Of a stretch of 64,000 nucleotides of DNA, positions 1-64,000 are shown piece by piece (position 1 is the first letter of the stretch; every line of letters begins with the position of its first letter). This stretch comes from Archaeoglobales archaeon (GTDB lineage: Archaea; Halobacteriota; Archaeoglobi; Archaeoglobales; Archaeoglobaceae), in the NCBI GenBank assembly GCA_030055525.1, contig JASFYJ010000001.1:26616-90615 (forward strand), written 5' to 3'. Made by a program: the position numbers and the translations under genes. A model generated the notes under the pieces. That model was not told the DNA's origin. It saw only the letters and a list, made by a program, of their open reading frames with translations, and made no database searches.

Positions 1-842
1 TTGATGAGGGTGTGCTTAGTAAGACTAGGAAGACCGATTATATAGTTGATCCAGACTACATGCTCGATGTTTTGGCAGAAGTTGCAGAATTTAAAGGAGA
101 AAACTTAGAGGTTCACCTTGATGGACAAGGAGAACCTGCATTGTATCCATACCTTGAGTACTTTGTGGAAAAAGTCTGGAAAATAAAAAACGTAAAGGTA
201 GTTTCAATCCAAACAAACGGTTTGGTTTTTAGCGAAGATAGGATCGATGCTTTGGAAAACTACATAACGAGAGTGAATTTATCGATAAGCGCTTTAGATG
301 AAGAACTTGCTAAAAAACTGCATGGTAAAAATTATCCAATCAAAAAAGTTCTCGAAGTTGCGGAGGCAATTGCAAACAGCAATATGGACCTACTGATAGC
401 TCCCGTTTGGGTACCTGGCTACAACGATGCTGAAATACCGAAAATAATCGAATTCGCTTTGAATATAGGTGCAGGCAAAAGATATCCTCCTTTGGGTATT
501 CAGAAGTACATACCTTATAAATTCGGAAGAAAGGCTGGAAGAAGAATATCTTTTGATGAATTTTATAAAAAACTTTCTGAATTGGAAAAAGAGTTCGGTG
601 TAAAGCTCATCCTCAAGCCAGAAGACTTCGGGATAGAAAAAAGACCAAGAATATTCAATCCTTTCAAGAAAGGGGATGTAGAAAAGGGCAAAATTGTTGC
701 TGAAGGGAGAATGCATGGTGAAAAGCTAGTGGTTGCGAGAGATAGAAGCGTCGCTGTATATACGGATAAGAATGTAGGCGATTACGTTGATTTTGAGGTT
801 GTATCAGCAAAAGATGGTATAATTGTTGGTGTGGAGAGATGA
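1..842 (+). CDS. radical SAM-family protein, C-terminal part (5' end lies outside the window)
   Basis: The frame is open from base 3 to the window edge, so the GTG at 12 is only the tracker's first start. It contains DGQGEPALYP (GGEP-type SAM-binding motif) and a small beta-rich C-terminal tail. The stop overlaps the next start (ATGA). Confidence 0.6.
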   Translation, partial: DEGVLSKTRKTDYIVDPDYMLDVLAEVAEFKGENLEVHLDGQGEPALYPYLEYFVEKVWKIKNVKVVSIQTNGLVFSEDRIDALENYITRVNLSISALDEELAKKLHGKNYPIKKVLEVAEAIANSNMDLLIAPVWVPGYNDAEIPKIIEFALNIGAGKRYPPLGIQKYIPYKFGRKAGRRISFDEFYKKLSELEKEFGVKLILKPEDFGIEKRPRIFNPFKKGDVEKGKIVAEGRMHGEKLVVARDRSVAVYTDKNVGDYVDFEVVSAKDGIIVGVER

Positions 843-1366
843 AACACCTTGAATTCTCTGGAAAGTACGAGAAGATGCTCTTAGATGGTGTAAAGAATAT
901 AACAATAAGAAAAAGAACAAATTTAAAGCCTGGAGATGAAGTTTACATTCACTGTGGTGGTAAGATAATAGGTAGAGCCAGAATAGAAGAAGTTTACACT
1001 AAGAATCTGGAAGAAATTACAGAGGATGAAGCGAGGCAGGATGGATTTGAAAGCAGATTTGAGATGTTGGATGAACTTAGAAGGATAGGTTACAAGGGAA
1101 AGGTTTACATAATTAAATTTAAATTAGAAAACTCTGAATTTTTAAATCCACATGAAATTCATTACGGAAAAGCAGAGCTCTTAGATATAGCAAAAAAAGC
1201 TCTTGAGTGTTTAAACTTAAGCAGATCAGATGTGGATCTGCTTAAAGCATTTTTAAAATATGGAAGCATAAGAAAGACATCTGCAAAGCTCAGAATAGGT
1301 AAAAACGATGTTCGCAGGTTGCTCAGAAAATGTTACGAAGAACTGAAGACAATGGGTATGATTTAA
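839..1366 (+). CDS. ASCH (PUA-like) domain protein with C-terminal helix-turn-helix-like tail
   Basis: LLDGVKNITIRK matches the GxKxxxxR ASCH signature. The C-terminus SIRKTSAKLRIGKNDVRRLLRK looks like an HTH. It is translationally coupled to the upstream gene. Confidence 0.6.
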   Translation: MKHLEFSGKYEKMLLDGVKNITIRKRTNLKPGDEVYIHCGGKIIGRARIEEVYTKNLEEITEDEARQDGFESRFEMLDELRRIGYKGKVYIIKFKLENSEFLNPHEIHYGKAELLDIAKKALECLNLSRSDVDLLKAFLKYGSIRKTSAKLRIGKNDVRRLLRKCYEELKTMGMI

Positions 1367-1372
1367 ATAGCT

Positions 1373-2011
1373 TTGGATTCATGGAAGGGCATGCTGGAGT
1401 TTGTTGCAAAGGTCGCTTTGATTAGCGCTACTGGAGCATTAACTCCGGGACCGCTTTCAGCAGTTGCTGCAGCTTCAGGTGTTGAAGGAAAATGGAAAAG
1501 TGGATTTTTGGTTAGCTTGGGTCATATGGCTGTTGAGTTACCGTTGATAGTTCTCATCTCACTTGGCGTTCTCAGCTTTTTAACTAGCGAAATTTTTATA
1601 AAAACTTCTAGTTTTCTTGGGGGGATCATGCTGATCCTGTTTTCCTATCTAACACTAAAAAGTGCCTTCTCCGATTTTGAAACTCAGAAAACAAGAAAAT
1701 CATCCCCTTTCTTTGCAGGAGTTTTGCTTACACTATTTAATCCCTTCTTTATGGTTTGGTGGGCAACAATTGGAATGGCTTTGATAGGCGAAGCTATAAT
1801 GCTTTTCGGATATACAGGAGTGCTTTTGCTTTTCTTTTCGCATATTTGGCTTGATTTTGGCTGGCTTTCTTTTTTGGCAGAAATGACGTCCTTCAGTAGA
1901 AGGGCGATTTTGGTTTACAGAACTGTATTGATACTTCTGGCCATCTTTGTTGCAGTTTTTGGGGTAGAATTTTTATACTTTGCAATATATGGAAAGCATT
2001 TAATTTTTTAG
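1373..2011 (+). CDS. LysE/RhtB-family amino-acid exporter
   Basis: About 6 TM segments, an N-terminal TPGP motif and a length of about 210 aa are typical of LysE-type translocators. Confidence 0.6.
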   Translation: MDSWKGMLEFVAKVALISATGALTPGPLSAVAAASGVEGKWKSGFLVSLGHMAVELPLIVLISLGVLSFLTSEIFIKTSSFLGGIMLILFSYLTLKSAFSDFETQKTRKSSPFFAGVLLTLFNPFFMVWWATIGMALIGEAIMLFGYTGVLLLFFSHIWLDFGWLSFLAEMTSFSRRAILVYRTVLILLAIFVAVFGVEFLYFAIYGKHLIF

Positions 2012-2214
2012 GAGGTAACTTCAAAATTTTTGTTAGCAAAGAAAAATTTCTTTTTGGCTTTGCAACCAAAATAAGGGTCTTAATATAATTTGAGTATTTA
2101 GAGAATGCAGCGATTCGCAGATATGTATACGAAAACGTGGAAAAAGATGAGAGACGAAGGAGTAAAAGAAAGCGAAAATACAAAAAGGTAGCCTACTTGA
2201 AAATAACGTAAAAT

Positions 2215-2346
2215 GGCTTTTTTCGATACTTGGATTTAAAGTTCAAAAATATTAAAACAGATGGACATGAAATCGACGTCTTAGTCAGCTACGGCAATAA
2301 AAAACTGCTGTATAATGCAAGCAGTATAAAAAATCGATCGCGATAA
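2215..2346 (+). pseudogene. start-less ORF fragment, possibly a remnant of a PD-(D/E)XK-type nuclease gene
   Basis: This is a 43-codon open frame with no start codon (GFFRYLDLKFKNIKTDGHEIDVLVSYGNKKLLYNASS...). It resembles the LGF-x-V...DGGIDxxA core of Mrr-like nucleases but lacks the E-x-K. It sits in a 755-bp non-coding gap. Confidence 0.2.
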
Positions 2347-2736
2347 GAAACTTCATTTAATAATGAAGCAAAAAAACACATTCTAAAAGTTGATAATGCA
2401 AGAGATGAGATGTTAGCATCGACCGGTTTGAAGGAGATGAAGCCAGAAAGTTCTGAAGCTTTCGAGGGTAAAAAAGACCTATTTGTTGAGAGAGAATTTC
2501 TGAAATTGTTCTAGGCAATTTAAGGCTTCTAAATTCGGAATTCTATCAAATTGGGCAATTTTATGATAGTTTTTTGTTTTTTGGCATTTTTTATCTGAAG
2601 CTCCCTTTCCCTCTATCCTTGCTTTTTTGGAATTGTAGTACTAGTTGATCGAAAAGATGGTAAAAATGGGGAATAGATGGTAACAGAGTTCTATGGAACT
2701 CTTAAGTGTTTGCTAAAAATTAGCTAATGCGCCAAG

Positions 2737-2746
2737 TTTAAATATA
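2737..2746 (+). promoter_or_regulatory. TATA box for rps17e (leaderless or near-leaderless mRNA)
   Basis: TTTAAATATA is centred about 26 nt upstream of the ATG at 2767. Confidence 0.5.
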
Positions 2747-2766
2747 GCGGCAAGAAAGTCCATCTC

Positions 2767-2964
2767 ATGGGCACAGTGAAGCCAGCTTATATAAAAGTGA
2801 TAGCGAACGAACTTTTGAAGAGGTATCCGGAACTGTTTACTAACAACTTCGATCAAAATAAGAAGATAGTTGCTGCAGTTACGAACATCCAAAGCAAGAC
2901 TGTTCGAAACAGGGTTGCTGGATATATAACAAGGAAGATAAACAGAGGGTTCGCGAATGTTTAA
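2767..2964 (+). CDS. rps17e: 30S ribosomal protein S17e
   Basis: MGTVKPAYIKVIANELLKRYPELFT... matches the archaeal S17e N-terminus and size (65 aa). Confidence 0.9.
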   Translation: MGTVKPAYIKVIANELLKRYPELFTNNFDQNKKIVAAVTNIQSKTVRNRVAGYITRKINRGFANV

Positions 2965-3832
2965 AGGTGTGATTCCAGCGATAGTTACGCCTTTCAAGGA
3001 AGATTCCAGCATAGACTATCGTGGACTGGAAAAAAATATCGAATTTCTTGAAAGATACGTCGATGCAATTGTTCCTGCAGGAACCACTGGAGAGGCGGCA
3101 ACTTTGAGCTATGAAGAACACATAGAGGTTGTGAAGTTCGTGGTTGAGACTTCAAATGTACCAGTAATCGCTGGTTCAGGTTCAAATTCGACAAAAGAGG
3201 CTGTATGGTTAACAAAAGAAGTTGAAAAGGCTGGAGCTGATGCGGCTTTGCTTATAACTCCTTACTACAACAAACCAAATCAGCAGGGGCTTTACGAACA
3301 TTACAAAATCATAGCGAAAGAAGTATCGCTGCCGCTGATAATATACAACGTTCCCAGTAGAACTGCAGTAAATATAGCCCCCGAAACAGTTGCCAAACTA
3401 TCGGAGATAGATAATTATGTAGGAATAAAAGAAGCAAGTGGAGATCTTAAGCAGATTTCTAAGATAATTCAGCTGACTGCTAGTAAAAATTTCGTAGTTC
3501 TCTCTGGAGACGATCTAATGACGTTGCCAATTCTAGCTATTGGTGGTGAAGGAGTAATCAGCGTTGCAGCAAATGTTGTGCCAAAGATGATGAAGGAAAT
3601 GGTTGATGCTTACAAAAGTGGGAATGTAAAGAAGGCTGCCGAGCTAAATCTTAGGCTTTTACCTCTGTTCGAGGTTTTGTTCATCGAAACGAATCCGATG
3701 CCAGTTAAAAAAGCTCTAGATCTTATCGGATTGGCAGGTGGGAAGCCAAGGCTACCGCTTGTTGAGCTGAGTGCAGATAAAACCGAAAAACTTAGAGCTG
3801 TTTTGAAGGAGCTGAATCTGCTCAATCCATAG
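2957..3832 (+). CDS. dapA: 4-hydroxy-tetrahydrodipicolinate synthase
   Basis: GVIPAIVTPF, GTTGE, IIYNVPSRT and GIKEASGD motifs are present. Length is 291 aa. Confidence 0.9.
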   Translation: MFKGVIPAIVTPFKEDSSIDYRGLEKNIEFLERYVDAIVPAGTTGEAATLSYEEHIEVVKFVVETSNVPVIAGSGSNSTKEAVWLTKEVEKAGADAALLITPYYNKPNQQGLYEHYKIIAKEVSLPLIIYNVPSRTAVNIAPETVAKLSEIDNYVGIKEASGDLKQISKIIQLTASKNFVVLSGDDLMTLPILAIGGEGVISVAANVVPKMMKEMVDAYKSGNVKKAAELNLRLLPLFEVLFIETNPMPVKKALDLIGLAGGKPRLPLVELSADKTEKLRAVLKELNLLNP

Positions 3833-3857
3833 ATGGCTCAATTTAAAAATTGGCCAT
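3833..3857. terminator. hairpin between convergent dapA and the pilin-like operon
   Basis: ATGGCTCAATTTAAAAATTGGCCAT forms a near-perfect inverted repeat (one bulged T) and is followed by T-rich sequence. Confidence 0.3.
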
Positions 3858-3891
3858 AGAAATATTTTATCGCTTTTATATAAATCTTCTA

Positions 3892-4854
3892 TTAAGATTT
3901 TAGCAGAACACTTTTGAAAACAACGATTAAGGTGGTTTGGTAATTTTCTGTGTCAATCATTGCCATCGGTATAAATGCCTTTTCGCATGTACAAACGCAG
4001 GGACTAATACCATAGCAATTGTGGCAATTTTCAGCTATTAGTGTTGTGTTCAAAAGCTCGAATCTGTCAAAGAACCTGCACCATGCACTCTGGTGTTCAG
4101 TGTCTCTTACCAAAACGTACGCATAATCGAAGTTTTTCCATTGATGATTGCTTCCTATATTCAAGTCATCGATCTTCGAAAATATGTTATCGAGTTCCTC
4201 AACTGTGAATTTGAATCTCCCCGAACCGCCTATCGAAAGATTTCCTTGCAAAGAAGGTATTGTGATCACGAGATACTTGCTTGTTCCAGCAGTAGTATTT
4301 AGGAGTATTCTTGGCTCATAGAGGAGCTTTGAATATTCCGCATTTGAATACTTCGAAAAAACCGCTCCAGCTTCCATCGATAAAAGCCAGTCCTTGTATT
4401 CATATCTCAGTTCTCCGGCTGTTGTGTTTAAAATGCAGGCAGTTCTGTTAAGCCCGACATTACAACTAGTAGTGTTGGGATAGATTAGTCCGGTCGAGAG
4501 ATTGAGACAGTAAAGCCTAAATTTTTCCCCTGAAGAAGTAATTTCATTGCAATCATCCTGCGAAATTGTGTTAGAGCTATTAACAAAAGCTACTATGAAT
4601 TCGGGGCCCTTACTTAAAAACATGTTACCTCCCTGAAGTTCTATTTCAGCAACTTGCGAAGGAACATCTCCGAAGGCTACAGAGTAAACTATGTACTGTA
4701 TCCTTTTGAAGCTCTTTTCAAGGCTCTGCGATAGAACGCTCCTCTTCATATCCTCAACCATGTTGTTTACCTGCACAAAAACGATTGCAAGCACTGCCAT
4801 CACGATGCCGAAGATGTAGATGTAGCCTGTTACTTCGGAAACAGCGTTCCTCAT
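3892..4854 (-). CDS. class III signal peptide (archaeal type IV pilin-like) protein F, 320 aa
   Basis: The N-terminus MRNA|VSEVTGYIYIFGIVMAVLAIVFVQV is a short charged leader followed by a hydrophobic helix. There are at least 8 N-X-S/T sequons. The start overlaps the upstream stop by 1 nt. Confidence 0.7.
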   Translation of the reverse strand: MRNAVSEVTGYIYIFGIVMAVLAIVFVQVNNMVEDMKRSVLSQSLEKSFKRIQYIVYSVAFGDVPSQVAEIELQGGNMFLSKGPEFIVAFVNSSNTISQDDCNEITSSGEKFRLYCLNLSTGLIYPNTTSCNVGLNRTACILNTTAGELRYEYKDWLLSMEAGAVFSKYSNAEYSKLLYEPRILLNTTAGTSKYLVITIPSLQGNLSIGGSGRFKFTVEELDNIFSKIDDLNIGSNHQWKNFDYAYVLVRDTEHQSAWCRFFDRFELLNTTLIAENCHNCYGISPCVCTCEKAFIPMAMIDTENYQTTLIVVFKSVLLKS

Positions 4855-5546
4855 CAGCTCACCTCTATTGAGACAATTAAAATACTTATTTCTCGCGGCA
4901 AAGCTGTTTCAACGACTATTTTTCGATCGCTACAATCGCTGTTCGCTAAAATACTCGAATCCATCTTTTCAATCGCCTTCTTCCATAGCTCGCAGAAGTC
5001 GCCTTCAATCTCAAGCTTCGTTGCGTTGAATTGCTCTGTTGCATTGTATCTCATGCTCATCGTCACCCTGCTACCGCCGGCGGAGAATTTGCCGATGAAG
5101 TTGTAGAAGGTAAAGTAAACAGTATCGTTTGTTGCAATAACCGAAGGCTCGGAAATTGGAATCGGGATAACCTCGCCATAGGCCTTCTCGAAAATTCCAG
5201 ATTCCAGAGTTACGATTCTACCGCTAACTTCGATGTTGAGGTTTTGCAGTTGTCTCTTTACATTTACACTGCCCAAATTAAAAGATAAATTAAGTCCAGC
5301 TGAGGTATAGATGCTACCCATGTTTAACTGGATAGTTTTAATCGTCGCTACCTCGCTACCGAACTTCATTCTCTCAACAAGCTCTTTTATTTCCGCCATC
5401 GTCTTTACGGCGTTTCTGTAATTGATGTTGTCTATGCCGGAAGATATCGTCGGATAGGACATCATGTAGATAATTCCGGCTGTAAAAACCATCACAAAGA
5501 TTACCAGCATCGCTCCAACGGTCTCGGATACGGCTTTTGAATTCAT
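4854..5546 (-). CDS. class III signal peptide (archaeal Pilin_N-type) protein E, 230 aa
   Basis: The N-terminus MNSKA|VSETVGAMLVIFVMVFTAGIIYMM resembles the archaeal pilin N-terminal consensus (K/R-A-V-S-x-V-I/G...). Confidence 0.75.
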   Translation of the reverse strand: MNSKAVSETVGAMLVIFVMVFTAGIIYMMSYPTISSGIDNINYRNAVKTMAEIKELVERMKFGSEVATIKTIQLNMGSIYTSAGLNLSFNLGSVNVKRQLQNLNIEVSGRIVTLESGIFEKAYGEVIPIPISEPSVIATNDTVYFTFYNFIGKFSAGGSRVTMSMRYNATEQFNATKLEIEGDFCELWKKAIEKMDSSILANSDCSDRKIVVETALPREISILIVSIEVS

Positions 5547-5548
5547 AA

Positions 5549-8443
5549 TTACCTCAGGATTATTCTAGCATCCTCGCCCGAAACAACGTTAACCTTGCTC
5601 TGCACGAATCCACAATCTTCTATGGGTATAATTATATTATCCAAGGGTTCGCCCCTGTTGTTAAGGGCAACATACTGAATGAAAGAGTTGCTGTTGTCGT
5701 TTATTTCGTATTCGCCGTAGGGAGCATCATCCTTAACTTTAAGCCTAATCACGAGGTCTATGACTTCATCTTTCTGGATTGAGGTTATGTTAAGCCTTAT
5801 TTCCGTCTTTGTATCGCGTTCAATTATCTCGGGTTGTGAAACTGAGGAATTTAATTTGTTCGAAGTAGCAGTAACACCTAGAACCTTAAAAGGTGATAAA
5901 AATGAAACGTTGAGGCTTTCTACAACTGAGATATTAGTTGCGGCTATCTGGAAAGCGTTGAAAATTGTTCTGTAAGCTTCAACAAGTTCCTCGCTTGTAG
6001 TGGCGAAGAAGTAGCATGGCTTGTTGTTGTCTGGGCGTATAGAGGCGATATCTCTAAGGAGTTGCTGTCCATCCCCACTTATATCCGTGCTAAAGCCGAT
6101 TGTGCAGATTGAAACGTTAAATCCGTTTACTTTTACTGTATTGTTGTTCTTTATGTAATTCGCTATACATCGGGCTTGACCAAACGCACCGAGTGACGTT
6201 GGACATCCGTAATTACTTCCTTCGCTCACAACTTGATTGGCATCTCCATCTGTTAACAATATCATTAGAGGTCTTAACCCCTGAATACAGGTTGTGCAGT
6301 TGTTTCCAGATTCGTTCCAGATCGGATAAACTTTAGAACCCCAATACAACCCACCAGCAATGTTTGTAGCGCTAAGAGGTTTAAAGTTAATAATGCTTAC
6401 ATTAACTGCAGATTTATCATTGGTCATGTATTTCAGAACACTTGAAGACGCATTCACCACAACTCTTTGAGCGCTCGTTGAAAAATTGGTCAAACCTACA
6501 AAATCCTTTTGTCCCAGCATGCCATTGAACGTTGTTCCAGCAAGCTTTGCTGCGTCAATACGCATCACAAACACCGTTGCGTTAAAAGTCACTGAGTCCT
6601 TGGTTGTTGGCACAACAACGAACTTATAAGTTCCGGGGTTCGGGTATGGTATAAATGCGTCAGCGCTCATGTTAAAGTACTCTCTTGAAATATCCCTATT
6701 GTCCTGTGCCACATACCAAGCGGTAGAATTCCAGTATGCATATCGTGTGCAACCACTCCAAGACCCTAGTATGCACCATCTTATTACTGTCTTGTTATTG
6801 CCCTTCACCAGAAACTCCTTTGTGTTATCTGCCTTCACAAACCAGACGTTCAACTTGTTATCGTTAAAGCTATTATATCCACAAGTGGAAAAGTTATATC
6901 GCCAGTAGTAATTGCCCTCAGAAGGTATAAATTTCCAATTGCTCCAGATTCTTTCACTCCACTCTGGCAGATTCTGAACACCTACAACTGCCAAAAATCC
7001 ATAACTACCGCCAGAGGGCAACGGTGGTAATTCAAATTCGACTTCTTGTTTGTTCACATATTGATAAGTTTTGTTCAGAATCTCAGTATTCTGGTGTTTA
7101 ACAACGATTGTCAGGTTTATCTGCTCTGGAGCTCTTGCAACAACTTCGATCGTGTAATTTCCAGCGGGAGCATTGTTTTGTGAATAATATTTTCCAATTT
7201 TTCCTCCAGAATTATAATCGCCGCCTGAGTCAACTCCGTTAACGTAGAGTTTAACGAAAGATTCATCGTAGCCAACGTTATACCACGGACAATTCCCTGT
7301 CGCATTACTGCATGCTTTACACGCTGAATTTGAATACCAACTCGTAAGCCTATCGCTCGTATAAGCCCAGATCTCAAGTTTCCCTGAGGAGTTCAGCGTA
7401 ACTGTTTCCTTTATAACATTCGGATTTACTGTAAAACTGTAATTCTTAAAGATCGTTGGCAAGATCATGCTCCCTGAGACGTCGATGACATGCACAACGC
7501 TTAAATTCGTTGAATTTAGCAGGAAACCTCTACCTTCAATGCGAAGATTGACATCAAATACATCTCCGGGGGAAACAATCCTTGGCTCGATCCATTTCTT
7601 GCAAACCAGATATGGATTCGATTCTTCCGGTTTCAGAGAAACGAGAAGTTTATTTGCATCGCTTGCATTGCAGTGAGGTAAATCGACAATTTCAGCCCTG
7701 ATCCATGCGTAACATTCGTAATCGTTGCTTGTATCATTTCTTTTCACGCATTGATTTTTTACTTCATTTTCATCGATCAATTTTAGTGCTACTATCTTAT
7801 CGATATCTGAACCGGAAATAACACTACCGTTCCAGAGCGTTACGTTCCACCGTATGCTTTTTGTGATCTCATCTTTATTGACAAAGCTAACCTTTAATCC
7901 GAAGTTATCTTCAATAGCAACGCTGCTCTGAATAAACTCTATTCTTGGTTTTGGAATGAACGGGCACTCTATGGATTTTTCGTACTCCACCTTCGGTTTC
8001 TCTTCTTTCTTTTCAGCTTCTACCTGAAAACTTATAATTTCTCCTCCAGTTCCTACAGATATTACTCCTGATTTTGATATAAATTTCGCTAAACCCAAGC
8101 CACTAGCTGCAGAGTATTTTCCCCCCTCGACTAATATGTAAGCAACATCTCCCGTTTTATTTAGCTTTGCAGAATATCCCAGCTTGCCTATCGTCGATGG
8201 CATCTCTATTTTCGTGCTAATTGATCCGTTATCTGGAAGAATTAGGACGTAGTCTGTGTAGATTGCAGAAATCTGCGATGCGACATCTGCAAAGTTGTTC
8301 TCCACAACCCTTGAAAGCTGAACCTCGCTTAGAGTATCGTGAATCTGAAGACTCATCACAACTACAAAAACGCTCAGAATTCCCATCAGAATCAGATATT
8401 CCACAAGCAAAGATACCCCTTTATCAGCACCCATCCCCATCAC
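5549..8443 (-). CDS. pilin-like vWA (MIDAS) domain protein D, 964 aa, putative adhesin / TadG-like
   Basis: The N-terminus is GADKG|VSLLVEYLILMGILSVFVVVMSL. MIDAS DVSGSM lies at aa 321-326 (nt 7466-7483, verified by back-translation). SATNIAGGL lies at about aa 691-699 and ILLTDGDAN at aa 728-736. A hand count gives about 30 N-X-S/T sequons. Confidence 0.8.
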   Translation of the reverse strand: MMGMGADKGVSLLVEYLILMGILSVFVVVMSLQIHDTLSEVQLSRVVENNFADVASQISAIYTDYVLILPDNGSISTKIEMPSTIGKLGYSAKLNKTGDVAYILVEGGKYSAASGLGLAKFISKSGVISVGTGGEIISFQVEAEKKEEKPKVEYEKSIECPFIPKPRIEFIQSSVAIEDNFGLKVSFVNKDEITKSIRWNVTLWNGSVISGSDIDKIVALKLIDENEVKNQCVKRNDTSNDYECYAWIRAEIVDLPHCNASDANKLLVSLKPEESNPYLVCKKWIEPRIVSPGDVFDVNLRIEGRGFLLNSTNLSVVHVIDVSGSMILPTIFKNYSFTVNPNVIKETVTLNSSGKLEIWAYTSDRLTSWYSNSACKACSNATGNCPWYNVGYDESFVKLYVNGVDSGGDYNSGGKIGKYYSQNNAPAGNYTIEVVARAPEQINLTIVVKHQNTEILNKTYQYVNKQEVEFELPPLPSGGSYGFLAVVGVQNLPEWSERIWSNWKFIPSEGNYYWRYNFSTCGYNSFNDNKLNVWFVKADNTKEFLVKGNNKTVIRWCILGSWSGCTRYAYWNSTAWYVAQDNRDISREYFNMSADAFIPYPNPGTYKFVVVPTTKDSVTFNATVFVMRIDAAKLAGTTFNGMLGQKDFVGLTNFSTSAQRVVVNASSSVLKYMTNDKSAVNVSIINFKPLSATNIAGGLYWGSKVYPIWNESGNNCTTCIQGLRPLMILLTDGDANQVVSEGSNYGCPTSLGAFGQARCIANYIKNNNTVKVNGFNVSICTIGFSTDISGDGQQLLRDIASIRPDNNKPCYFFATTSEELVEAYRTIFNAFQIAATNISVVESLNVSFLSPFKVLGVTATSNKLNSSVSQPEIIERDTKTEIRLNITSIQKDEVIDLVIRLKVKDDAPYGEYEINDNSNSFIQYVALNNRGEPLDNIIIPIEDCGFVQSKVNVVSGEDARIILR

Positions 8444-8735
8444 AGAAATCTACCTCCGCATTCTTGAATTCAACTTTGTTGATGCTGACATAACAAACCC
8501 AACCATTTTTGGCACAAAGTACCTTCAATTGTTCCTGAGCTTCAGAATTTATGTTTCTACTATCTCTTATTTCTATCAAATTTCTTAACTCCTCCTTCGG
8601 AAAAGCAAGCATTGTTCTTGAACTTTCAATTCCAGCAATTATATTCTGAGCATATATATATGAGAGGGAAAGAATTATTACAACCACCGCTGCAGCGAAC
8701 AACAGGATCATCTGGCCCCTATTATTCATCTCCAT
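8424..8735 (-). CDS. class III signal peptide (pilin-like) protein C, 103 aa
   Basis: The N-terminus MEMNNRG|QMILLFAAAVVVIILSLSYIYA has an R-G|Q prepilin-type site. It overlaps both neighbouring genes. Confidence 0.65.
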   Translation of the reverse strand: MEMNNRGQMILLFAAAVVVIILSLSYIYAQNIIAGIESSRTMLAFPKEELRNLIEIRDSRNINSEAQEQLKVLCAKNGWVCYVSINKVEFKNAEVDFCDGDGC

Positions 8736-9205
8736 AACGTCAATCTCACCTCCACAACTTTGGCATTAGAACAGGGGGAATTTGAGGGGTTAGCGATAAC
8801 AAATCTGCTAGCCCTTACAGCATTTGGAGTTGGATCTTTGTTAAAACCCGCAATGTTTAGCACCTCAATTTCACTGCCATTGACGCAAAGTATCTCAATT
8901 CTTCCGTGAGCCGTTAGGCTGCTCAATACGAGGGATAGATTACTGCTGAACTCTGCCGGAGCTATGCATGTGTTGTTATTGCAGCTAAGATTTGCTATCA
9001 TACCTATTAAAGATGCGTTTCCGCCTTGCGGGCTATCGAGAACCCTTAAAATGTCGTAGCCCAGTTGCTTCAACTGTACATTCTCAAATTCGCTCCATGA
9101 AGGTGCTAAGACTACAGTGCTTTGAAAAATTGTGTAAGTTGCTATCAAAAGTAAAAGCGACGCCGCAACGCCTTCGAGCGTGAAAGTTTGGGCTTTCAAG
9201 TCCAT
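8726..9205 (-). CDS. class III signal peptide (pilin-like) protein B, 159 aa
   Basis: The N-terminus MDLKA|QTFTLEGVAASLLLLIATYTIF contains an FTLE motif reminiscent of bacterial type IV pilins. Confidence 0.7.
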   Translation of the reverse strand: MDLKAQTFTLEGVAASLLLLIATYTIFQSTVVLAPSWSEFENVQLKQLGYDILRVLDSPQGGNASLIGMIANLSCNNNTCIAPAEFSSNLSLVLSSLTAHGRIEILCVNGSEIEVLNIAGFNKDPTPNAVRASRFVIANPSNSPCSNAKVVEVRLTLWR

Positions 9206-9804
9206 ATTCTAACCTCCAGCTTTGCAACACATCGATTTGCAATTAGATCGCAGTTATCAACAGATCTGTCGAGGTAAACGATTCTTTCAAACTTAATTAC
9301 CTGCGCACTCTTCTCTTGATCTCCGTGGTTTAAAGTTACTTCAGAATTGTTCGTTAAAATGGCACCAGATAAGTTTTTCAGAGATACGCTCATCCTGTAG
9401 ACAATCGGGGATCCGAAAGGTGATAAATTTAGACCTAAATACTTCTTTACCTCTTCTCTACAGGTCGTGTTGTTGAGAAGTTCAGCAAACTTTTCGACTT
9501 TAGTAAGGTTGAGGTTGTTGTAGCTCTTCCCACTACCAGCATTAAATACTATTAAACCTGGCCGAAATTCAACGCTTTTGCAGTTTGTTAAGTTTACTTC
9601 ACTCTCCCAATCCGAAGGATAACCTGGATCTTCGGCCAGCAGAGCAGCAATCCTATAAGCCTGATGGGCAAGGTTTATCTCATTTCTAACATCAGCAAAA
9701 ACGCCCGGCAAAAAGCTCGCTACAAAGATGAACGTGAACAGGAATATCGATAAGCCTACAAGCAGATCTAAACTCAACTTCCCTTTATTTACCGATTCAT
9801 CCAT
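9196..9804 (-). CDS. class III signal peptide (pilin-like) protein A, 202 aa, first gene of the operon
   Basis: The N-terminus is MDESVNKG|KLSLDLLVGLSIFLFTFIFVASFL. It carries several N-X-S/T sequons. Confidence 0.6.
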   Translation of the reverse strand: MDESVNKGKLSLDLLVGLSIFLFTFIFVASFLPGVFADVRNEINLAHQAYRIAALLAEDPGYPSDWESEVNLTNCKSVEFRPGLIVFNAGSGKSYNNLNLTKVEKFAELLNNTTCREEVKKYLGLNLSPFGSPIVYRMSVSLKNLSGAILTNNSEVTLNHGDQEKSAQVIKFERIVYLDRSVDNCDLIANRCVAKLEVRIWT

Positions 9805-9827
9805 TAATAATAGTTATGTGGGCAAAG

Positions 9828-9835
9828 TTATAAAT
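9828..9835 (-). promoter_or_regulatory. TATA box of the pilin-like operon (leaderless transcript predicted)
   Basis: The minus strand reads ATTTATAA, centred about 27 nt upstream of the ATG at 9804. It is flanked by two copies of TTTGCCCA (plus-strand TGGGCAAA at 9819-9826 and 9854-9861). Confidence 0.45.
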
Positions 9836-9863
9836 TTTTTCCAAAAAGGTTTTTGGGCAAATT

Positions 9864-11228
9864 TTAAATCCTCTCGTAATCATCTTCAATTCTCTCGATG
9901 TCATCTTCATGCAGATATTCGCCGATCTGGATTTCGATTATCTCCAAATCAACCTTTCCAGGGTTCTCTATTCTGTGCAAAACACCTATGGGTATGAAAG
10001 TGCTCTCTCCAGGCCTTAGCAGAACTTCTTTACCATCGTAAACTATCTTTGCGGTACCTTTGACAACAACCCAGTGTTCACTTCTATGATAATGTCTCTG
10101 CAAACTAAGCCTTTTTCCGGGCTTCACTGTTATCCTCTTGATCTTGTATCTGTCACCCTCCTCAAGCACAGTATAACTTCCCCAAGGTCTGTAGGCTGTT
10201 CTGTGGACTATAGCTCTAACGTCTTTCCTCTCTTCAAGCATTTTAAAGATGTTTTTTACTTTCTGGGTTTCTCCAAGCTTTGAAATTAGGATTGCATCGT
10301 CAGTGTCTATAACCACGAGATCCTCTACTCCGACAAGTGCCGTAAGCCTTGAGGCAATAATCAAGTTATTTCTAGATTCTAAAGTTATCGCTTCACCCTT
10401 TATGGCATTTTTATCTCCATTTTTATTCATTACCTCGTATATCGAATCAAAACTGCCTAAATCGTTCCAGTAAGTTTCAAGCGGAACTACAGCAACTTTG
10501 GAAGATCTTTCAAGTAGTCCATAGTCTATAGATATCTCCGGAACCATTTCGTAGGCTTTTTCGAGATCATTGGACTCGAAAGCTTCCGCAACTTCAGGTG
10601 CTTTTTCTTTGACTTCATCAATAAAAATTTTTGAGTCAAACAAAAACATTCCACTGTTCCAAAAACATCCTAAATTTAAATATTCTCTAGCTTTCTCTTC
10701 GGTTGGCTTCTCTTTGAATTCTCTCACTTCATAAGCTTCCTCAAGCTTTTTGCCCGGTAAGATGTATCCGTAGCCTGTATGGGGTTTTGTGGGTTTTACG
10801 CCGAAAGTGATCAGATATTTATCTGAAAGCTCCTCAGCGATTTTAAAAGCTTTTAAGTAACTCTCATTCACGTCAATTAAATGATCTGAAGGTAGGACAG
10901 CAACTTTTCCATTGCCAATTATTTTAATTCCATAATAAATTGCTGGCAGAGTGTTCTTCACTTTTGGTTCGAGAATTATATTTTCTTTTGGTATTTTAAA
11001 GCTGGCATCTTCGATATCATCTAATATCCGGAACTTGTACTCTTTGTTCGCAACTATGTATACTTCTTCGGGTTTCGAAAAAAGTAAGGCCCTTCTTAAA
11101 GTTTTTTGAAACAGACTCTCACCAAAAAGTCTTATGAATTGTTTAGGCATCTGCTCTCTGCTTAGGGGCCATAACCTTGTCCCCTTCCCACCGGCGAGGA
11201 TCAGCGTTTTCACAAAAAAGATCTGCAC
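9864..11228 (-). CDS. manC: mannose-1-phosphate guanylyltransferase / mannose-6-phosphate isomerase (cupin C-terminus)
   Basis: LILAGGKGTRLWPLS nucleotidyltransferase motif. The C-terminal cupin region reads LSLQRHYHRSEHWVVVKG. Confidence 0.85.
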   Translation of the reverse strand: MQIFFVKTLILAGGKGTRLWPLSREQMPKQFIRLFGESLFQKTLRRALLFSKPEEVYIVANKEYKFRILDDIEDASFKIPKENIILEPKVKNTLPAIYYGIKIIGNGKVAVLPSDHLIDVNESYLKAFKIAEELSDKYLITFGVKPTKPHTGYGYILPGKKLEEAYEVREFKEKPTEEKAREYLNLGCFWNSGMFLFDSKIFIDEVKEKAPEVAEAFESNDLEKAYEMVPEISIDYGLLERSSKVAVVPLETYWNDLGSFDSIYEVMNKNGDKNAIKGEAITLESRNNLIIASRLTALVGVEDLVVIDTDDAILISKLGETQKVKNIFKMLEERKDVRAIVHRTAYRPWGSYTVLEEGDRYKIKRITVKPGKRLSLQRHYHRSEHWVVVKGTAKIVYDGKEVLLRPGESTFIPIGVLHRIENPGKVDLEIIEIQIGEYLHEDDIERIEDDYERI

Positions 11229-11263
11229 TCTACTTTTTAATCTTACTGAACCAACAGATTTTA

Positions 11264-12208
11264 CTACCTGAGACTTCTTATCAGCGATGTTACGCTGAAG
11301 TTTACTGTTGCACTTCTCTTTCTTTCAATCAAAGCAATCTTTGGTAATTTTAATAGGGCTGAAAGTTTTTTGTTCCTCTGCAAATCTCTAACAAACTCGT
11401 GCTCTACTTCGATCCATTTAAAATTTTTCAAGACCCTCTTTTCATATTCCTCCAGCTCTGAGTTGTTTATGCAATCAGCAAGTATTTTGGCGCATTCGAG
11501 AGATGGAGCATTTCCTTCACCAAAACCACTAACGCAGCCTATAGCCTCTCCAACACCAAAGATGTTTTTGTAAACTATCGGCTTGCATTTCGATGGAGGG
11601 AGCATCCTTATCTTAGCTTTACAATAGCAAGATTTCTCAGAATAGCTAAAGCCGTAAAATTTTCTCATCTCTTCTACCAACTCCGCCGCCCTCTCGTAAT
11701 TCAAATCTCCCGCTCCTATGTGCCATCTTTTATCTCCAAGGGGAAAGGCCCAAGCGTAACCCGTTCTCCTTCCGTAGGCGTAGATGTTTTCATCGAAGTC
11801 GTGTTTTTCTATAGATTGAACGGTAAAATATATTGAATCCATCTCTATATTTGGAAGTAAAGCTCTTGAGGTACCTGTAGCATCAACTTGTATGTCTGCC
11901 TCTACATCTTTAAATTCGATCTCCTGCCATAGATCGCTCAAAAGTTTTTTTCTGTCAAAGGTCACGATATTTTTGTTTTTCATTTCAATTCCGTTTGCAA
12001 TAGCAAGTTTTGGTTTTGAAAGAACGTAATCGTCGAATTCTATTCCAACAAGATTGTACAGCTCTTTGGCTTGCTTATAGGCAATACCCCAAGCGCACCT
12101 GCAGTCAACAGCTTTGGATATCTCTTTAACTCCAACTTCTGCATGATCTCTGAGCAGCATGAATAGGTAACTTCCACCGATTCCTGCGCCATATATCTGA
12201 ACTCGCAT
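11264..12208 (-). CDS. FAD/NAD(P)-binding oxidoreductase, geranylgeranyl-reductase-like (short form)
   Basis: N-terminal YGAGIGGS dinucleotide fold. The GVGEAIGCVSGFGEGN motif resembles GDAAGxxxPxxGEG. Confidence 0.5.
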   Translation of the reverse strand: MRVQIYGAGIGGSYLFMLLRDHAEVGVKEISKAVDCRCAWGIAYKQAKELYNLVGIEFDDYVLSKPKLAIANGIEMKNKNIVTFDRKKLLSDLWQEIEFKDVEADIQVDATGTSRALLPNIEMDSIYFTVQSIEKHDFDENIYAYGRRTGYAWAFPLGDKRWHIGAGDLNYERAAELVEEMRKFYGFSYSEKSCYCKAKIRMLPPSKCKPIVYKNIFGVGEAIGCVSGFGEGNAPSLECAKILADCINNSELEEYEKRVLKNFKWIEVEHEFVRDLQRNKKLSALLKLPKIALIERKRSATVNFSVTSLIRSLR

Positions 12209-12342
12209 GAATGAAATTTTCTACAGTATATATTTTTGTTGCTTAAATGCGCCGATACACTTTCTCTATCTTATGGTAGGTCCTCAATACAACAGCACTA
12301 ATATACCATTACTGTTATTTGAAGTTCGCTGAAACTTTGATT

Positions 12343-13011
12343 ATGCGAAAACCGAAGGCTGTGGCAATCGATCTAGATGGCACCTTGACCAACAAAAAAA
12401 GGGCCTTGAACTGTAAAGCTATAGAAGCTCTGAGAAAATTGAAAATACCTGTTGTATTATCTACAGGTAACGCTGTATGCTTTGCAAGGGCCGCTGCAAA
12501 GCTCATAGGTGTTTCAGATATAGTCATAGCTGAAAACGGCGGTGTTGTTAGGTTCGAATATGATGGTGAAGATTTTGTACTTGGTGACAAGATGAAATGT
12601 GTAGATGCTTTGAGGGAGTTGGAAAAACACTTCAAAATAGAATTGCTGGATTTTAATGAAAGAAAGTCGGAAGTTTGTTTGAGAAGAACTTTTGATTTTG
12701 AGAAGGCAAAAGAAACTCTAAAAGGATTACCTGTGAAGCTGTTAGATTCGGGCTTCGCTTACCACGTCGTGGATGAAAAGGTTAGTAAAGGTAGAGCTTT
12801 AAAATTTGTTGCTGAAAAAATAGGTTTAGAAGTTGAAGATTTTGTTGCAATTGGCGATTCTCATAATGATATAGAGCTCCTCGAAGTTGCAGGGATAGGA
12901 GTTGCTGTTGCAAATGCAGATTTAAGGCTGAAAAAAATTGCGCACATCGTTACACCTTCGCCCGATGGAGACGGTGTTGTTGAAGCTCTGAAACTTTTAA
13001 ATCTGCTGTAA
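12343..13011 (+). CDS. HAD-IIB phosphatase (archaeal phosphoglycolate phosphatase type)
   Basis: AIDLDGTLT, STGN and GDSHNDIEL motifs. I prefer the ATG at 12343 over the tracker's TTG at 12319. Confidence 0.7.
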   Translation: MRKPKAVAIDLDGTLTNKKRALNCKAIEALRKLKIPVVLSTGNAVCFARAAAKLIGVSDIVIAENGGVVRFEYDGEDFVLGDKMKCVDALRELEKHFKIELLDFNERKSEVCLRRTFDFEKAKETLKGLPVKLLDSGFAYHVVDEKVSKGRALKFVAEKIGLEVEDFVAIGDSHNDIELLEVAGIGVAVANADLRLKKIAHIVTPSPDGDGVVEALKLLNLL

Positions 13012-13441
13012 GTTTTTTGGGCTGAGCAACTTCGCCAAGGTACAGTTTCACAGCCTCTTCAACAAGTGCACGTATTGAGTAGTTTTCACCGCTTTCTCTT
13101 CTCAGCTTTAAATTTGGACAAAATACATCTACGTAGACATAATACTCTTCTTTTTCGTACTCAAAAAGTGCATCTTCCTCTCCTCTCTTATACACTGAGA
13201 AAGGATAAATTTTGCATGCAAAAGGTTTCAGCTTATCTTGTAAGATACAGAGCCTATCAATTTGGAATGGGCAACTTCCTCTGATTTTTCTTATGAAAAA
13301 TCTTCCATTTTTCTCTTCAACAAAGCCCGTTTCTTTGAGTTTCAAGTATTCATAAGCGCTTAATCTTACTCTATATTCAGAGCAGCACTTTCCGCAAGCG
13401 TTACAGTGCCATGAAAAGACCTTCCTCCATGGCACCTTCAT
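12950..13441 (-). CDS. YkgJ-family (UPF0153) cysteine-cluster protein
   Basis: CNACGKCC ... GSCPF ... CILQ ... ACKIYPF pattern. The 3' end overlaps the convergent phosphatase gene by 62 nt. Confidence 0.65.
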   Translation of the reverse strand: MKVPWRKVFSWHCNACGKCCSEYRVRLSAYEYLKLKETGFVEEKNGRFFIRKIRGSCPFQIDRLCILQDKLKPFACKIYPFSVYKRGEEDALFEYEKEEYYVYVDVFCPNLKLRRESGENYSIRALVEEAVKLYLGEVAQPKKLTADLKVSELQQHRLHRAKV

Positions 13442-13473
13442 AACCTTACGACATACCTTGCGGAATTCAAATC

Positions 13474-13998
13474 TTACTTTATATCCCTGCCCAATATCCT
13501 CTCTTCAATACTTTTCTTTGTTGCGAAGGCCTTTTTGACATCAATCTTCATTAGATACCAGATTATAACCAAATTCAAAGCGACATCAAAGAAGATCAGG
13601 GGAAATACAAGTGATGCAAAGAATCCATAGGCTGCATTCAAGCCGCAAACCAGTATTGTCAAAATCCTCCCCCACTCCCTAAGTTTAAACAGTCCCCATC
13701 CTGCTAAGAGATATATAAAGCCAGAAAAGGCTAAGAAATAGCCAAAAGTTGTGTAGAAGTTTTTAAAGTCATCCATATTGAACTCAATTCCGAAGCTCTC
13801 ATTTAACATTTCTGAAATTTCTTTCGCCTCTTCCAAGCTGTAGTCTATAAGGATCAAAGATAGACCAGAAAGCAGTCCGAAAAATCCTATTAAGAACATG
13901 AATAGTCCTATCAAGGTTACTCCAACTGGACGCATAAATTTTGATAGCTTCGAAGTAATAAATTGATTGCGAATATTTTTATACGTTAGGTACAACAA
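13474..13998 (-). CDS. hypothetical membrane protein (about 4 TM)
   Basis: Hydrophobic segments only, with no recognisable motif. The start is uncertain (internal MRPVGV is possible). Confidence 0.45.
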   Translation of the reverse strand: MLYLTYKNIRNQFITSKLSKFMRPVGVTLIGLFMFLIGFFGLLSGLSLILIDYSLEEAKEISEMLNESFGIEFNMDDFKNFYTTFGYFLAFSGFIYLLAGWGLFKLREWGRILTILVCGLNAAYGFFASLVFPLIFFDVALNLVIIWYLMKIDVKKAFATKKSIEERILGRDIK

Positions 13999-14005
13999 TT
14001 AATGA

Positions 14006-14737
14006 ATGCGACAGAGATTCGTACTTGATACTACAGCCATAACCGACGCAGGTATGAGGGTGAAGGAAGGGTTCGAAAATCTATGCGACTGTGCAAACGA
14101 GATATTGAACCTGATAGCTCTTGCTAGATTAAATTTAGAAATAAGTTGCTACATCCCATATCCCTCAGTTTATGGAGAGCTTGTAAGTTTTTTGAGGCGA
14201 AACAATTGCAGTGAAGAAGTTTTCGTAAAGCTAGATACTTGGCTTGTAAAAAAAACTCCGAACAGATATGAGGTAAAAATACCGGCAGTTATTCTTTACG
14301 AGTATATACTTGCAGTCAGGCAGAAAATTAACAGAGGTAGACGGCTTGCAGAAGAGTATATTTGGGAAAGCTCAGCTATAACCACAAACTTCTCTGGTGG
14401 CAGTGAAGCGCTTGAAGTGGAGATAGGTAACCTGATATCGAAGTTTAGAGATAAGTACAGAACTGCAATGCGTCAGGGGCTACTCGATAGCGCCCCGGAT
14501 TTGGATGTTCTTCTGCTTGCAAAAGAGCTTGATGCAGCAGTCGTTAGCAGTGATGCTGGGATAAGAAGATGGAGTGAAAAACTTGGTTTAAGATACGTTG
14601 AAGCTTCAAAATTCCCAAGGATGCTTAAGGAATACCTCATATTAACGAAACCGAGTTTGAAGGTAACTGAGAAGTTTGTAGAGGAGGAAAGTTTGGAGAA
14701 TGAGAAGGAAAAAACGACTCAGCAGGACGAAAGTTGA
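14006..14737 (+). CDS. HARP-type protein-only RNase P homologue (PIN-like, UPF0278) with acidic C-terminal tail
   Basis: It is collinear with recalled Aquifex Aq_880: FVLDTT..., EVKIPAVILYEYILAVRQKINRGRRLAEEY, FRDKYRTAMRQGLLDSAPDLDVLLLAKELDAAVVSSDAGIRRWSEKLGL. Confidence 0.75.
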   Translation: MRQRFVLDTTAITDAGMRVKEGFENLCDCANEILNLIALARLNLEISCYIPYPSVYGELVSFLRRNNCSEEVFVKLDTWLVKKTPNRYEVKIPAVILYEYILAVRQKINRGRRLAEEYIWESSAITTNFSGGSEALEVEIGNLISKFRDKYRTAMRQGLLDSAPDLDVLLLAKELDAAVVSSDAGIRRWSEKLGLRYVEASKFPRMLKEYLILTKPSLKVTEKFVEEESLENEKEKTTQQDES

Positions 14738-14775
14738 GAAAAGAAAAAAATAAAAACCTGTAACCATCTTCAATC

Positions 14776-15735
14776 TTGGTGATTGGAATGGTGAGTGTGA
14801 ACGAAATCGCCTTGGAGATAGTAGAAGAGATGCTCGATTTTGAAGATGAACTTAAGATAGAGTCAAAAGTTCTTGAAAATGGTGCAACAATCGTTGACTG
14901 TGGAGTTAACGTTCCAGGAAGCTACGATGCAGGAATTTTGTACACAAAAGTCTGCATGGGTGGATTGGCAGAGGTTGGAATAGTGGTAGATACAATAAAA
15001 GATGTGCCCTTTGCCTTCATAACTGAATATACCGACTTCCCAGCGATTTCTTGTCTTGGAAGCCAAAAAGCTGGATGGCAGATCAAAGTCGAAAAATACT
15101 TCGCGATGGGCAGTGGGCCTGCAAGAGCTTTAGCATTAAAGCCGAAAAAGACTTACGAAAAAATAGAGTACGAGGATGATGCAGATGTGGCTGTTATTGC
15201 GCTAGAAGCGAGCAAGCTACCTGACGAGAAAGTTGTGGAATACATAGCCAAGGAATGCGAAGTAGATCCAGAGGATGTTTACGTTCTTGTAGCCCCCACG
15301 GCTTCAATCGTTGGAAGTGTTCAGATATCAGGCAGAATAGTTGAGACGGCAATTTACAAGATGACGGAGATCGGTTACGATCCAAAGCTCATAATAAGCG
15401 GTGCTGGAAGATGCCCCATAGCTCCCATACTCGAAAACGATCTAAAAGCTATGGGTGCTACGAATGATAGCATGATGTATTACGGTAGTGTCTACTTAAC
15501 AGTGAAGAAGTACGATGAGATTTTGAAGAACGTACCAAGCTGCACAAGCAGAGATTATGGGAAGCCGTTTTACGAGATTTTCAAGGCAGCCAACTACGAT
15601 TTCTACAAGATTGATCCGCACCTATTCGCTCCGGCTCAGATAGCTGTAAACGATGTATCGACCGGCAAAACTTACGTGCATGGAAAGCTGAACGCTGATG
15701 TACTCTTCAAATCCTATCAGCTCGTCCTAGAATGA
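14776..15735 (+). CDS. mch: methenyltetrahydromethanopterin cyclohydrolase
   Basis: Full-length resemblance to Mch ([12 protein letters not shown]..., GSGPARAL..., about 320 aa). The start may be the ATG at 14788. Confidence 0.85.
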
Positions 15736-15839
15736 TTTTTAAGTTCTTTTAAATTTTTGTTCGACATCTGCTGTTTTAGTCTTAAAATTTGCCAAAACTT
15801 TAAGCACTTAGCTTTTTAAGTTGAGAGTGAACTGAAAAC

Positions 15840-17027
15840 ATGTACTCTTTGCGTTGCATTGAATGTGGAAAAAAGGTCGATGAAAGTAGTTATACATGCG
15901 AATGTGGGGGATTGTTGGAGGTAATTTTTGATTTAAATGCTGTTGAGGTTGATTTCAGGCTTGATGGAAAAGATATGCACGTATGGAAATATAGAGCACT
16001 TTTGCCTGTAAGTATAGAACCAATTACACTTAAAGAAGGTGGAACACCGCTGTACAAAGCAAAAAAGCTCAGTGAAGTGGTAAAGGCAGAAGTTTATATA
16101 AAACATGAAGGATTAAACCCCTCAGGATCTTTTAAAGATAGAGGTATGACTGTTGGTATAACAAAAGCTCTGGAACTGAATAAAAAAGCTGTAGCCTGTG
16201 CCTCAACTGGTAACACTTCAGCATCTATGGCTATGTATGCAGCAAAAGCTGGAATCGATGCCTACGTTCTGCTACCGGCTGGAAAAGTTGCTTTGGGTAA
16301 GGTTGCACAGGCTTTGATGCATGGTGCTAAGGTTATAGGTATAAAAGGGAATTTTGATGATGCGCTAAGAATAGTCAGAGAAGTTTGCGAAATTGCAGAT
16401 ATATACTTATTGAATTCAGTAAATCCATTCAGACTTGAGGGACAAAAAACGATAGCTTATGAGATAGCGGACGAGCTTGGGGTGCCGGATAGAGTAGTAG
16501 TCCCAGTAGGAAACGCGGGCAACATATCTGCAATATACAAGGGATTCCATGAATTGTACAAGCTAGAAATGATTGATAGAATCCCAAAAATGGTTGGAAT
16601 ACAGGCAGAAGGGGCTGCACCAATCTACAAAGCATTTTTGCAAAAAAAGAATAATATTGAACCAGTAGAAAATCCTGAAACTATTGCAACAGCAATAAGA
16701 ATTGGAAATCCTGTTAGTGCAAAGAAGGCTCTAAGAGCTATATACGACTCCAAAGGTTTAGCTGAAGTAGTAAGTGATGCTGAGATAATTGAAGCTCAGA
16801 AGTTCTTAGCAGCTAAGGAAGGAATCGGAGTTGAACCGGCCTCAGCTGCAAGTGTGGCAGGCTTGATAAAGCTTGCAAAGAATGGAATGATAGAAAGAGG
16901 TGAGAAGGTAGTTTGTGTAACAACAGGAAATTTACTTAAGGACCCGGAGACCGTGTTGAAGGTATGCGGCAGTCCGGTAGTAGTAGGTGCTAGTGTTGAG
17001 GAGGTACTGAAGCTTGTTCGTAGATAA
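15840..17027 (+). CDS. thrC: threonine synthase
   Basis: N-terminal Cys-rich zinc ribbon, PLP motif SGSFKDRG, and ASTGNTSAS. Confidence 0.9.
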   Translation: MYSLRCIECGKKVDESSYTCECGGLLEVIFDLNAVEVDFRLDGKDMHVWKYRALLPVSIEPITLKEGGTPLYKAKKLSEVVKAEVYIKHEGLNPSGSFKDRGMTVGITKALELNKKAVACASTGNTSASMAMYAAKAGIDAYVLLPAGKVALGKVAQALMHGAKVIGIKGNFDDALRIVREVCEIADIYLLNSVNPFRLEGQKTIAYEIADELGVPDRVVVPVGNAGNISAIYKGFHELYKLEMIDRIPKMVGIQAEGAAPIYKAFLQKKNNIEPVENPETIATAIRIGNPVSAKKALRAIYDSKGLAEVVSDAEIIEAQKFLAAKEGIGVEPASAASVAGLIKLAKNGMIERGEKVVCVTTGNLLKDPETVLKVCGSPVVVGASVEEVLKLVRR

Positions 17028-17097
17028 TTGATGGTTTTTGAATTGGAATTAAAATATTTTAGGTGTCGAACTATAAAGGAAGTTTGGAATCGGATAA

Positions 17098-17543
17098 TTA
17101 AATATTCAAACCATAGATCTTTTTTATGAGCCCTCTAAGAACCTTTTCGGCTACCTCTATATCTTCGGTTTTTACTTCATTTCTTTTCGGACACATTTGA
17201 TCTACCACGACTTTATTTTTTTCTAAGTCGAAGACAACCGGGTATATCCTGCAACCTGTTGGGCGATGATAGTATATCTGGCATTCCTTATTGGCATTCA
17301 GAAAATACACCTTCCATTTATGTTTCTGAGTCTGAAAATTCCGTCAATTTTTATTGCAAAGTCTTTTCTTGAGTATCCAAGTGATTCGATACGCTTTATG
17401 TCTTCCTCGGTTAGAGGCATTTCTGTGGAGTAACAGCATTTACCGCAAAAACTACTGCCAATTTTACATTCAACTACTACCATCTTTTTTGGCATCAAAA
17501 TATCATTTAGACTTGAGATTACAAATTTTTCGTGGACGACCAA
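17098..17543 (-). pseudogene. YkgJ-family cysteine-cluster gene split by a 1-nt frameshift
   Basis: ORF 17298-17543 ends ...NGRCIF* and ORF 17098-17310 begins (V)YFLNANKECQIYYHRPTGCRIYP. Together they give the canonical C-x2-C-C...GxCxFL...CxIYxxRPxxCRxYP layout. The junction is an A4 run at 17302-17305. Confidence 0.7.
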
Positions 17544-17547
17544 AATT

Positions 17548-17952
17548 TTAACAGCAACTTCCTAAGGCCGCGATCACCGCTTCAACTATCAAATTCGCTG
17601 GTATTGCTTCATAAACTTCATTATCTATTTCGAGGTTCCTACATTCGTATGACTCGCAAACATTGCAGCAGCCACTTTTTCCAACCTTCGCGCCTAAGTA
17701 CTCCTCTATTGGCCTATCGTTGATGAATATCTGGTTCGATTTTAAAGGGTCTTTTTTGAATTCTTCGTAAGGTATTTCCACTTTTTCGACTTCAAACCTT
17801 ATACTTAAGGGCAGAAGCAATTTTAGTATTTCTAAAGCTTTATTTAATTCTTTTTCAGTTGAAGAGCATCTCTGGCAAGTCTCACCGTTTGTAACTAGCC
17901 TTTGCCATCTTATTCTTACAACTCTTTCTCTTCTTGGGCAGCACCCAGCCAT
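17548..17952 (-). CDS. Cys-rich small protein (recalled as DUF2703-like), possible metal(loid)-binding
   Basis: It has vicinal cysteines at both termini (MAGCC..., ...GSCC) plus CQRC and GCCNVCESYEC. The family name is from memory only. Confidence 0.5.
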   Translation of the reverse strand: MAGCCPRRERVVRIRWQRLVTNGETCQRCSSTEKELNKALEILKLLLPLSIRFEVEKVEIPYEEFKKDPLKSNQIFINDRPIEEYLGAKVGKSGCCNVCESYECRNLEIDNEVYEAIPANLIVEAVIAALGSCC

Positions 17953-17984
17953 GTGCAGTTATTTTTGAGAAAAGCATAAAAATC

Positions 17985-18836
17985 TTACTTCTTTGCAAAT
18001 TTTTTTCTTAGTCTGCAAAATGAGCACAACTCTGCACTGCTAACCTCTCCACATTCCAGGCAGTATTTCACATCTCCAAGACCTTTTGTTTTTGAAATCA
18101 AACCCCTCACGAAGTACTTTGTAAAACCCGGTTTTTTTCTTTCTATATCATAAACTATCTCCTTCCAGGTTTGTTCGGGAGCGTAAGGGCATTCAGAGTT
18201 TTTAAAGGGTAGACAGTTTGTTATTGAATAGATCATGTTCTCTTTTTCGCTCATTAAAATTAGTGGTTTAGCTTTTGCTACTACTTTTTCGTCGAATGGG
18301 TCCGTTCTTGGCAGAAGTTTATCGCTCCATTCAGAAGCTCCACTTGCAGTATTCTTCAAGAAAAAGGAAGCTATATCTTCAGCCGTATGTCCGGTGGCAA
18401 CTACTTGGAACTTATGTCTTGCAAAACTGTTCATTATGTACCTCTTAGCAGTACCACATGCCGAACAAGGCCTTTTTTTAACATCTGCTATTGTGAAACC
18501 GTAATTTTTCAGCTCTACGACGCTTAACGGAACATCTATCAGCTCACTCAGCTTTTCAACTTCTTTTTTACAATCTTTCGAATATTCCGGAATTCCAAGA
18601 TCTATGTATAGCATTTCAAAATCGTAACCCAATTTTTTTAAAACTAAAGCCATCGAAGCACTATCCTTACCTCCAGAAACTGCAGCAAGGATCTTTTCAT
18701 CCTTTTTCAGTATTCCAAAACGTTTTATTGTTTTTGAGACACTTGAAACGTAGTAGTTGCTGAAACAATCATTACAGAGAGGTCTTTTGACGTATCTAAG
18801 ATATACTATAGCTTCTTTACCGCATCTGCATTTCAT
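17985..18836 (-). CDS. PP-loop ATPase, TtuA/NcsA-like tRNA 2-thiolation protein
   Basis: SGGKDS PP-loop, N- and C-terminal CxxC zinc ribbons, central PCSACG and GHTAED. Confidence 0.7.
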   Translation of the reverse strand: MKCRCGKEAIVYLRYVKRPLCNDCFSNYYVSSVSKTIKRFGILKKDEKILAAVSGGKDSASMALVLKKLGYDFEMLYIDLGIPEYSKDCKKEVEKLSELIDVPLSVVELKNYGFTIADVKKRPCSACGTAKRYIMNSFARHKFQVVATGHTAEDIASFFLKNTASGASEWSDKLLPRTDPFDEKVVAKAKPLILMSEKENMIYSITNCLPFKNSECPYAPEQTWKEIVYDIERKKPGFTKYFVRGLISKTKGLGDVKYCLECGEVSSAELCSFCRLRKKFAKK

Positions 18837-20281
18837 AAGTTGAGGTTCGGTATCGCGATTGCTAAAATTATCGATGCGAATATGAAAGCTGAAAGGGCAG
18901 ACACTATCCTGCTTGCAGACTTCTCTTTTATAAAAATCCTTAAAATTTCATCCAAAACTCTCCCACCGTCGAGAGGTACTGCTGGTAGGCAGTTGAACAG
19001 GCCTACGTAGAAGTTGATCCATGCAATCCAGTAGAATAGATTTAGCAGATAGAAAACATAATCTGGAGCTTCAAACAACTTCAAGTATTCTTCAGCGAAT
19101 CCTTGAAAACTGAAAGGCATTGCTACAAGTAAAAACCAGTTTACAGGGTTCTTAGCTAATTCTGGAATTGAATTCAAATTTTTGAGAATTTCGTTGCTGT
19201 CGTATATATTTATTCCGCCAAGTGAATATCCTGTATAAAACACTGCTCCTATAAAAGCTCTGCCTTTAAGTTCGGCCAATTGAACTGTGAAGTTCAGGAT
19301 TTCTCCGTCTCTTAAAACAGTTACTTCAACCATATCACCAGGATTTTTTTGAGAAATGGCAGCTCTGAAATCGTTAAAATTTTCAGTTCTTTGCCCATCG
19401 AAGTAAATTATTAGATCCCCCCTTTTCAATCCTGCCTCTTCTGCAGGATAGATTTTATCGCCATCTCTTATAAGATTTAGTATCTTAACGCCCCAGATGT
19501 TACGGACTTCAAAAGTTCTGCCATCTCCATCGAAATTAACCGTCAAAACCAGTTTTTCAGCATCAAAACTCTTCAGGTCCTCTATGGAGCTAACTTTGAA
19601 ACCGTTGATTTCTGTTATCTTCCCAACTATCTTTCCGTTATCATCGACCATACTTAAAGTGGGATTTACGAGTGGAAGAATTGAGAAGAATGCTGCAAAA
19701 GCTAGAAAAGCTACGAGAAAATTTGCAACTATTCCTGAACTGAAAACTCTGATCTTTGTTTTCCTTGGAGCTGCTTTAAGTTCATCCTCATCCGGCTCAG
19801 CAAATCCGCCGATGGGTACCAAAGCTAGCAAAAGTCCAATTGACTTAACTTTTACGTTCTCCACCCTGCAAAGGATTGCATGACTAAATTCATGAACTAT
19901 CAGGGTTACGATTAGGCCAATAAGTCCCCATACGAGCGGTATGAACGGGTTTATGCCTGGAAGCAATAAAGCAGCTCTCAAGCTTGTAAATTCCGATGGT
20001 TGTGGCGGAGAAGTTAACATCACGTAGTCTACGAGTACTATCATAAAGAACATGAAAACCATACCGAAAAATATCGAAACCAGACCGATATCAGCGAAAA
20101 TTCTCCAGAATTTACGGAATTTTGCGAGTTTATCTATAAATTTATTTAGCCTGAAAGTTCTGACCATAAGGATTGGGCCATATGCTGTAATCTTTGCTTT
20201 TTCGAGATGGCCCTTCTTTTTTAGATATTCTACACTAGCCCAATATATTGCGAATATCGCCAAGATTAATAATTCGACCAT
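18833..20281 (-). CDS. site-2 protease family (M50) membrane metalloprotease with PDZ domain
   Basis: HEFSHAILC (HExxH) lies in a TM helix. There is a central PDZ-like region (GLKRGDLII) and a C-terminal LPAVPLDGG motif. Confidence 0.8.
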   Translation of the reverse strand: MVELLILAIFAIYWASVEYLKKKGHLEKAKITAYGPILMVRTFRLNKFIDKLAKFRKFWRIFADIGLVSIFFGMVFMFFMIVLVDYVMLTSPPQPSEFTSLRAALLLPGINPFIPLVWGLIGLIVTLIVHEFSHAILCRVENVKVKSIGLLLALVPIGGFAEPDEDELKAAPRKTKIRVFSSGIVANFLVAFLAFAAFFSILPLVNPTLSMVDDNGKIVGKITEINGFKVSSIEDLKSFDAEKLVLTVNFDGDGRTFEVRNIWGVKILNLIRDGDKIYPAEEAGLKRGDLIIYFDGQRTENFNDFRAAISQKNPGDMVEVTVLRDGEILNFTVQLAELKGRAFIGAVFYTGYSLGGINIYDSNEILKNLNSIPELAKNPVNWFLLVAMPFSFQGFAEEYLKLFEAPDYVFYLLNLFYWIAWINFYVGLFNCLPAVPLDGGRVLDEILRIFIKEKSASRIVSALSAFIFASIILAIAIPNLNL

Positions 20282-20364
20282 TGGGTTGAAGATAGGATCG
20301 ATGGATATAACTTTATTGCTTCACTTAACTTCACGATCGATGATTTCTAAAACAAAAAAGTTGA

Positions 20365-20538
20365 TCAACGATCAAGAATTGCTACTATTTCAGCTTTCAA
20401 ATCCCCCTTACCACCTGTGGGTATTGCCAGTGTCCTTCCGCAGATCGTACATTTTACGATGGTAGATGGGTGACTGAATATTATCTGTTCGTTTTCACAA
20501 TCTGGACACTTTACCTTTAAAAATTTGCTCTGTTTCAT
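20365..20538 (-). CDS. rps27e: 30S ribosomal protein S27e (57 aa, below the ORF-track cutoff)
   Basis: Hand translation gives MKQSKFLKVKCPDCENEQIIFSHPSTIVKCTICGRTLAIPTGGKGDLKAEIVAILDR*, with a C4 zinc ribbon. It lies directly downstream of rpl44e, as in many archaea. Confidence 0.9.
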   Translation of the reverse strand: MKQSKFLKVKCPDCENEQIIFSHPSTIVKCTICGRTLAIPTGGKGDLKAEIVAILDR

Positions 20539-20540
20539 AC

Positions 20541-20819
20541 TTATCCCACCAGTTCAAACCTCTTAACTCTCCAAGTTTTCCTTGTATAAGCTTTCTTGCA
20601 CTCTGTGCATCTGTATCTTATATTTACCCTCTTTGTCGGTTTATCTCCTCCGGGCACCTTACTGAATTTACCTAGGTTGCCCACTTTGCCTCTCCTCCTT
20701 TTCTGTCTGTTAATCCAATTCAAAGCGCCAGGCTTACCCTTTCCTACTTTTTCAACTTCGTGAACTGTATGCTTTCCACAGTATTTGCAGAACGTCTTTA
20801 CACGCTTAGGATACTTCAT
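20541..20819 (-). CDS. rpl44e: 50S ribosomal protein L44e
   Basis: MKYPKRVKTFCKYCGKHTVHEV...RYRCTECKKAY zinc-ribbon pattern. Length is 92 aa. Confidence 0.9.
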   Translation of the reverse strand: MKYPKRVKTFCKYCGKHTVHEVEKVGKGKPGALNWINRQKRRRGKVGNLGKFSKVPGGDKPTKRVNIRYRCTECKKAYTRKTWRVKRFELVG

Positions 20820-21348
20820 CTGTTTTCACCTCTATCTTTTCCGCAAATCCACCCTTTATTAGTGCATCAGCATTTAGTGCAGGCAGCGTAACGATGTCTT
20901 CCTTTCGCAACTTATATGTTTTTCCATCGACTCCCTGTATTTCAACATCCCTTTTAATTCTGACAAGCAAGTATTCAGATTTTTCAACTTTTCTGCCTTC
21001 TAAGATCTCTTTTTTATAGTCCCTTATGACTTCAACAATCTTTTGGAAGATATCTCTCTCTTTTTTGGTCATATTCTCCATATCTTCCCCCAAAGGCTGC
21101 CCACAAACCTCAGCCCATGCTGCATTTATTATTCTTCCTGTCCTTATCTCAAAAACTTTCCTTAGGAATTTTTTGTAAGACCTAATTATATCTTCCAACC
21201 TCGCAGCTTCACTTTCTTCAGCGTTCTTCTTCTGCTCTTCCAGCTCCTGAATTTTTAACCTAGCTTTTTCATAAAAATCCTCATCGAGTTTTGATAAAGT
21301 AAATTTATTTTTTTCGATGAGCATCAACAACTCATCTATTTCCATCAT
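20806..21348 (-). CDS. GINS complex subunit (Gins51/Gins15-like)
   Basis: A helical A-domain (...FEIRTGRIINAAW) is followed by a small beta B-domain (GKTYKLRKEDIVTLPALNADALIKGGFAEKIE). Its position upstream of L44e-S27e is typical. Confidence 0.55.
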   Translation of the reverse strand: MMEIDELLMLIEKNKFTLSKLDEDFYEKARLKIQELEEQKKNAEESEAARLEDIIRSYKKFLRKVFEIRTGRIINAAWAEVCGQPLGEDMENMTKKERDIFQKIVEVIRDYKKEILEGRKVEKSEYLLVRIKRDVEIQGVDGKTYKLRKEDIVTLPALNADALIKGGFAEKIEVKTDEVS

Positions 21349-21383
21349 AAATGATGCTCCCTAGCAAGGTATTAATCTTTTCA

Positions 21384-21896
21384 TCAGAACTCTTTAAGTT
21401 CTCTTTTTAACTCCTCGTAAAATTTTTTGAGGAACTCGTGTCTTTCTGCTGCAATTGCCTTTGCTGTATCAGTGTATAGAAGATCCTTAAGTTTTAACAG
21501 CTTCTCCTCGAAGTGCATTAAAGTTTCCTCAATACTTCTACCTTTCTCACCACTGTATAAAAAAGCTCTCGCAACTCCGATAGCACCTATAGCATCCAGC
21601 TTATCAGCATCGCTTAAAATCTTCGCCTCCAAAGTTCTTGGCTTTACATTTGAAGAAAAGGAGTGAGATTCAATGGCATGCACAACTGCGTCGATAAAGT
21701 CTTTACTGTAACCTTCAAAAGCTAAAATTTCAGCTGCAATTTTTGCAGAAGCTTTTGAATGATCTTCTTCATTTCTTGCTATGTCGTGAAGCTCAGCTGC
21801 CTTTGTAACAACTTCTATGTTAGCTTTCTCTTTCAACGCGATATATCGTGCTATTTTTAAAACCCTATCAACGTGGGATCTATCGTGGGAGCTCAC
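21384..21896 (-). CDS. HD-domain phosphohydrolase
   Basis: H...HDIAR...D motif set. Length is 170 aa. Confidence 0.7.
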   Translation of the reverse strand: MSSHDRSHVDRVLKIARYIALKEKANIEVVTKAAELHDIARNEEDHSKASAKIAAEILAFEGYSKDFIDAVVHAIESHSFSSNVKPRTLEAKILSDADKLDAIGAIGVARAFLYSGEKGRSIEETLMHFEEKLLKLKDLLYTDTAKAIAAERHEFLKKFYEELKRELKEF

Positions 21897-21927
21897 AATA
21901 AAAATGTTTAATGCCCTTATTCAAGAA

Positions 21928-22128
21928 TTACTTTTTCCTCTTCTTTATAACTTCTTCAAGTTTCTTCTCTAACGGTTCTTCATGAGTGTATGGACAAGAG
22001 AGATAATGTTCAACAGCCACAGCTATAGCATCTTTTGTCGCACTTTGACCTGTTTTTCTTTTCAACTGTTCGAGAACATCTTCTGGCAGTACAGTTTGAG
22101 CATGAACGATCTTCACCATTCCATTCAC
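21928..22128 (-). CDS. small hypothetical protein, possibly ribbon-helix-helix
   Basis: The beta-alpha-alpha pattern (VLPEDVLEQLKRKTGQSATKDAIAVAVEHYL) is weak evidence. Confidence 0.35.
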   Translation of the reverse strand: MNGMVKIVHAQTVLPEDVLEQLKRKTGQSATKDAIAVAVEHYLSCPYTHEEPLEKKLEEVIKKRKK

Positions 22129-22163
22129 CTCTAATGATAATGATCACAACACTTATTTAAAAC

Positions 22164-22817
22164 TTGCGTTGGATAAATGCTAAGATTTGCCAATTGTACT
22201 TGCAGCAGGTTAGAAAACAGTCTTTAAGCGGATTTTGGCTATTTTTAACTGACCCGAAAAGAATATATTGTCCTACAAATAATTGTCATGTGCTTAAAAC
22301 CAATTTAAAGAGAATCCTTGATCACGAATGTTGCAGGAATGTAGATGCGGCAGTGTTAATACCGATAACGGACTCTAAAAATCCGAAAATAGTTATGATA
22401 AAGAGAGCTGAGAATCTGAAAAGAAGTTCTGGACAAGTGGCTTTTCCAGGTGGAATGATAGAAGAGGGTGAAGACCCGGTTAAAGCGGCTTTAAGAGAGG
22501 CCAATGAAGAGCTGGGTATAGAGGGTGCAGAAGTCTTGGGTTTTTTAAGTCCGACCGAAGTGAGGTTCTACAACATATTGATCTGCCCCGTAGTTGGTAT
22601 GATTGATAGTCTCGAGTTCAAACCATGTAGCGGGGAAGTTGAGAAGGTTCTTGTGGATGATCTAAAAGAAGTTTTAGCTAGCAGAAGTTTTGCTTGTTCT
22701 GGAGTCATCTTCAAATGTGCAGGGGAGATAGTCTGGGGAGCTTCAAGCAGGGTGCTTGATGATCTGTTTATTAGAATAGTAAAAAATTATAAAAGTATTG
22801 AAAAATTTTTTTATTGA
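22164..22817 (+). CDS. NUDIX hydrolase (CoA pyrophosphatase-like)
   Basis: Nudix box GGMIEEGEDPVKAALREANEELGI. The tracker start is a TTG, and the GTG at 22290 is a more plausible start. Confidence 0.7.
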   Translation: MRWINAKICQLYLQQVRKQSLSGFWLFLTDPKRIYCPTNNCHVLKTNLKRILDHECCRNVDAAVLIPITDSKNPKIVMIKRAENLKRSSGQVAFPGGMIEEGEDPVKAALREANEELGIEGAEVLGFLSPTEVRFYNILICPVVGMIDSLEFKPCSGEVEKVLVDDLKEVLASRSFACSGVIFKCAGEIVWGASSRVLDDLFIRIVKNYKSIEKFFY

Positions 22818-24103
22818 ACCTTTTCCCATTTGTAGAGCTCAACAACATCGGCAAGCGTTCTACCTTTTTCCTCGATTTCTGCTCTAATCCTATCCTCAGA
22901 TTTTTTAACTTCTAAAGCTCTTTTTGCTATTTCGTAGGCTCTTGATTTGGGGATAACCATCACTCCATTCTCATCAGCAACTATCCAGTCACCCGGATTC
23001 ACCTCAACACCGCCGCAGATTACCTTTACATTTATCTCACCAAACCCCTTTGGTTCTCCAGCATTGGGTACGGATTTTTTAGCGCAAAGAGGAAAATCTA
23101 GGGCTTTTATATCGTCTATATCCCTAACCGCTCCATCTATAACCACTCCCTCTATTTTTCTGTTTATACAGCTCCTCGTTGCCAGTTCTCCCCAAACTGC
23201 AGCAGTATCTCCTGAAACTTTTATAACCAGAACATCTCCTTTGCCTGCGACATTTATCGCTTCAACAGGTTTTGCCCAATCTCCATCTATAGTGCTTACA
23301 GTTACAGCCTTTCCAACGAATTTTTTTCCACTAAGAAGTTTGATTCCATCCATAGCTCGTGCCCTGTGCATAGCGTCACTTATGTTTGGTGTTGACACTT
23401 TCAGGAGAATTTCCCTTATCTCTTCATCGATGTTTTTTTTGCTTAAAGATATAGCTCTCTGTTTTGCACTGTCTATTGCATTCCTTATTTTTTTGGCTGA
23501 AAGCGTAACATCTTTGGATTTTACTATGTTGCTGCCAACTATAACTATCTCAGCACCCAAAGCCACACATGCAGCAGCCTTTTCAGCATCAAGCCCTCCA
23601 GCAACTGCTATTGGTACATTAACAGACTCGACAACATCTTTTAAAACATCCAACGGATCTTTGCCAAGCATCTGCTGATCTATACCAACATGAACACAGA
23701 TGTAATCTACTCCAATCTCTTCAAGCCTTTTTGCCCTCTCAACAGGATTTGGAACATTTATCAAATCGACCATGATCTCGCATCCATACTTTTTAGCAGC
23801 TCTTATTGCTTCGGCTATTGTACTGTCATCTGACAAGCCTAGAACGATCACGATATTTGCTCCACTTTTTGCTGCCATCTCAACTTCAATAGCTCCAGTA
23901 TCTATCGTCTTCATGTCAGCTAGGATCTTTTGGTCTCTGTAAGTTCTTTTAAGCTCTCTTACGGCGTTCATACCTTCACTTTTTATTAGCGGAGTTCCAG
24001 CTTCGATCCAATCTACTCCACCTTTTATAGCTTCTCCAGCAATTTCTATGGCCCTCTTAAGCTCTGTAAGATCGAGTGCTACTTGAAGAATTGGTCTATC
24101 CAT
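22811..24103 (-). CDS. 3-hexulose-6-phosphate synthase fused to an RraA-like domain
   Basis: The N-terminal half is an OMPDC-fold HPS (ILQVALDL..., DWIEAGTPLI, ADMKTID). The C-terminal half is RraA/DlpA-like (ISDAM..., VWGELAT..., GVVIDGAVRD). I prefer the start at MDRPIL (24103). Confidence 0.75.
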   Translation of the reverse strand: MDRPILQVALDLTELKRAIEIAGEAIKGGVDWIEAGTPLIKSEGMNAVRELKRTYRDQKILADMKTIDTGAIEVEMAAKSGANIVIVLGLSDDSTIAEAIRAAKKYGCEIMVDLINVPNPVERAKRLEEIGVDYICVHVGIDQQMLGKDPLDVLKDVVESVNVPIAVAGGLDAEKAAACVALGAEIVIVGSNIVKSKDVTLSAKKIRNAIDSAKQRAISLSKKNIDEEIREILLKVSTPNISDAMHRARAMDGIKLLSGKKFVGKAVTVSTIDGDWAKPVEAINVAGKGDVLVIKVSGDTAAVWGELATRSCINRKIEGVVIDGAVRDIDDIKALDFPLCAKKSVPNAGEPKGFGEINVKVICGGVEVNPGDWIVADENGVMVIPKSRAYEIAKRALEVKKSEDRIRAEIEEKGRTLADVVELYKWEKVQ

Positions 24104-24162
24104 ATTTACAGTTTTTGTGCTTAAATAAAAAAGTTGTTTTTCAGAAAAACAAATAAAGTTCA

Positions 24163-25479
24163 ATGCATATTAGTTCTGTGAGAAAGGTATTACTGTTTGT
24201 GCTTGTAGTACTCTTGATCCAAGCAGCTTCGGCAAAGGTAGTACTCGTCAACATAGAGGGAACGATAACAGAGGGAACGTACATAACTCTACAAAGAGCA
24301 GTTGAAGTAGCTGAAAAGCAGGGTGCTGTATTATTCGTCGAATTAAATACACCAGGTGGGTTACTTACTTCAACTCAAAAAATTGTTCAGATGTTTTTGA
24401 GTACAAAAGTTCCAGTAGTTGTTTACGTCCCCAAAGGGGCTCTTTGTGCATCTGCTGGAACGATAATTCTGCTTTCTTCTGACGTTGCAGCGGTTGCAAA
24501 CGGTACAGCTATTGGTGCTGCAACTCCAATAAGTGCAATTGGCGGAGAAGCTGAAGAAAAAACGGTAAAATACTTTGCAAGTTATTTAAAAAGCATAGCC
24601 GAAGAGAGAAACAGAAATCCAGAGCTTGCGGAGAAAATAGTAACCGAAGCTTTGAGTTTAACTGCTGAAGAAGCTTACAAAGCTGGTTTGATAGATTACA
24701 TAGTTGATTCTAGATCAGAACTTCTGAAAAAAATAGATGGAACTGAGATTAGGGGAAAAAGGATTGAGGTGAAAGACTACGATATAATCTACGTTGAGGA
24801 GAACATACAATCGAAGCTCATGAACTACATTTCTGACCCAATCTTTGCATCCATATTACTTCTTTTAGGTATATACTTGTTGATATTTGGTCTTACATCG
24901 CCAGGAGTTCTTCCAGAAACTTTGGGAGCGATATGCTTAGTTTTGGCTTTGTATGGGTTGGGTGTTATACAAAATATAGATTACCTCGGAATATTGTTGA
25001 TTTTGCTTGGAATCATACTACTTATCGCAGAACTTATGACCCCAACTTACGGCGTTTTAGGTTCGGCATCTGTGATTTGTATAGTGTTGGGGATGTTGCT
25101 GATGTTTAAGGAGCCCTTCATGCCGATAGATTTTTATGGGAATTTCCTAAAGTTTATTTTAGGAGTAGGATTGGGATTTGCAGCACTGATGACGTTTGCG
25201 GTGATTAAAGTGGTGCAGAGTAAGAGAAGGAAGAGTCCCGTTGGAGAGGTTGTAGGTGAGATGGGAGAGGTTATTGAATTTAGTGGAGGAAAAGGTTTTG
25301 CCAAGGTTAGGGGTGAAATTTGGAAGATCGAAAGTAAGGATGATTTGAAAAAGGGAGATGAAGTCTTGGTGTTAGAGCGTCATGGACTTACGCTTAAGGT
25401 GAAGAAACTTGAAGCTAGAGGAGGAGCTGAAAGCGGAGACGCTAAAGTGGCTAGAGAGGATAAAAAAGAGAACAGTTGA
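24163..25479 (+). CDS. NfeD-family membrane-bound ClpP-class serine protease (long form)
   Basis: Signal peptide, ELNTPGG and CASAGT protease motifs, about 5 TM segments, and a C-terminal NfeD OB domain (GFAKVRGEIWKIES). Confidence 0.8.
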   Translation: MHISSVRKVLLFVLVVLLIQAASAKVVLVNIEGTITEGTYITLQRAVEVAEKQGAVLFVELNTPGGLLTSTQKIVQMFLSTKVPVVVYVPKGALCASAGTIILLSSDVAAVANGTAIGAATPISAIGGEAEEKTVKYFASYLKSIAEERNRNPELAEKIVTEALSLTAEEAYKAGLIDYIVDSRSELLKKIDGTEIRGKRIEVKDYDIIYVEENIQSKLMNYISDPIFASILLLLGIYLLIFGLTSPGVLPETLGAICLVLALYGLGVIQNIDYLGILLILLGIILLIAELMTPTYGVLGSASVICIVLGMLLMFKEPFMPIDFYGNFLKFILGVGLGFAALMTFAVIKVVQSKRRKSPVGEVVGEMGEVIEFSGGKGFAKVRGEIWKIESKDDLKKGDEVLVLERHGLTLKVKKLEARGGAESGDAKVAREDKKENS

Positions 25480-25690
25480 TGGAGATAAAAGATTTGTAGA
25501 AAACATAAAAGCCTACGTAGCTGATTCAGAGTACTTTTTGTTAAAGGGAGATCTGATAAGGGCTTTTGAATGTTTAATCTGGGCTTGGGCTTGGTTGGAG
25601 ATTGGTCTGGAGATTGGAAAAGTCTATGAGACTCGGTCAACACATGTTGGTGGAGAAAAATTTGCTGAAGAGGATAGTGAGTTACGCTGA
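25409..25690 (+). CDS. DUF357-like small helical protein
   Basis: [31 protein letters not shown] pattern. It overlaps both the NfeD 3' end and the rsmA 5' end. Family assignment is from memory. Confidence 0.5.
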
Positions 25691-26360
25691 GCTTAGCGAA
25701 GCTGACGTTGTACTAGAAGTAGGTTGTGGAACAGGAAATCTAACGGAGTTTCTTCTGAAGTATGCGGGAAAAGTTATTGGGATAGAAAAAGATAGAAAAT
25801 TTGTAGAGGTTCTTAAAAAAAGGTTTTATGAAAAAATCAAGTCTGAAAAGTTCGTCCTGATTGAAGGAGATGCTTTAAGGGTTGATTTTCCGGAATTCAA
25901 CAAGTTCGTTTCTAACATACCCTACAACATATCCTCTCCGCTGACTTTCAAGCTTTTTAATTACGATTTCGATTTGGCTGTGGTTATGTATCAAAAAGAG
26001 TTCGCAGAAAGGCTTGTTAAAGAAGATAACAGATTGGGGATAATATCTAAAGCTTACTGCATGGCTGAGATCCTCGAAATTGTAAAACCAAAAGTTTTTC
26101 ACCCAAAACCAAAGGTTGAGTCAGCGATAGTTAGAATTTTTAAAAAAAGTTCTCTAGAGGTTGAAGATATAGAAATGTTTAGCAAATTCGTAACCTTTGC
26201 ATTCAGTATGAGAAGAAAGAAGATGAAAAATGTAGTAGCTGAATTTGAAAGAAGGTTTGGAATCAAACTGGAGATAGATGAAGATGATGCAGAAAAAAGA
26301 CCTGAAGAACTTGGGGCAAGAAAATTTGCAGAAATTTGTTTACGAGCCAGCAGAAGATAG
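25626..26360 (+). CDS. rsmA: 16S rRNA (adenine-N6,N6)-dimethyltransferase (KsgA/Dim1)
   Basis: [18 protein letters not shown] and [10 protein letters not shown] motifs. I prefer the ATG at 25626. Confidence 0.9.
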
Positions 26361-26865
26361 TGAGTTATTGGCAGAGGTTGCATTGCGTGAAGTTGAAGAG
26401 GGCGATGAAGTCATCGAAATAGGTGCTGGAAGTGGATTTGTTGCTGAGAAGCTGTTGAATAAGTGCAGATCGATAACTGTTACGGAGATATCACCAATAG
26501 CGGCAAAGGTTTTGAAGGCAAAAAATTTCGATGTGATTGTTACAGATATAGCTGCTGGAATAAAAAAGAAGTTCTCTTTAGTTCTTTTCAACCCACCTTA
26601 CGTTGAAATGGAGGAGGAAATAAAAAAGGGAGATTTGGTAGATTTGGCAATTGATGGGGGCAAGCATGGAGTAGAGGTGATAGCAAAGTTTCTCAGGCAA
26701 CTTCCGAATTTTTTAAAAGAAGACGGAAGGGCAATCCTTATAGCATCTTCCATTAACGAACCTTACGTTTTTGATCTCATAAAAGATATGAAGCTGAAGT
26801 TTGAAGTAGTCGGAATGAAAAAATTGTTTTTTGAGCGGCTTTACGCGATCAAGATAACTTTTTGA
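26278..26865 (+). CDS. HemK/Mtq2-type N5-glutamine (release factor) methyltransferase
   Basis: [18 protein letters not shown] and FNPPY motifs. The start is uncertain (ATG 26278/26284 or TTG 26326), and it overlaps the rsmA end. Confidence 0.7.
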
Positions 26866-27421
26866 GTACTATAAAACGAGAAATAGTTTTGGAAATGTCG
26901 ATCTCCAATTCATCGATAAAAGTTCTGCCATCGATAACCTTTAATACAACTCCTGGCTTTACTATTGGAGACAGACTGGATGGAGAAGCAATTACTACAT
27001 ATTCTCCATCTTCCGCGTTTATTAGAGATCTTGTTCTTGCAGAACACTCTTCACAGGCGGTGCAAAAATCTGAAACGAGTTCACATAATCTTGAAGCTAT
27101 CTCGTCGTTTAGATGGTGTTCAAGTTCACACGCCAGATGTTCAGCTACCTCATCTTCAATTCCGAGAGACTTAAAAAAGCTTAGAGAGAGATCATGAAAG
27201 CGTTTTATTTTTTTTGCGATTTTTTCCCCTTCTCTCGTGAGTATAGCACCTTTGTAAGGTTGGTAATCTACGTAACCCATCTCCTTAAGTTTTGTGAGCA
27301 TCTCTGTAACACTTGGAGGTTTTATATTGAGATGCTTTGCAATATCTCCAGTTTTAGCAGATCTTTTCTCTTTCGTCTGTATGTCGTAAATTGTTTCTAG
27401 ATACTCCTCCACTCTCTCCAC
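26849..27421 (-). CDS. DtxR/MntR-family metal-dependent transcriptional regulator with C-terminal FeoA/SH3-like domain
   Basis: [10 protein letters not shown]..., an HTH ([22 protein letters not shown]), and a metal-site region (ELEHHL). Confidence 0.8.
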
Positions 27422-27462
27422 GATGTCAATATTCTTTGGTGTTAAAATTGTTTTCGTAAAAA

Positions 27463-28815
27463 CTAAGAACTTTGTTTTTCAAATAGACAAGCTATTACGT
27501 ATGTCAGTACTGAAATTGTAATCACGAATGCACTGCCTGGAATAGCAGCTATGCTTACCTTCCAAAATACAATTGATGTCGTAAATCCTGCTATGAGTGT
27601 CAAAATTCCAGAAAATTTTCCTCCCCTATTCCAGTGGAAGTAGCCAATTATCAATGGTAGCTGACAGAGTAAAATTGTAGAAGACAAAACAGACAACTCG
27701 ACTATGTATTCCAACCTTCTTGCAGCAAAGATTGCGACGATTGCCGTTAGTATTATTATACTTATTTTCCCGACTTTTATTCCTCTTTCGCCAACTATGT
27801 CTCTCGAAACCATTGAAGATAGGCTTAGAATTATAGAGTTAGCCGTCGTTATTGAGGCCATAAGAATGCTTAAACAGACTAAAAGCGCAATCCAAGTTGG
27901 GACCATCTGCATCAATGTTGGCGTTACCTTGTCTCTATCTGATACATAGGGAAATGAACCATCCAAGCTTAAAATACGCAGTTCCATTCCTAAGAACGTG
28001 ACTATGAAAGTGTAAATCAATCCAAAAAGTCCGAAATATATCACCATCCTCTTCAAAGCTTTCTCATCTCTTGGGATGAATATTCTCTGAAAAACCTGGG
28101 GGTTTGTTAAAGCGAAGAAAAACCATGGTATTACAAGTGCGGCAAATCTTGTGTAGTTCCAGTAGCTATTTGGAACATATAAAATTTCCCCAAGTTCGTT
28201 TAATCTGCTGAAGTCTGTTTTAATTGTTACGTAGCTAAGAAGAGCTAAAGCAGCGAACAGCATAAAGAGTCCCTGTATAGCGTCGGTTAAAGCAACACCC
28301 CTCAAACCACCTATAAACGCCCATAATGCAATCAAGAAGGCTGCAATTGCTATACCTGTATAGAACTCTATTCCAGAGATCTCCAAGATAAGAGCTACTC
28401 CAATAAGTTGTGCTGAGATGTAAGGTACTAAGGCAATCAAGCATATAATGGCTGCCAATCTTGCAGTTTCTTTACCATACCTCAAACTTAAAAACTCAGT
28501 TGGAGAGACAACGTTGCATTCTTTTCCAGTCTTCCATATTTTTGGCGCATAAAATGAGAGTAAAAAAAGAGTGCCGACAAGATACATCAATTCAAAACCA
28601 GCAGCTCCTACACCGCTCGCATAGCTTAAACCGACAAGTCCAACCATCATAAATGCAGAGTAAGTTGTGGCTGCGTAAGTTAAAGCTGAAACCAGACCAC
28701 CTATGTTTCTACGTCCTATGAAGTAATCTTCCTGAGTTTTTGCACCCTTTGCATAGAACGCTATTGCCGTTCCTATCGCCATGTAAATAGCAAGTGCCAG
28801 GATAACCTCATTCAA
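27463..28815 (-). CDS. sodium:solute symporter family (SSS) transporter
   Basis: About 13 TM segments and an SSS-like N-terminal pattern (FIGRRNIGG..., GGLRGVALTDAIQG). Confidence 0.75.
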   Translation of the reverse strand: MNEVILALAIYMAIGTAIAFYAKGAKTQEDYFIGRRNIGGLVSALTYAATTYSAFMMVGLVGLSYASGVGAAGFELMYLVGTLFLLSFYAPKIWKTGKECNVVSPTEFLSLRYGKETARLAAIICLIALVPYISAQLIGVALILEISGIEFYTGIAIAAFLIALWAFIGGLRGVALTDAIQGLFMLFAALALLSYVTIKTDFSRLNELGEILYVPNSYWNYTRFAALVIPWFFFALTNPQVFQRIFIPRDEKALKRMVIYFGLFGLIYTFIVTFLGMELRILSLDGSFPYVSDRDKVTPTLMQMVPTWIALLVCLSILMASITTANSIILSLSSMVSRDIVGERGIKVGKISIIILTAIVAIFAARRLEYIVELSVLSSTILLCQLPLIIGYFHWNRGGKFSGILTLIAGFTTSIVFWKVSIAAIPGSAFVITISVLTYVIACLFEKQSS

Positions 28816-28978
28816 GTTCCCACCTCCTAAAAGAGATGTACAGAAGGTAGATCGCCGCTAGTAGATTCCAATACACAAAAACCAATATATTAGTATTTTT
28901 TGGAGCTAAAAACGGTAGTAACATTAGTACTACGACGATTAGAATTTCCAACAATCTTTTCGAACTTCTGTTCGGCAT
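28808..28978 (-). CDS. small membrane protein preceding the symporter (DUF3311/YhdT-like accessory subunit)
   Basis: Two TM helices and an 8-nt overlap with the symporter start. I prefer the internal ATG at 28978 because the TATA box at 29001-29008 is then at -26. Confidence 0.5.
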   Translation of the reverse strand: MPNRSSKRLLEILIVVVLMLLPFLAPKNTNILVFVYWNLLAAIYLLYISFRRWELE

Positions 28979-28994
28979 CGAACATGTGTTCGAT
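28977..28994. promoter_or_regulatory. 18-bp palindromic operator candidate between TATA box and start site
   Basis: ATCGAACA-TG-TGTTCGAT is a perfect 8-2-8 inverted repeat. The TATA box (minus-strand TTTTTAAA) lies at 29001-29008. Confidence 0.5.
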
Positions 28995-29145
28995 ACAAGA
29001 TTTAAAAACATTTCGGTTTAGAGTAGCTCGGAATACCTCGCGCAGCCTTTTCCTTAGACTCCACTGGGGATCAAGGAAGTCAGAGAAAAATACAATCACA
29101 GAAATGAACAAGTAGTAAATAACTTACTTAGTCCAAAAACAAAAG

Positions 29146-29220
29146 CGGACCCGGCGGGATTTGAACCCGCGATCTACGGCTTAGAAGGCCGTCGCTCTGT
29201 CCTGGCTGAGCCACGGGCCC
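29146..29220 (-). tRNA. tRNA-Arg (anticodon TCT)
   Basis: Hand-folded cloverleaf: acceptor GGGCCCG/CGGGTCC, anticodon arm ACGGC-CTTCTAA-GCCGT, T arm GCGGG-TTCAAAT-CCCGC. No encoded CCA. Confidence 0.9.
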
Positions 29221-29258
29221 AAGCTCTGAGCTCTTAAACTCTTCGACTTATAAAGATT

Positions 29259-31283
29259 ATGAGTGCAAGCAATGAAAAGGTTATCTATCCTTCTTCTGTT
29301 AACCCTACTATGAAGCTTGTGACTTGCGGTCTTCCGTATGCTAACGGTAAAGCACATATTGGGCACCTGAGAACCTACATTCCAGCAGATGTGTATGTTA
29401 GATATCTCAGAATGCTCGGAGAGGATGTTATTTTCGTTTGCGGAAGTGATTGTCATGGGACTCCGATAGTTGTAAACGCTGAAAAAGAAGGCATGACCCC
29501 AAAGGAGTTTGTAGAAAAATACCATGAACACTTTAAGAACGTACTTAAAGCAGTTGGTGTTGATTTCGACTTTTACGGAAAAACTGCCGAAGAATATCAT
29601 CATGAAATGACTAGAGAGATCGTAAGGAGGATGATCGATGGTGGTTATATATATCCTGCAGAGGTTGAGCTCGCTTACTGTACGAGATGTGATAGATTTT
29701 TGCCAGATAGATACGTTGAAGGTATATGCCCCTACTGCGGCGCTATGGCGAGGGGAGATGAGTGCGATCAGGGATGTGGAAAACATTTAGAGCCTGGAGA
29801 GATAAAAGATCCGAGATGCAAGATATGTGGAAATCCAGCATCGTTCAGAAAACAAAAACATTACTTCTTTAAGTTAACGGCCTTTAAAGAATTTCTAACT
29901 CAGTATCTTGAAAATCTGAAAGCTACTGAAAACGCTCTGAACTATGCAAAGGAGTGGGTAAAAAATTTGCGTGACTGGTGTATAACAAGAGATCTTGAGT
30001 GGGGTGTTAGATTTCCAGGAGATGAGAGGTTTGTAGTTTATGTATGGGTAGATGCTCCAATAGGATACATCAGTTTTACAAAAAAGGCATGTGAAAACAG
30101 ATGCGATTGGGAAGCTATATGGAAGAGAGGGGAAGCCGAAATTATCCACTTCATAGGTTTAGATATCGTCTATCATCACTGCATTTTTTGGCCTGCAATG
30201 CTTAAGGCTGCAAATTTTTCTTTACCAACTGCGATCGTTGCAAGTGGGATGGTGAAAGTTGAAGGAAAGACTTTTTCTAAAAGCAGAGGATACGTTGTTT
30301 GGGTAGAAGAGGATTATCTAAAGCAAGGATTTAATCCGGACTATCTAAGGTACTACATTCTGAGCTACACAAGTCATCAGAAGGATCTTAACTTCTCTTG
30401 GAGAATTTTCAAGGATAAGGTGAACAATGAGCTCCTTGCAACTTTTGGTAATTTCCTCTACCGTGTTCTTCACTTTTCATGGAAGAACTTTGGAGAGGTA
30501 GAAATGGAGGTTGACGACGAGGTAATTGTAAAGATAAAAGAGACGAGGGAGAAGATAATCGATGCTCTGAACAAATGGGAATTCAAAATGGTCTGCGATG
30601 CATTTATGGAACTTGCTGCCTTTGGAAACTCCTATTTCCAGAGCGAAAAGCCTTGGGATTTAATAAAGCAAGACAAAAATGCTGCAAGGAAGGTTATTTC
30701 GAACTCATTGCAGTTAGCGAAGGCACTAATGATATTTGCATACCCTGTAATGCCAGAAAGCATGAAAAAGGTTGCAAAAGCTCTAGAATTAGATTTAACA
30801 AGTTGTTCTCTCGATGATGCTGCTAAGATCGACGAAAAAATGAAAGTTAGAAAGCCAGATCTACCATTTGAAAAAATAGACGAAAAGGTAATCGAAAGCC
30901 TAGAAAGAATGATGGAAAACAGATTTAAAGAAGCTGAAAAAAAAGTCGAAACTAAAGAGGAAGAGATCGGCTTGGAAGATTTCAAAAAGCTTGACATAAG
31001 AGTTGGAAGAGTTTTAAAGGCTGAAAAAGTTCAAAAAAGCAAGAAACTGCTAAAGTTGGAGGTAGATGTAGGTAACGAAGTAAGACAGATAGTTGCAGGA
31101 ATTGCAGAAAACTATGAACCTGAAGAACTCGTGGGAAAAAGCGTCGTTGTGCTAGTAAATATAAAGCCAACAAGGATCATGGGGTTGGAAAGCAGAGGGA
31201 TGCTTTTGGCAGCGGATGTGGATGGGAAAGCTGTACTTCTGATGCCAGAGAGAGACGTTGAGGCTGGAACTAAAATAAAGTGA
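29259..31283 (+). CDS. metG: methionine--tRNA ligase with C-terminal tRNA-binding (Trbp111/EMAP) domain
   Basis: PYANGKAHIGH (HIGH), a zinc knuckle (CPYCG...CDQGC), TFSKSRG (KMSKS), and a C-terminal DIRVGRVLKAEKV. An alternative start at 29310 fits the TATA at 29248-29255 better. Confidence 0.9.
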   Translation: MSASNEKVIYPSSVNPTMKLVTCGLPYANGKAHIGHLRTYIPADVYVRYLRMLGEDVIFVCGSDCHGTPIVVNAEKEGMTPKEFVEKYHEHFKNVLKAVGVDFDFYGKTAEEYHHEMTREIVRRMIDGGYIYPAEVELAYCTRCDRFLPDRYVEGICPYCGAMARGDECDQGCGKHLEPGEIKDPRCKICGNPASFRKQKHYFFKLTAFKEFLTQYLENLKATENALNYAKEWVKNLRDWCITRDLEWGVRFPGDERFVVYVWVDAPIGYISFTKKACENRCDWEAIWKRGEAEIIHFIGLDIVYHHCIFWPAMLKAANFSLPTAIVASGMVKVEGKTFSKSRGYVVWVEEDYLKQGFNPDYLRYYILSYTSHQKDLNFSWRIFKDKVNNELLATFGNFLYRVLHFSWKNFGEVEMEVDDEVIVKIKETREKIIDALNKWEFKMVCDAFMELAAFGNSYFQSEKPWDLIKQDKNAARKVISNSLQLAKALMIFAYPVMPESMKKVAKALELDLTSCSLDDAAKIDEKMKVRKPDLPFEKIDEKVIESLERMMENRFKEAEKKVETKEEEIGLEDFKKLDIRVGRVLKAEKVQKSKKLLKLEVDVGNEVRQIVAGIAENYEPEELVGKSVVVLVNIKPTRIMGLESRGMLLAADVDGKAVLLMPERDVEAGTKIK

Positions 31284-31289
31284 AGTATC

Positions 31290-31832
31290 TTAAAATTTTA
31301 ATCCACTCAGCTTTTCTATTTCTTCTTTCATCTTCAAAGCCCTTTTGATCGTTTCTTCAGTCAACCACTTCATTTCATTGCTGCTCAACTCGTCAATTCT
31401 CTTCAAAAAATCTTCGAAGGATACAACCCTCTCTCCAAACACGAGGTTATCGGCAAAACTCACTATCTTCTCCTCAAGCGTTTCAGGTATATAGTCCTTG
31501 GCTTCTAATCCCAACTTTAATGCATCATCTCTCGACAAACCAGCACTGAAGTGCCTCTCTGCTATTCTTACGATCCTCTCCTCGAAGCCGGCGTTTTTTA
31601 AAATTTTTGCAGACTCAATGAAATGCTGAAAGGGATCGTTGGTTATTGCTCTGCCAATATCGTGTAGCAAAGCGCCAAATTTTATCGATTCTATATCCAG
31701 CTCTTTTCCATTCTTTTTTATTTGTTCAGCTATCCTTAAAGCAAGCTCAGCCACAGCGATACAATGCTTTCTCACTCTTTCGGGCAAATTGTAGTTGTTC
31801 CAAAGAGCTTTAACTTCGTCTGGTATTTCCAT
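31290..31832 (-). CDS. HDIG-domain phosphohydrolase
   Basis: LLHDIGR motif. Length is 180 aa. Confidence 0.7.
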   Translation of the reverse strand: MEIPDEVKALWNNYNLPERVRKHCIAVAELALRIAEQIKKNGKELDIESIKFGALLHDIGRAITNDPFQHFIESAKILKNAGFEERIVRIAERHFSAGLSRDDALKLGLEAKDYIPETLEEKIVSFADNLVFGERVVSFEDFLKRIDELSSNEMKWLTEETIKRALKMKEEIEKLSGLKF

Positions 31833-31835
31833 AGC

Positions 31836-32258
31836 TCAGTCTATACTTCCCTTAAACAGTACATCCATCTTTGAAAGCACAGCCTTTGCTTTTTCAATGT
31901 CATTTACTCTCATTATAATTAATGCTTTATGTTTTCCCGAAGTGAATGCGTAGCAGTACTCGATATTCACATTTGCATCTCCGAGAGATTTTGCAATCTC
32001 ATACAAGGCTCCTGGCCTATCTTCCACCTCGACTGCAATAACATCCGTTAAACTAACTGTAAAACCGGATTTTTTCAGCACTTCGTAAGCTTCCTGTGTT
32101 TTGTCAACTACCATCCTTATAATACCAAAATCTCCCGCTTCTGCAATCGTAAAGGCTCTTATGTTCGTCTTTACCTCATTAAGCTTTTCAGTTACTGCCG
32201 CAAGTCTTCCTGGTTTATTTTCTACAAATACAGAAATTTGTTTCAACATATTTTTCAC
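31836..32258 (-). CDS. tandem ACT-domain protein
   Basis: Two ACT-like beta-alpha-beta-beta-alpha-beta repeats. It lies directly downstream of the phenylacetate-CoA ligase. Confidence 0.7.
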   Translation of the reverse strand: MKNMLKQISVFVENKPGRLAAVTEKLNEVKTNIRAFTIAEAGDFGIIRMVVDKTQEAYEVLKKSGFTVSLTDVIAVEVEDRPGALYEIAKSLGDANVNIEYCYAFTSGKHKALIIMRVNDIEKAKAVLSKMDVLFKGSID

Positions 32259-32283
32259 CCCTTTTATTTATCTGTATCTGCTA

Positions 32284-33585
32284 CTATATTTTTCTTCTGT
32301 CGAGAACCCTCTTAGCCTTACCCTCAAACCTCTGTAAAGTGCCTGGGTTTACGACCTCCACTTTCGCCCATACATTCAAGACGGATTTTAGCTCATCAGC
32401 CACTCTTTTTTCCAGCTCTATTATATCTGAGATCCTATCCACCTTGAATTTCTCACTCAGCTCAACCTGTACTGTCATCTCATCAAGTCCATCCTCTTTC
32501 CTATCGAGGATTATCATGTAGTGTTCTCCAAGTTCGGGAAATCTCATTAATACATGCTCAACTTGACTTGGGAATACGTTTATCCCTCTTACTATGACCA
32601 TATCATCTGTTCTACCAAGGATCCTCATGATCCTAGGATGTGTTCTGCCACAGCTGCATTTCTCCATCTCTATGTAGGTAAGATCGCCCGTTCTCCATCT
32701 TACGAGAGGTAAAGCTTCTTTGCTTAAAGTTGTGACTACTAGCTCACCCTTTTCCCCTTCCCCGAGCTGTTCTCCCGTCTTTGGATCGACAACTTCTATC
32801 AAAAAGTGATCAGCCCAAACATGGAGTCCACACTTTTCTAGGCATTCAGTAAAAAGTGGTCCACTGAGTTCCGAAGTTCCGTATACATCAAACGCCGATA
32901 TACCTGTTTTCTTTTCGATTCTTTTCCTAGTCTCTTCACTCCAAGGCTCGGCTCCAAATATTCCAACTCTCAATTTTGTATCGCTTGCGATATCCACTCC
33001 CATCTTCGCAGCAAACTCGGCAAGATATAGCATGTAAGATGGTGTACACGCTATTACAGTACTTCCAAGATCCCTCATCAATTCTATTTGTCTTTGTGTA
33101 TTTCCTGCGGAAATCGGTAGTACTGCAGCCCCAATTTTTTCTGCAGCATAATGAAAACCAAGCCCACCAGTAAACAATCCATAGCCGTATGCTATCTGCA
33201 CAATATCTTTATTACTTACTCCGCAACTTACCAGACCTCTGCAAAGGCTCTCTATCCAGACGTTGATATCGTTTGTGGTGTACCCAACTACGGTCGGTTT
33301 TCCAGTAGTTCCGCTTGATGCATGAAACCTCACAACTTGGCTAAGCGGTACAGCAAACATACCGAAAGGATAGGTATCCCTTAAGTCACTCTTCTTCGTG
33401 AAAGGTAGCTTACTAAGATCCTCAAGGCTTTTTATATCATCAGGCGTAATCCCTGCTGCTTTGAACCTCTCTCTATAGAATTGCGAGTAATCGTAGACTG
33501 TTCTCACCAATGCTCTAAGCTTTCTCTCCTGTATCAGCCTTAAATCGTCTTGGCTCATCCTTTCTATGCTTGGGTTCCAGTACAT
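32284..33585 (-). CDS. paaK: phenylacetate--CoA ligase (PaaK / coenzyme F390 synthetase family)
   Basis: SSGTTGKPT AMP-binding motif, YGTSE and RTDDM motifs. Length is 433 aa. Confidence 0.85.
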   Translation of the reverse strand: MYWNPSIERMSQDDLRLIQERKLRALVRTVYDYSQFYRERFKAAGITPDDIKSLEDLSKLPFTKKSDLRDTYPFGMFAVPLSQVVRFHASSGTTGKPTVVGYTTNDINVWIESLCRGLVSCGVSNKDIVQIAYGYGLFTGGLGFHYAAEKIGAAVLPISAGNTQRQIELMRDLGSTVIACTPSYMLYLAEFAAKMGVDIASDTKLRVGIFGAEPWSEETRKRIEKKTGISAFDVYGTSELSGPLFTECLEKCGLHVWADHFLIEVVDPKTGEQLGEGEKGELVVTTLSKEALPLVRWRTGDLTYIEMEKCSCGRTHPRIMRILGRTDDMVIVRGINVFPSQVEHVLMRFPELGEHYMIILDRKEDGLDEMTVQVELSEKFKVDRISDIIELEKRVADELKSVLNVWAKVEVVNPGTLQRFEGKAKRVLDRRKI

Positions 33586-33685
33586 GCATAAAGGGCTCGA
33601 ATCGTGCTATTTAATTTTTCCCTCGTCATAACATAGCATGCTCATAGTAGTGAGAAGCTTTTAATACGACCCGTAAACTCCAACT

Positions 33686-34012
33686 ATGCTACCGATGAAT
33701 TCAAAGCAGATGAAAAAGATGATGAAGCAGATGGGCATCGACATGGAAGAAATAGAAGCTACCGAAGTCATCATAAGAACTGGAACGGAAGATCTGATTT
33801 TTAAGAATCCTTCAGTTACGAAGATATCTGCAAAGGGAGTGGAAACTTTCCAGATAGTTGGAAGTTACGAAGTGATAAAGAAGTTTGAGATCAAAGAGGA
33901 GGATTTAAAGTTGATCATGGAGCAGGCGAATGTTGATAGAGAAACAGCTTTGAAAGCGTTGAAAGAGGCAAATGGGGATCTGGCGGAAGCTTTATTAAAA
34001 TTGCAAAGCTGA
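33686..34012 (+). CDS. nac: nascent polypeptide-associated complex protein (NAC + UBA)
   Basis: KKMMKQMGIDMEEI N-terminus, NAC beta-barrel, and UBA tail (ALKEANGDLAEALLKL). Confidence 0.85.
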   Translation: MLPMNSKQMKKMMKQMGIDMEEIEATEVIIRTGTEDLIFKNPSVTKISAKGVETFQIVGSYEVIKKFEIKEEDLKLIMEQANVDRETALKALKEANGDLAEALLKLQS

Positions 34013-34013
34013 T

Positions 34014-34754
34014 ATGAAGCCACCAGTGGTATTGTATCATAAAAAAGGTAGTTTTCTGGTTGAAAAGTTTGAGGGGGAGCTTCATACTCATCATGGCATA
34101 ATAAAGCTCGATGAATTAAAAAATAAAAATTATGGAGACACAATTTTAACTCATCTTGGTGTAAAGTATACTATTTTGCCTTTCAAGTCTCCAGACTTCT
34201 TCAAATATTTTAAAAGGGCGCCCACACCTATAATGCCCAAAGATATCGGAGCGATAATCGTTTACACTGGCTTATCCCCAGATTCTTTCATATTCGATGC
34301 CGGAACTGGTAGTGGTGTGATGGCAGCTTATTTAGCTTACTATAACAAGTACGGAGAAGTTGTTACTGTGGAAAATAGAGAAGAGTTTGCCAAGGTTGCG
34401 AGGAAGAACTTTGAAATGGCTGGGCTAAAGAACATACACCAGATAATAGGCGACGCTGTAGAGATTGCAGACTGTTTCAAAAAAGAGTTTGATCTTGCAG
34501 TCATAGATATGAAAAACGATGTAGAATTTGTCAGAAAGGCGAAAAATATATTGAAAACTGGAGCTTATTTGGCGGTTTACAACCCCTACATCGAGGCAGC
34601 TCGGGCAGTCTATGAAGAGATGCAAAAAAACGGCTTCAAAGAGATAGAGGCTTTTGAAATGATAAAACTCGATTTAGATATAAAAAGGGTTGGAACAAGA
34701 ATATCTACAACAGTTTGGCATACTGGTTACATCGTCATAGGGCGAAAGCCTTAG
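34014..34754 (+). CDS. trmI: tRNA (adenine-N1)-methyltransferase TrmI/Gcd14 family
   Basis: PKDIGAII, DAGTGSG and AVIDM motifs in TrmI-like order. Confidence 0.65.
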   Translation: MKPPVVLYHKKGSFLVEKFEGELHTHHGIIKLDELKNKNYGDTILTHLGVKYTILPFKSPDFFKYFKRAPTPIMPKDIGAIIVYTGLSPDSFIFDAGTGSGVMAAYLAYYNKYGEVVTVENREEFAKVARKNFEMAGLKNIHQIIGDAVEIADCFKKEFDLAVIDMKNDVEFVRKAKNILKTGAYLAVYNPYIEAARAVYEEMQKNGFKEIEAFEMIKLDLDIKRVGTRISTTVWHTGYIVIGRKP

Positions 34755-34801
34755 GGAGAATTTCAACAATCAATATATACGCGCTTCCCGTTTAGTATGC
34801 T

Positions 34802-35347
34802 ATGGAAAGGTTAGTTTCTAAGATCCTTGCTGTTGGTGCTGATGTTAGCACAAGGAATGCCTTAAAGAAAGTCTTGAACTTTCTTGGAGAAGATGAAAAT
34901 TCTGTAGATTTAGTATACCTAGCTGTTAAAAATGTTGCGTTTAGGATGGATTGGGAGAGATGCGTTGTTAAAAAGAGAGCAGTATTCCTTCCACAATGTC
35001 TCAGAAGTTCCGAAAAATGCGAGGCTAAATTGAGTGAGAAAGGGTACCTATGTAAAAAATGCGGAAATTGTGTAGTAGGAGAGATAGTCGAGTATGCGGA
35101 AAGTTTAGGGTACAAACACATCTACATAGTTCCGGGAGGGAGCTTGGTTTTAAGAATTCTTAAGTCGATAGAATGCGAAGCTGTACTTGGCGTAGCATGC
35201 GTTCCAGAGTTATGTGAAGCTTTGGAAAGAATAAAAATTCCTGCCCAAGTGGTTCCGTTGACTAAGGCTGGATGCATAAATACTGAAGTTGATGTGAAGA
35301 AAGTTAAAGAAATTTTGGGGGCGGGTTTATCTGAAAAGGAAGATTGA
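34802..35347 (+). CDS. DUF116-family Cys-rich protein
   Basis: LPQCLRS...CKKCGNC...GVACVPEL...AGC pattern is typical of DUF116. Confidence 0.6.
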   Translation: MERLVSKILAVGADVSTRNALKKVLNFLGEDENSVDLVYLAVKNVAFRMDWERCVVKKRAVFLPQCLRSSEKCEAKLSEKGYLCKKCGNCVVGEIVEYAESLGYKHIYIVPGGSLVLRILKSIECEAVLGVACVPELCEALERIKIPAQVVPLTKAGCINTEVDVKKVKEILGAGLSEKED

Positions 35348-35363
35348 GCTGATCCTAGAAAAG

Positions 35364-35921
35364 TTGGATGGTTTTTCAAATCCGAAAGTACATCTTGAGC
35401 AATATGTAACTCCACCAAAGCTTGCAGCATTCATATTATCTCAGGCCGAACTTTTTGAAGATTTAAAGAAGGTTTTAGATCTTGGATGCGGAACTGGGAT
35501 ACTTGCCGTAGGTTCAGCACTGTTAGATGCAGAGGCAATTGGTGTGGATATAGATGGAGAGGCAATAAAAATTGCGAGAAGGAATGCCAAAAAGCTGGAT
35601 GTTTTCGTGGAATTCCTAGTTTGCGATGTTAAGGATCTATGTTTAAAAGAGAAGGACTTTACAACGATAATGAATCCCCCCTTTGGAATTCAGAGAAAAC
35701 ACGCTGATAGAATTTTTTTGGAAAAAGCTTTCAAAGTTTCCAAGGTGGTTTACACGATACATTCTGCCGGTAGCGAGGTTTTTGTAAAAAAATTGGCAAT
35801 TGAAAAGGGATTTGAAATAACACACCTGTGGAAGTTTCTTGTACCACTTAAGAGGACTTATTCGTTCCATGAAAAAGAATATAAGGAGATAGCAGTAGAA
35901 GTCTTCAGGTTGAGAAGATGA
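35364..35921 (+). CDS. METTL5-like N6-adenine RNA methyltransferase
   Basis: LEQYVTPP, DLGCGTG and MNPPFG motifs. Confidence 0.65.
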   Translation: MDGFSNPKVHLEQYVTPPKLAAFILSQAELFEDLKKVLDLGCGTGILAVGSALLDAEAIGVDIDGEAIKIARRNAKKLDVFVEFLVCDVKDLCLKEKDFTTIMNPPFGIQRKHADRIFLEKAFKVSKVVYTIHSAGSEVFVKKLAIEKGFEITHLWKFLVPLKRTYSFHEKEYKEIAVEVFRLRR

Positions 35922-36427
35922 AGTTCGTGTTGCCTGGAGATAGAATCGGTAGTAGTGAAGAGTTTTTTAAAGGTAATGGAGTTTATGAAGAACAAGGGGA
36001 ACTCTATGCAGCAATTGCAGGATGGTTGGTGGTAAATGACAAGAGAGTTGAGGTCAAAGGAATAAACAGGTTGGCAGAACTTGAAGAAGGAGACGTTGTG
36101 CTTGGGAAGGTTGTAGATGTTAGACAAAAATTTGCTTTAGTGGAGATAGATAGGAAAAAAGGTGTCGATAGAGATCTAGTCCGAAAGGAGGTTATAACAT
36201 TCATTGCTCCAAATCTCAGGGATTTTGTGGGGCTGCATGACGTTGTTAAGGGGAGGGTTAGGGGAAACAGACTTTTATTTGAAGACTCAGAAATGGGTGT
36301 TTTAAAAGCAATCTGCAGTTTTTGCAGATCAGAAATGATTTTTGAAGACGACAAACTTAAATGTCCTGTTTGTGGTAATATAGAGAAGCGGAAAATTTCA
36401 AAAGACTATAGAAGAGGTGTATGGTAA
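35918..36427 (+). CDS. csl4: exosome RNA-binding subunit Csl4
   Basis: N-terminal domain (PGDRIG), an S1 domain (GDVVLGKVVDV), and a C-terminal zinc ribbon (CSFC...CPVCG). Confidence 0.85.
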   Translation: MKFVLPGDRIGSSEEFFKGNGVYEEQGELYAAIAGWLVVNDKRVEVKGINRLAELEEGDVVLGKVVDVRQKFALVEIDRKKGVDRDLVRKEVITFIAPNLRDFVGLHDVVKGRVRGNRLLFEDSEMGVLKAICSFCRSEMIFEDDKLKCPVCGNIEKRKISKDYRRGVW

Positions 36428-36687
36428 TGGAAATAAAAGTCTTAGAAGTTGGAAAGGATTTTGCAAAGCTTCTGATAAAAGGTGAAGACCATACCTTTCT
36501 GAATTTGCTGCAGCACTATCTCGTGGAAGACAAAAATGTGGTCTTTGCGAAGTACCACATATCTCATCCGCTAAATCCTGAAGCAGAGCTATATGTAAAA
36601 ACCGTGGATGCCGCCCCACTGGAGGTAATAAAGAGGGCGAACGAAAAAATAGTTGAAGATTGTGATCAACTTTTGGGCCAGATATGA
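36421..36687 (+). CDS. rpoL: DNA-directed RNA polymerase subunit L (Rpo11)
   Basis: GEDHTFLNLL...YHISHPL motifs. Length is 88 aa. Confidence 0.9.
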   Translation: MVMEIKVLEVGKDFAKLLIKGEDHTFLNLLQHYLVEDKNVVFAKYHISHPLNPEAELYVKTVDAAPLEVIKRANEKIVEDCDQLLGQI

Positions 36688-36715
36688 CATCAGAACTCAA
36701 AACCCTCATCACTGT

Positions 36716-38182
36716 TCAGAGGGGCCCTTTCATCATCTGATTCTCCTTAACCTTTGGAGATTTTAATCTTACTACAAAAACAGTTCCAGCGGGTTTGTTA
36801 TCTTCAACCCAAACCCGGCCATTGTATCTTTCGACGAGCTTCTTTACGATATACAATCCAAGCCCACTTCCACTGCTTGGACCGTACTTGATACCTTCTT
36901 CAAATATCTTGGATTTTATCTCTGCGGGGATTCCTCTCCCATAGTCAGAAACACGAATTTCACATTCGTCATCAAACTCTGCAAGGGCTATACTTACGAT
37001 GTCACTTCCTGAATGTTTTACAGCGTTGGAAAGTAGATTCTCGACTATAGAATACAGTCCCTCATCAGCTAAAGCTGTACAGTTGCCGTTTACGTTTATC
37101 TTTACCTTATCCTCATACTTTCGAACGATATCTTCAACTACCTCTCTTACTACCATCACTTTAAGGCTGCTTTTTTCCGAGGTTACGATCTTTTCAAGTT
37201 CTCTGATCTTTTCTATGTATATTCCACAATCTTTAACAGCCTCCTTTGCTTTTTCCAATAATTCCGAATTCCTATTTTCCTGATAGAGCTCTATGTAGCT
37301 TAAAACTATCTGAAGTTTGTTTAGAATGTCGTGGCGGAGCATCTTGTTTATGGTCCCCAAAACATCCTTCAGCTCTTTTAAATGATAATAAAGTTCTTCA
37401 TATCTTCTCTTCTGTTCTTCAAGCTCCCCAAGACTTAGGATGATCAGGTTTTCTTTGTAGATAGCATACAATCCAGAAGTGAGGGAAACGATGGAAAGGT
37501 TGTAGAAAAGTGCAGGATAGGCTGATATGGGCTCTTTGAGGCATTGGGCTTTACTTAAAGAAATAAATCCAAAACAAAAGAATACATAATACCCCAAAAC
37601 CGAGATCCAGTAGCTTGAAGATTCATGGTTAGCGTAGATTCCCAATAGTAACGAGTATACTGCTACGGAAACTAAACAAAGCACAACTCCAATTTGATTG
37701 CTCTCTCTTATCTCGCAGGGCATTTCTGTTATTGCTAGATAGCCGACGAGGATCACAGCTGCCGGAATTGATAAAAAAGTTAAAACACTTGGTTTTAAGA
37801 ATTTTGAATCTTTAAGCAACTTTTGGAAACCAAAAATTAGTAGTGGGATCGTTGAAGCTACAAAAATGGATTCGTAGATTTCCTTTAGATACTCGAAGGT
37901 CAAAGGAAAACCTACTATATCATAGGAAACGAAAATCATGTTTAAAGTTAGTAGAGTGAGTAGAGTTAAAGAACATAACCCAAACAACTTTTTCTCGCCA
38001 TGAGAATTTACAAATATGGCGGCTGATATTACTAAAGCTAGTATTGTGAAGAGGGCACCGTAAGTTAGGGAGAAAGGTTCGAACAAATTTGATGAAACAA
38101 GCTCCGATAGAATGTAGGGTGTCAAAGCTACGAGGAACAGCAAAAGTACTGTGACTACTTTCTTCATAATCGTTATAAGCAT
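36716..38182 (-). CDS. sensor histidine kinase with polytopic membrane sensor domain
   Basis: About 7 N-terminal TM helices, a coiled linker, an H-box (LRHDILNKL), and HATPase N/G boxes (LLSNAVKH, DYGRGI, GSGLGL). Confidence 0.8.
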   Translation of the reverse strand: MLITIMKKVVTVLLLFLVALTPYILSELVSSNLFEPFSLTYGALFTILALVISAAIFVNSHGEKKLFGLCSLTLLTLLTLNMIFVSYDIVGFPLTFEYLKEIYESIFVASTIPLLIFGFQKLLKDSKFLKPSVLTFLSIPAAVILVGYLAITEMPCEIRESNQIGVVLCLVSVAVYSLLLGIYANHESSSYWISVLGYYVFFCFGFISLSKAQCLKEPISAYPALFYNLSIVSLTSGLYAIYKENLIILSLGELEEQKRRYEELYYHLKELKDVLGTINKMLRHDILNKLQIVLSYIELYQENRNSELLEKAKEAVKDCGIYIEKIRELEKIVTSEKSSLKVMVVREVVEDIVRKYEDKVKINVNGNCTALADEGLYSIVENLLSNAVKHSGSDIVSIALAEFDDECEIRVSDYGRGIPAEIKSKIFEEGIKYGPSSGSGLGLYIVKKLVERYNGRVWVEDNKPAGTVFVVRLKSPKVKENQMMKGPL

Positions 38183-38221
38183 CTACACTTATAAAAAATT
38201 GACTTTTGTAGGGTAAAGTTT

Positions 38222-40498
<2,277 letters not shown>

Positions 40499-40508
<10 letters not shown>

Positions 40509-42529
40509 GTTGGTTGATTATAGCGGAGAAGGATGATGCTGCAAGAAGGATAGCCAGTATACTATTCAAAGATTTCAGAACTCTAAAAGAGGGAAAGATC
40601 AACTACTATTATTCGGAGAAAAATGATTCTTATGTGGTTGGGTTGAAGGGACATATAGTGGAGCTAGATTTTCCTAAAGAACTCAAAAATTGGTTGAAAA
40701 CACCGCTAAATGAACTTTTAAATGCTGAATTTGTGAAGAAAGTGAAAGAGAAGACGATATACAATTTGATTAAAAAACTTGCCGAAAAAGTCGATAGAGT
40801 CACAATAGCAACGGACTATGACAGAGAGGGAGAATTGATAGGGGTGGAAGCGCTAGAAATTTTAAAAAGTACCAATCCGAATATAAAAGTAGACAGAGCT
40901 AGATATAGTGCCATAACAAAGGAGGAAATAACCAAGGCTTTTGCAAAAACGACAAACGTTGACTTCAACCTCGCAAAAGCTGCGCTTGTGAGGCAAAAGA
41001 TAGATCTTGTATGGGGAGCCGCTTTAACCCGAATGATCTCTGTTCATTCCGGAAGGCTGGGTAAAGATTTTCTGAGTGTTGGAAGAGTCCAAACGCCAAC
41101 TCTGCGCATAATAGTTGAAAGGGAAGAAGAGATCAGAAACTTTAGACCTGAAAAGTATTACGAAATTTCGGCAAAATTTGAAAGTTTCGAAGCTAAGCAT
41201 CCGAAGAAATACAAGGAAAGACCGGAAGCTGAAAAAGTTTTCTCCAATATTGGAGATTTCGGAGTTGTAAAATTTTTTACGAGAAAAAGCATAGAAGAAG
41301 CTAAGCCGATCCCGTTTAATACAACAGAGTTTCTGAGGGAGGCTTCAAAGTTCATGAGTCCTTACAAAGCTATGCAGGTTGCAGAATTCTTATACATGAA
41401 CGGATACATCAGCTATCCAAGAACGGACAATACAGTTTATCCAAAATCTATCGATCTTTTAGGAATTGCAAGAAGCTTTCTAAACAGTCCCTTTGAAAAG
41501 GAAGCTAAGATCGTTTTATCGCAGGAAAAGATTGAAGCATCAAGTGGTAAAAAAGAAAGCAAGGACCACCCACCCATATACCCTACAGCCATCGCAACAA
41601 GAAAAGATTTAAAAGATGATGAATGGATCATCTATGAGCTCGTTGTTAGAAGATTTTTAGCTACCTTAGCTCCAAGAGCCGTCTGGGACATAAGGAGGGC
41701 TGAAATTGATTGCAATGGTGTGAACTTTATCGCGAATGGAAGAAAAATTATTAGTGCAGGTTGGAGAGAAATTTACATTTATTCAAAAGCTGAAGAAGTT
41801 GAGCTACCAATTCTTAAAGCAGGTCAAAAAATTAGGTTGATCGAAAAGAAACTTGAGGAGAAAAAGACGAAACCACCAGCGAGGTTTTCAGCTTCAGCTT
41901 TAATAAAGTTGATGGAAAATCTAGGCCTAGGAACAAAATCTACGAGACATGAAATTATAAAGAAGCTTGTAAGCAGAGGCTATATAAGCGGAAATCCATT
42001 TTCTCCAAGTGAAACAGCTTTTTCAGTGATAAGTGTCTTAAAAAAAGTTGCTGAAACAATAACATTGCCAGATATGACTGCAAAACTTGAAAAAGAGATG
42101 GACGAAGTTGCAGAAGGTAAGAAGAAGGAAGAAGAGGTATTTGAAGATTCTAAAAAAATGCTTGAGAGCATCCTATCTAAAATAGACTACTCTCAATTGG
42201 CTTCCGAGTTGAAAGATGGGATAAAAAGAGACAAGGTTGTAGGCAAATGTCCCGAATGTGGGGCAGATATAGTTGTAAGAAAATCAAAGAATAAAAAGAG
42301 GTTCTTAGGCTGCACGAGTTATCCTAAATGTAATTTTACTCTACCCCTTCCGCAAAAAGGTACAATAGTCTTAACGAAAAAGGTTTGTCAAAAGCATGCG
42401 ATAAGGGAAATTAAGATCAAAGACAAAAAAACTTGGAATCTTGGATGCCCTTACTGCAACTACATAGAGTGGAAGAAAGCTCAGAACTGTAGCCCGGAGA
42501 GTAAACTCAACTCTTCATCGAAAGCTTAG
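40499..42529 (+). CDS. topA: type IA DNA topoisomerase with C-terminal zinc ribbons
   Basis: Toprim ATDYDREGE, active-site GYISYPRTDN, and C-terminal CPECG...C and C..C ribbons. Confidence 0.9.
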
Positions 42530-42544
42530 CTCTCTCAGAGTTGA

Positions 42545-42706
42545 TGACCCTTTCCGGGCCATTGTCCCATGCCCGGGTTGCTCCGGAATCATAGTAAGGT
42601 CCGCTCCTCACTCATCCGAAGACCTATCGGCATGGTGTATCCCCGAACTTGCAGAGAGACTTCATCGCCCAGCTTAAGCCGCCTCAGCCTCCTCCCCATC
42701 GGGGAT
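42545..42706 (-). ncRNA. double-hairpin H/ACA box guide sRNA (plus a short 3' hairpin)
   Basis: Hairpin 1 has lower stem AUCCCCGA/UCGGGGAU followed directly by ACA (42636-42638). Hairpin 2 has lower stem CCAUGCC/GGCAUGG then G-ACA (42563-42565). Both have 7-bp upper stems, K-turns (tandem GA with a 3-nt bulge), and 15-16 nt from upper stem to ACA. A TATA box (TTTTATT, 42727-42733) sits at about -25. Confidence 0.8.
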
Positions 42707-42808
42707 ATGAATAGTGGTCTTGGAGCAATAAAACCCTTCTGTCAGAATTAATAAGATTATTTTCGAGAAAATCAAATTTTTTAAACTGTTTATATTTAGA
42801 TTACTACA

Positions 42809-43258
42809 ATGGCAAAAGTTGCTGTTGGAGGTACATTTGAACCGTTTCACGAGGGACATAAAAAGCTATTAGACACAGCGATAAAACTTGGCGGCAAGGA
42901 TGTTACAATTGGAATAACAAGTGATAAAATGGCTAGAGTCAGACATAGAAGCGTGCTTCCTTTCAAGGTTAGGGCTGAAAACGTCAGAAATTACGTTAGA
43001 AAAGTCTACGGTTTCGAACCAGAGATCGTTCAGATATGTGATCCTTACGGTAAAACGCTCGAAATAGATTTTGATTACCTCGTAGTCTCCCCTGAAACAT
43101 ACCAAAATGCAATCAAGATAAATGAAAAGAGACTGGAGCTCGGAAAGAAAGCTATACAGATAATTCGCGTGGAATGGGTTGAGGCAGAAGATGGAAAACC
43201 GATTTCCTCAACAAGGATAAAGAAAGGTGAAATAGATAGATACGGCAAAAAAATTTAG
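42809..43258 (+). CDS. coaD: archaeal phosphopantetheine adenylyltransferase (cytidylyltransferase fold)
   Basis: VAVGGTFEPFHEGHKKLL (HxGH) motif and ISSTRIK. Confidence 0.8.
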   Translation: MAKVAVGGTFEPFHEGHKKLLDTAIKLGGKDVTIGITSDKMARVRHRSVLPFKVRAENVRNYVRKVYGFEPEIVQICDPYGKTLEIDFDYLVVSPETYQNAIKINEKRLELGKKAIQIIRVEWVEAEDGKPISSTRIKKGEIDRYGKKI

Positions 43259-44211
43259 AGGCTTTCAACCTCCTTCAGAGGTTTTCCATCTTTAGTTTCT
43301 GGAGCTACGTAGTCTAAAAAGCGAATAAACGATACGTTCTGAAGTCTGAAAGTTACTTTTATTGGAGATAGCGTTGCATCCTCTTCAGTGAAGTTGATCT
43401 TCGAAACGGTTGCAGTCTGTTTGTTTAGATAAATCGTTATTTTATCACCTTTTTTGCCCTTAGTAAGTTCACTTCTGGCGGTATCTAATATCTTCTGTCT
43501 TCTAAGTAACTCTCTAAAGCTGTTAAGATCTTTTGCTCTGGCCGTAAGTTTACCACGTTCGATTTTTACCTCTGCATCTGAAAAGATGTTCTTAACAGCA
43601 TTCACAACTTTCTCCTCGCTTTCTGTGGGATGGATATCTGTTTCAATTAGAATTTCAACGTATTTCAAGAATTCAGACATTAAAGCTTTTATCTTCTCTT
43701 CAAAATCTTTGATGTCTCCGATGTTCTCTATCGTGTAGTTTGCCATCTCCATCGCATCTTTAAGCCCCCAACTCTCTTCTCTTCTGTCTCTTGCTCTTAG
43801 TTCATCTATCGTTAGCATATCATCACTTCGCATCCTCTTCTTAGCTCTCTCCAGTCGTATTTCTTCTGGACATTCTATTGCAATTAATAGAAAATCATCC
43901 CCAAACTCTTTTTTGAACCTTTCAACTTCTTCTATACTTCTTACACCATCGACAACGACTATACCTTTCTCAGCGCCAGCATCTCTGATTTTAGGTAAGC
44001 ATAAAACTGCTATTGCATCTTTTCCATATTTTCTTCTGAGTTCCTCAGCTATCTTTCCTAAGTTCTCGTTGTTCATTGGTAACTTGCGTTTTATTGCTTC
44101 TTCTCTAACCACGTCTCCCATGACAACTACTGGAATACCCATGGATCTCGCTATCTCGGCAGCAGTTGTTTTCCCGCTAAGTGGGTAGCCTACAAATGCT
44201 ACAATCCGCAT
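43255..44211 (-). CDS. P-loop nucleotide kinase-like domain (UPF0200-like) fused to a UPF0201/DUF54-like domain
   Basis: N-terminal GYPLSGKTT Walker A and a kinase-like half. The C-terminal half (~140 aa: IETDIHPTESEEKV...) resembles the stand-alone archaeal UPF0201 family. Family names are from memory. Confidence 0.55.
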   Translation of the reverse strand: MRIVAFVGYPLSGKTTAAEIARSMGIPVVVMGDVVREEAIKRKLPMNNENLGKIAEELRRKYGKDAIAVLCLPKIRDAGAEKGIVVVDGVRSIEEVERFKKEFGDDFLLIAIECPEEIRLERAKKRMRSDDMLTIDELRARDRREESWGLKDAMEMANYTIENIGDIKDFEEKIKALMSEFLKYVEILIETDIHPTESEEKVVNAVKNIFSDAEVKIERGKLTARAKDLNSFRELLRRQKILDTARSELTKGKKGDKITIYLNKQTATVSKINFTEEDATLSPIKVTFRLQNVSFIRFLDYVAPETKDGKPLKEVESL

Positions 44212-44395
44212 ATCATCACCTTTTAGATGTAAACCACATCAAAACTGATTTTATTTGTTTCGACAAGACTTTTGAAGTTAAGGTTGTGCTTTTTAATAAA
44301 AGTTGCCCTTTTTATAAGCAACATATCAGACAGTAGAAGAAAGGCTGCAGAAGTTTTCTTAACAAAACTTAATATGCGAAAAATCTCCAGATTTA

Positions 44396-44800
44396 ATGGC
44401 TATGGGTAGTGAGGAAAAGGAATACTACACGATCTCCGAACTTGCAAGTGAGTTTGAGATAAGCACGAGAACTATAAGGTACTATGAGGAAATTGGACTT
44501 TTATCACCAAAAAGAACTTCAGGAAATCAGAGGATATTCACAAAAAAAGATAGAGCCAAACTTAAGCTAATATTAAGGGGTAAGAGGCTCGGTTTCTCTC
44601 TTGAGGAGATAAAGGAGATGATAGAAATATACGATACAGCCGGAGAACCAGAACAAATAAGATTGGCCCTAAAATACGGTGAAAAAAAGCTCAAAGAAAT
44701 AGATGAAAAAATTAACGAGCTCCAGCTACTTAAAGAAGATCTGCTTACCCTTAGAGATATGTTGCTAAATAGACTTAAAGAACTTGGAGTTGATACATGA
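44396..44800 (+). CDS. MerR-family transcriptional regulator
   Basis: YTISELASEFEISTRTIRYYEEIGLL HTH plus a C-terminal coiled coil. Confidence 0.85.
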   Translation: MAMGSEEKEYYTISELASEFEISTRTIRYYEEIGLLSPKRTSGNQRIFTKKDRAKLKLILRGKRLGFSLEEIKEMIEIYDTAGEPEQIRLALKYGEKKLKEIDEKINELQLLKEDLLTLRDMLLNRLKELGVDT

Positions 44801-44818
44801 CGTTAACGTAAACGTTAA
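44800..44818. promoter_or_regulatory. inverted repeat between the MerR gene and the acyl-CoA dehydrogenase gene
   Basis: TTAACGT-AA-ACGTTAA (44803-44818) overlaps the palindrome ACGTTAACGT (44800-44809). It lies 32 bp upstream of the ATG at 44851, which has a GGTGAT RBS. Confidence 0.4.
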
Positions 44819-44850
44819 GTATATCGGATGCAACTAGCCTTGGTGATGTT

Positions 44851-46095
44851 ATGCTTGAAAACAACTGCCTGCTTAGCGAAGAGGAAGTCAGGCTTAGAGA
44901 AGAAGCGAAAGATTTTGTAGCAAGTATAGATCCGGAATTGATCAGAAAAATGGACAGAAACGAAGTAGATTATCCCTTTGAGTTTGTAAGAGCCGCTGCA
45001 GATAAAAATCTTTTGGGTTTAAGATTTTCCAAGGATTACGGTGGAAGAAATTTAACTTGGACTGCTGAAAGCGTCGTTCTTGAGGAGATAGGAACACTTG
45101 GAATGGGACTTGGATGCGCATATTCGATGGTGAGTATAGTTGGGGAAGCCCTAAACCGCTTTGGAAACGAATGGCAGAAGGAAGAGTTCTTAAAACCAAT
45201 AATAAAAGGTAAAAAAATATCCGCAGAGGGTCTTACCGAGCCCAGAGGTGGTAGTGATTTTTTTGGGACAACAACAAAGGCTGAAAAGAAGGGAAACGTT
45301 TGGGTGCTTAACGGACAGAAGAGGTTTATCGCAGGAGGAAAGGTGGCAGATTTCTATCTCATCTATGCCCGTACAGATCCAAATGCCCCCAACCACAAAG
45401 CTTTGACGGCGTTTATTGTTGAGAGAGACATGGGTGTTGAAATCGAAGAGCTGTACAATTTGATGGGTTTCAGAGGGATGGGGACTGCTAGGATCGTCTT
45501 TAAGAACGTAGAAGTTCCAAAAGAATATGTTTTAGGACAGTTGAACAATGCAAGAGAAATATTCAACAGAATGATGATTCCAGAAAGGTTAACTTCCGCT
45601 GCTGGAGCTGTTGGTCTTGCAAGAGCAGCTTTAGAAGTTGCAATAAAGTATTCAGAAAAAAGAAAGGCTTTTGGTTTGAAAATCAGAGATTTTCAGGGTG
45701 TAAACTTCATGGTTGCAGAATCTATAACCAAGTTGGACGCGGCTAGGGCCCTCGTTTACAACGCAGCAAAAGCAGCAGATTTGCATGATGCAGGAAAATT
45801 TGGAGATCCAAGAAGGCTTGTTAGTGAAGCTAAGTATTTTGCAACGGATGTAGGATGGGATGTTGTAAATAAGGCGATGCAAATACTTGGTGGAATAGGC
45901 TATACTCAAGTTTACCCAGTTGAAAGAATGCTTAGAGACATGCGTCTAGCTCCGATATGGACAGGAAGCAACGAGATTATGAAAGTCCTTATTCAGCATG
46001 AGACTTACAAGTTGATGGGTTCTGAAGTTAGAGAGAGGGACTACGAGAAAGATGCAATGGACTGGTATAAGGAGTGGGAAAAGGTTTACGAATGA
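44851..46095 (+). CDS. acyl-CoA dehydrogenase
   Basis: GLTEPRGGSD and IWTGSNEI motifs. Length is 414 aa. Confidence 0.85.
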   Translation: MLENNCLLSEEEVRLREEAKDFVASIDPELIRKMDRNEVDYPFEFVRAAADKNLLGLRFSKDYGGRNLTWTAESVVLEEIGTLGMGLGCAYSMVSIVGEALNRFGNEWQKEEFLKPIIKGKKISAEGLTEPRGGSDFFGTTTKAEKKGNVWVLNGQKRFIAGGKVADFYLIYARTDPNAPNHKALTAFIVERDMGVEIEELYNLMGFRGMGTARIVFKNVEVPKEYVLGQLNNAREIFNRMMIPERLTSAAGAVGLARAALEVAIKYSEKRKAFGLKIRDFQGVNFMVAESITKLDAARALVYNAAKAADLHDAGKFGDPRRLVSEAKYFATDVGWDVVNKAMQILGGIGYTQVYPVERMLRDMRLAPIWTGSNEIMKVLIQHETYKLMGSEVRERDYEKDAMDWYKEWEKVYE

Positions 46096-46145
46096 CGTTT
46101 AAAACTTTCGGATAAAACAAAAATTCTCTGCTGTAAATTTTTTAG

Positions 46146-47216
46146 ATGAAAATTTGTTTATTGGTGCATGGGGCTGAAGCTTTTTATAGTGGAGAGGTTG
46201 CAAAAGTAGCTGAGAAGTTGAAAAATCTTGGAGATATTAAAATATTCGTCACAGGTGCTATTTCAAGAACAGCAGCGATCGATGAGAAGATCAACCTTGA
46301 ATTTTGGAAGGGTCTGCCATCTACTTTACTGAAAAGTAACGAGAAAGACTTCGATGTTTTCATTCTGCTGACGTACTCAAAAAGTGCAGTAAGCGGTTAT
46401 ACCTACGCAAAAACAGTATTGGAGAGGAGTAAAATCAAAAAACCAGTTTTACAGCTTGAAATTTCGAACAAAACAGCTAAAATTTGGAATTCAAAAAATT
46501 TTGATTTTAAAGATGTTTTGGAGCTTTTAAGATTTGAGCTCGTAGATCCTGATATCGAAGTGAAAAACTTCTGGAAAGAAGGTTCTAGAGAATACAGAAG
46601 AGTTTTGGCAATAGAAAAGGGGGAATTGCTTCTTATCGATGGATTAGTAGTTGGTAGAGCAAAGGATGAGGACGTAGTGATCGTTGCTGAAAATGGTAAG
46701 ATAGTGGAAATTAGGGGCTTAGAATTGAAAAGGCATGGGATCGAGAAGCTCATGAAAAAGCATGAAAAAATCGATCTTGAGAAGATAAAAGTTTGTTCTT
46801 TGAGAAGGTTCGAGTTGAAGAGTGTAGAGGCGGTTAAAAAAAAGGGCTTCGGTGTGGCTTTCATAGATCACTCCGGATACGAAGTTTACGATTTTGCTGA
46901 AAATTGTGAAGGAATTGTTTGTGTAGGTGATGACACAACTTTCATAACTTCGGAGATCCTTTTCAGATTTGGCAAGCCGGTTTTAGGGATAGTTGATGGA
47001 GATCTGGATATCGTCATTAATAAGAAAAACGTGCACCCAATTTCAGAGATCTTTATAACTAAGCACGACGATCTTGCCGGAGAAATCGTTTTTAAGAGAG
47101 TTTTTTGTGAAAGAAACTATGTTCAGCAAAATTTTGAAGAGATTAGATACAAAATAGTGGAATTGTTAAAAAGTAGCGGCCTTTTAATTCAAAGAAGAAA
47201 GCTTTCTGAAATTTAA
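46146..47216 (+). CDS. conserved hypothetical protein (possible Toprim-like C-terminal region)
   Basis: No firm motif. The C-terminal GIVCVGDDTT...LGIVDGDLD has an acidic DxD-like pattern. It lies immediately upstream of the Lhr-type helicase. Confidence 0.4.
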   Translation: MKICLLVHGAEAFYSGEVAKVAEKLKNLGDIKIFVTGAISRTAAIDEKINLEFWKGLPSTLLKSNEKDFDVFILLTYSKSAVSGYTYAKTVLERSKIKKPVLQLEISNKTAKIWNSKNFDFKDVLELLRFELVDPDIEVKNFWKEGSREYRRVLAIEKGELLLIDGLVVGRAKDEDVVIVAENGKIVEIRGLELKRHGIEKLMKKHEKIDLEKIKVCSLRRFELKSVEAVKKKGFGVAFIDHSGYEVYDFAENCEGIVCVGDDTTFITSEILFRFGKPVLGIVDGDLDIVINKKNVHPISEIFITKHDDLAGEIVFKRVFCERNYVQQNFEEIRYKIVELLKSSGLLIQRRKLSEI

Positions 47217-47268
47217 TATTAAATCCATCGAATGGCTTAAATTGCGTTTCATCGGAGTAGTATTTGCG

Positions 47269-49866
47269 ATGCTTAGTCGGATTTTGGATGCACTAAAAGA
47301 GATAGGGATACAAAAACTAACGGAGTTTCAGATAAAAGCAAGAGAGTTGATTTTGTCAGGGAAAGATGTGATACTCGTCGCTCCTACAGGCAGCGGTAAA
47401 ACCGAAGCTGTAATAGTTCCTATCTTTGAAAAAATTCTTTGCTCTGAAAGAAAAGGTGTGTCACTTTTATACATAACTCCTCTTAGAGCTTTAAATAGAG
47501 ATATGCTCAGAAGATTATTAAAACTAGCCAATAGGTTGGGGATAAGTGTAGATGTAAGACATGGTGATACACCGAGCAGTAGGAGAAGTAAACAGTCAAA
47601 AAACCCTCCTGAAGTTATGATAACGACTCCCGAAACTTTTCAGATACTTTTTTTGGGAAAAAGATTAAAAGAAATAATAAAAAATGTTCGTTTTGTGGTT
47701 ATAGATGAAATTCACGAACTTGCCGACAGCGAGAGGGGAGCTCAGTTGACTGTTGCTTTGGAAAGACTTAAAGAGTATACAAAATTTCAAACGATTGCTT
47801 TATCTGCTACTGTGAGTGATGCCAAAAAGATAGCAAAATTTTTCGGAATGACAGCCGAAATTTTATATGGAGAAGAAGATAAATTTTACGAATTTTTTAT
47901 TTTGAGCAGTGAAGACGATATTGCAAAGATAAAAGAACTAATTGAAAAGAACCACTCAACTCTAGTTTTTGTGAACACTCGACAAACGGCAGAAGCTTTA
48001 GGAGTGAAACTAAAAGAGTTTTGCAAGGTAGAGGTTCACCATGGAAGTCTTTCGAGAGAGGCAAGGGAAGAAGCTGAAGAAAAATTTACGAAAGGGGAAC
48101 TAAAAGCTCTAATCTGCACTTCTTCAATGGAGCTCGGCATAGATGTAGGGCATGTGGATGCTGTGATACAATACAACAGTCCTAGGCAAGTGGTTAGATT
48201 ACTTCAGCGAGTCGGAAGAAGTGGACACAAGATTGGACAAGTTTCCAGAGGATTCATAGTTGCAAGCAACTTTGATGAGATAATTGAATCTGCAGCGATA
48301 GTAGATTTTGCGAAAAAAGGCATTCTTGAAGATCCGGAATTTCACTATTCAAGTTTAGACGTTATAGCAAACCAGATTTCAGCTATAGCACTTGAATATG
48401 GAAGGATAGGGGTTGAAAAACTCTACAGTATAATAAGAAGGGCAGAACCATTTAAAAATATAACGTTTGAAGATTTCGATGAGATCTGTAAATTTTTAAA
48501 CGATATTGGAAGGATATTCTACGATGGGGAGCTTGTTGCAGCAAGAAGAGCTACAAGAAAGTATTTCTATGACAATATTTCGATGATCCCAGATGAAAGG
48601 CATTACAGAGTTGTCAACATTATAAACGGTAAAAGCATAGGTGTTCTGGATGAAAGTTTTCTTTCAACATTCAGCGGAGAAGTATTTGCAATGAAGGGCG
48701 AGCTTTGGAGGGTTGTAAGTGTTGAAGACGTCGTTAAAGTTGAACCCTACACCGGAGAAGGGCAAATTCCCTCATGGGCTGGAGAAGAGATACCAGTTCC
48801 ATTTGAGATAGCACAGAGGGTTGGGGAGCTAAGAAAAGAAGTAGCAGAAAAAGGTGGTAAATTTTTAAAGGAATATGGATTGAACGATAAGGCCATTGAA
48901 AAGGTTGAAGAAGTGATAGAAGAGCACAAAAAATCCTTTCCGTTACCCACAAACAACCACATCACGATTGAGGGAGTTGGAGAGGTGGTTATAAACGCTT
49001 GCTTTGGTCATAAGGTGAACGAGGCTTTAGGAAGAATTTTGGCTCTATTGATATCTTTGAAAAAGGGCAAGAGTGTTTCAGTTGAGATAGATCCTTACAG
49101 GATCAAGCTTACACCAACAAACGCTTTGGAAGTCAAAAATATTTTGATAGATATAAAACCTGAGGATGTTGAAAGTTATGCTGAAAGAGCTTTAGTTGAT
49201 ACAAAACTGATGCAGTGGAAAGTAGTAAACGTGGCTAGAAAGTTCGGGATATTGGATAAATCAGATGATATCAGCAGGATCAATCTGAAGAACTTGGTTT
49301 TAAAGCTTAGAGATACTCCAGCCTATAGGGAGGCACTTAGAGAAATCTTTCTGGAAAAACTAGATATTAAAAGGCTTAAAACCATTTTGGAAAAGCTAGG
49401 TAGTGAAATAACTTTTTCTGTACATGAAAAGCTAAGTCCGATAAGTCTGGTAGAGCGCTCTGCCGCTTACGATATACTTTCCGTAAGATCTAACGAAGCA
49501 ATTCTTAAAGCTTTTAAAGAAAGGATAGAGAATGAAATTACAAGAGTTCGCTGTGTGAACTGTGGATCGACTTACGCTGAAAGGGTTGGCAGTTTCAGTA
49601 GATTCAGCTGTGTAAAGTGTGGTTCAAAAATGATAGCCGTCTACAACTCAAAAAGAGAGGAGCCAAAGAGGGGTGAGCTTTTAAGGATAGCAAACTTGGT
49701 AATGTGCTATGGAAAAAAGGCTGTTTACGCTTTGAACACCTACGGCATTGGAGCTGAGACTGCCGCGAGGATACTTTCGAAACATTACAGCAGCGATGAG
49801 GATTTCTTTAAAGCTTTGCTAAAGGCTGAGAGAGATTTTATCAGAACAAGAAAGTTTTGGGATTAA
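47269..49866 (+). CDS. lhr: Lhr-family ATP-dependent DEAH helicase with C-terminal zinc ribbon
   Basis: APTGSGKTEA, DEIHEL, SAT, HHGSLS and QRVGRSGH motifs. C-terminal CVNCG...CVKCG. I prefer the ATG at 47269. Confidence 0.8.
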   Translation: MLSRILDALKEIGIQKLTEFQIKARELILSGKDVILVAPTGSGKTEAVIVPIFEKILCSERKGVSLLYITPLRALNRDMLRRLLKLANRLGISVDVRHGDTPSSRRSKQSKNPPEVMITTPETFQILFLGKRLKEIIKNVRFVVIDEIHELADSERGAQLTVALERLKEYTKFQTIALSATVSDAKKIAKFFGMTAEILYGEEDKFYEFFILSSEDDIAKIKELIEKNHSTLVFVNTRQTAEALGVKLKEFCKVEVHHGSLSREAREEAEEKFTKGELKALICTSSMELGIDVGHVDAVIQYNSPRQVVRLLQRVGRSGHKIGQVSRGFIVASNFDEIIESAAIVDFAKKGILEDPEFHYSSLDVIANQISAIALEYGRIGVEKLYSIIRRAEPFKNITFEDFDEICKFLNDIGRIFYDGELVAARRATRKYFYDNISMIPDERHYRVVNIINGKSIGVLDESFLSTFSGEVFAMKGELWRVVSVEDVVKVEPYTGEGQIPSWAGEEIPVPFEIAQRVGELRKEVAEKGGKFLKEYGLNDKAIEKVEEVIEEHKKSFPLPTNNHITIEGVGEVVINACFGHKVNEALGRILALLISLKKGKSVSVEIDPYRIKLTPTNALEVKNILIDIKPEDVESYAERALVDTKLMQWKVVNVARKFGILDKSDDISRINLKNLVLKLRDTPAYREALREIFLEKLDIKRLKTILEKLGSEITFSVHEKLSPISLVERSAAYDILSVRSNEAILKAFKERIENEITRVRCVNCGSTYAERVGSFSRFSCVKCGSKMIAVYNSKREEPKRGELLRIANLVMCYGKKAVYALNTYGIGAETAARILSKHYSSDEDFFKALLKAERDFIRTRKFWD

Positions 49867-49870
49867 AAAA

Positions 49871-51706
49871 TTAAGGAATTTCTAGTTCTTTCAGTTTTTC
49901 TTTTGTTGGTACTCCATCTTTCCATCCTCTTAATCTGTAATATTCCTCTTTTAGCCTACCTATGTCAATCACCTGTCCTTTTCCAACTCCGCTTGGAAGA
50001 GGTTCGGAGAGAAGCCTTCTTGGCAAAGTATCATCTTTCCCGTCGAAGCCTAGGGAGTTTATTATCACTCTTTCTAGGTTGTAAATTCTCTCTCCGATTT
50101 TCATCAATTCTTTAGCATCTAAATTCCATCCGGTTATAGCCGAAAGCAGTTTTGCATAATCCTCAGCCCCCAAGGCGAAGGTTGTAAATAAACAATTTAC
50201 TGTCGAATTTACGACACATGTGAAGTCTTGGAATATTTTTGCAAGTTCAGCTTTTCCGTTGTAGCTTAGAGGATCATACTTCTGTGGCAATCCTACGATT
50301 TCTGCAGCGATTGTGTATCCACTAACATGGCAACCACCTCTGTTGGCAGTTGCATAGTTTATACCTATACCCTTGACTGCCCTTGGATCGTATGCGGGCA
50401 TTTCAAGAGCTTTGACGCTCATCGAAAGTTCTGGAGCTCCAAATATTTCGGCAAGCCTTTTACTTCCTAAAGCAAGATATTTCCCGAAACCAACCCTATA
50501 AGCTGTTCTCCATACTGCCTCAACAACCGCAGCAGCATTTCCAAACGATAGATCCAGACCCTGAAGCTCTTCCTTCTTTACGTAACCCTTTTCGTAAAGT
50601 TCCATTGCACATGCAATCGTCGAACCCATAGTTATGGTATCCATCCCAAATTCATCACAAAGATGGTTCGCCTTTATTATTGCTGCCAAATCCATAACGC
50701 CTGTATCATTTCCCAATGCCCAGATGCTCTCATACTCTGGCCCTTCTGTATCTAGAACTTTAAATGGTCCATCTTTTACCTCCGTAGCTCTGCCACAACC
50801 TATGCTGCATCCCCAACAAGCTACCCTTTTTCTTAAATACTTTTCAGCTAGAACTTCTCCGCTTATCTCTTCAGCCTTCTCGTTATAAGATTCTTGCCAG
50901 TTTTTGAACGGTAAAGCTCCAGAGTTGTTTATTATATTTACAAGAACGGCAGTACCGTACTTTGGCAAACCCTCTCCAGTAACCGGGTTCTTTTTAAGTT
51001 TTTCAAGTGCCTCTCTTGAATAAGCTTTAAATTCTTCCGGTTTTGCGACCTCTGGTCTTCTCTTCCCAGAAACAACTATAGCCTTCAACATCTTTGCTCC
51101 CATTATAGCTCCAACACCCGTTCTGCCCGCAGCTCTGTGCTTTTCATTTATTATGCATGCAAAATTTACTAAGTTCTCTCCAGCTGGACCAATGCATGCA
51201 ACGCTACAGTCCCCATATTTTTCAGTCAGTATACTTGTTGTATCGAAGGTATTCATTCCCCAGAGATGGGAAGCATCCTTAATTTCGGCTTTTCCATCTA
51301 CAATTTCCAAGTAAACGGGATCCTCACTGCACCCCTCGAATACTATTAAATCAAAACCGGCAAACTTCATGTAAGGTCCAAATTTTCCTCCACTGTTCGC
51401 TGATGCTATGCTTCCTGTCAATGGGCTCTTTAAAGCCATTACGTGATATCTCCCAGACTCTGGAAATCCAGCAACACCTGTTGCTGGGCCGGTGGCAAAT
51501 ATCAGAACATTTTCTTCACCTAAAGCGTCTATATCTCTCGCAGCCAATCCCTTTTTCTGGTAAGAAAGCAAATAGTCGTACAAAATTCTTAATGCATACC
51601 CTTTTCCACCCAAATACTTTCTTGCAATCTCCTCTTGCAAGGGAACCTCTTTTACAGTTCCGTCACTGAGGTTCACCTTCAAAATTTTACCAACATATCC
51701 AAACAT
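49871..51706 (-). CDS. aor: tungsten-containing aldehyde:ferredoxin oxidoreductase family enzyme
   Basis: MFGYVGKILKVNLSDG N-terminus, ACWGCSIGCG cluster region, and a size of about 610 aa. I prefer the start at 51706. Confidence 0.85.
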   Translation of the reverse strand: MFGYVGKILKVNLSDGTVKEVPLQEEIARKYLGGKGYALRILYDYLLSYQKKGLAARDIDALGEENVLIFATGPATGVAGFPESGRYHVMALKSPLTGSIASANSGGKFGPYMKFAGFDLIVFEGCSEDPVYLEIVDGKAEIKDASHLWGMNTFDTTSILTEKYGDCSVACIGPAGENLVNFACIINEKHRAAGRTGVGAIMGAKMLKAIVVSGKRRPEVAKPEEFKAYSREALEKLKKNPVTGEGLPKYGTAVLVNIINNSGALPFKNWQESYNEKAEEISGEVLAEKYLRKRVACWGCSIGCGRATEVKDGPFKVLDTEGPEYESIWALGNDTGVMDLAAIIKANHLCDEFGMDTITMGSTIACAMELYEKGYVKKEELQGLDLSFGNAAAVVEAVWRTAYRVGFGKYLALGSKRLAEIFGAPELSMSVKALEMPAYDPRAVKGIGINYATANRGGCHVSGYTIAAEIVGLPQKYDPLSYNGKAELAKIFQDFTCVVNSTVNCLFTTFALGAEDYAKLLSAITGWNLDAKELMKIGERIYNLERVIINSLGFDGKDDTLPRRLLSEPLPSGVGKGQVIDIGRLKEEYYRLRGWKDGVPTKEKLKELEIP

Positions 51707-51787
51707 AAAATCACCTATAATATTACGATTACGCATTTATAAACTTTGGCGCTCAGATTTTTATAGGGTCAAGACTAAGAGTAGAAC

Positions 51788-52054
51788 GTGAAGGTAAGGA
51801 TAGAGTTTTATGCAACTTTGCGGGAAAAGTTTGGAAGGGCGATAGAGATAGAGTGTGATGGGACCCTTTATGGAGCTTTGAAAGCAGCTGCTGAAAAGCT
51901 TGGTAAAGATTTTGAGAAGGAAGTTTTTAAGGATGACAAGATAAGAGATGATAGGATAATACTCGTGAACGGTAGAAATATAAAAGATGAAAAGATTGAA
52001 AATCTGAATGAAAATTCAAAGATTGCGATTTTCCCACCGGTGGCTGGAGGATGA
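51788..52054 (+). CDS. moaD: MoaD/ThiS-family ubiquitin-like small protein (C-terminal GG)
   Basis: 88 aa, ending ...FPPVAGG. The stop overlaps the next start. Confidence 0.75.
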   Translation: MKVRIEFYATLREKFGRAIEIECDGTLYGALKAAAEKLGKDFEKEVFKDDKIRDDRIILVNGRNIKDEKIENLNENSKIAIFPPVAGG

Positions 52055-53151
52055 AAGTTCAAATTGAGGTTACTACGAAATGCAATTTAAGTTGCGAATA
52101 CTGTTTCAGAACTGGAGAAAACGAGTTAAGTTTGGAGATAGTTGAAAAGTTGCGGGGTTTTGATGAATACGTAGTTTACGGCTATGGTGAACCATTTATG
52201 CACAAAAATATAAAAAAGATTCTTGAAAATTTAGATGGCCGGATAATTTTGAGTACAAATGGTATGTTTGATGTTTCAAATATAGCTGATTTTGCAGACG
52301 TTGTTGCCGTATCTCTTGACGTTGACAGCTCTTTAAGGAAGGGTTTTATTTACGACCTTGCTATTAAAAATTTGAAAAAGCTTGAGGGGAAAGGATTAGC
52401 CCAGATCGTTTTAACCAGAGAAAACATTTTCAGGATCAAAGATTTCTTAAGTGAGGTTGCGAGGTTTGGAGATGTTATGCTCACAAACGTCGTTGCGAAA
52501 GATGAACGGATATACGAAAAGGCTCTTTACTTCGAGATTAGTAGAAAAGTTTACGAGATTTGTAAAAACCTTGAAGAGGACTTCCTACTGAAAGTTTTAA
52601 GTGATTTTGAGTATAGAAGAAAATTTAGTATGATGCTGGAGGACATCTATGGTTGCGGCTATTCTTTAAATTTGCATCGAATAGTTGATGAAAAGAGAAG
52701 GGGTGCTGTTGCGGAGAAAGCTGAGAGATTTATTGAAGAACTCGAAGAAGTCGTCAAAATTTACGGGTCGGAGCTAATAAAACCTGAATTTTTTGGAGAC
52801 TCTAATACAAGAGAGTGCCCCTACCGGAGTTCGATATTTATTAGAGCAGATGGATCTGTTGCACCATGCATGAGTTTTGCTTACGATCATGAAGAGTTCG
52901 TAAATTCTCATCAAAAAACTGTAAAGAGTTACCTGGTTGGAAACTTGTACCATGAGGATTTTGATGAAATATACAGCAGACTTAGAGATTTTGAAAACTT
53001 TAGAAGCTCAATTAAATCCTTTCCATGGTGTTCTGATTGTCCCTATGTTGTTGGCTGTTGGTATGCGACAAGAAACATCGATTGTTACAACAATTTTCCA
53101 TCTTGTAGTGAATGTCTCTACAGTGCAAGAATTGCAAGATGCTTTTTATGA
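52051..53151 (+). CDS. radical SAM / SPASM-domain protein (putative tungsten-enzyme maturase)
   Basis: CNLSCEYC (Cx3Cx2C) at the N-terminus. The Cys-rich C-terminus (CPYRS...APCMSF...CSDCPYVVGC...CSEC) is typical of SPASM. Confidence 0.7.
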   Translation: MKVQIEVTTKCNLSCEYCFRTGENELSLEIVEKLRGFDEYVVYGYGEPFMHKNIKKILENLDGRIILSTNGMFDVSNIADFADVVAVSLDVDSSLRKGFIYDLAIKNLKKLEGKGLAQIVLTRENIFRIKDFLSEVARFGDVMLTNVVAKDERIYEKALYFEISRKVYEICKNLEEDFLLKVLSDFEYRRKFSMMLEDIYGCGYSLNLHRIVDEKRRGAVAEKAERFIEELEEVVKIYGSELIKPEFFGDSNTRECPYRSSIFIRADGSVAPCMSFAYDHEEFVNSHQKTVKSYLVGNLYHEDFDEIYSRLRDFENFRSSIKSFPWCSDCPYVVGCWYATRNIDCYNNFPSCSECLYSARIARCFL

Positions 53152-53191
53152 TTTTTGAAAAGCTTTAAAAGATTTTCCGAGTCCATTCTTC

Positions 53192-54265
53192 GTGCTTAAG
53201 ATAGCGATTTCAACACCCTACTACCCACCACATATAGGCGGCGTGGAAGTACATGCAAAAAATCTGGCTGAAAATTTAAGGAGGAAAGGACATGATGTAG
53301 TCGTAGTATCCTCTTTAGGCTCTGATTTAGTGGTTAAATGTCTTAAAATCCCCTACTCCCCAATTCCTCTAAATTTTCCAACAGTAAAAGCTGAAGTGTA
53401 CCATTCTCACATACCATCTCCTTTTTTTGCGAGGAAGTTTGCTGAAATCGCAGAAAAGGAAAGAAAACCACACGTTATTACTTACCACAACGATGTTTTA
53501 GTTCCAACAAAAGTAAATGGATATTTGGTGCCTTTTTTTGTCGCTAGGAGTATAGAAAAAATAAACGAATCGATAGTGCTAAAGTTGCTCGATAAGGCTG
53601 ATTTGATCATAGCTACAACAAAGAGTTACGCTGAAACATCTCCAATTCTCTCAAAGTTCATGGAAAAAGTTAAAATTGTTCCAAACGCTGTAAATTTGAA
53701 TGAATTCAAGCCTGGAATCGATGCAGGGCTTAGAAAGCCAACGGTCCTTTACGTTGGAAGACTCGTAGCTTACAAGGGTGTTTCAATGCTTATAAAGGCG
53801 ATGGCTGAGGTTCAGAAAGAAATTGATGCGAAGCTTGTAGTTGTAGGTGATGGCGAAGATAGGGCAGCATTTGAAAAGCTCGCTGAGAGGTTGAAAGTGA
53901 AAGCTATCTTTACTGGAAAAGTGTCAAAGCAAGAGGTTTTAAACTGGATGCAGAAAGCAAGAGTACTTGTATTGCCATCTTTTTCGAGACTTGAAGCGTT
54001 TGGAATAGTCTTGATTGAGGCTATGGCTTGTTCAACACCAGTTATTGCAGCAAACACGCCTGGTGTTTCAGAGGTTGCATTACATGGAGGTTTTGTTTTT
54101 AACGACCTTCCAGAACTTGTTGAAAAAATCAAAGAAGTCCTTTTTAAAGACACAACTGCAACAAAACTTGGTAAGTTAGGAAGGATGGCTGTAGAGCAAA
54201 AGTTCAACTGGGAAATCGTAACGAATCAAATAGAGCAGCTGTATTTTGAAGTCGCTGGTGTTTAG
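53192..54265 (+). CDS. GT4-family glycosyltransferase
   Basis: N-terminal PHIGGVEVH and C-terminal EAFGIVLIEAMACSTPVIA (E-x7-E). Confidence 0.8.
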   Translation: MLKIAISTPYYPPHIGGVEVHAKNLAENLRRKGHDVVVVSSLGSDLVVKCLKIPYSPIPLNFPTVKAEVYHSHIPSPFFARKFAEIAEKERKPHVITYHNDVLVPTKVNGYLVPFFVARSIEKINESIVLKLLDKADLIIATTKSYAETSPILSKFMEKVKIVPNAVNLNEFKPGIDAGLRKPTVLYVGRLVAYKGVSMLIKAMAEVQKEIDAKLVVVGDGEDRAAFEKLAERLKVKAIFTGKVSKQEVLNWMQKARVLVLPSFSRLEAFGIVLIEAMACSTPVIAANTPGVSEVALHGGFVFNDLPELVEKIKEVLFKDTTATKLGKLGRMAVEQKFNWEIVTNQIEQLYFEVAGV

Positions 54266-54266
54266 A

Positions 54267-54608
54267 CTAAACTCTGATCTCTGCCCACTTGTCAGCGTTT
54301 TCCGCAACTCTTACTCTTACAACGTTCAGGCCGATCTTTTTCAGTTCTTTAAAGATGTAGATCGCTATGTTCTCCGAGGTTGGAACATCTATCACTTCAT
54401 TTATAAGGCTGTGATCAAACTTCTCTATAACTTCTCTGAGCACCTTCTTTAGATCAAAAAAGTCTATGACCATTCCATTTTTTAGCTCTCCTTCAACTTC
54501 TACACTAACTAAGAAGTTATGTCCATGTATTTTTCCACATTTCTTATGCCCGGGAATGGAATGGGCAGCGCTGAAACTTTCTGTAACCCCTACAACGACT
54601 TTCATCAT
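54267..54608 (-). CDS. queD: 6-carboxy-5,6,7,8-tetrahydropterin synthase
   Basis: SAAHSIPGH...CGKIHGHNF motif. Length is 113 aa. Confidence 0.85.
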   Translation of the reverse strand: MMKVVVGVTESFSAAHSIPGHKKCGKIHGHNFLVSVEVEGELKNGMVIDFFDLKKVLREVIEKFDHSLINEVIDVPTSENIAIYIFKELKKIGLNVVRVRVAENADKWAEIRV

Positions 54609-55297
54609 CTCACCCCTATCAACTTGTGAACCTGTGGAATCACTCGCACATCTGCGAACTCCATCATCTCCTTCTGCAGTTTAAAAATTTTTTCAAGTCT
54701 AGAGCCAAAAACAGGTTGTAAAACGAAGCAGACAACATAGTCCTTTATCTGCATAGCCGAATTCTTTACTTCCTCTAAATCGAATTCTGATGGCAGAACG
54801 ATCTTACAGAACGTTAACCTGTTTCTTCTGTTTCTCAGAATTTTAAAACATCTAAAGGTGTTCTCGAGCAATTTTTCATAGTTTTTTACTCCAGACTCCC
54901 TAACTTTAAGGTCTCCAGCCACAAAATCGAAAAATTTCAGCTTTTTTGCGTTTTCTGGCAAACTCATGTTCGATTCAAGATAGAACGGCTTACTTTTATT
55001 TATTTTTTTTATGAAATCTGCGTGAAGTAAAGGTTCTCCACCGGTGAAGCTTACGGAATGCACTTTTGCAGAATCTATAACCTTTTGTATGTATCCCAAG
55101 GAAATGGGATTTTTTATGACCTCTCCGTTGGTATGGTTAACACAAAAATCTGATTCCTTGATCGTATCGCAGTAGTAGCAGTTCAGATTGCAGCCGCAGA
55201 ACCTTAAAAAGAGCTGTCTAACTCCAACTAATATCCCCTCACCCTGTATCGATTCGAAGATCTCACTCAGGCGGGTTCCTATATCTTCATTTTTCAC
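54605..55297 (-). CDS. queE: 7-carboxy-7-deazaguanine synthase (radical SAM)
   Basis: ESIQGEG and CNLNCYYCDT motifs. It overlaps the queD start. Confidence 0.85.
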   Translation of the reverse strand: MKNEDIGTRLSEIFESIQGEGILVGVRQLFLRFCGCNLNCYYCDTIKESDFCVNHTNGEVIKNPISLGYIQKVIDSAKVHSVSFTGGEPLLHADFIKKINKSKPFYLESNMSLPENAKKLKFFDFVAGDLKVRESGVKNYEKLLENTFRCFKILRNRRNRLTFCKIVLPSEFDLEEVKNSAMQIKDYVVCFVLQPVFGSRLEKIFKLQKEMMEFADVRVIPQVHKLIGVR

Positions 55298-55563
55298 GTT
55301 AGATCTCCGAGCTCTAGTTATATTAATCTCGCCTTCGAACTTGAGAGATTAAGGCTTGGTTTGTAATCGAGAGGTCTTGAGGTTTTGAATTTCGTCTCTT
55401 GAAAGTTCAGTTAAAGATTTACAACAACTTCTTCGAATTCTATATTGAAACTGTTCAAAATTTAGGATCTTTTAGCAAATTTAATTTCTCGGATTTTTAA
55501 AATCCAATGCGCATTTGAGTTAGGGGAAAGATTGAAATATCCTGAGTTCTTACAAAAACTTGA

Positions 55564-55638
55564 AGCGGGGTGGGGTAGTCAGGTGATCCCGGCGGGCTCA
55601 TAACCCGCAGATCCGTGGTTCAAATCCACGCCCCGCTA
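55564..55638 (+). tRNA. initiator tRNA-Met (anticodon CAT)
   Basis: A1:U72 acceptor pair (AGCGGGG/CCCCGCU), discriminator A, three G:C pairs closing the anticodon loop (GCGGG-CUCAUAA-CCCGC), and T arm CGUGG-UUCAAAU-CCACG. Confidence 0.9.
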
Positions 55639-55711
55639 TGAGCTTTGCATCCTCCCACCCCCTATTTTAAACCTTAGAAACAAATTTAAGCAGCTGCTCG
55701 ACATAAGTTTA

Positions 55712-56977
55712 ATGATTAAAACCAAAGAATTTGAAGAATGTAAGAGAGCTCTAATATCAGCTGTACTCTCAGGCTACAGCTGCTCTTCGAGGTTTGGAGA
55801 ATATCTTTTCTCAGATCCGAAGCTTTTAGTTATTGAAGAGGCTGAACAGTTGGGTTATGAGGAGGATTACTTTAGAGATGTTTACATGCGGAGACTGCAG
55901 GAAGTTTTCAAAAAAGCCGCTGAAAAACTAAAAAGGACTCCTTATACTAGGAGAGTTTCTATACCCATCTGGAGGCCTGAAGACCATTTATCTAAAAATC
56001 CGCCGGCAATTACAGAGATATCTTTTTTATACGACGAAAAGCTGCATTTAACCGCTTATCTAAGATCTCTTGACGTTTTCAACTATTTTGAACACAACTT
56101 CGATTTTTTATCCTTTATTCTCGAGAAAATGAGCTTGGAGACAGAGCTGGAAGCTGGAAGTATAGCTATGCTCGTAGCTGTGCCTCACATATACAGAAGA
56201 GATTTAAAGAGGGCTGAAAAAGAGGCAAAACCTATTGAAGAGTTTTTTGGATACACTGAGTTGGCGACACATATAGTGGATGATTACATTTCAAGTGCCT
56301 GGCATTCGGCTTTGGAAACAATTTACAGAATGGGTAAAAAAAAGAGAACAGAATGGGATATATTTAGCGGTCAGGAAACTTCAAATTTTGTTCATAGGTT
56401 GTTTATAGAAGTCAGAAAACCGGAGGAAAACAGGATCCATGACAAAGCACCGTTTACAGAGAAATATGGTCTTGAGTATGCACACAGCTACGTTATCGGT
56501 GGTGAGGGGATCGACGTTGAACTGGAGCGTAACATACTGAAGGATGGAGAAGAGTATAGCTACGCTGAAAGGGCGAGATATTGTCTAAAGGATGAATTTA
56601 AAGTTGATCAGCTCTTTAAGGCTGTAAAGAAGCTGAAAGAAAATTGCAGAAGAGATTGCTATGTTGCAATTTCAAGACCTTGGGATATCGAAAGCTCTGA
56701 ACCACCCTGCTTGAGAGGATATCATTTTGTTAAAAAAAATGCCAAGATACTTGGCATATTTTACATGCGCTCCAACGACGCTTATGGGGCGATGCATGCA
56801 AATATGTTTGCATTCTCTTTACTAACCAAATACGCCGCTGAAGCCTGCGGGATTAGAGATTATGAGTACAATCATTTTGCAGTGGATGCACACATCTATT
56901 CTGGGTTTATGAAAGCTGTCGAAGACATTCTCTACCCTAAATCACCAAAATTTACAGATTTTATGAAAACTACTTGA
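55712..56977 (+). CDS. tandem thymidylate-synthase-fold protein (N-terminal degenerate half plus C-terminal Cys-bearing half)
   Basis: The C-terminal half has RRDCYVAISRPWD...EPPCLRGYHF...YMRSNDAYGAMHANMFAF...VDAHIY. The N-terminal half has RRVSIPIWRPED...NPPAITEISF...YLRSLDVFNYFEHNFDF...VPHIY, with Ala replacing the nucleophile Cys. Confidence 0.65.
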   Translation: MIKTKEFEECKRALISAVLSGYSCSSRFGEYLFSDPKLLVIEEAEQLGYEEDYFRDVYMRRLQEVFKKAAEKLKRTPYTRRVSIPIWRPEDHLSKNPPAITEISFLYDEKLHLTAYLRSLDVFNYFEHNFDFLSFILEKMSLETELEAGSIAMLVAVPHIYRRDLKRAEKEAKPIEEFFGYTELATHIVDDYISSAWHSALETIYRMGKKKRTEWDIFSGQETSNFVHRLFIEVRKPEENRIHDKAPFTEKYGLEYAHSYVIGGEGIDVELERNILKDGEEYSYAERARYCLKDEFKVDQLFKAVKKLKENCRRDCYVAISRPWDIESSEPPCLRGYHFVKKNAKILGIFYMRSNDAYGAMHANMFAFSLLTKYAAEACGIRDYEYNHFAVDAHIYSGFMKAVEDILYPKSPKFTDFMKTT

Positions 56978-57626
56978 AGTAAGCTTTTATATCTATTTCA
57001 TCTATACATCCTTCGTACGTTATTCTTCCGGATGAAAGGATGTAACATCTCTCTGCAATATCACTTGCAAGCTGCATATTTTGCTCAACCATCAGAATCG
57101 AAACGTCTTTGGATATGGAATTTATAACTTCTGCCAAACTCTCAACTACTATCGGTGCCAAACCCATTGAAGGTTCATCTAGAAGTAAAAGTTCTGGTTT
57201 TAGCAATAAAGCTCTTGCTATCGCAAGCATCTGCTGCTCTCCACCGCTTAGGTTTTTAGCCTTTTCCCTCCTTTTGCTCCTGAGCTGGGGAAAAAGCTCG
57301 TAAGCTAGGTTTGTATCTCTGTTTACAATTGAGAGGTTATCTTCAACACTCAACCTTGAGAAGATCCTTCTTCCCTCCGGGCAGATTGCAATTCCTCTCT
57401 TTATTCTCTCGTAAGGCTTCAGTCTGTTAAGGTTGAATCCTTTAAATTCTATATCTCCCTTGTAGCTCACAAGCCCACAAATGGCTTTTAACAAAGTTGT
57501 CTTCCCAGCCCCGTTTGGTCCGAGAACAGCCACTCTTTCTCCCTTTTCAATTTTCAGCGAAACATTGTGAAGTACTTCCAGCTTGTCGTAGTAAGCATTT
57601 AAGTTACTTACAGAGAGAATTGGCAT
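56970..57626 (-). CDS. livF: branched-chain amino acid ABC transporter ATP-binding protein (LivF-type)
   Basis: GPNGAGKTT, LSGGEQQ and LLLDEPS motifs. I prefer the ATG at 57626. Confidence 0.85.
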   Translation of the reverse strand: MPILSVSNLNAYYDKLEVLHNVSLKIEKGERVAVLGPNGAGKTTLLKAICGLVSYKGDIEFKGFNLNRLKPYERIKRGIAICPEGRRIFSRLSVEDNLSIVNRDTNLAYELFPQLRSKRREKAKNLSGGEQQMLAIARALLLKPELLLLDEPSMGLAPIVVESLAEVINSISKDVSILMVEQNMQLASDIAERCYILSSGRITYEGCIDEIDIKAYFK

Positions 57627-58293
57627 ACTTTCTTCCGAGGTAAGCTTCTCTAACTTCTCTGCTTTCAAATACATCTTCCGGCAAACCATCGAAGATTATC
57701 TTACCCGCGTTTAAAACGAGCACTCTTTCAGCTACACCAAAAAGCTCGGCTAATCTGTGTTCGATTATTATCATTGCCATCTTTCCATCTAAGCTTTGAA
57801 TTGTTTGAGCAAGCTGGGCAGAATCTTGAAAGTCCAATCCAGAGAACGGTTCATCGAGTAGAAGGATCTTTGGATCTAAACATAAAGCCATCGCAATACT
57901 CAATCTCCTCATCTCACCCTGTGAGAGATTCTTAGCAATTTCGTTTCTTTTTGCCCATAGATTCATTTCTTTCAGAATCTCAACATCTCCTCCCGCAGCT
58001 TCGATGTTTTGCGCTACTGTAAGGTTTTCAAAAAGTTTTATTATCTGAAAAGTTCTTACAATCCCGATTTTCGCTATCCAGCTTGGTTTTTTAGCTGTTA
58101 TTCGGACTTCTTTATATATAATTTCACCGCTGTCGGGTTTTAAAAAGCCAGAAATTATATTGAATAGAGTAGTTTTTCCTGCCCCGTTTGGACCTATGAT
58201 ACCAACTTTTTCACCGTTTTTTACATCAAAGCTTATATTTGTGAGTACCTGGAAGTTCCCGAACCTTTTTGAGACCTCTGCAACCTTTAGCAT
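57604..58293 (-). CDS. livG: branched-chain amino acid ABC transporter ATP-binding protein (LivG-type)
   Basis: GPNGAGKTT, LSQGEMRRL and LLLDEPFSGL motifs. Confidence 0.85.
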   Translation of the reverse strand: MLKVAEVSKRFGNFQVLTNISFDVKNGEKVGIIGPNGAGKTTLFNIISGFLKPDSGEIIYKEVRITAKKPSWIAKIGIVRTFQIIKLFENLTVAQNIEAAGGDVEILKEMNLWAKRNEIAKNLSQGEMRRLSIAMALCLDPKILLLDEPFSGLDFQDSAQLAQTIQSLDGKMAMIIIEHRLAELFGVAERVLVLNAGKIIFDGLPEDVFESREVREAYLGRKYANSLCK

Positions 58294-58345
58294 GGTATGT
58301 AGTTGCTCGGCAAAGCTTAAATATTTTGCTGTGACAGTTCAAAAC

Positions 58346-59647
58346 ATGCGGAAAATTGTGTTATTTGCCATCTTATGGCTATCTATAAGCTGTGTGAACG
58401 CTGGAGAGATAGTTGTCGGTGTACTTGGGCCAATGGATGTTCCAGAAGGTTATTCGCAACTTAAAGCTGTACAATTGGCTGCTGAGGAGATAAACGCTGC
58501 TGGTGGTATATTAGGAAATAAAATAAAAGTTGTCTATGGGGATGACAAACTCAAACCTGATGTAGGTGCAAGTGAATTCAGAAGACTTGCCGAAATAGAG
58601 AAAGCTAAAGTTATAATTGGCGGTTTTTCAAGCGGAGTAATGCTAGCTACGATGGAAGTTATGGCCGAAACTAAAACATTATTTTTAGCAGACTCGTCGA
58701 CACCTCAAGCATCGGCGAAAGTTGCTGAGAACTATGAGAAGTACAAGTACTGGTTCAGGTTGCAGAACAATGCAACCACCTTCGCCTACGATACCGAAGA
58801 TATGATAAGATATTTGATCAGCAAGGGTTACGAAGTGAAGAAGGTTTACATCATAAAGGATGAACACATCTGGACGGAAGATGTTACGAAGGCACTATAT
58901 CCAATACTTGAAAAACTCGGAGTGCAGGTTGTAAAGGATGTTAAAATTCCAAGGGGTTACAGCGAATTTGAAAAGCTGATAATCGAAGCTGAAAAGCTTG
59001 ATGCCGACCTTATAATTCCTATTCTGGCTTTAACTGGTACTGATGATGTTCTTGTAAAGCAGTGGGCCACTTTAAAACCAAAAATCCTACTTGCTGGCCA
59101 CACAATCACTGCAATTGATGCAGACTTTTACGAAAGAACAAACGGTGCTGCAAACTATCTGATATTTTCAGCTCACGGAGGTGTTGTTGTCACCTCTCCT
59201 CCAACGCAGATGTGTAAACATTTCATAGAGGCTTATCGTTCTAAATACGGGAAATATCCGGAAGCGCATCAGGCATATGGTGCGTACGATGCACTCTATC
59301 TCTATAAGACTGCTGTAGAGAATGCATTCAAAGCGGGAGAGAAAGATCCATTCGATCCAGAGGTCGTTGTTAAGTATTTGGAAATGTTCAACGAATCGAA
59401 CCCCATCGAACTTACAAGAAAAATAGCCTTTACATCAAATCATGACCTTGCGTGGGGAGATAAGTACGTCAAGAACTGGGTATCTCAGTGGCAGGATGGT
59501 AAACAATATATACTCTACCCAGAAAAAATGGCAACAGCAGAATTAAAGCTTCCACCATGGTTTAAAGAGGAAAAGAAGACACCCGGATTTGAGCTGCTGT
59601 TGGCTATGATTGCAATCGTCGCAGTTGCGTTAAGGTTAAGAGGATGA
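58346..59647 (+). CDS. Liv-type (PBP1) substrate-binding protein with C-terminal PGF-type membrane anchor
   Basis: Signal peptide (MRKIVLFAILWLSISCVNA), a PBP type 1 pattern (VVGVLGPM...), and a C-terminus KKTPGFELLLAMIAIVAVALRLRG. The tracker's upstream extension is antisense to livG. Confidence 0.8.
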   Translation: MRKIVLFAILWLSISCVNAGEIVVGVLGPMDVPEGYSQLKAVQLAAEEINAAGGILGNKIKVVYGDDKLKPDVGASEFRRLAEIEKAKVIIGGFSSGVMLATMEVMAETKTLFLADSSTPQASAKVAENYEKYKYWFRLQNNATTFAYDTEDMIRYLISKGYEVKKVYIIKDEHIWTEDVTKALYPILEKLGVQVVKDVKIPRGYSEFEKLIIEAEKLDADLIIPILALTGTDDVLVKQWATLKPKILLAGHTITAIDADFYERTNGAANYLIFSAHGGVVVTSPPTQMCKHFIEAYRSKYGKYPEAHQAYGAYDALYLYKTAVENAFKAGEKDPFDPEVVVKYLEMFNESNPIELTRKIAFTSNHDLAWGDKYVKNWVSQWQDGKQYILYPEKMATAELKLPPWFKEEKKTPGFELLLAMIAIVAVALRLRG

Positions 59648-60486
59648 GCGCAGTAGCATCTCTTGTAATATACGGAGCTGTAATCGGAGGAATCTGGGCT
59701 TTGGTAGCCGCAGGTTTCTCCCTTATTTTTGGGGTAATGAGGGTTTTGAATTTCGGGCATGGAGCTATATTTATATCAGCAGCCTACGCAACAGTGGCGT
59801 TTGCAGCGTTCGGTATGCACATCGCTTTTGTTGGATCTCTCCTCATAGGATTAGCGGTAGGGCTTATCATCTATTTTCTGATAAAGCCCGTCAGAAAGAA
59901 AGAAATCACGGCAGTAATCGTGACTTTAGCCTTCGCGTTGCTAGTTCAGCATCTTTTACTGCTTATCTTTGGAAATAGAGGCCTTACAGTTCAACCGGTT
60001 GTAGATGGGTTGTTTGAAGTCTTTGGTGCCAAATTTGCAGCTATAAGGGTTGTAACGCTAATTGCGGCTATCTTGGTTTTGTTGGCGCTTGAGACAGTTA
60101 TGCGTACAAGCTTTGGAAAACAGATCACGGCTGTTAGTGAAGATAGCGATGCAGCAATGCTTTTAGGTATAGATGTTGAGAGAGTTTACCTGCTAGTGAT
60201 TCTCATCTCTTCTCTTCTAGCAGCAATCGCAGGCTACTTCTACGTACAGGTTTTCTCGGTAAATCCTGAACTAGGTTTGAAAGTTCTGATTTACGCATTT
60301 GCAATAGTCATCTTGGGCGGTTTGGGGAGTATAAAGGGAAGTGTTATATCTTCATTCATCCTCGGCTATATAATAGCAGCGACGATACTCTTTCTAAGCC
60401 CAAGGTGGAGTGAGCTTGTTATGCTGCTTGCGATAGTCCTAACGCTAATAATCAGACCTTATGGCATATTCGGGGTGAAAGAGTGA
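59644..60486 (+). CDS. livH: branched-chain amino acid ABC transporter permease (LivH-type)
   Basis: About 8 TM segments, NFGHGA motif, and an overlapping stop/start with its neighbours. Confidence 0.8.
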   Translation: MSAVASLVIYGAVIGGIWALVAAGFSLIFGVMRVLNFGHGAIFISAAYATVAFAAFGMHIAFVGSLLIGLAVGLIIYFLIKPVRKKEITAVIVTLAFALLVQHLLLLIFGNRGLTVQPVVDGLFEVFGAKFAAIRVVTLIAAILVLLALETVMRTSFGKQITAVSEDSDAAMLLGIDVERVYLLVILISSLLAAIAGYFYVQVFSVNPELGLKVLIYAFAIVILGGLGSIKGSVISSFILGYIIAATILFLSPRWSELVMLLAIVLTLIIRPYGIFGVKE

Positions 60487-61412
60487 AATTAGCGTTCATA
60501 TACTTCTTGACAGGTTTGTTAGCTTATTTTATATTACCTGAAGCCTACCTTTATACTGTAGGTTTTGCGATGCTCTTTGCTGCACTTTCTGCAAGCTGGG
60601 ATTTGACAGTTGGCTACACTGGACAAGTGAACTTAGGTCACACAACATTCGTAGGTCTTGGAGCTTACATTTTTGCAGTACTTTTAGCTGGAAGATTAGG
60701 ATTCGAGTTTAATATATATGTAGCGTTTTTAGCAGCAATTTTAGTTTCAGCATCTTTAGGAGCTGCCTTTGGGGCTATAGCTTTAAGGCTAAGAGGGTAC
60801 TACTTTGCACTAATAACAGCAATTTTACCGTTAGTTTTTATGCAAACAGTTTTTATTTTCAGTGAAGTTTTTGGGGGAGAAGAGGGTTTCTCCATTGGGC
60901 TGGAAAGAGGTGTGACTCCGGAGTGGAGGTATCTTTTTGCATTGCTGGTCTCTTTTGCAGTACTATCAATTCTGCTTCTGATCGTAAGAAGTAGATTTGG
61001 AGTGAGGTTCATGGCTATCAGAGATAATGAAGAACTTGCTGAAGCCATTGGAATAGACACTACTAAATATAAAGTACTATCTTTTACAATAAGCTCAGCC
61101 ATGGCTGGTTTTGTTGGGGCTGCAATAGTTTTGTATAGAATAACTGTCTCGCCAGATCTTTACAGCGTAGATCTGATGCTTATGATCATCCTAGCTTCGG
61201 TTGTGGGAGGGATAGGTACAATATATGGGCCTTTCTTTTTCGGTCTGCTGGTATATTTGCTCAAGGTTTTCGTCGTGAGAGAATTTCTACTGAGTTTTGG
61301 TTTAAGGATGAGCGATGAAATAATACTTTATGCAATTTTAATAATTGCAGCGATCATGATGCCCAACGGTATAGCGGCGATGTTCAAAAGACATATTAAA
61401 CGTATTGATTAG
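60483..61412 (+). CDS. livM: branched-chain amino acid ABC transporter permease (LivM-type)
   Basis: TGQVNLGH motif and a polytopic membrane profile. Confidence 0.8.
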
Positions 61413-61420
61413 TTAAAGGT

Positions 61421-61942
61421 ATGGAAGATTGTCTGAAACTTTTATTTGAGAGGGTGTCGATAAGAAAGTTCAAAAGTTTGGACATCGAAGAAGAAAAGAT
61501 CAGAAAAATCCTTGAAGCAGGTAATGCCGCCCCATCTGCGGGTAATTTGCAGGCAAGAGATTTTATCGTTGTTAGAAGCGAGAAAAATAAGTCTGAGTTG
61601 GCTAAGGCTGCTTTAAACCAGATGTTTATATATGAGGCACCCGTTGTTGTGGTTGTGTGCGCAAACTATTCGAGAAGCATGCGTGTATATGGTAGTAGAG
61701 GGAAGCTTTACGCAGAGCAAGATGCCACAGCTGCTGTAGAAAATATACTACTGGCTGCAACAGCTTTAGGGTTTGGAGCTGTTTGGGTTGGGGCTTTTGA
61801 TGAGAAGAGAGTTTCTGAGATTTTAAAGTTACCGGAGAATGTTAGGCCGATGGCTATAATACCTATAGGCTACCCAGCCGAGAAGCCAGAAAGGAGAAGT
61901 AGGTATCCAATCGACTATCTAACTCATCATGAAAAATGGTGA
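61421..61942 (+). CDS. nitroreductase-family flavoprotein
   Basis: [15 protein letters not shown] and P.GYPA motifs. Length is 173 aa. Confidence 0.8.
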
Positions 61943-61979
61943 AAGAAAATTTTAATAGGTTCGTTGATAAAGCTATCTT

Positions 61980-62036
61980 GCCCACCCGCCATGCGTCCCC
62001 TGACCGAATGATGGGGATTCCACAGGGTGGGCTACA
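61980..62036 (+). ncRNA. single-hairpin H/ACA box guide sRNA
   Basis: Lower stem GCCCACCC/GGGUGGGC (8 bp) followed by U-ACA (62034-62036). Upper stem UCCCC/GGGGA is capped by a K-loop (U-GA-CCGAAU-GA-U). Pockets are GCCAUGCG and UUCCACA. The TATA box TTTTAATA (61950-61957) is at about -26, and a T-run follows. Confidence 0.75.
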
Positions 62037-62059
62037 GGTTTTAAAACACCATTTTTAAA

Positions 62060-63853
62060 TTAAAAAATCAGGTAAATTGCAAGATAAAAGAGCATGAAGA
62101 TCAGAATTATCAGTAGTGCTCCGCCAGTACTTATTTTGATTGTATTTTGGTTTTTAAAGTTAATTTTCGTATCTTTTGTGTTTAAAACCTGCATAGAGCC
62201 ATAATTTGCACCAAAAATGTGTTCGGGGTTTGTAAATGTCATCTTAATCTTCTTGGCCATATTACTGAACTTTCTGTCGATAAAACTCGCAAAATTCATT
62301 AGCGACCCCTCGCAGAAGCTAATGAATCTACTTCCTAGAACTCTGCCAAACCAGTCGAGGTCAAGAACGATCTTGTCTTCTCCCTCGAACTTGTTTTTGA
62401 ATAAAATGAACGCAAGTGTTATGAACATGAAGAACTCCAGCGTTTCAACAACCCTCAAAGGTTCGTATGGTTCAAATTCGACCGGATATGGTAGGATACC
62501 ATATAGTATATGGTATCCTGGATAGTTTCCGAAGAATATACAAAGGAAGGCCATTAAAGCCATTCCAACAAGCATATTTTTTGGCGGTTCTTTTGCCGTG
62601 AGTTCAATTTTTCTCTCTTTAAACCAAACATTCCACGGCAGTTTTAATGCTATGCAGGCAAAGGTACCTATCGTAGCGCCCTCAAGTAAAAACCATACTA
62701 TTGGCTGATGAAGTTCGGCAGAAGCATATACAGTCATAGTTTTGCTGACAAAACCGCTGAACAACGGTAAACCAGAAATTGATAGTGCTCCAACCATGTA
62801 TAAATAGAAAGTCATTGGCATATACTTGTAGAGGCCTCCAAGATCTGTTAACTTGCTTCTTCCAGTTATCTCGATTATAGCCCCCATCCCCATGAAAAGC
62901 AGAGCCTTGTAGAGTATATGGCAAAAAGCATGAGCTACAGCTCCATTCAAAGCGAGATAAGTACCCATTCCAACACCGCAAACCATGTAACCAACCTGTG
63001 AAACGATATGGTACGACAGAAGTCTCCTTCCATCGTTCTGGATCATTGCAAATACAACTCCATACATTGCCATTATAGCTCCAAGCCACATCAATACTTC
63101 TGCTCCAGGAAAAGCCCTTGCCAGCGTGTATACTGCACATTTCGTTGTGAAGGCAGTCATGTATACAGCTCCAGTAACTGTAGCCTCAGGATAAGCATCA
63201 GGCAGCCAAGCGTGCAATGGTGGAACAGCTGCGTTCAGCATGAAACCAATGAGCATCAAATAGTAAGGTATGCTATCAAAACCCTTACCGAGGTAACTTA
63301 AAAAGTTTGTAAATTCAGTGGAGCCGGTGTTAATTACATGCATAACTATTCCTGAAAGCAGGCAAGCCCCACCGAATATATGCCAAAGCAGATATCTAAA
63401 CCCGGCATCGTGAGCAGCTTTAGTACGCCTGAACCACACGAGAAAAAGAGAAGAGATAGCCATTGTTTCCCAAAAGATGTACAATGTAAAGAGATCTCCA
63501 GCGAAGGTTGCACCCAGTGTACTTCCAACGTAAAGCATCGCCGCAACATGCTCCCAATCTCTTTCCACATGCAAAGAATAGATATTCATGCATATTGCAG
63601 CTATTACAAAAACGTAAGCAAAAACCATACTTAATGCGTCGATTCTACCGAATACCAGTTCTTTCCCTAGCACAGAAACTTTCCAAGTTACAAAAGGTAA
63701 GCTTCCAAAGTAGCCGAATGATGTCATTAACAATATAAAGAAAGCTAAAACTGGAAGCAGGACGAAGATTGTTTTTTTAGCGGTTTTCCATCTAATTAAG
63801 GGAATCAGAAAAGCTCCAAAAATTATCAAAACTCCAGGATGCAGCCAAATCAT
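62060..63853 (-). CDS. Mrp/NuoL-M-N-family proton-conducting antiporter-like subunit (MrpD/MnhD-like)
   Basis: About 14 TM segments with a typical pattern (WLPDAYPEA...). A GGAGG RBS lies upstream. Confidence 0.75.
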   Translation of the reverse strand: MIWLHPGVLIIFGAFLIPLIRWKTAKKTIFVLLPVLAFFILLMTSFGYFGSLPFVTWKVSVLGKELVFGRIDALSMVFAYVFVIAAICMNIYSLHVERDWEHVAAMLYVGSTLGATFAGDLFTLYIFWETMAISSLFLVWFRRTKAAHDAGFRYLLWHIFGGACLLSGIVMHVINTGSTEFTNFLSYLGKGFDSIPYYLMLIGFMLNAAVPPLHAWLPDAYPEATVTGAVYMTAFTTKCAVYTLARAFPGAEVLMWLGAIMAMYGVVFAMIQNDGRRLLSYHIVSQVGYMVCGVGMGTYLALNGAVAHAFCHILYKALLFMGMGAIIEITGRSKLTDLGGLYKYMPMTFYLYMVGALSISGLPLFSGFVSKTMTVYASAELHQPIVWFLLEGATIGTFACIALKLPWNVWFKERKIELTAKEPPKNMLVGMALMAFLCIFFGNYPGYHILYGILPYPVEFEPYEPLRVVETLEFFMFITLAFILFKNKFEGEDKIVLDLDWFGRVLGSRFISFCEGSLMNFASFIDRKFSNMAKKIKMTFTNPEHIFGANYGSMQVLNTKDTKINFKNQNTIKISTGGALLIILIFMLFYLAIYLIF

Positions 63854-64000
63854 CTATTTTCCCCTCCTTTCGTAGTATTCTGGATCTTTCATCAAAATTT
63901 TATGTCCCAAGCTCTTTGATGCATAGACTAAAAATATACAACCTACAAATCCAAACAAAGCGTGGAATCCCGGAATCGTTTCCCACAAAAAGTGTGGAGC
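63854..64000 (-). CDS. small membrane protein, C-terminal fragment (5' end outside the window)
   Basis: The frame is open to the window edge (...FGFVGCIFLVYASKSLGHKILMKDPEYYERRGK*). The stop abuts the start of the antiporter-like gene. Confidence 0.4.
   Translation of the reverse strand, partial: APHFLWETIPGFHALFGFVGCIFLVYASKSLGHKILMKDPEYYERRGK

Follow-up and report, generated by a model that had tools for sequence, protein, structure and literature searches.

A probable single-hairpin box H/ACA guide RNA gene between convergent nitroreductase and Mrp antiporter genes in Archaeoglobales

In the 64,000-nucleotide stretch of Archaeoglobales DNA analyzed here (the window), a nitroreductase gene converges on the final gene of an Mrp-type antiporter operon, with a spacer of 117 nt between them. 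Reading the window base by base, we find in this spacer a candidate element of 57 nt (61980-62036, + strand), which starts 38 nt past the nitroreductase stop codon and ends 23 nt from the Mrp stop codon. With a G+C content of 66%, against 18-38% in its flanks, it forms a G+C island in an A+T-rich spacer. The genes and the parts of the element are as follows.

61421-61942 (+): nitroreductase gene (PF00881)
61950-61957 (+): TATA-like element TTTTAATA, centered 26.5 nt upstream of G61980 and following a purine-rich stretch
61980-61987 (+): 5′ arm of the lower stem H1, GCCCACCC, forming 8 perfect pairs with 62025-62032
61988-61995 (+): 5′ strand of the pocket (5′ guide), GCCAUGC(G), GCCATGCG as DNA and GCCAUGCG as RNA, unpaired in the centroid fold
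61996-62000 (+): 5′ arm of the upper stem H2, UCCCC (TCCCC as DNA), pairing with 62013-62017
62001-62012 (+): K-loop U-GA-CCGAAU-GA-U, TGACCGAATGAT as DNA, in which a U·U pair and two sheared pairs in tandem (G·A/A·G) carry a 6-nt loop
62013-62017 (+): 3′ arm of the upper stem H2, GGGGA, pairing with 61996-62000
62018-62024 (+): 3′ guide (U)UCCACA, the pocket's 3′ strand, TTCCACA as DNA
62025-62032 (+): 3′ arm of the lower stem H1, GGGTGGGC as DNA and GGGUGGGC as RNA, pairing with 61980-61987
62034-62036 (+): ACA box, separated from the lower stem by one base, U62033
62037-62042 (+): GGUUUU, a short T-run, partly conserved (GG-CTT in the related contig L142)
62060-63853 (-): Mrp subunit D gene (Proton_antipo_M), last gene of the Mrp-type antiporter operon

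A first-pass annotation had read a single-hairpin H/ACA sRNA on the + strand at 61980-62036, between the nitroreductase and an Mrp-like gene, and our reading agrees with it part by part, down to the GGTTTT that follows. The perfect 8-bp lower stem, of which seven pairs are G-C, and the 5-bp upper stem are both present, the latter being extendable by a G61995·U62018 pair. The K-loop that had been described as two GA dinucleotides flanked by U/U is also found and, together with its flanking bases, reads CUGA-N4-AUGAUG, a fuller L7Ae consensus. The TATA-like element indeed lies about 26 nt upstream; it may act as a promoter for an RNA whose 5′ end is presumed to be 61980, at the start of the lower-stem 5′ arm, and whose transcription likely ends at GGUUUU.

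The + strand folds with a minimum free energy of -28.5 kcal/mol (z = -3.4), a value that none of 200 shuffled sequences reached, and the fold of the - strand is weaker (z = -2.0). Two closures of the pocket can be drawn. With U61996-A62017 as the closing pair, the internal loop measures 8/7 nt, the upper stem 5 bp and the distance to the ACA box 16 nt, as the first-pass annotation had it. If G61995·U62018 closes the pocket instead, the upper stem reaches 6 bp and the ACA distance becomes 15 rather than 16 nt, so that across both closures the loop strands are 7-8 and 6-7 nt long and the K-loop sits 5 or 6 pairs above the pocket. The stack between the pocket and the second G·A pair comprises 9 layers with G61995·U62018 and 8 without it, compared with 10 in productive folds.

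These dimensions were compared with published rules for archaeal H/ACA RNAs. According to Muller et al. 2008 (PMC2377435), H1 has at least 7 bp (8 in the candidate), H2 at least 5 bp, with 6 bp in 14 of 15 functional interactions (5 in the candidate, or 6 with the G·U pair), the loop strands have 5-11 nt (7-8 and 6-7 nt), the apical loop 8-35 nt (12 nt), and the ACA box lies 14-15 nt from the target in active complexes (15 or 16 nt). Toffano-Nioche et al. 2015 (PMC4652768) give 7-9 bp for the lower stem (8 bp), 14-16 nt for the ACA distance (15 or 16 nt) and 8-11 layers for the stack from pocket to GA, and Czekay and Kothe 2021 (PMC7991803) state that 5-6 nt always separate the K-turn or K-loop from the pocket below it (5 or 6). 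All the anatomy rules compared fit the candidate except the 10-layer stack: nearly all productive folds have 10 layers (PMC4652768) and the candidate has 8 or 9, which counts against the guide reading, while Haloferax H/ACA motifs have stacks of 8-10 layers (PMC4652768/PMC2377435). The 5-bp/16-nt fold of the first-pass annotation lies at the edge of these rules and the 6-bp/15-nt register has the canonical values. The functional register is therefore most likely the one in which G61995·U62018 closes the pocket, with an H2 of 6 bp, an ACA distance of 15 nt and the guides 5′-GCCAUGC-3′ and 5′-UCCACA-3′.

To place the element among its relatives, we gathered loci carrying either neighboring gene. 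An identical nitroreductase protein is found on five contigs, with the same spacer in all of them. Of the 80 genome loci at which relatives of the nitroreductase are encoded, L006 alone (94% nitroreductase identity) has kept the element, and those with 79% identity or less have other genes downstream and no match to it. Identity of the Mrp relatives falls from 96% directly to 64%, and the loci at 64% are without the element; members of the Mrp protein cluster gave two more contigs, L141, which carries the L006 version, and L142. In all, the element is absent from about 60 other Archaeoglobi loci with the nitroreductase gene and from three with the Mrp gene, an absence that weighs against the guide reading. 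Among the loci searched, the candidate is thus found only in one narrow lineage.

The resulting alignment holds three distinct and very close versions: that of the window, that of L006/L141 and that of L142. Four of the 57 columns of the element vary, against 21 of the 60 columns of the flanking spacer (12/37 upstream and 9/23 downstream; Fisher P = 2e-4). The changes are confined to position 61987, which is C or U, and to 62004-62006 (CCG, CUG or GUC), which are free bases of the K-loop. Whichever base stands at 61987, it can pair with G62025 (C-G or U·G), though only on the + strand. Invariant are both pocket strands (0/8 columns varying on the 5′ side and 0/7 on the 3′ side), the ACA box, the upper stem, the U·U pair, the G·A/A·G pairs with their GA dinucleotides, and the UGA and AAUGAU of the K-loop. 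The TATA-like element is kept as TTTTAATA or ATTTAATA in a stretch of spacer where 12 of 37 columns vary. Conservation of the pocket and the ACA in relatives, which the first-pass annotation had named as a point on which its reading would stand or fall, is therefore seen in these three versions against a varying spacer. All 14 pairs are kept. No compensatory double change is visible among relatives this close, because only three very close versions were found, and this narrow set of orthologues is a further point against the guide reading. The pattern of substitutions indicates that the element is under purifying selection. The likely functional strand is the + strand: the U·G pair, the K-loop, the ACA box and the TATA-like element work there only, and the + strand has the better fold.

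Two perfect inverted repeats surround the candidate, AAAAATGGTG/CACCATTTTT (61932-61941/62047-62056, 10 nt) and TATCTTGC/GCAAGATA (61974-61981/62079-62086, 8 nt). Neither is kept in L006 or L142, and both are for this reason taken as chance.

The covariance-model scan that had been suggested as a check of the candidate gave no support: no Rfam family matches the element at its gathering score, and no H/ACA family matches 61900-62120 even at E values up to 10, which again speaks against the guide reading. Rfam does include archaeal H/ACA families, and the control HgcG model scores 70.6 bits on 42483-42760 of the same window.

This second RNA served as our control. Both strands of the window were searched with an H/ACA descriptor (no fewer than 7 bp in the lower stem, an ACA 14-16 nt from the pocket-closing pair, a tandem G·A/A·G above the pocket at a height of 8-11 layers, and pocket strands of 5-11 and 5-8 nt), and four motifs were found, namely the candidate and three consecutive hairpins at 42488-42706 (-). 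The latter lie within the match to Rfam HgcG (Pab40), RF00064, at 42483-42760 (-) (70.6 bits, E = 3e-19). The score falls just short of the gathering threshold (77), so the HgcG-like RNA, which we take to be a member of the Afu-4/Pab40/Pf7 family, goes unreported in a default Rfam scan. It had been described as a double hairpin, but it consists of three hairpins, each with a K-turn and a terminal ACA, and its first stem is preceded, at about 24 nt, by TTTTATTG. Its style of promoter spacing and its 3′ end, ...GGGCUACAG, are shared with the candidate.

The pockets of the companion RNA find sites in 23S rRNA, one in helix 69 (GGGGUAACU-A-UGACCCU) and two in domain V (GGUUGU-UC-GCCUAUUAAA and GGGGCUUGCU-AC-CUCGAUGUCG). 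Compared with shuffled guides, two of the sites have P values of ~0.05-0.06, and the third is weaker (P 0.05-0.09). The H/ACA system, and with it guides of this kind, thus appears to be in use in this genome, and the target scan recovers plausible sites.

Among known RNAs, the candidate is closest in build to the single-hairpin guides Afu-190, Afu-46 and Pab19, which also have a lower stem, a pocket, a short upper stem capped by a K-loop, and an ACA directly 3′ (PMC4652768, PMC2377435). The Afu guides match the candidate in size and share its host class, Archaeoglobi (PMC4652768, PMC2377435). Their known targets are 16S 1004 (Afu-190), 23S 2639 (Afu-46) and 16S 1017 (Pab19). The guide sequences of the candidate differ; it is set apart from Afu-190 and Pab19 by target rather than by sequence alignment, and its likeness to Afu-46 rests on the published description and not on a direct comparison of sequences. 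HgcG/Pab40/Afu-4 (RF00064) belongs to the same RNP class, but has three K-turn motifs where the candidate has one K-loop motif, and it is conserved in Archaeoglobi, Thermococcales and Methanococcales with established 23S targets, whereas the candidate is lineage-restricted and without an Rfam match.

Three other identities were considered and rejected. As an Afu-190/Pab19 guide, the candidate would act on 16S helix 34 (the region of E. coli U1052), and no bipartite pairing is found around the helix 34 uridine. Its 5′ guide GCCAUGC (61988-61994) is fully complementary to GCAUGGC in helix 34 (~1001-1007 of the L087 16S), but between the 3′ guide and GAGAGGUGG no more than 2 wobble pairs form, and there is no U at the target position; since the 3′ guide does not pair there, the candidate is not this guide. 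The complementarity of GCCAUGC to helix 34 could be due to chance or could be left over from an Afu-190-like ancestral guide. A box C/D sRNA was also considered, as the apical motif CUGA-N4-AUGAUG is the D′/C′ consensus of C′/D′ K-loops bound by L7Ae. However, box C/D sRNAs have terminal C and D boxes and a methylation-guide geometry, and the candidate has neither; its single CUGA/AUGAUG pair forms the apical K-loop, and terminal C (RUGAUGA) and D (CUGA) boxes are absent. Finally, as regards an intrinsic-terminator-like hairpin, the consensus terminator scan was silent on either strand.

Targets were sought in the rRNA of relatives. From 51 Archaeoglobales rRNA loci recognized by a 16S signature, 21 had both 16S and 23S (L087 being the Rfam-annotated one), and about 35 further 23S-derived sequences, used at U30 and around U289, were obtained through spurious ORFs inside Archaeoglobi 23S (147-aa query). 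The scan covers ~56 versions of 23S regions, from Archaeoglobales lineages other than that of the window; the ~35 ORF-derived ones come from other samples than the window's. The genes next to the rRNA operons differ between Archaeoglobales lineages. The window itself has two tRNA genes, at 29146-29220 (-) and 55564-55638 (+), whose G+C content of 64-68% is consistent with a hyperthermophile.

The target that the first-pass annotation had predicted, 5′-UGUGGAA-UN-CGCAUGGC-3′, was not borne out. It has no match in the window, the two tRNA genes included, at up to 3 mismatches and no counterpart in the 21 Archaeoglobales operons with 16S and 23S; its best site, 16S CCUGGAA-UC-CGUAGUAA, forms 5+4 bp, and 74-76% of shuffled guides score as well. 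Of the original interpretation, the H/ACA class thus finds support in the structural rules and in conservation, and the target does not. The predicted target presupposes an upper stem of 5 bp and an ACA 16 nt away, where published functional interactions have 6 bp and 14-15 nt (PMC2377435), and the prediction accordingly shifts, in the canonical register, to (U)GUGGA-UN-GCAUGGC.

In this register the best site is 23S U30 (numbering of the Rfam LSU model; E. coli U29), at the 5′ end of domain I, which reads GGUGGA-UG-GCU(U/C/G)GGC. The 3′ guide UCCAC is complementary over 5 bp to the invariant 23S GGUGGA at 24-29. The 5′ guide pairs 6 or 5 of 7 positions depending on the base at 23S position 35 (Rfam LSU model), which follows GGAUGGCU, is U, C or G in loci L087-L133 and is unpaired in the Rfam consensus. 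With the U variant, found in 8 of the 21 operons, 6/7 bp form around a U·U mismatch. The ~35 further 23S versions all read GGAUGGCU(U/C/G)GGC at this site, with no better-matching variant. The duplex energies of -6.8 and -7.3 kcal/mol are within the range of the HgcG motifs, and in a comparison with 2000 shuffled guides the site reaches a P of 0.012, uncorrected for the number of registers tried. Nowhere else in the 1.34 Mb examined is there a match with one mismatch or none. The mismatch in the 5′ duplex, and the restriction of the better U variant to 8/21 operons, speak against this target, and we propose U30 as the best candidate substrate only tentatively, on the strength of predicted pairing. 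To our knowledge, no pseudouridine is known at 23S U30, nor is this position known to be modified in any organism.

A second site lies in a variable region near 23S U289 (UGUGGAG-UU-GCAGGAC), where the 3′ duplex would reach 7 bp (-8.3 kcal/mol). This 7-bp duplex is present in about half of the operons, and L101 alone combines 7+4 bp with a proper U-N spacer. In most operons no U stands beside the 3′ duplex, and the 5′ pairing is poor and out of register. The sequence UGUGGAA is found in none of the ~56 Archaeoglobales 23S versions of this region.

Taken together, the element very probably belongs to the single-hairpin box H/ACA sRNA class, judging by its anatomy. Overall, an independently transcribed gene for a single-hairpin H/ACA guide RNA working through the RNP mechanism is the best explanation and a likely one. 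The anatomy, the strand-specific conservation and, elsewhere in this genome, the sub-threshold Rfam match to a known H/ACA RNA are observed; for the candidate itself we infer transcription, protein binding, catalysis and a target. By analogy with the published architecture of archaeal H/ACA RNPs, L7Ae would bind the apical K-loop, and the ACA box and lower stem would be bound by Cbf5 (with Nop10 and Gar1). A substrate RNA would pair with both strands of the internal loop, leaving between the two duplexes an unpaired U-N whose U would be isomerized to pseudouridine.

That the element could instead be a hairpin formed by chance and without function has to be measured against how often the descriptor is matched at random. 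Applied loosely it finds 0.4-0.6 motifs, weak ones, in each block-shuffled 64-kb window, and about 16 weak matches in 1.28 Mb of related loci. The lower stem of the candidate, with 8 Watson-Crick and 7 G-C pairs, is of another quality: at least 8 Watson-Crick with at least 5 G-C pairs occurred in 0 of 142 composition-preserving shuffled windows. Adding the folding z of -3.4, the G+C island and the patterned conservation relative to the flanks (P = 2e-4), we regard chance as extremely improbable. A functional hairpin that is not a guide deserves more attention, either as an L7Ae-binding K-loop hairpin in the nitroreductase 3′ UTR or as one that separates or stabilizes convergent transcript ends. 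L7Ae binds K-turns outside guide RNAs too, the position is suggestive (38 nt past one stop codon and 23 nt from the other, between convergent genes), and a GC-rich hairpin followed by TTTT looks like a terminator. However, archaeal termination depends on T-runs, not hairpins, and the terminator scan gave no call. A plain hairpin also needs no invariant unpaired pocket or ACA, and is disfavored because the 15 unpaired pocket nucleotides and the ACA are invariant within a spacer that is 35% variable. Moreover, all the H/ACA distance rules except the 10-layer stack hold together in the one element, at a quality that shuffles never attain, and a conserved TATA-like box stands at the right spacing for an independent start. 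We therefore consider a role confined to the UTR or the transcript ends unlikely.

A genuine H/ACA RNA could also act on something other than 23S U30, such as a lineage-specific rRNA site (e.g., ~U289), a tRNA, a noncoding RNA or an mRNA, or the RNA may be an orphan without a catalytic target. The imperfect match at U30, with a P of only ~0.01, leaves room for this, as do the 7-bp 3′ duplex at U289 in about half of the operons (7+4 bp in L101) and the fact that the candidate is lineage-restricted while the U289 region of the rRNA varies between lineages; extra-ribosomal targets have been proposed for archaeal H/ACA RNAs (PMC4652768). On the other side, U289 mostly lacks a U beside the 3′ duplex and pairs out of register on the 5′ side, UGUGGAA occurs in 0 of the ~56 Archaeoglobales versions of that region, and no site with at most one mismatch lies outside rRNA in 1.34 Mb, a small sample of any genome. 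A substrate other than U30 is, in our estimate, a serious possibility that falls somewhat short of probable.

If the element is a guide RNA gene, it would be a probable further H/ACA guide of a known class, one without an Rfam family: an RNA gene unannotated in these MAGs and missed by the Rfam models, otherwise an ordinary member of its class. H/ACA guides are few in archaea (seven are reported for Pyrococcus and 3-4 for A. fulgidus), and pseudouridine sites show little conservation from one order to another (PMC2377435). A guide of one uncultured lineage, with a target outside the known sites, would be a data point on the turnover of guide repertoires and of rRNA modification. More speculatively, and with considerable doubt on our part, the candidate could be a recently evolved, lineage-restricted guide of a hot-spring Archaeoglobales clade, directed at 23S U30 or alternatively at a non-ribosomal RNA. 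The 5′ end of 23S rRNA, where U30 lies, is the region homologous to eukaryotic 5.8S. Were this so, either target would illustrate the emergence of new guide specificities in archaea that have only a handful of H/ACA RNAs.

One observation concerns the place that the candidate occupies. In an Archaeoglobaceae MAG (JAOAIW010000027.1, locus L140), the last Mrp gene is immediately followed by an orthologue of the HgcG-like sRNA, at 5790-5990 of the locus and on the strand opposite to that gene, and the guides of its middle hairpin are identical (GATAGGT/CAACCCG). The spot beside the last Mrp gene thus holds the HgcG-like RNA in L140 and the single-hairpin candidate in the window, which might be a coincidence or might reflect a preferred site of integration or retention.
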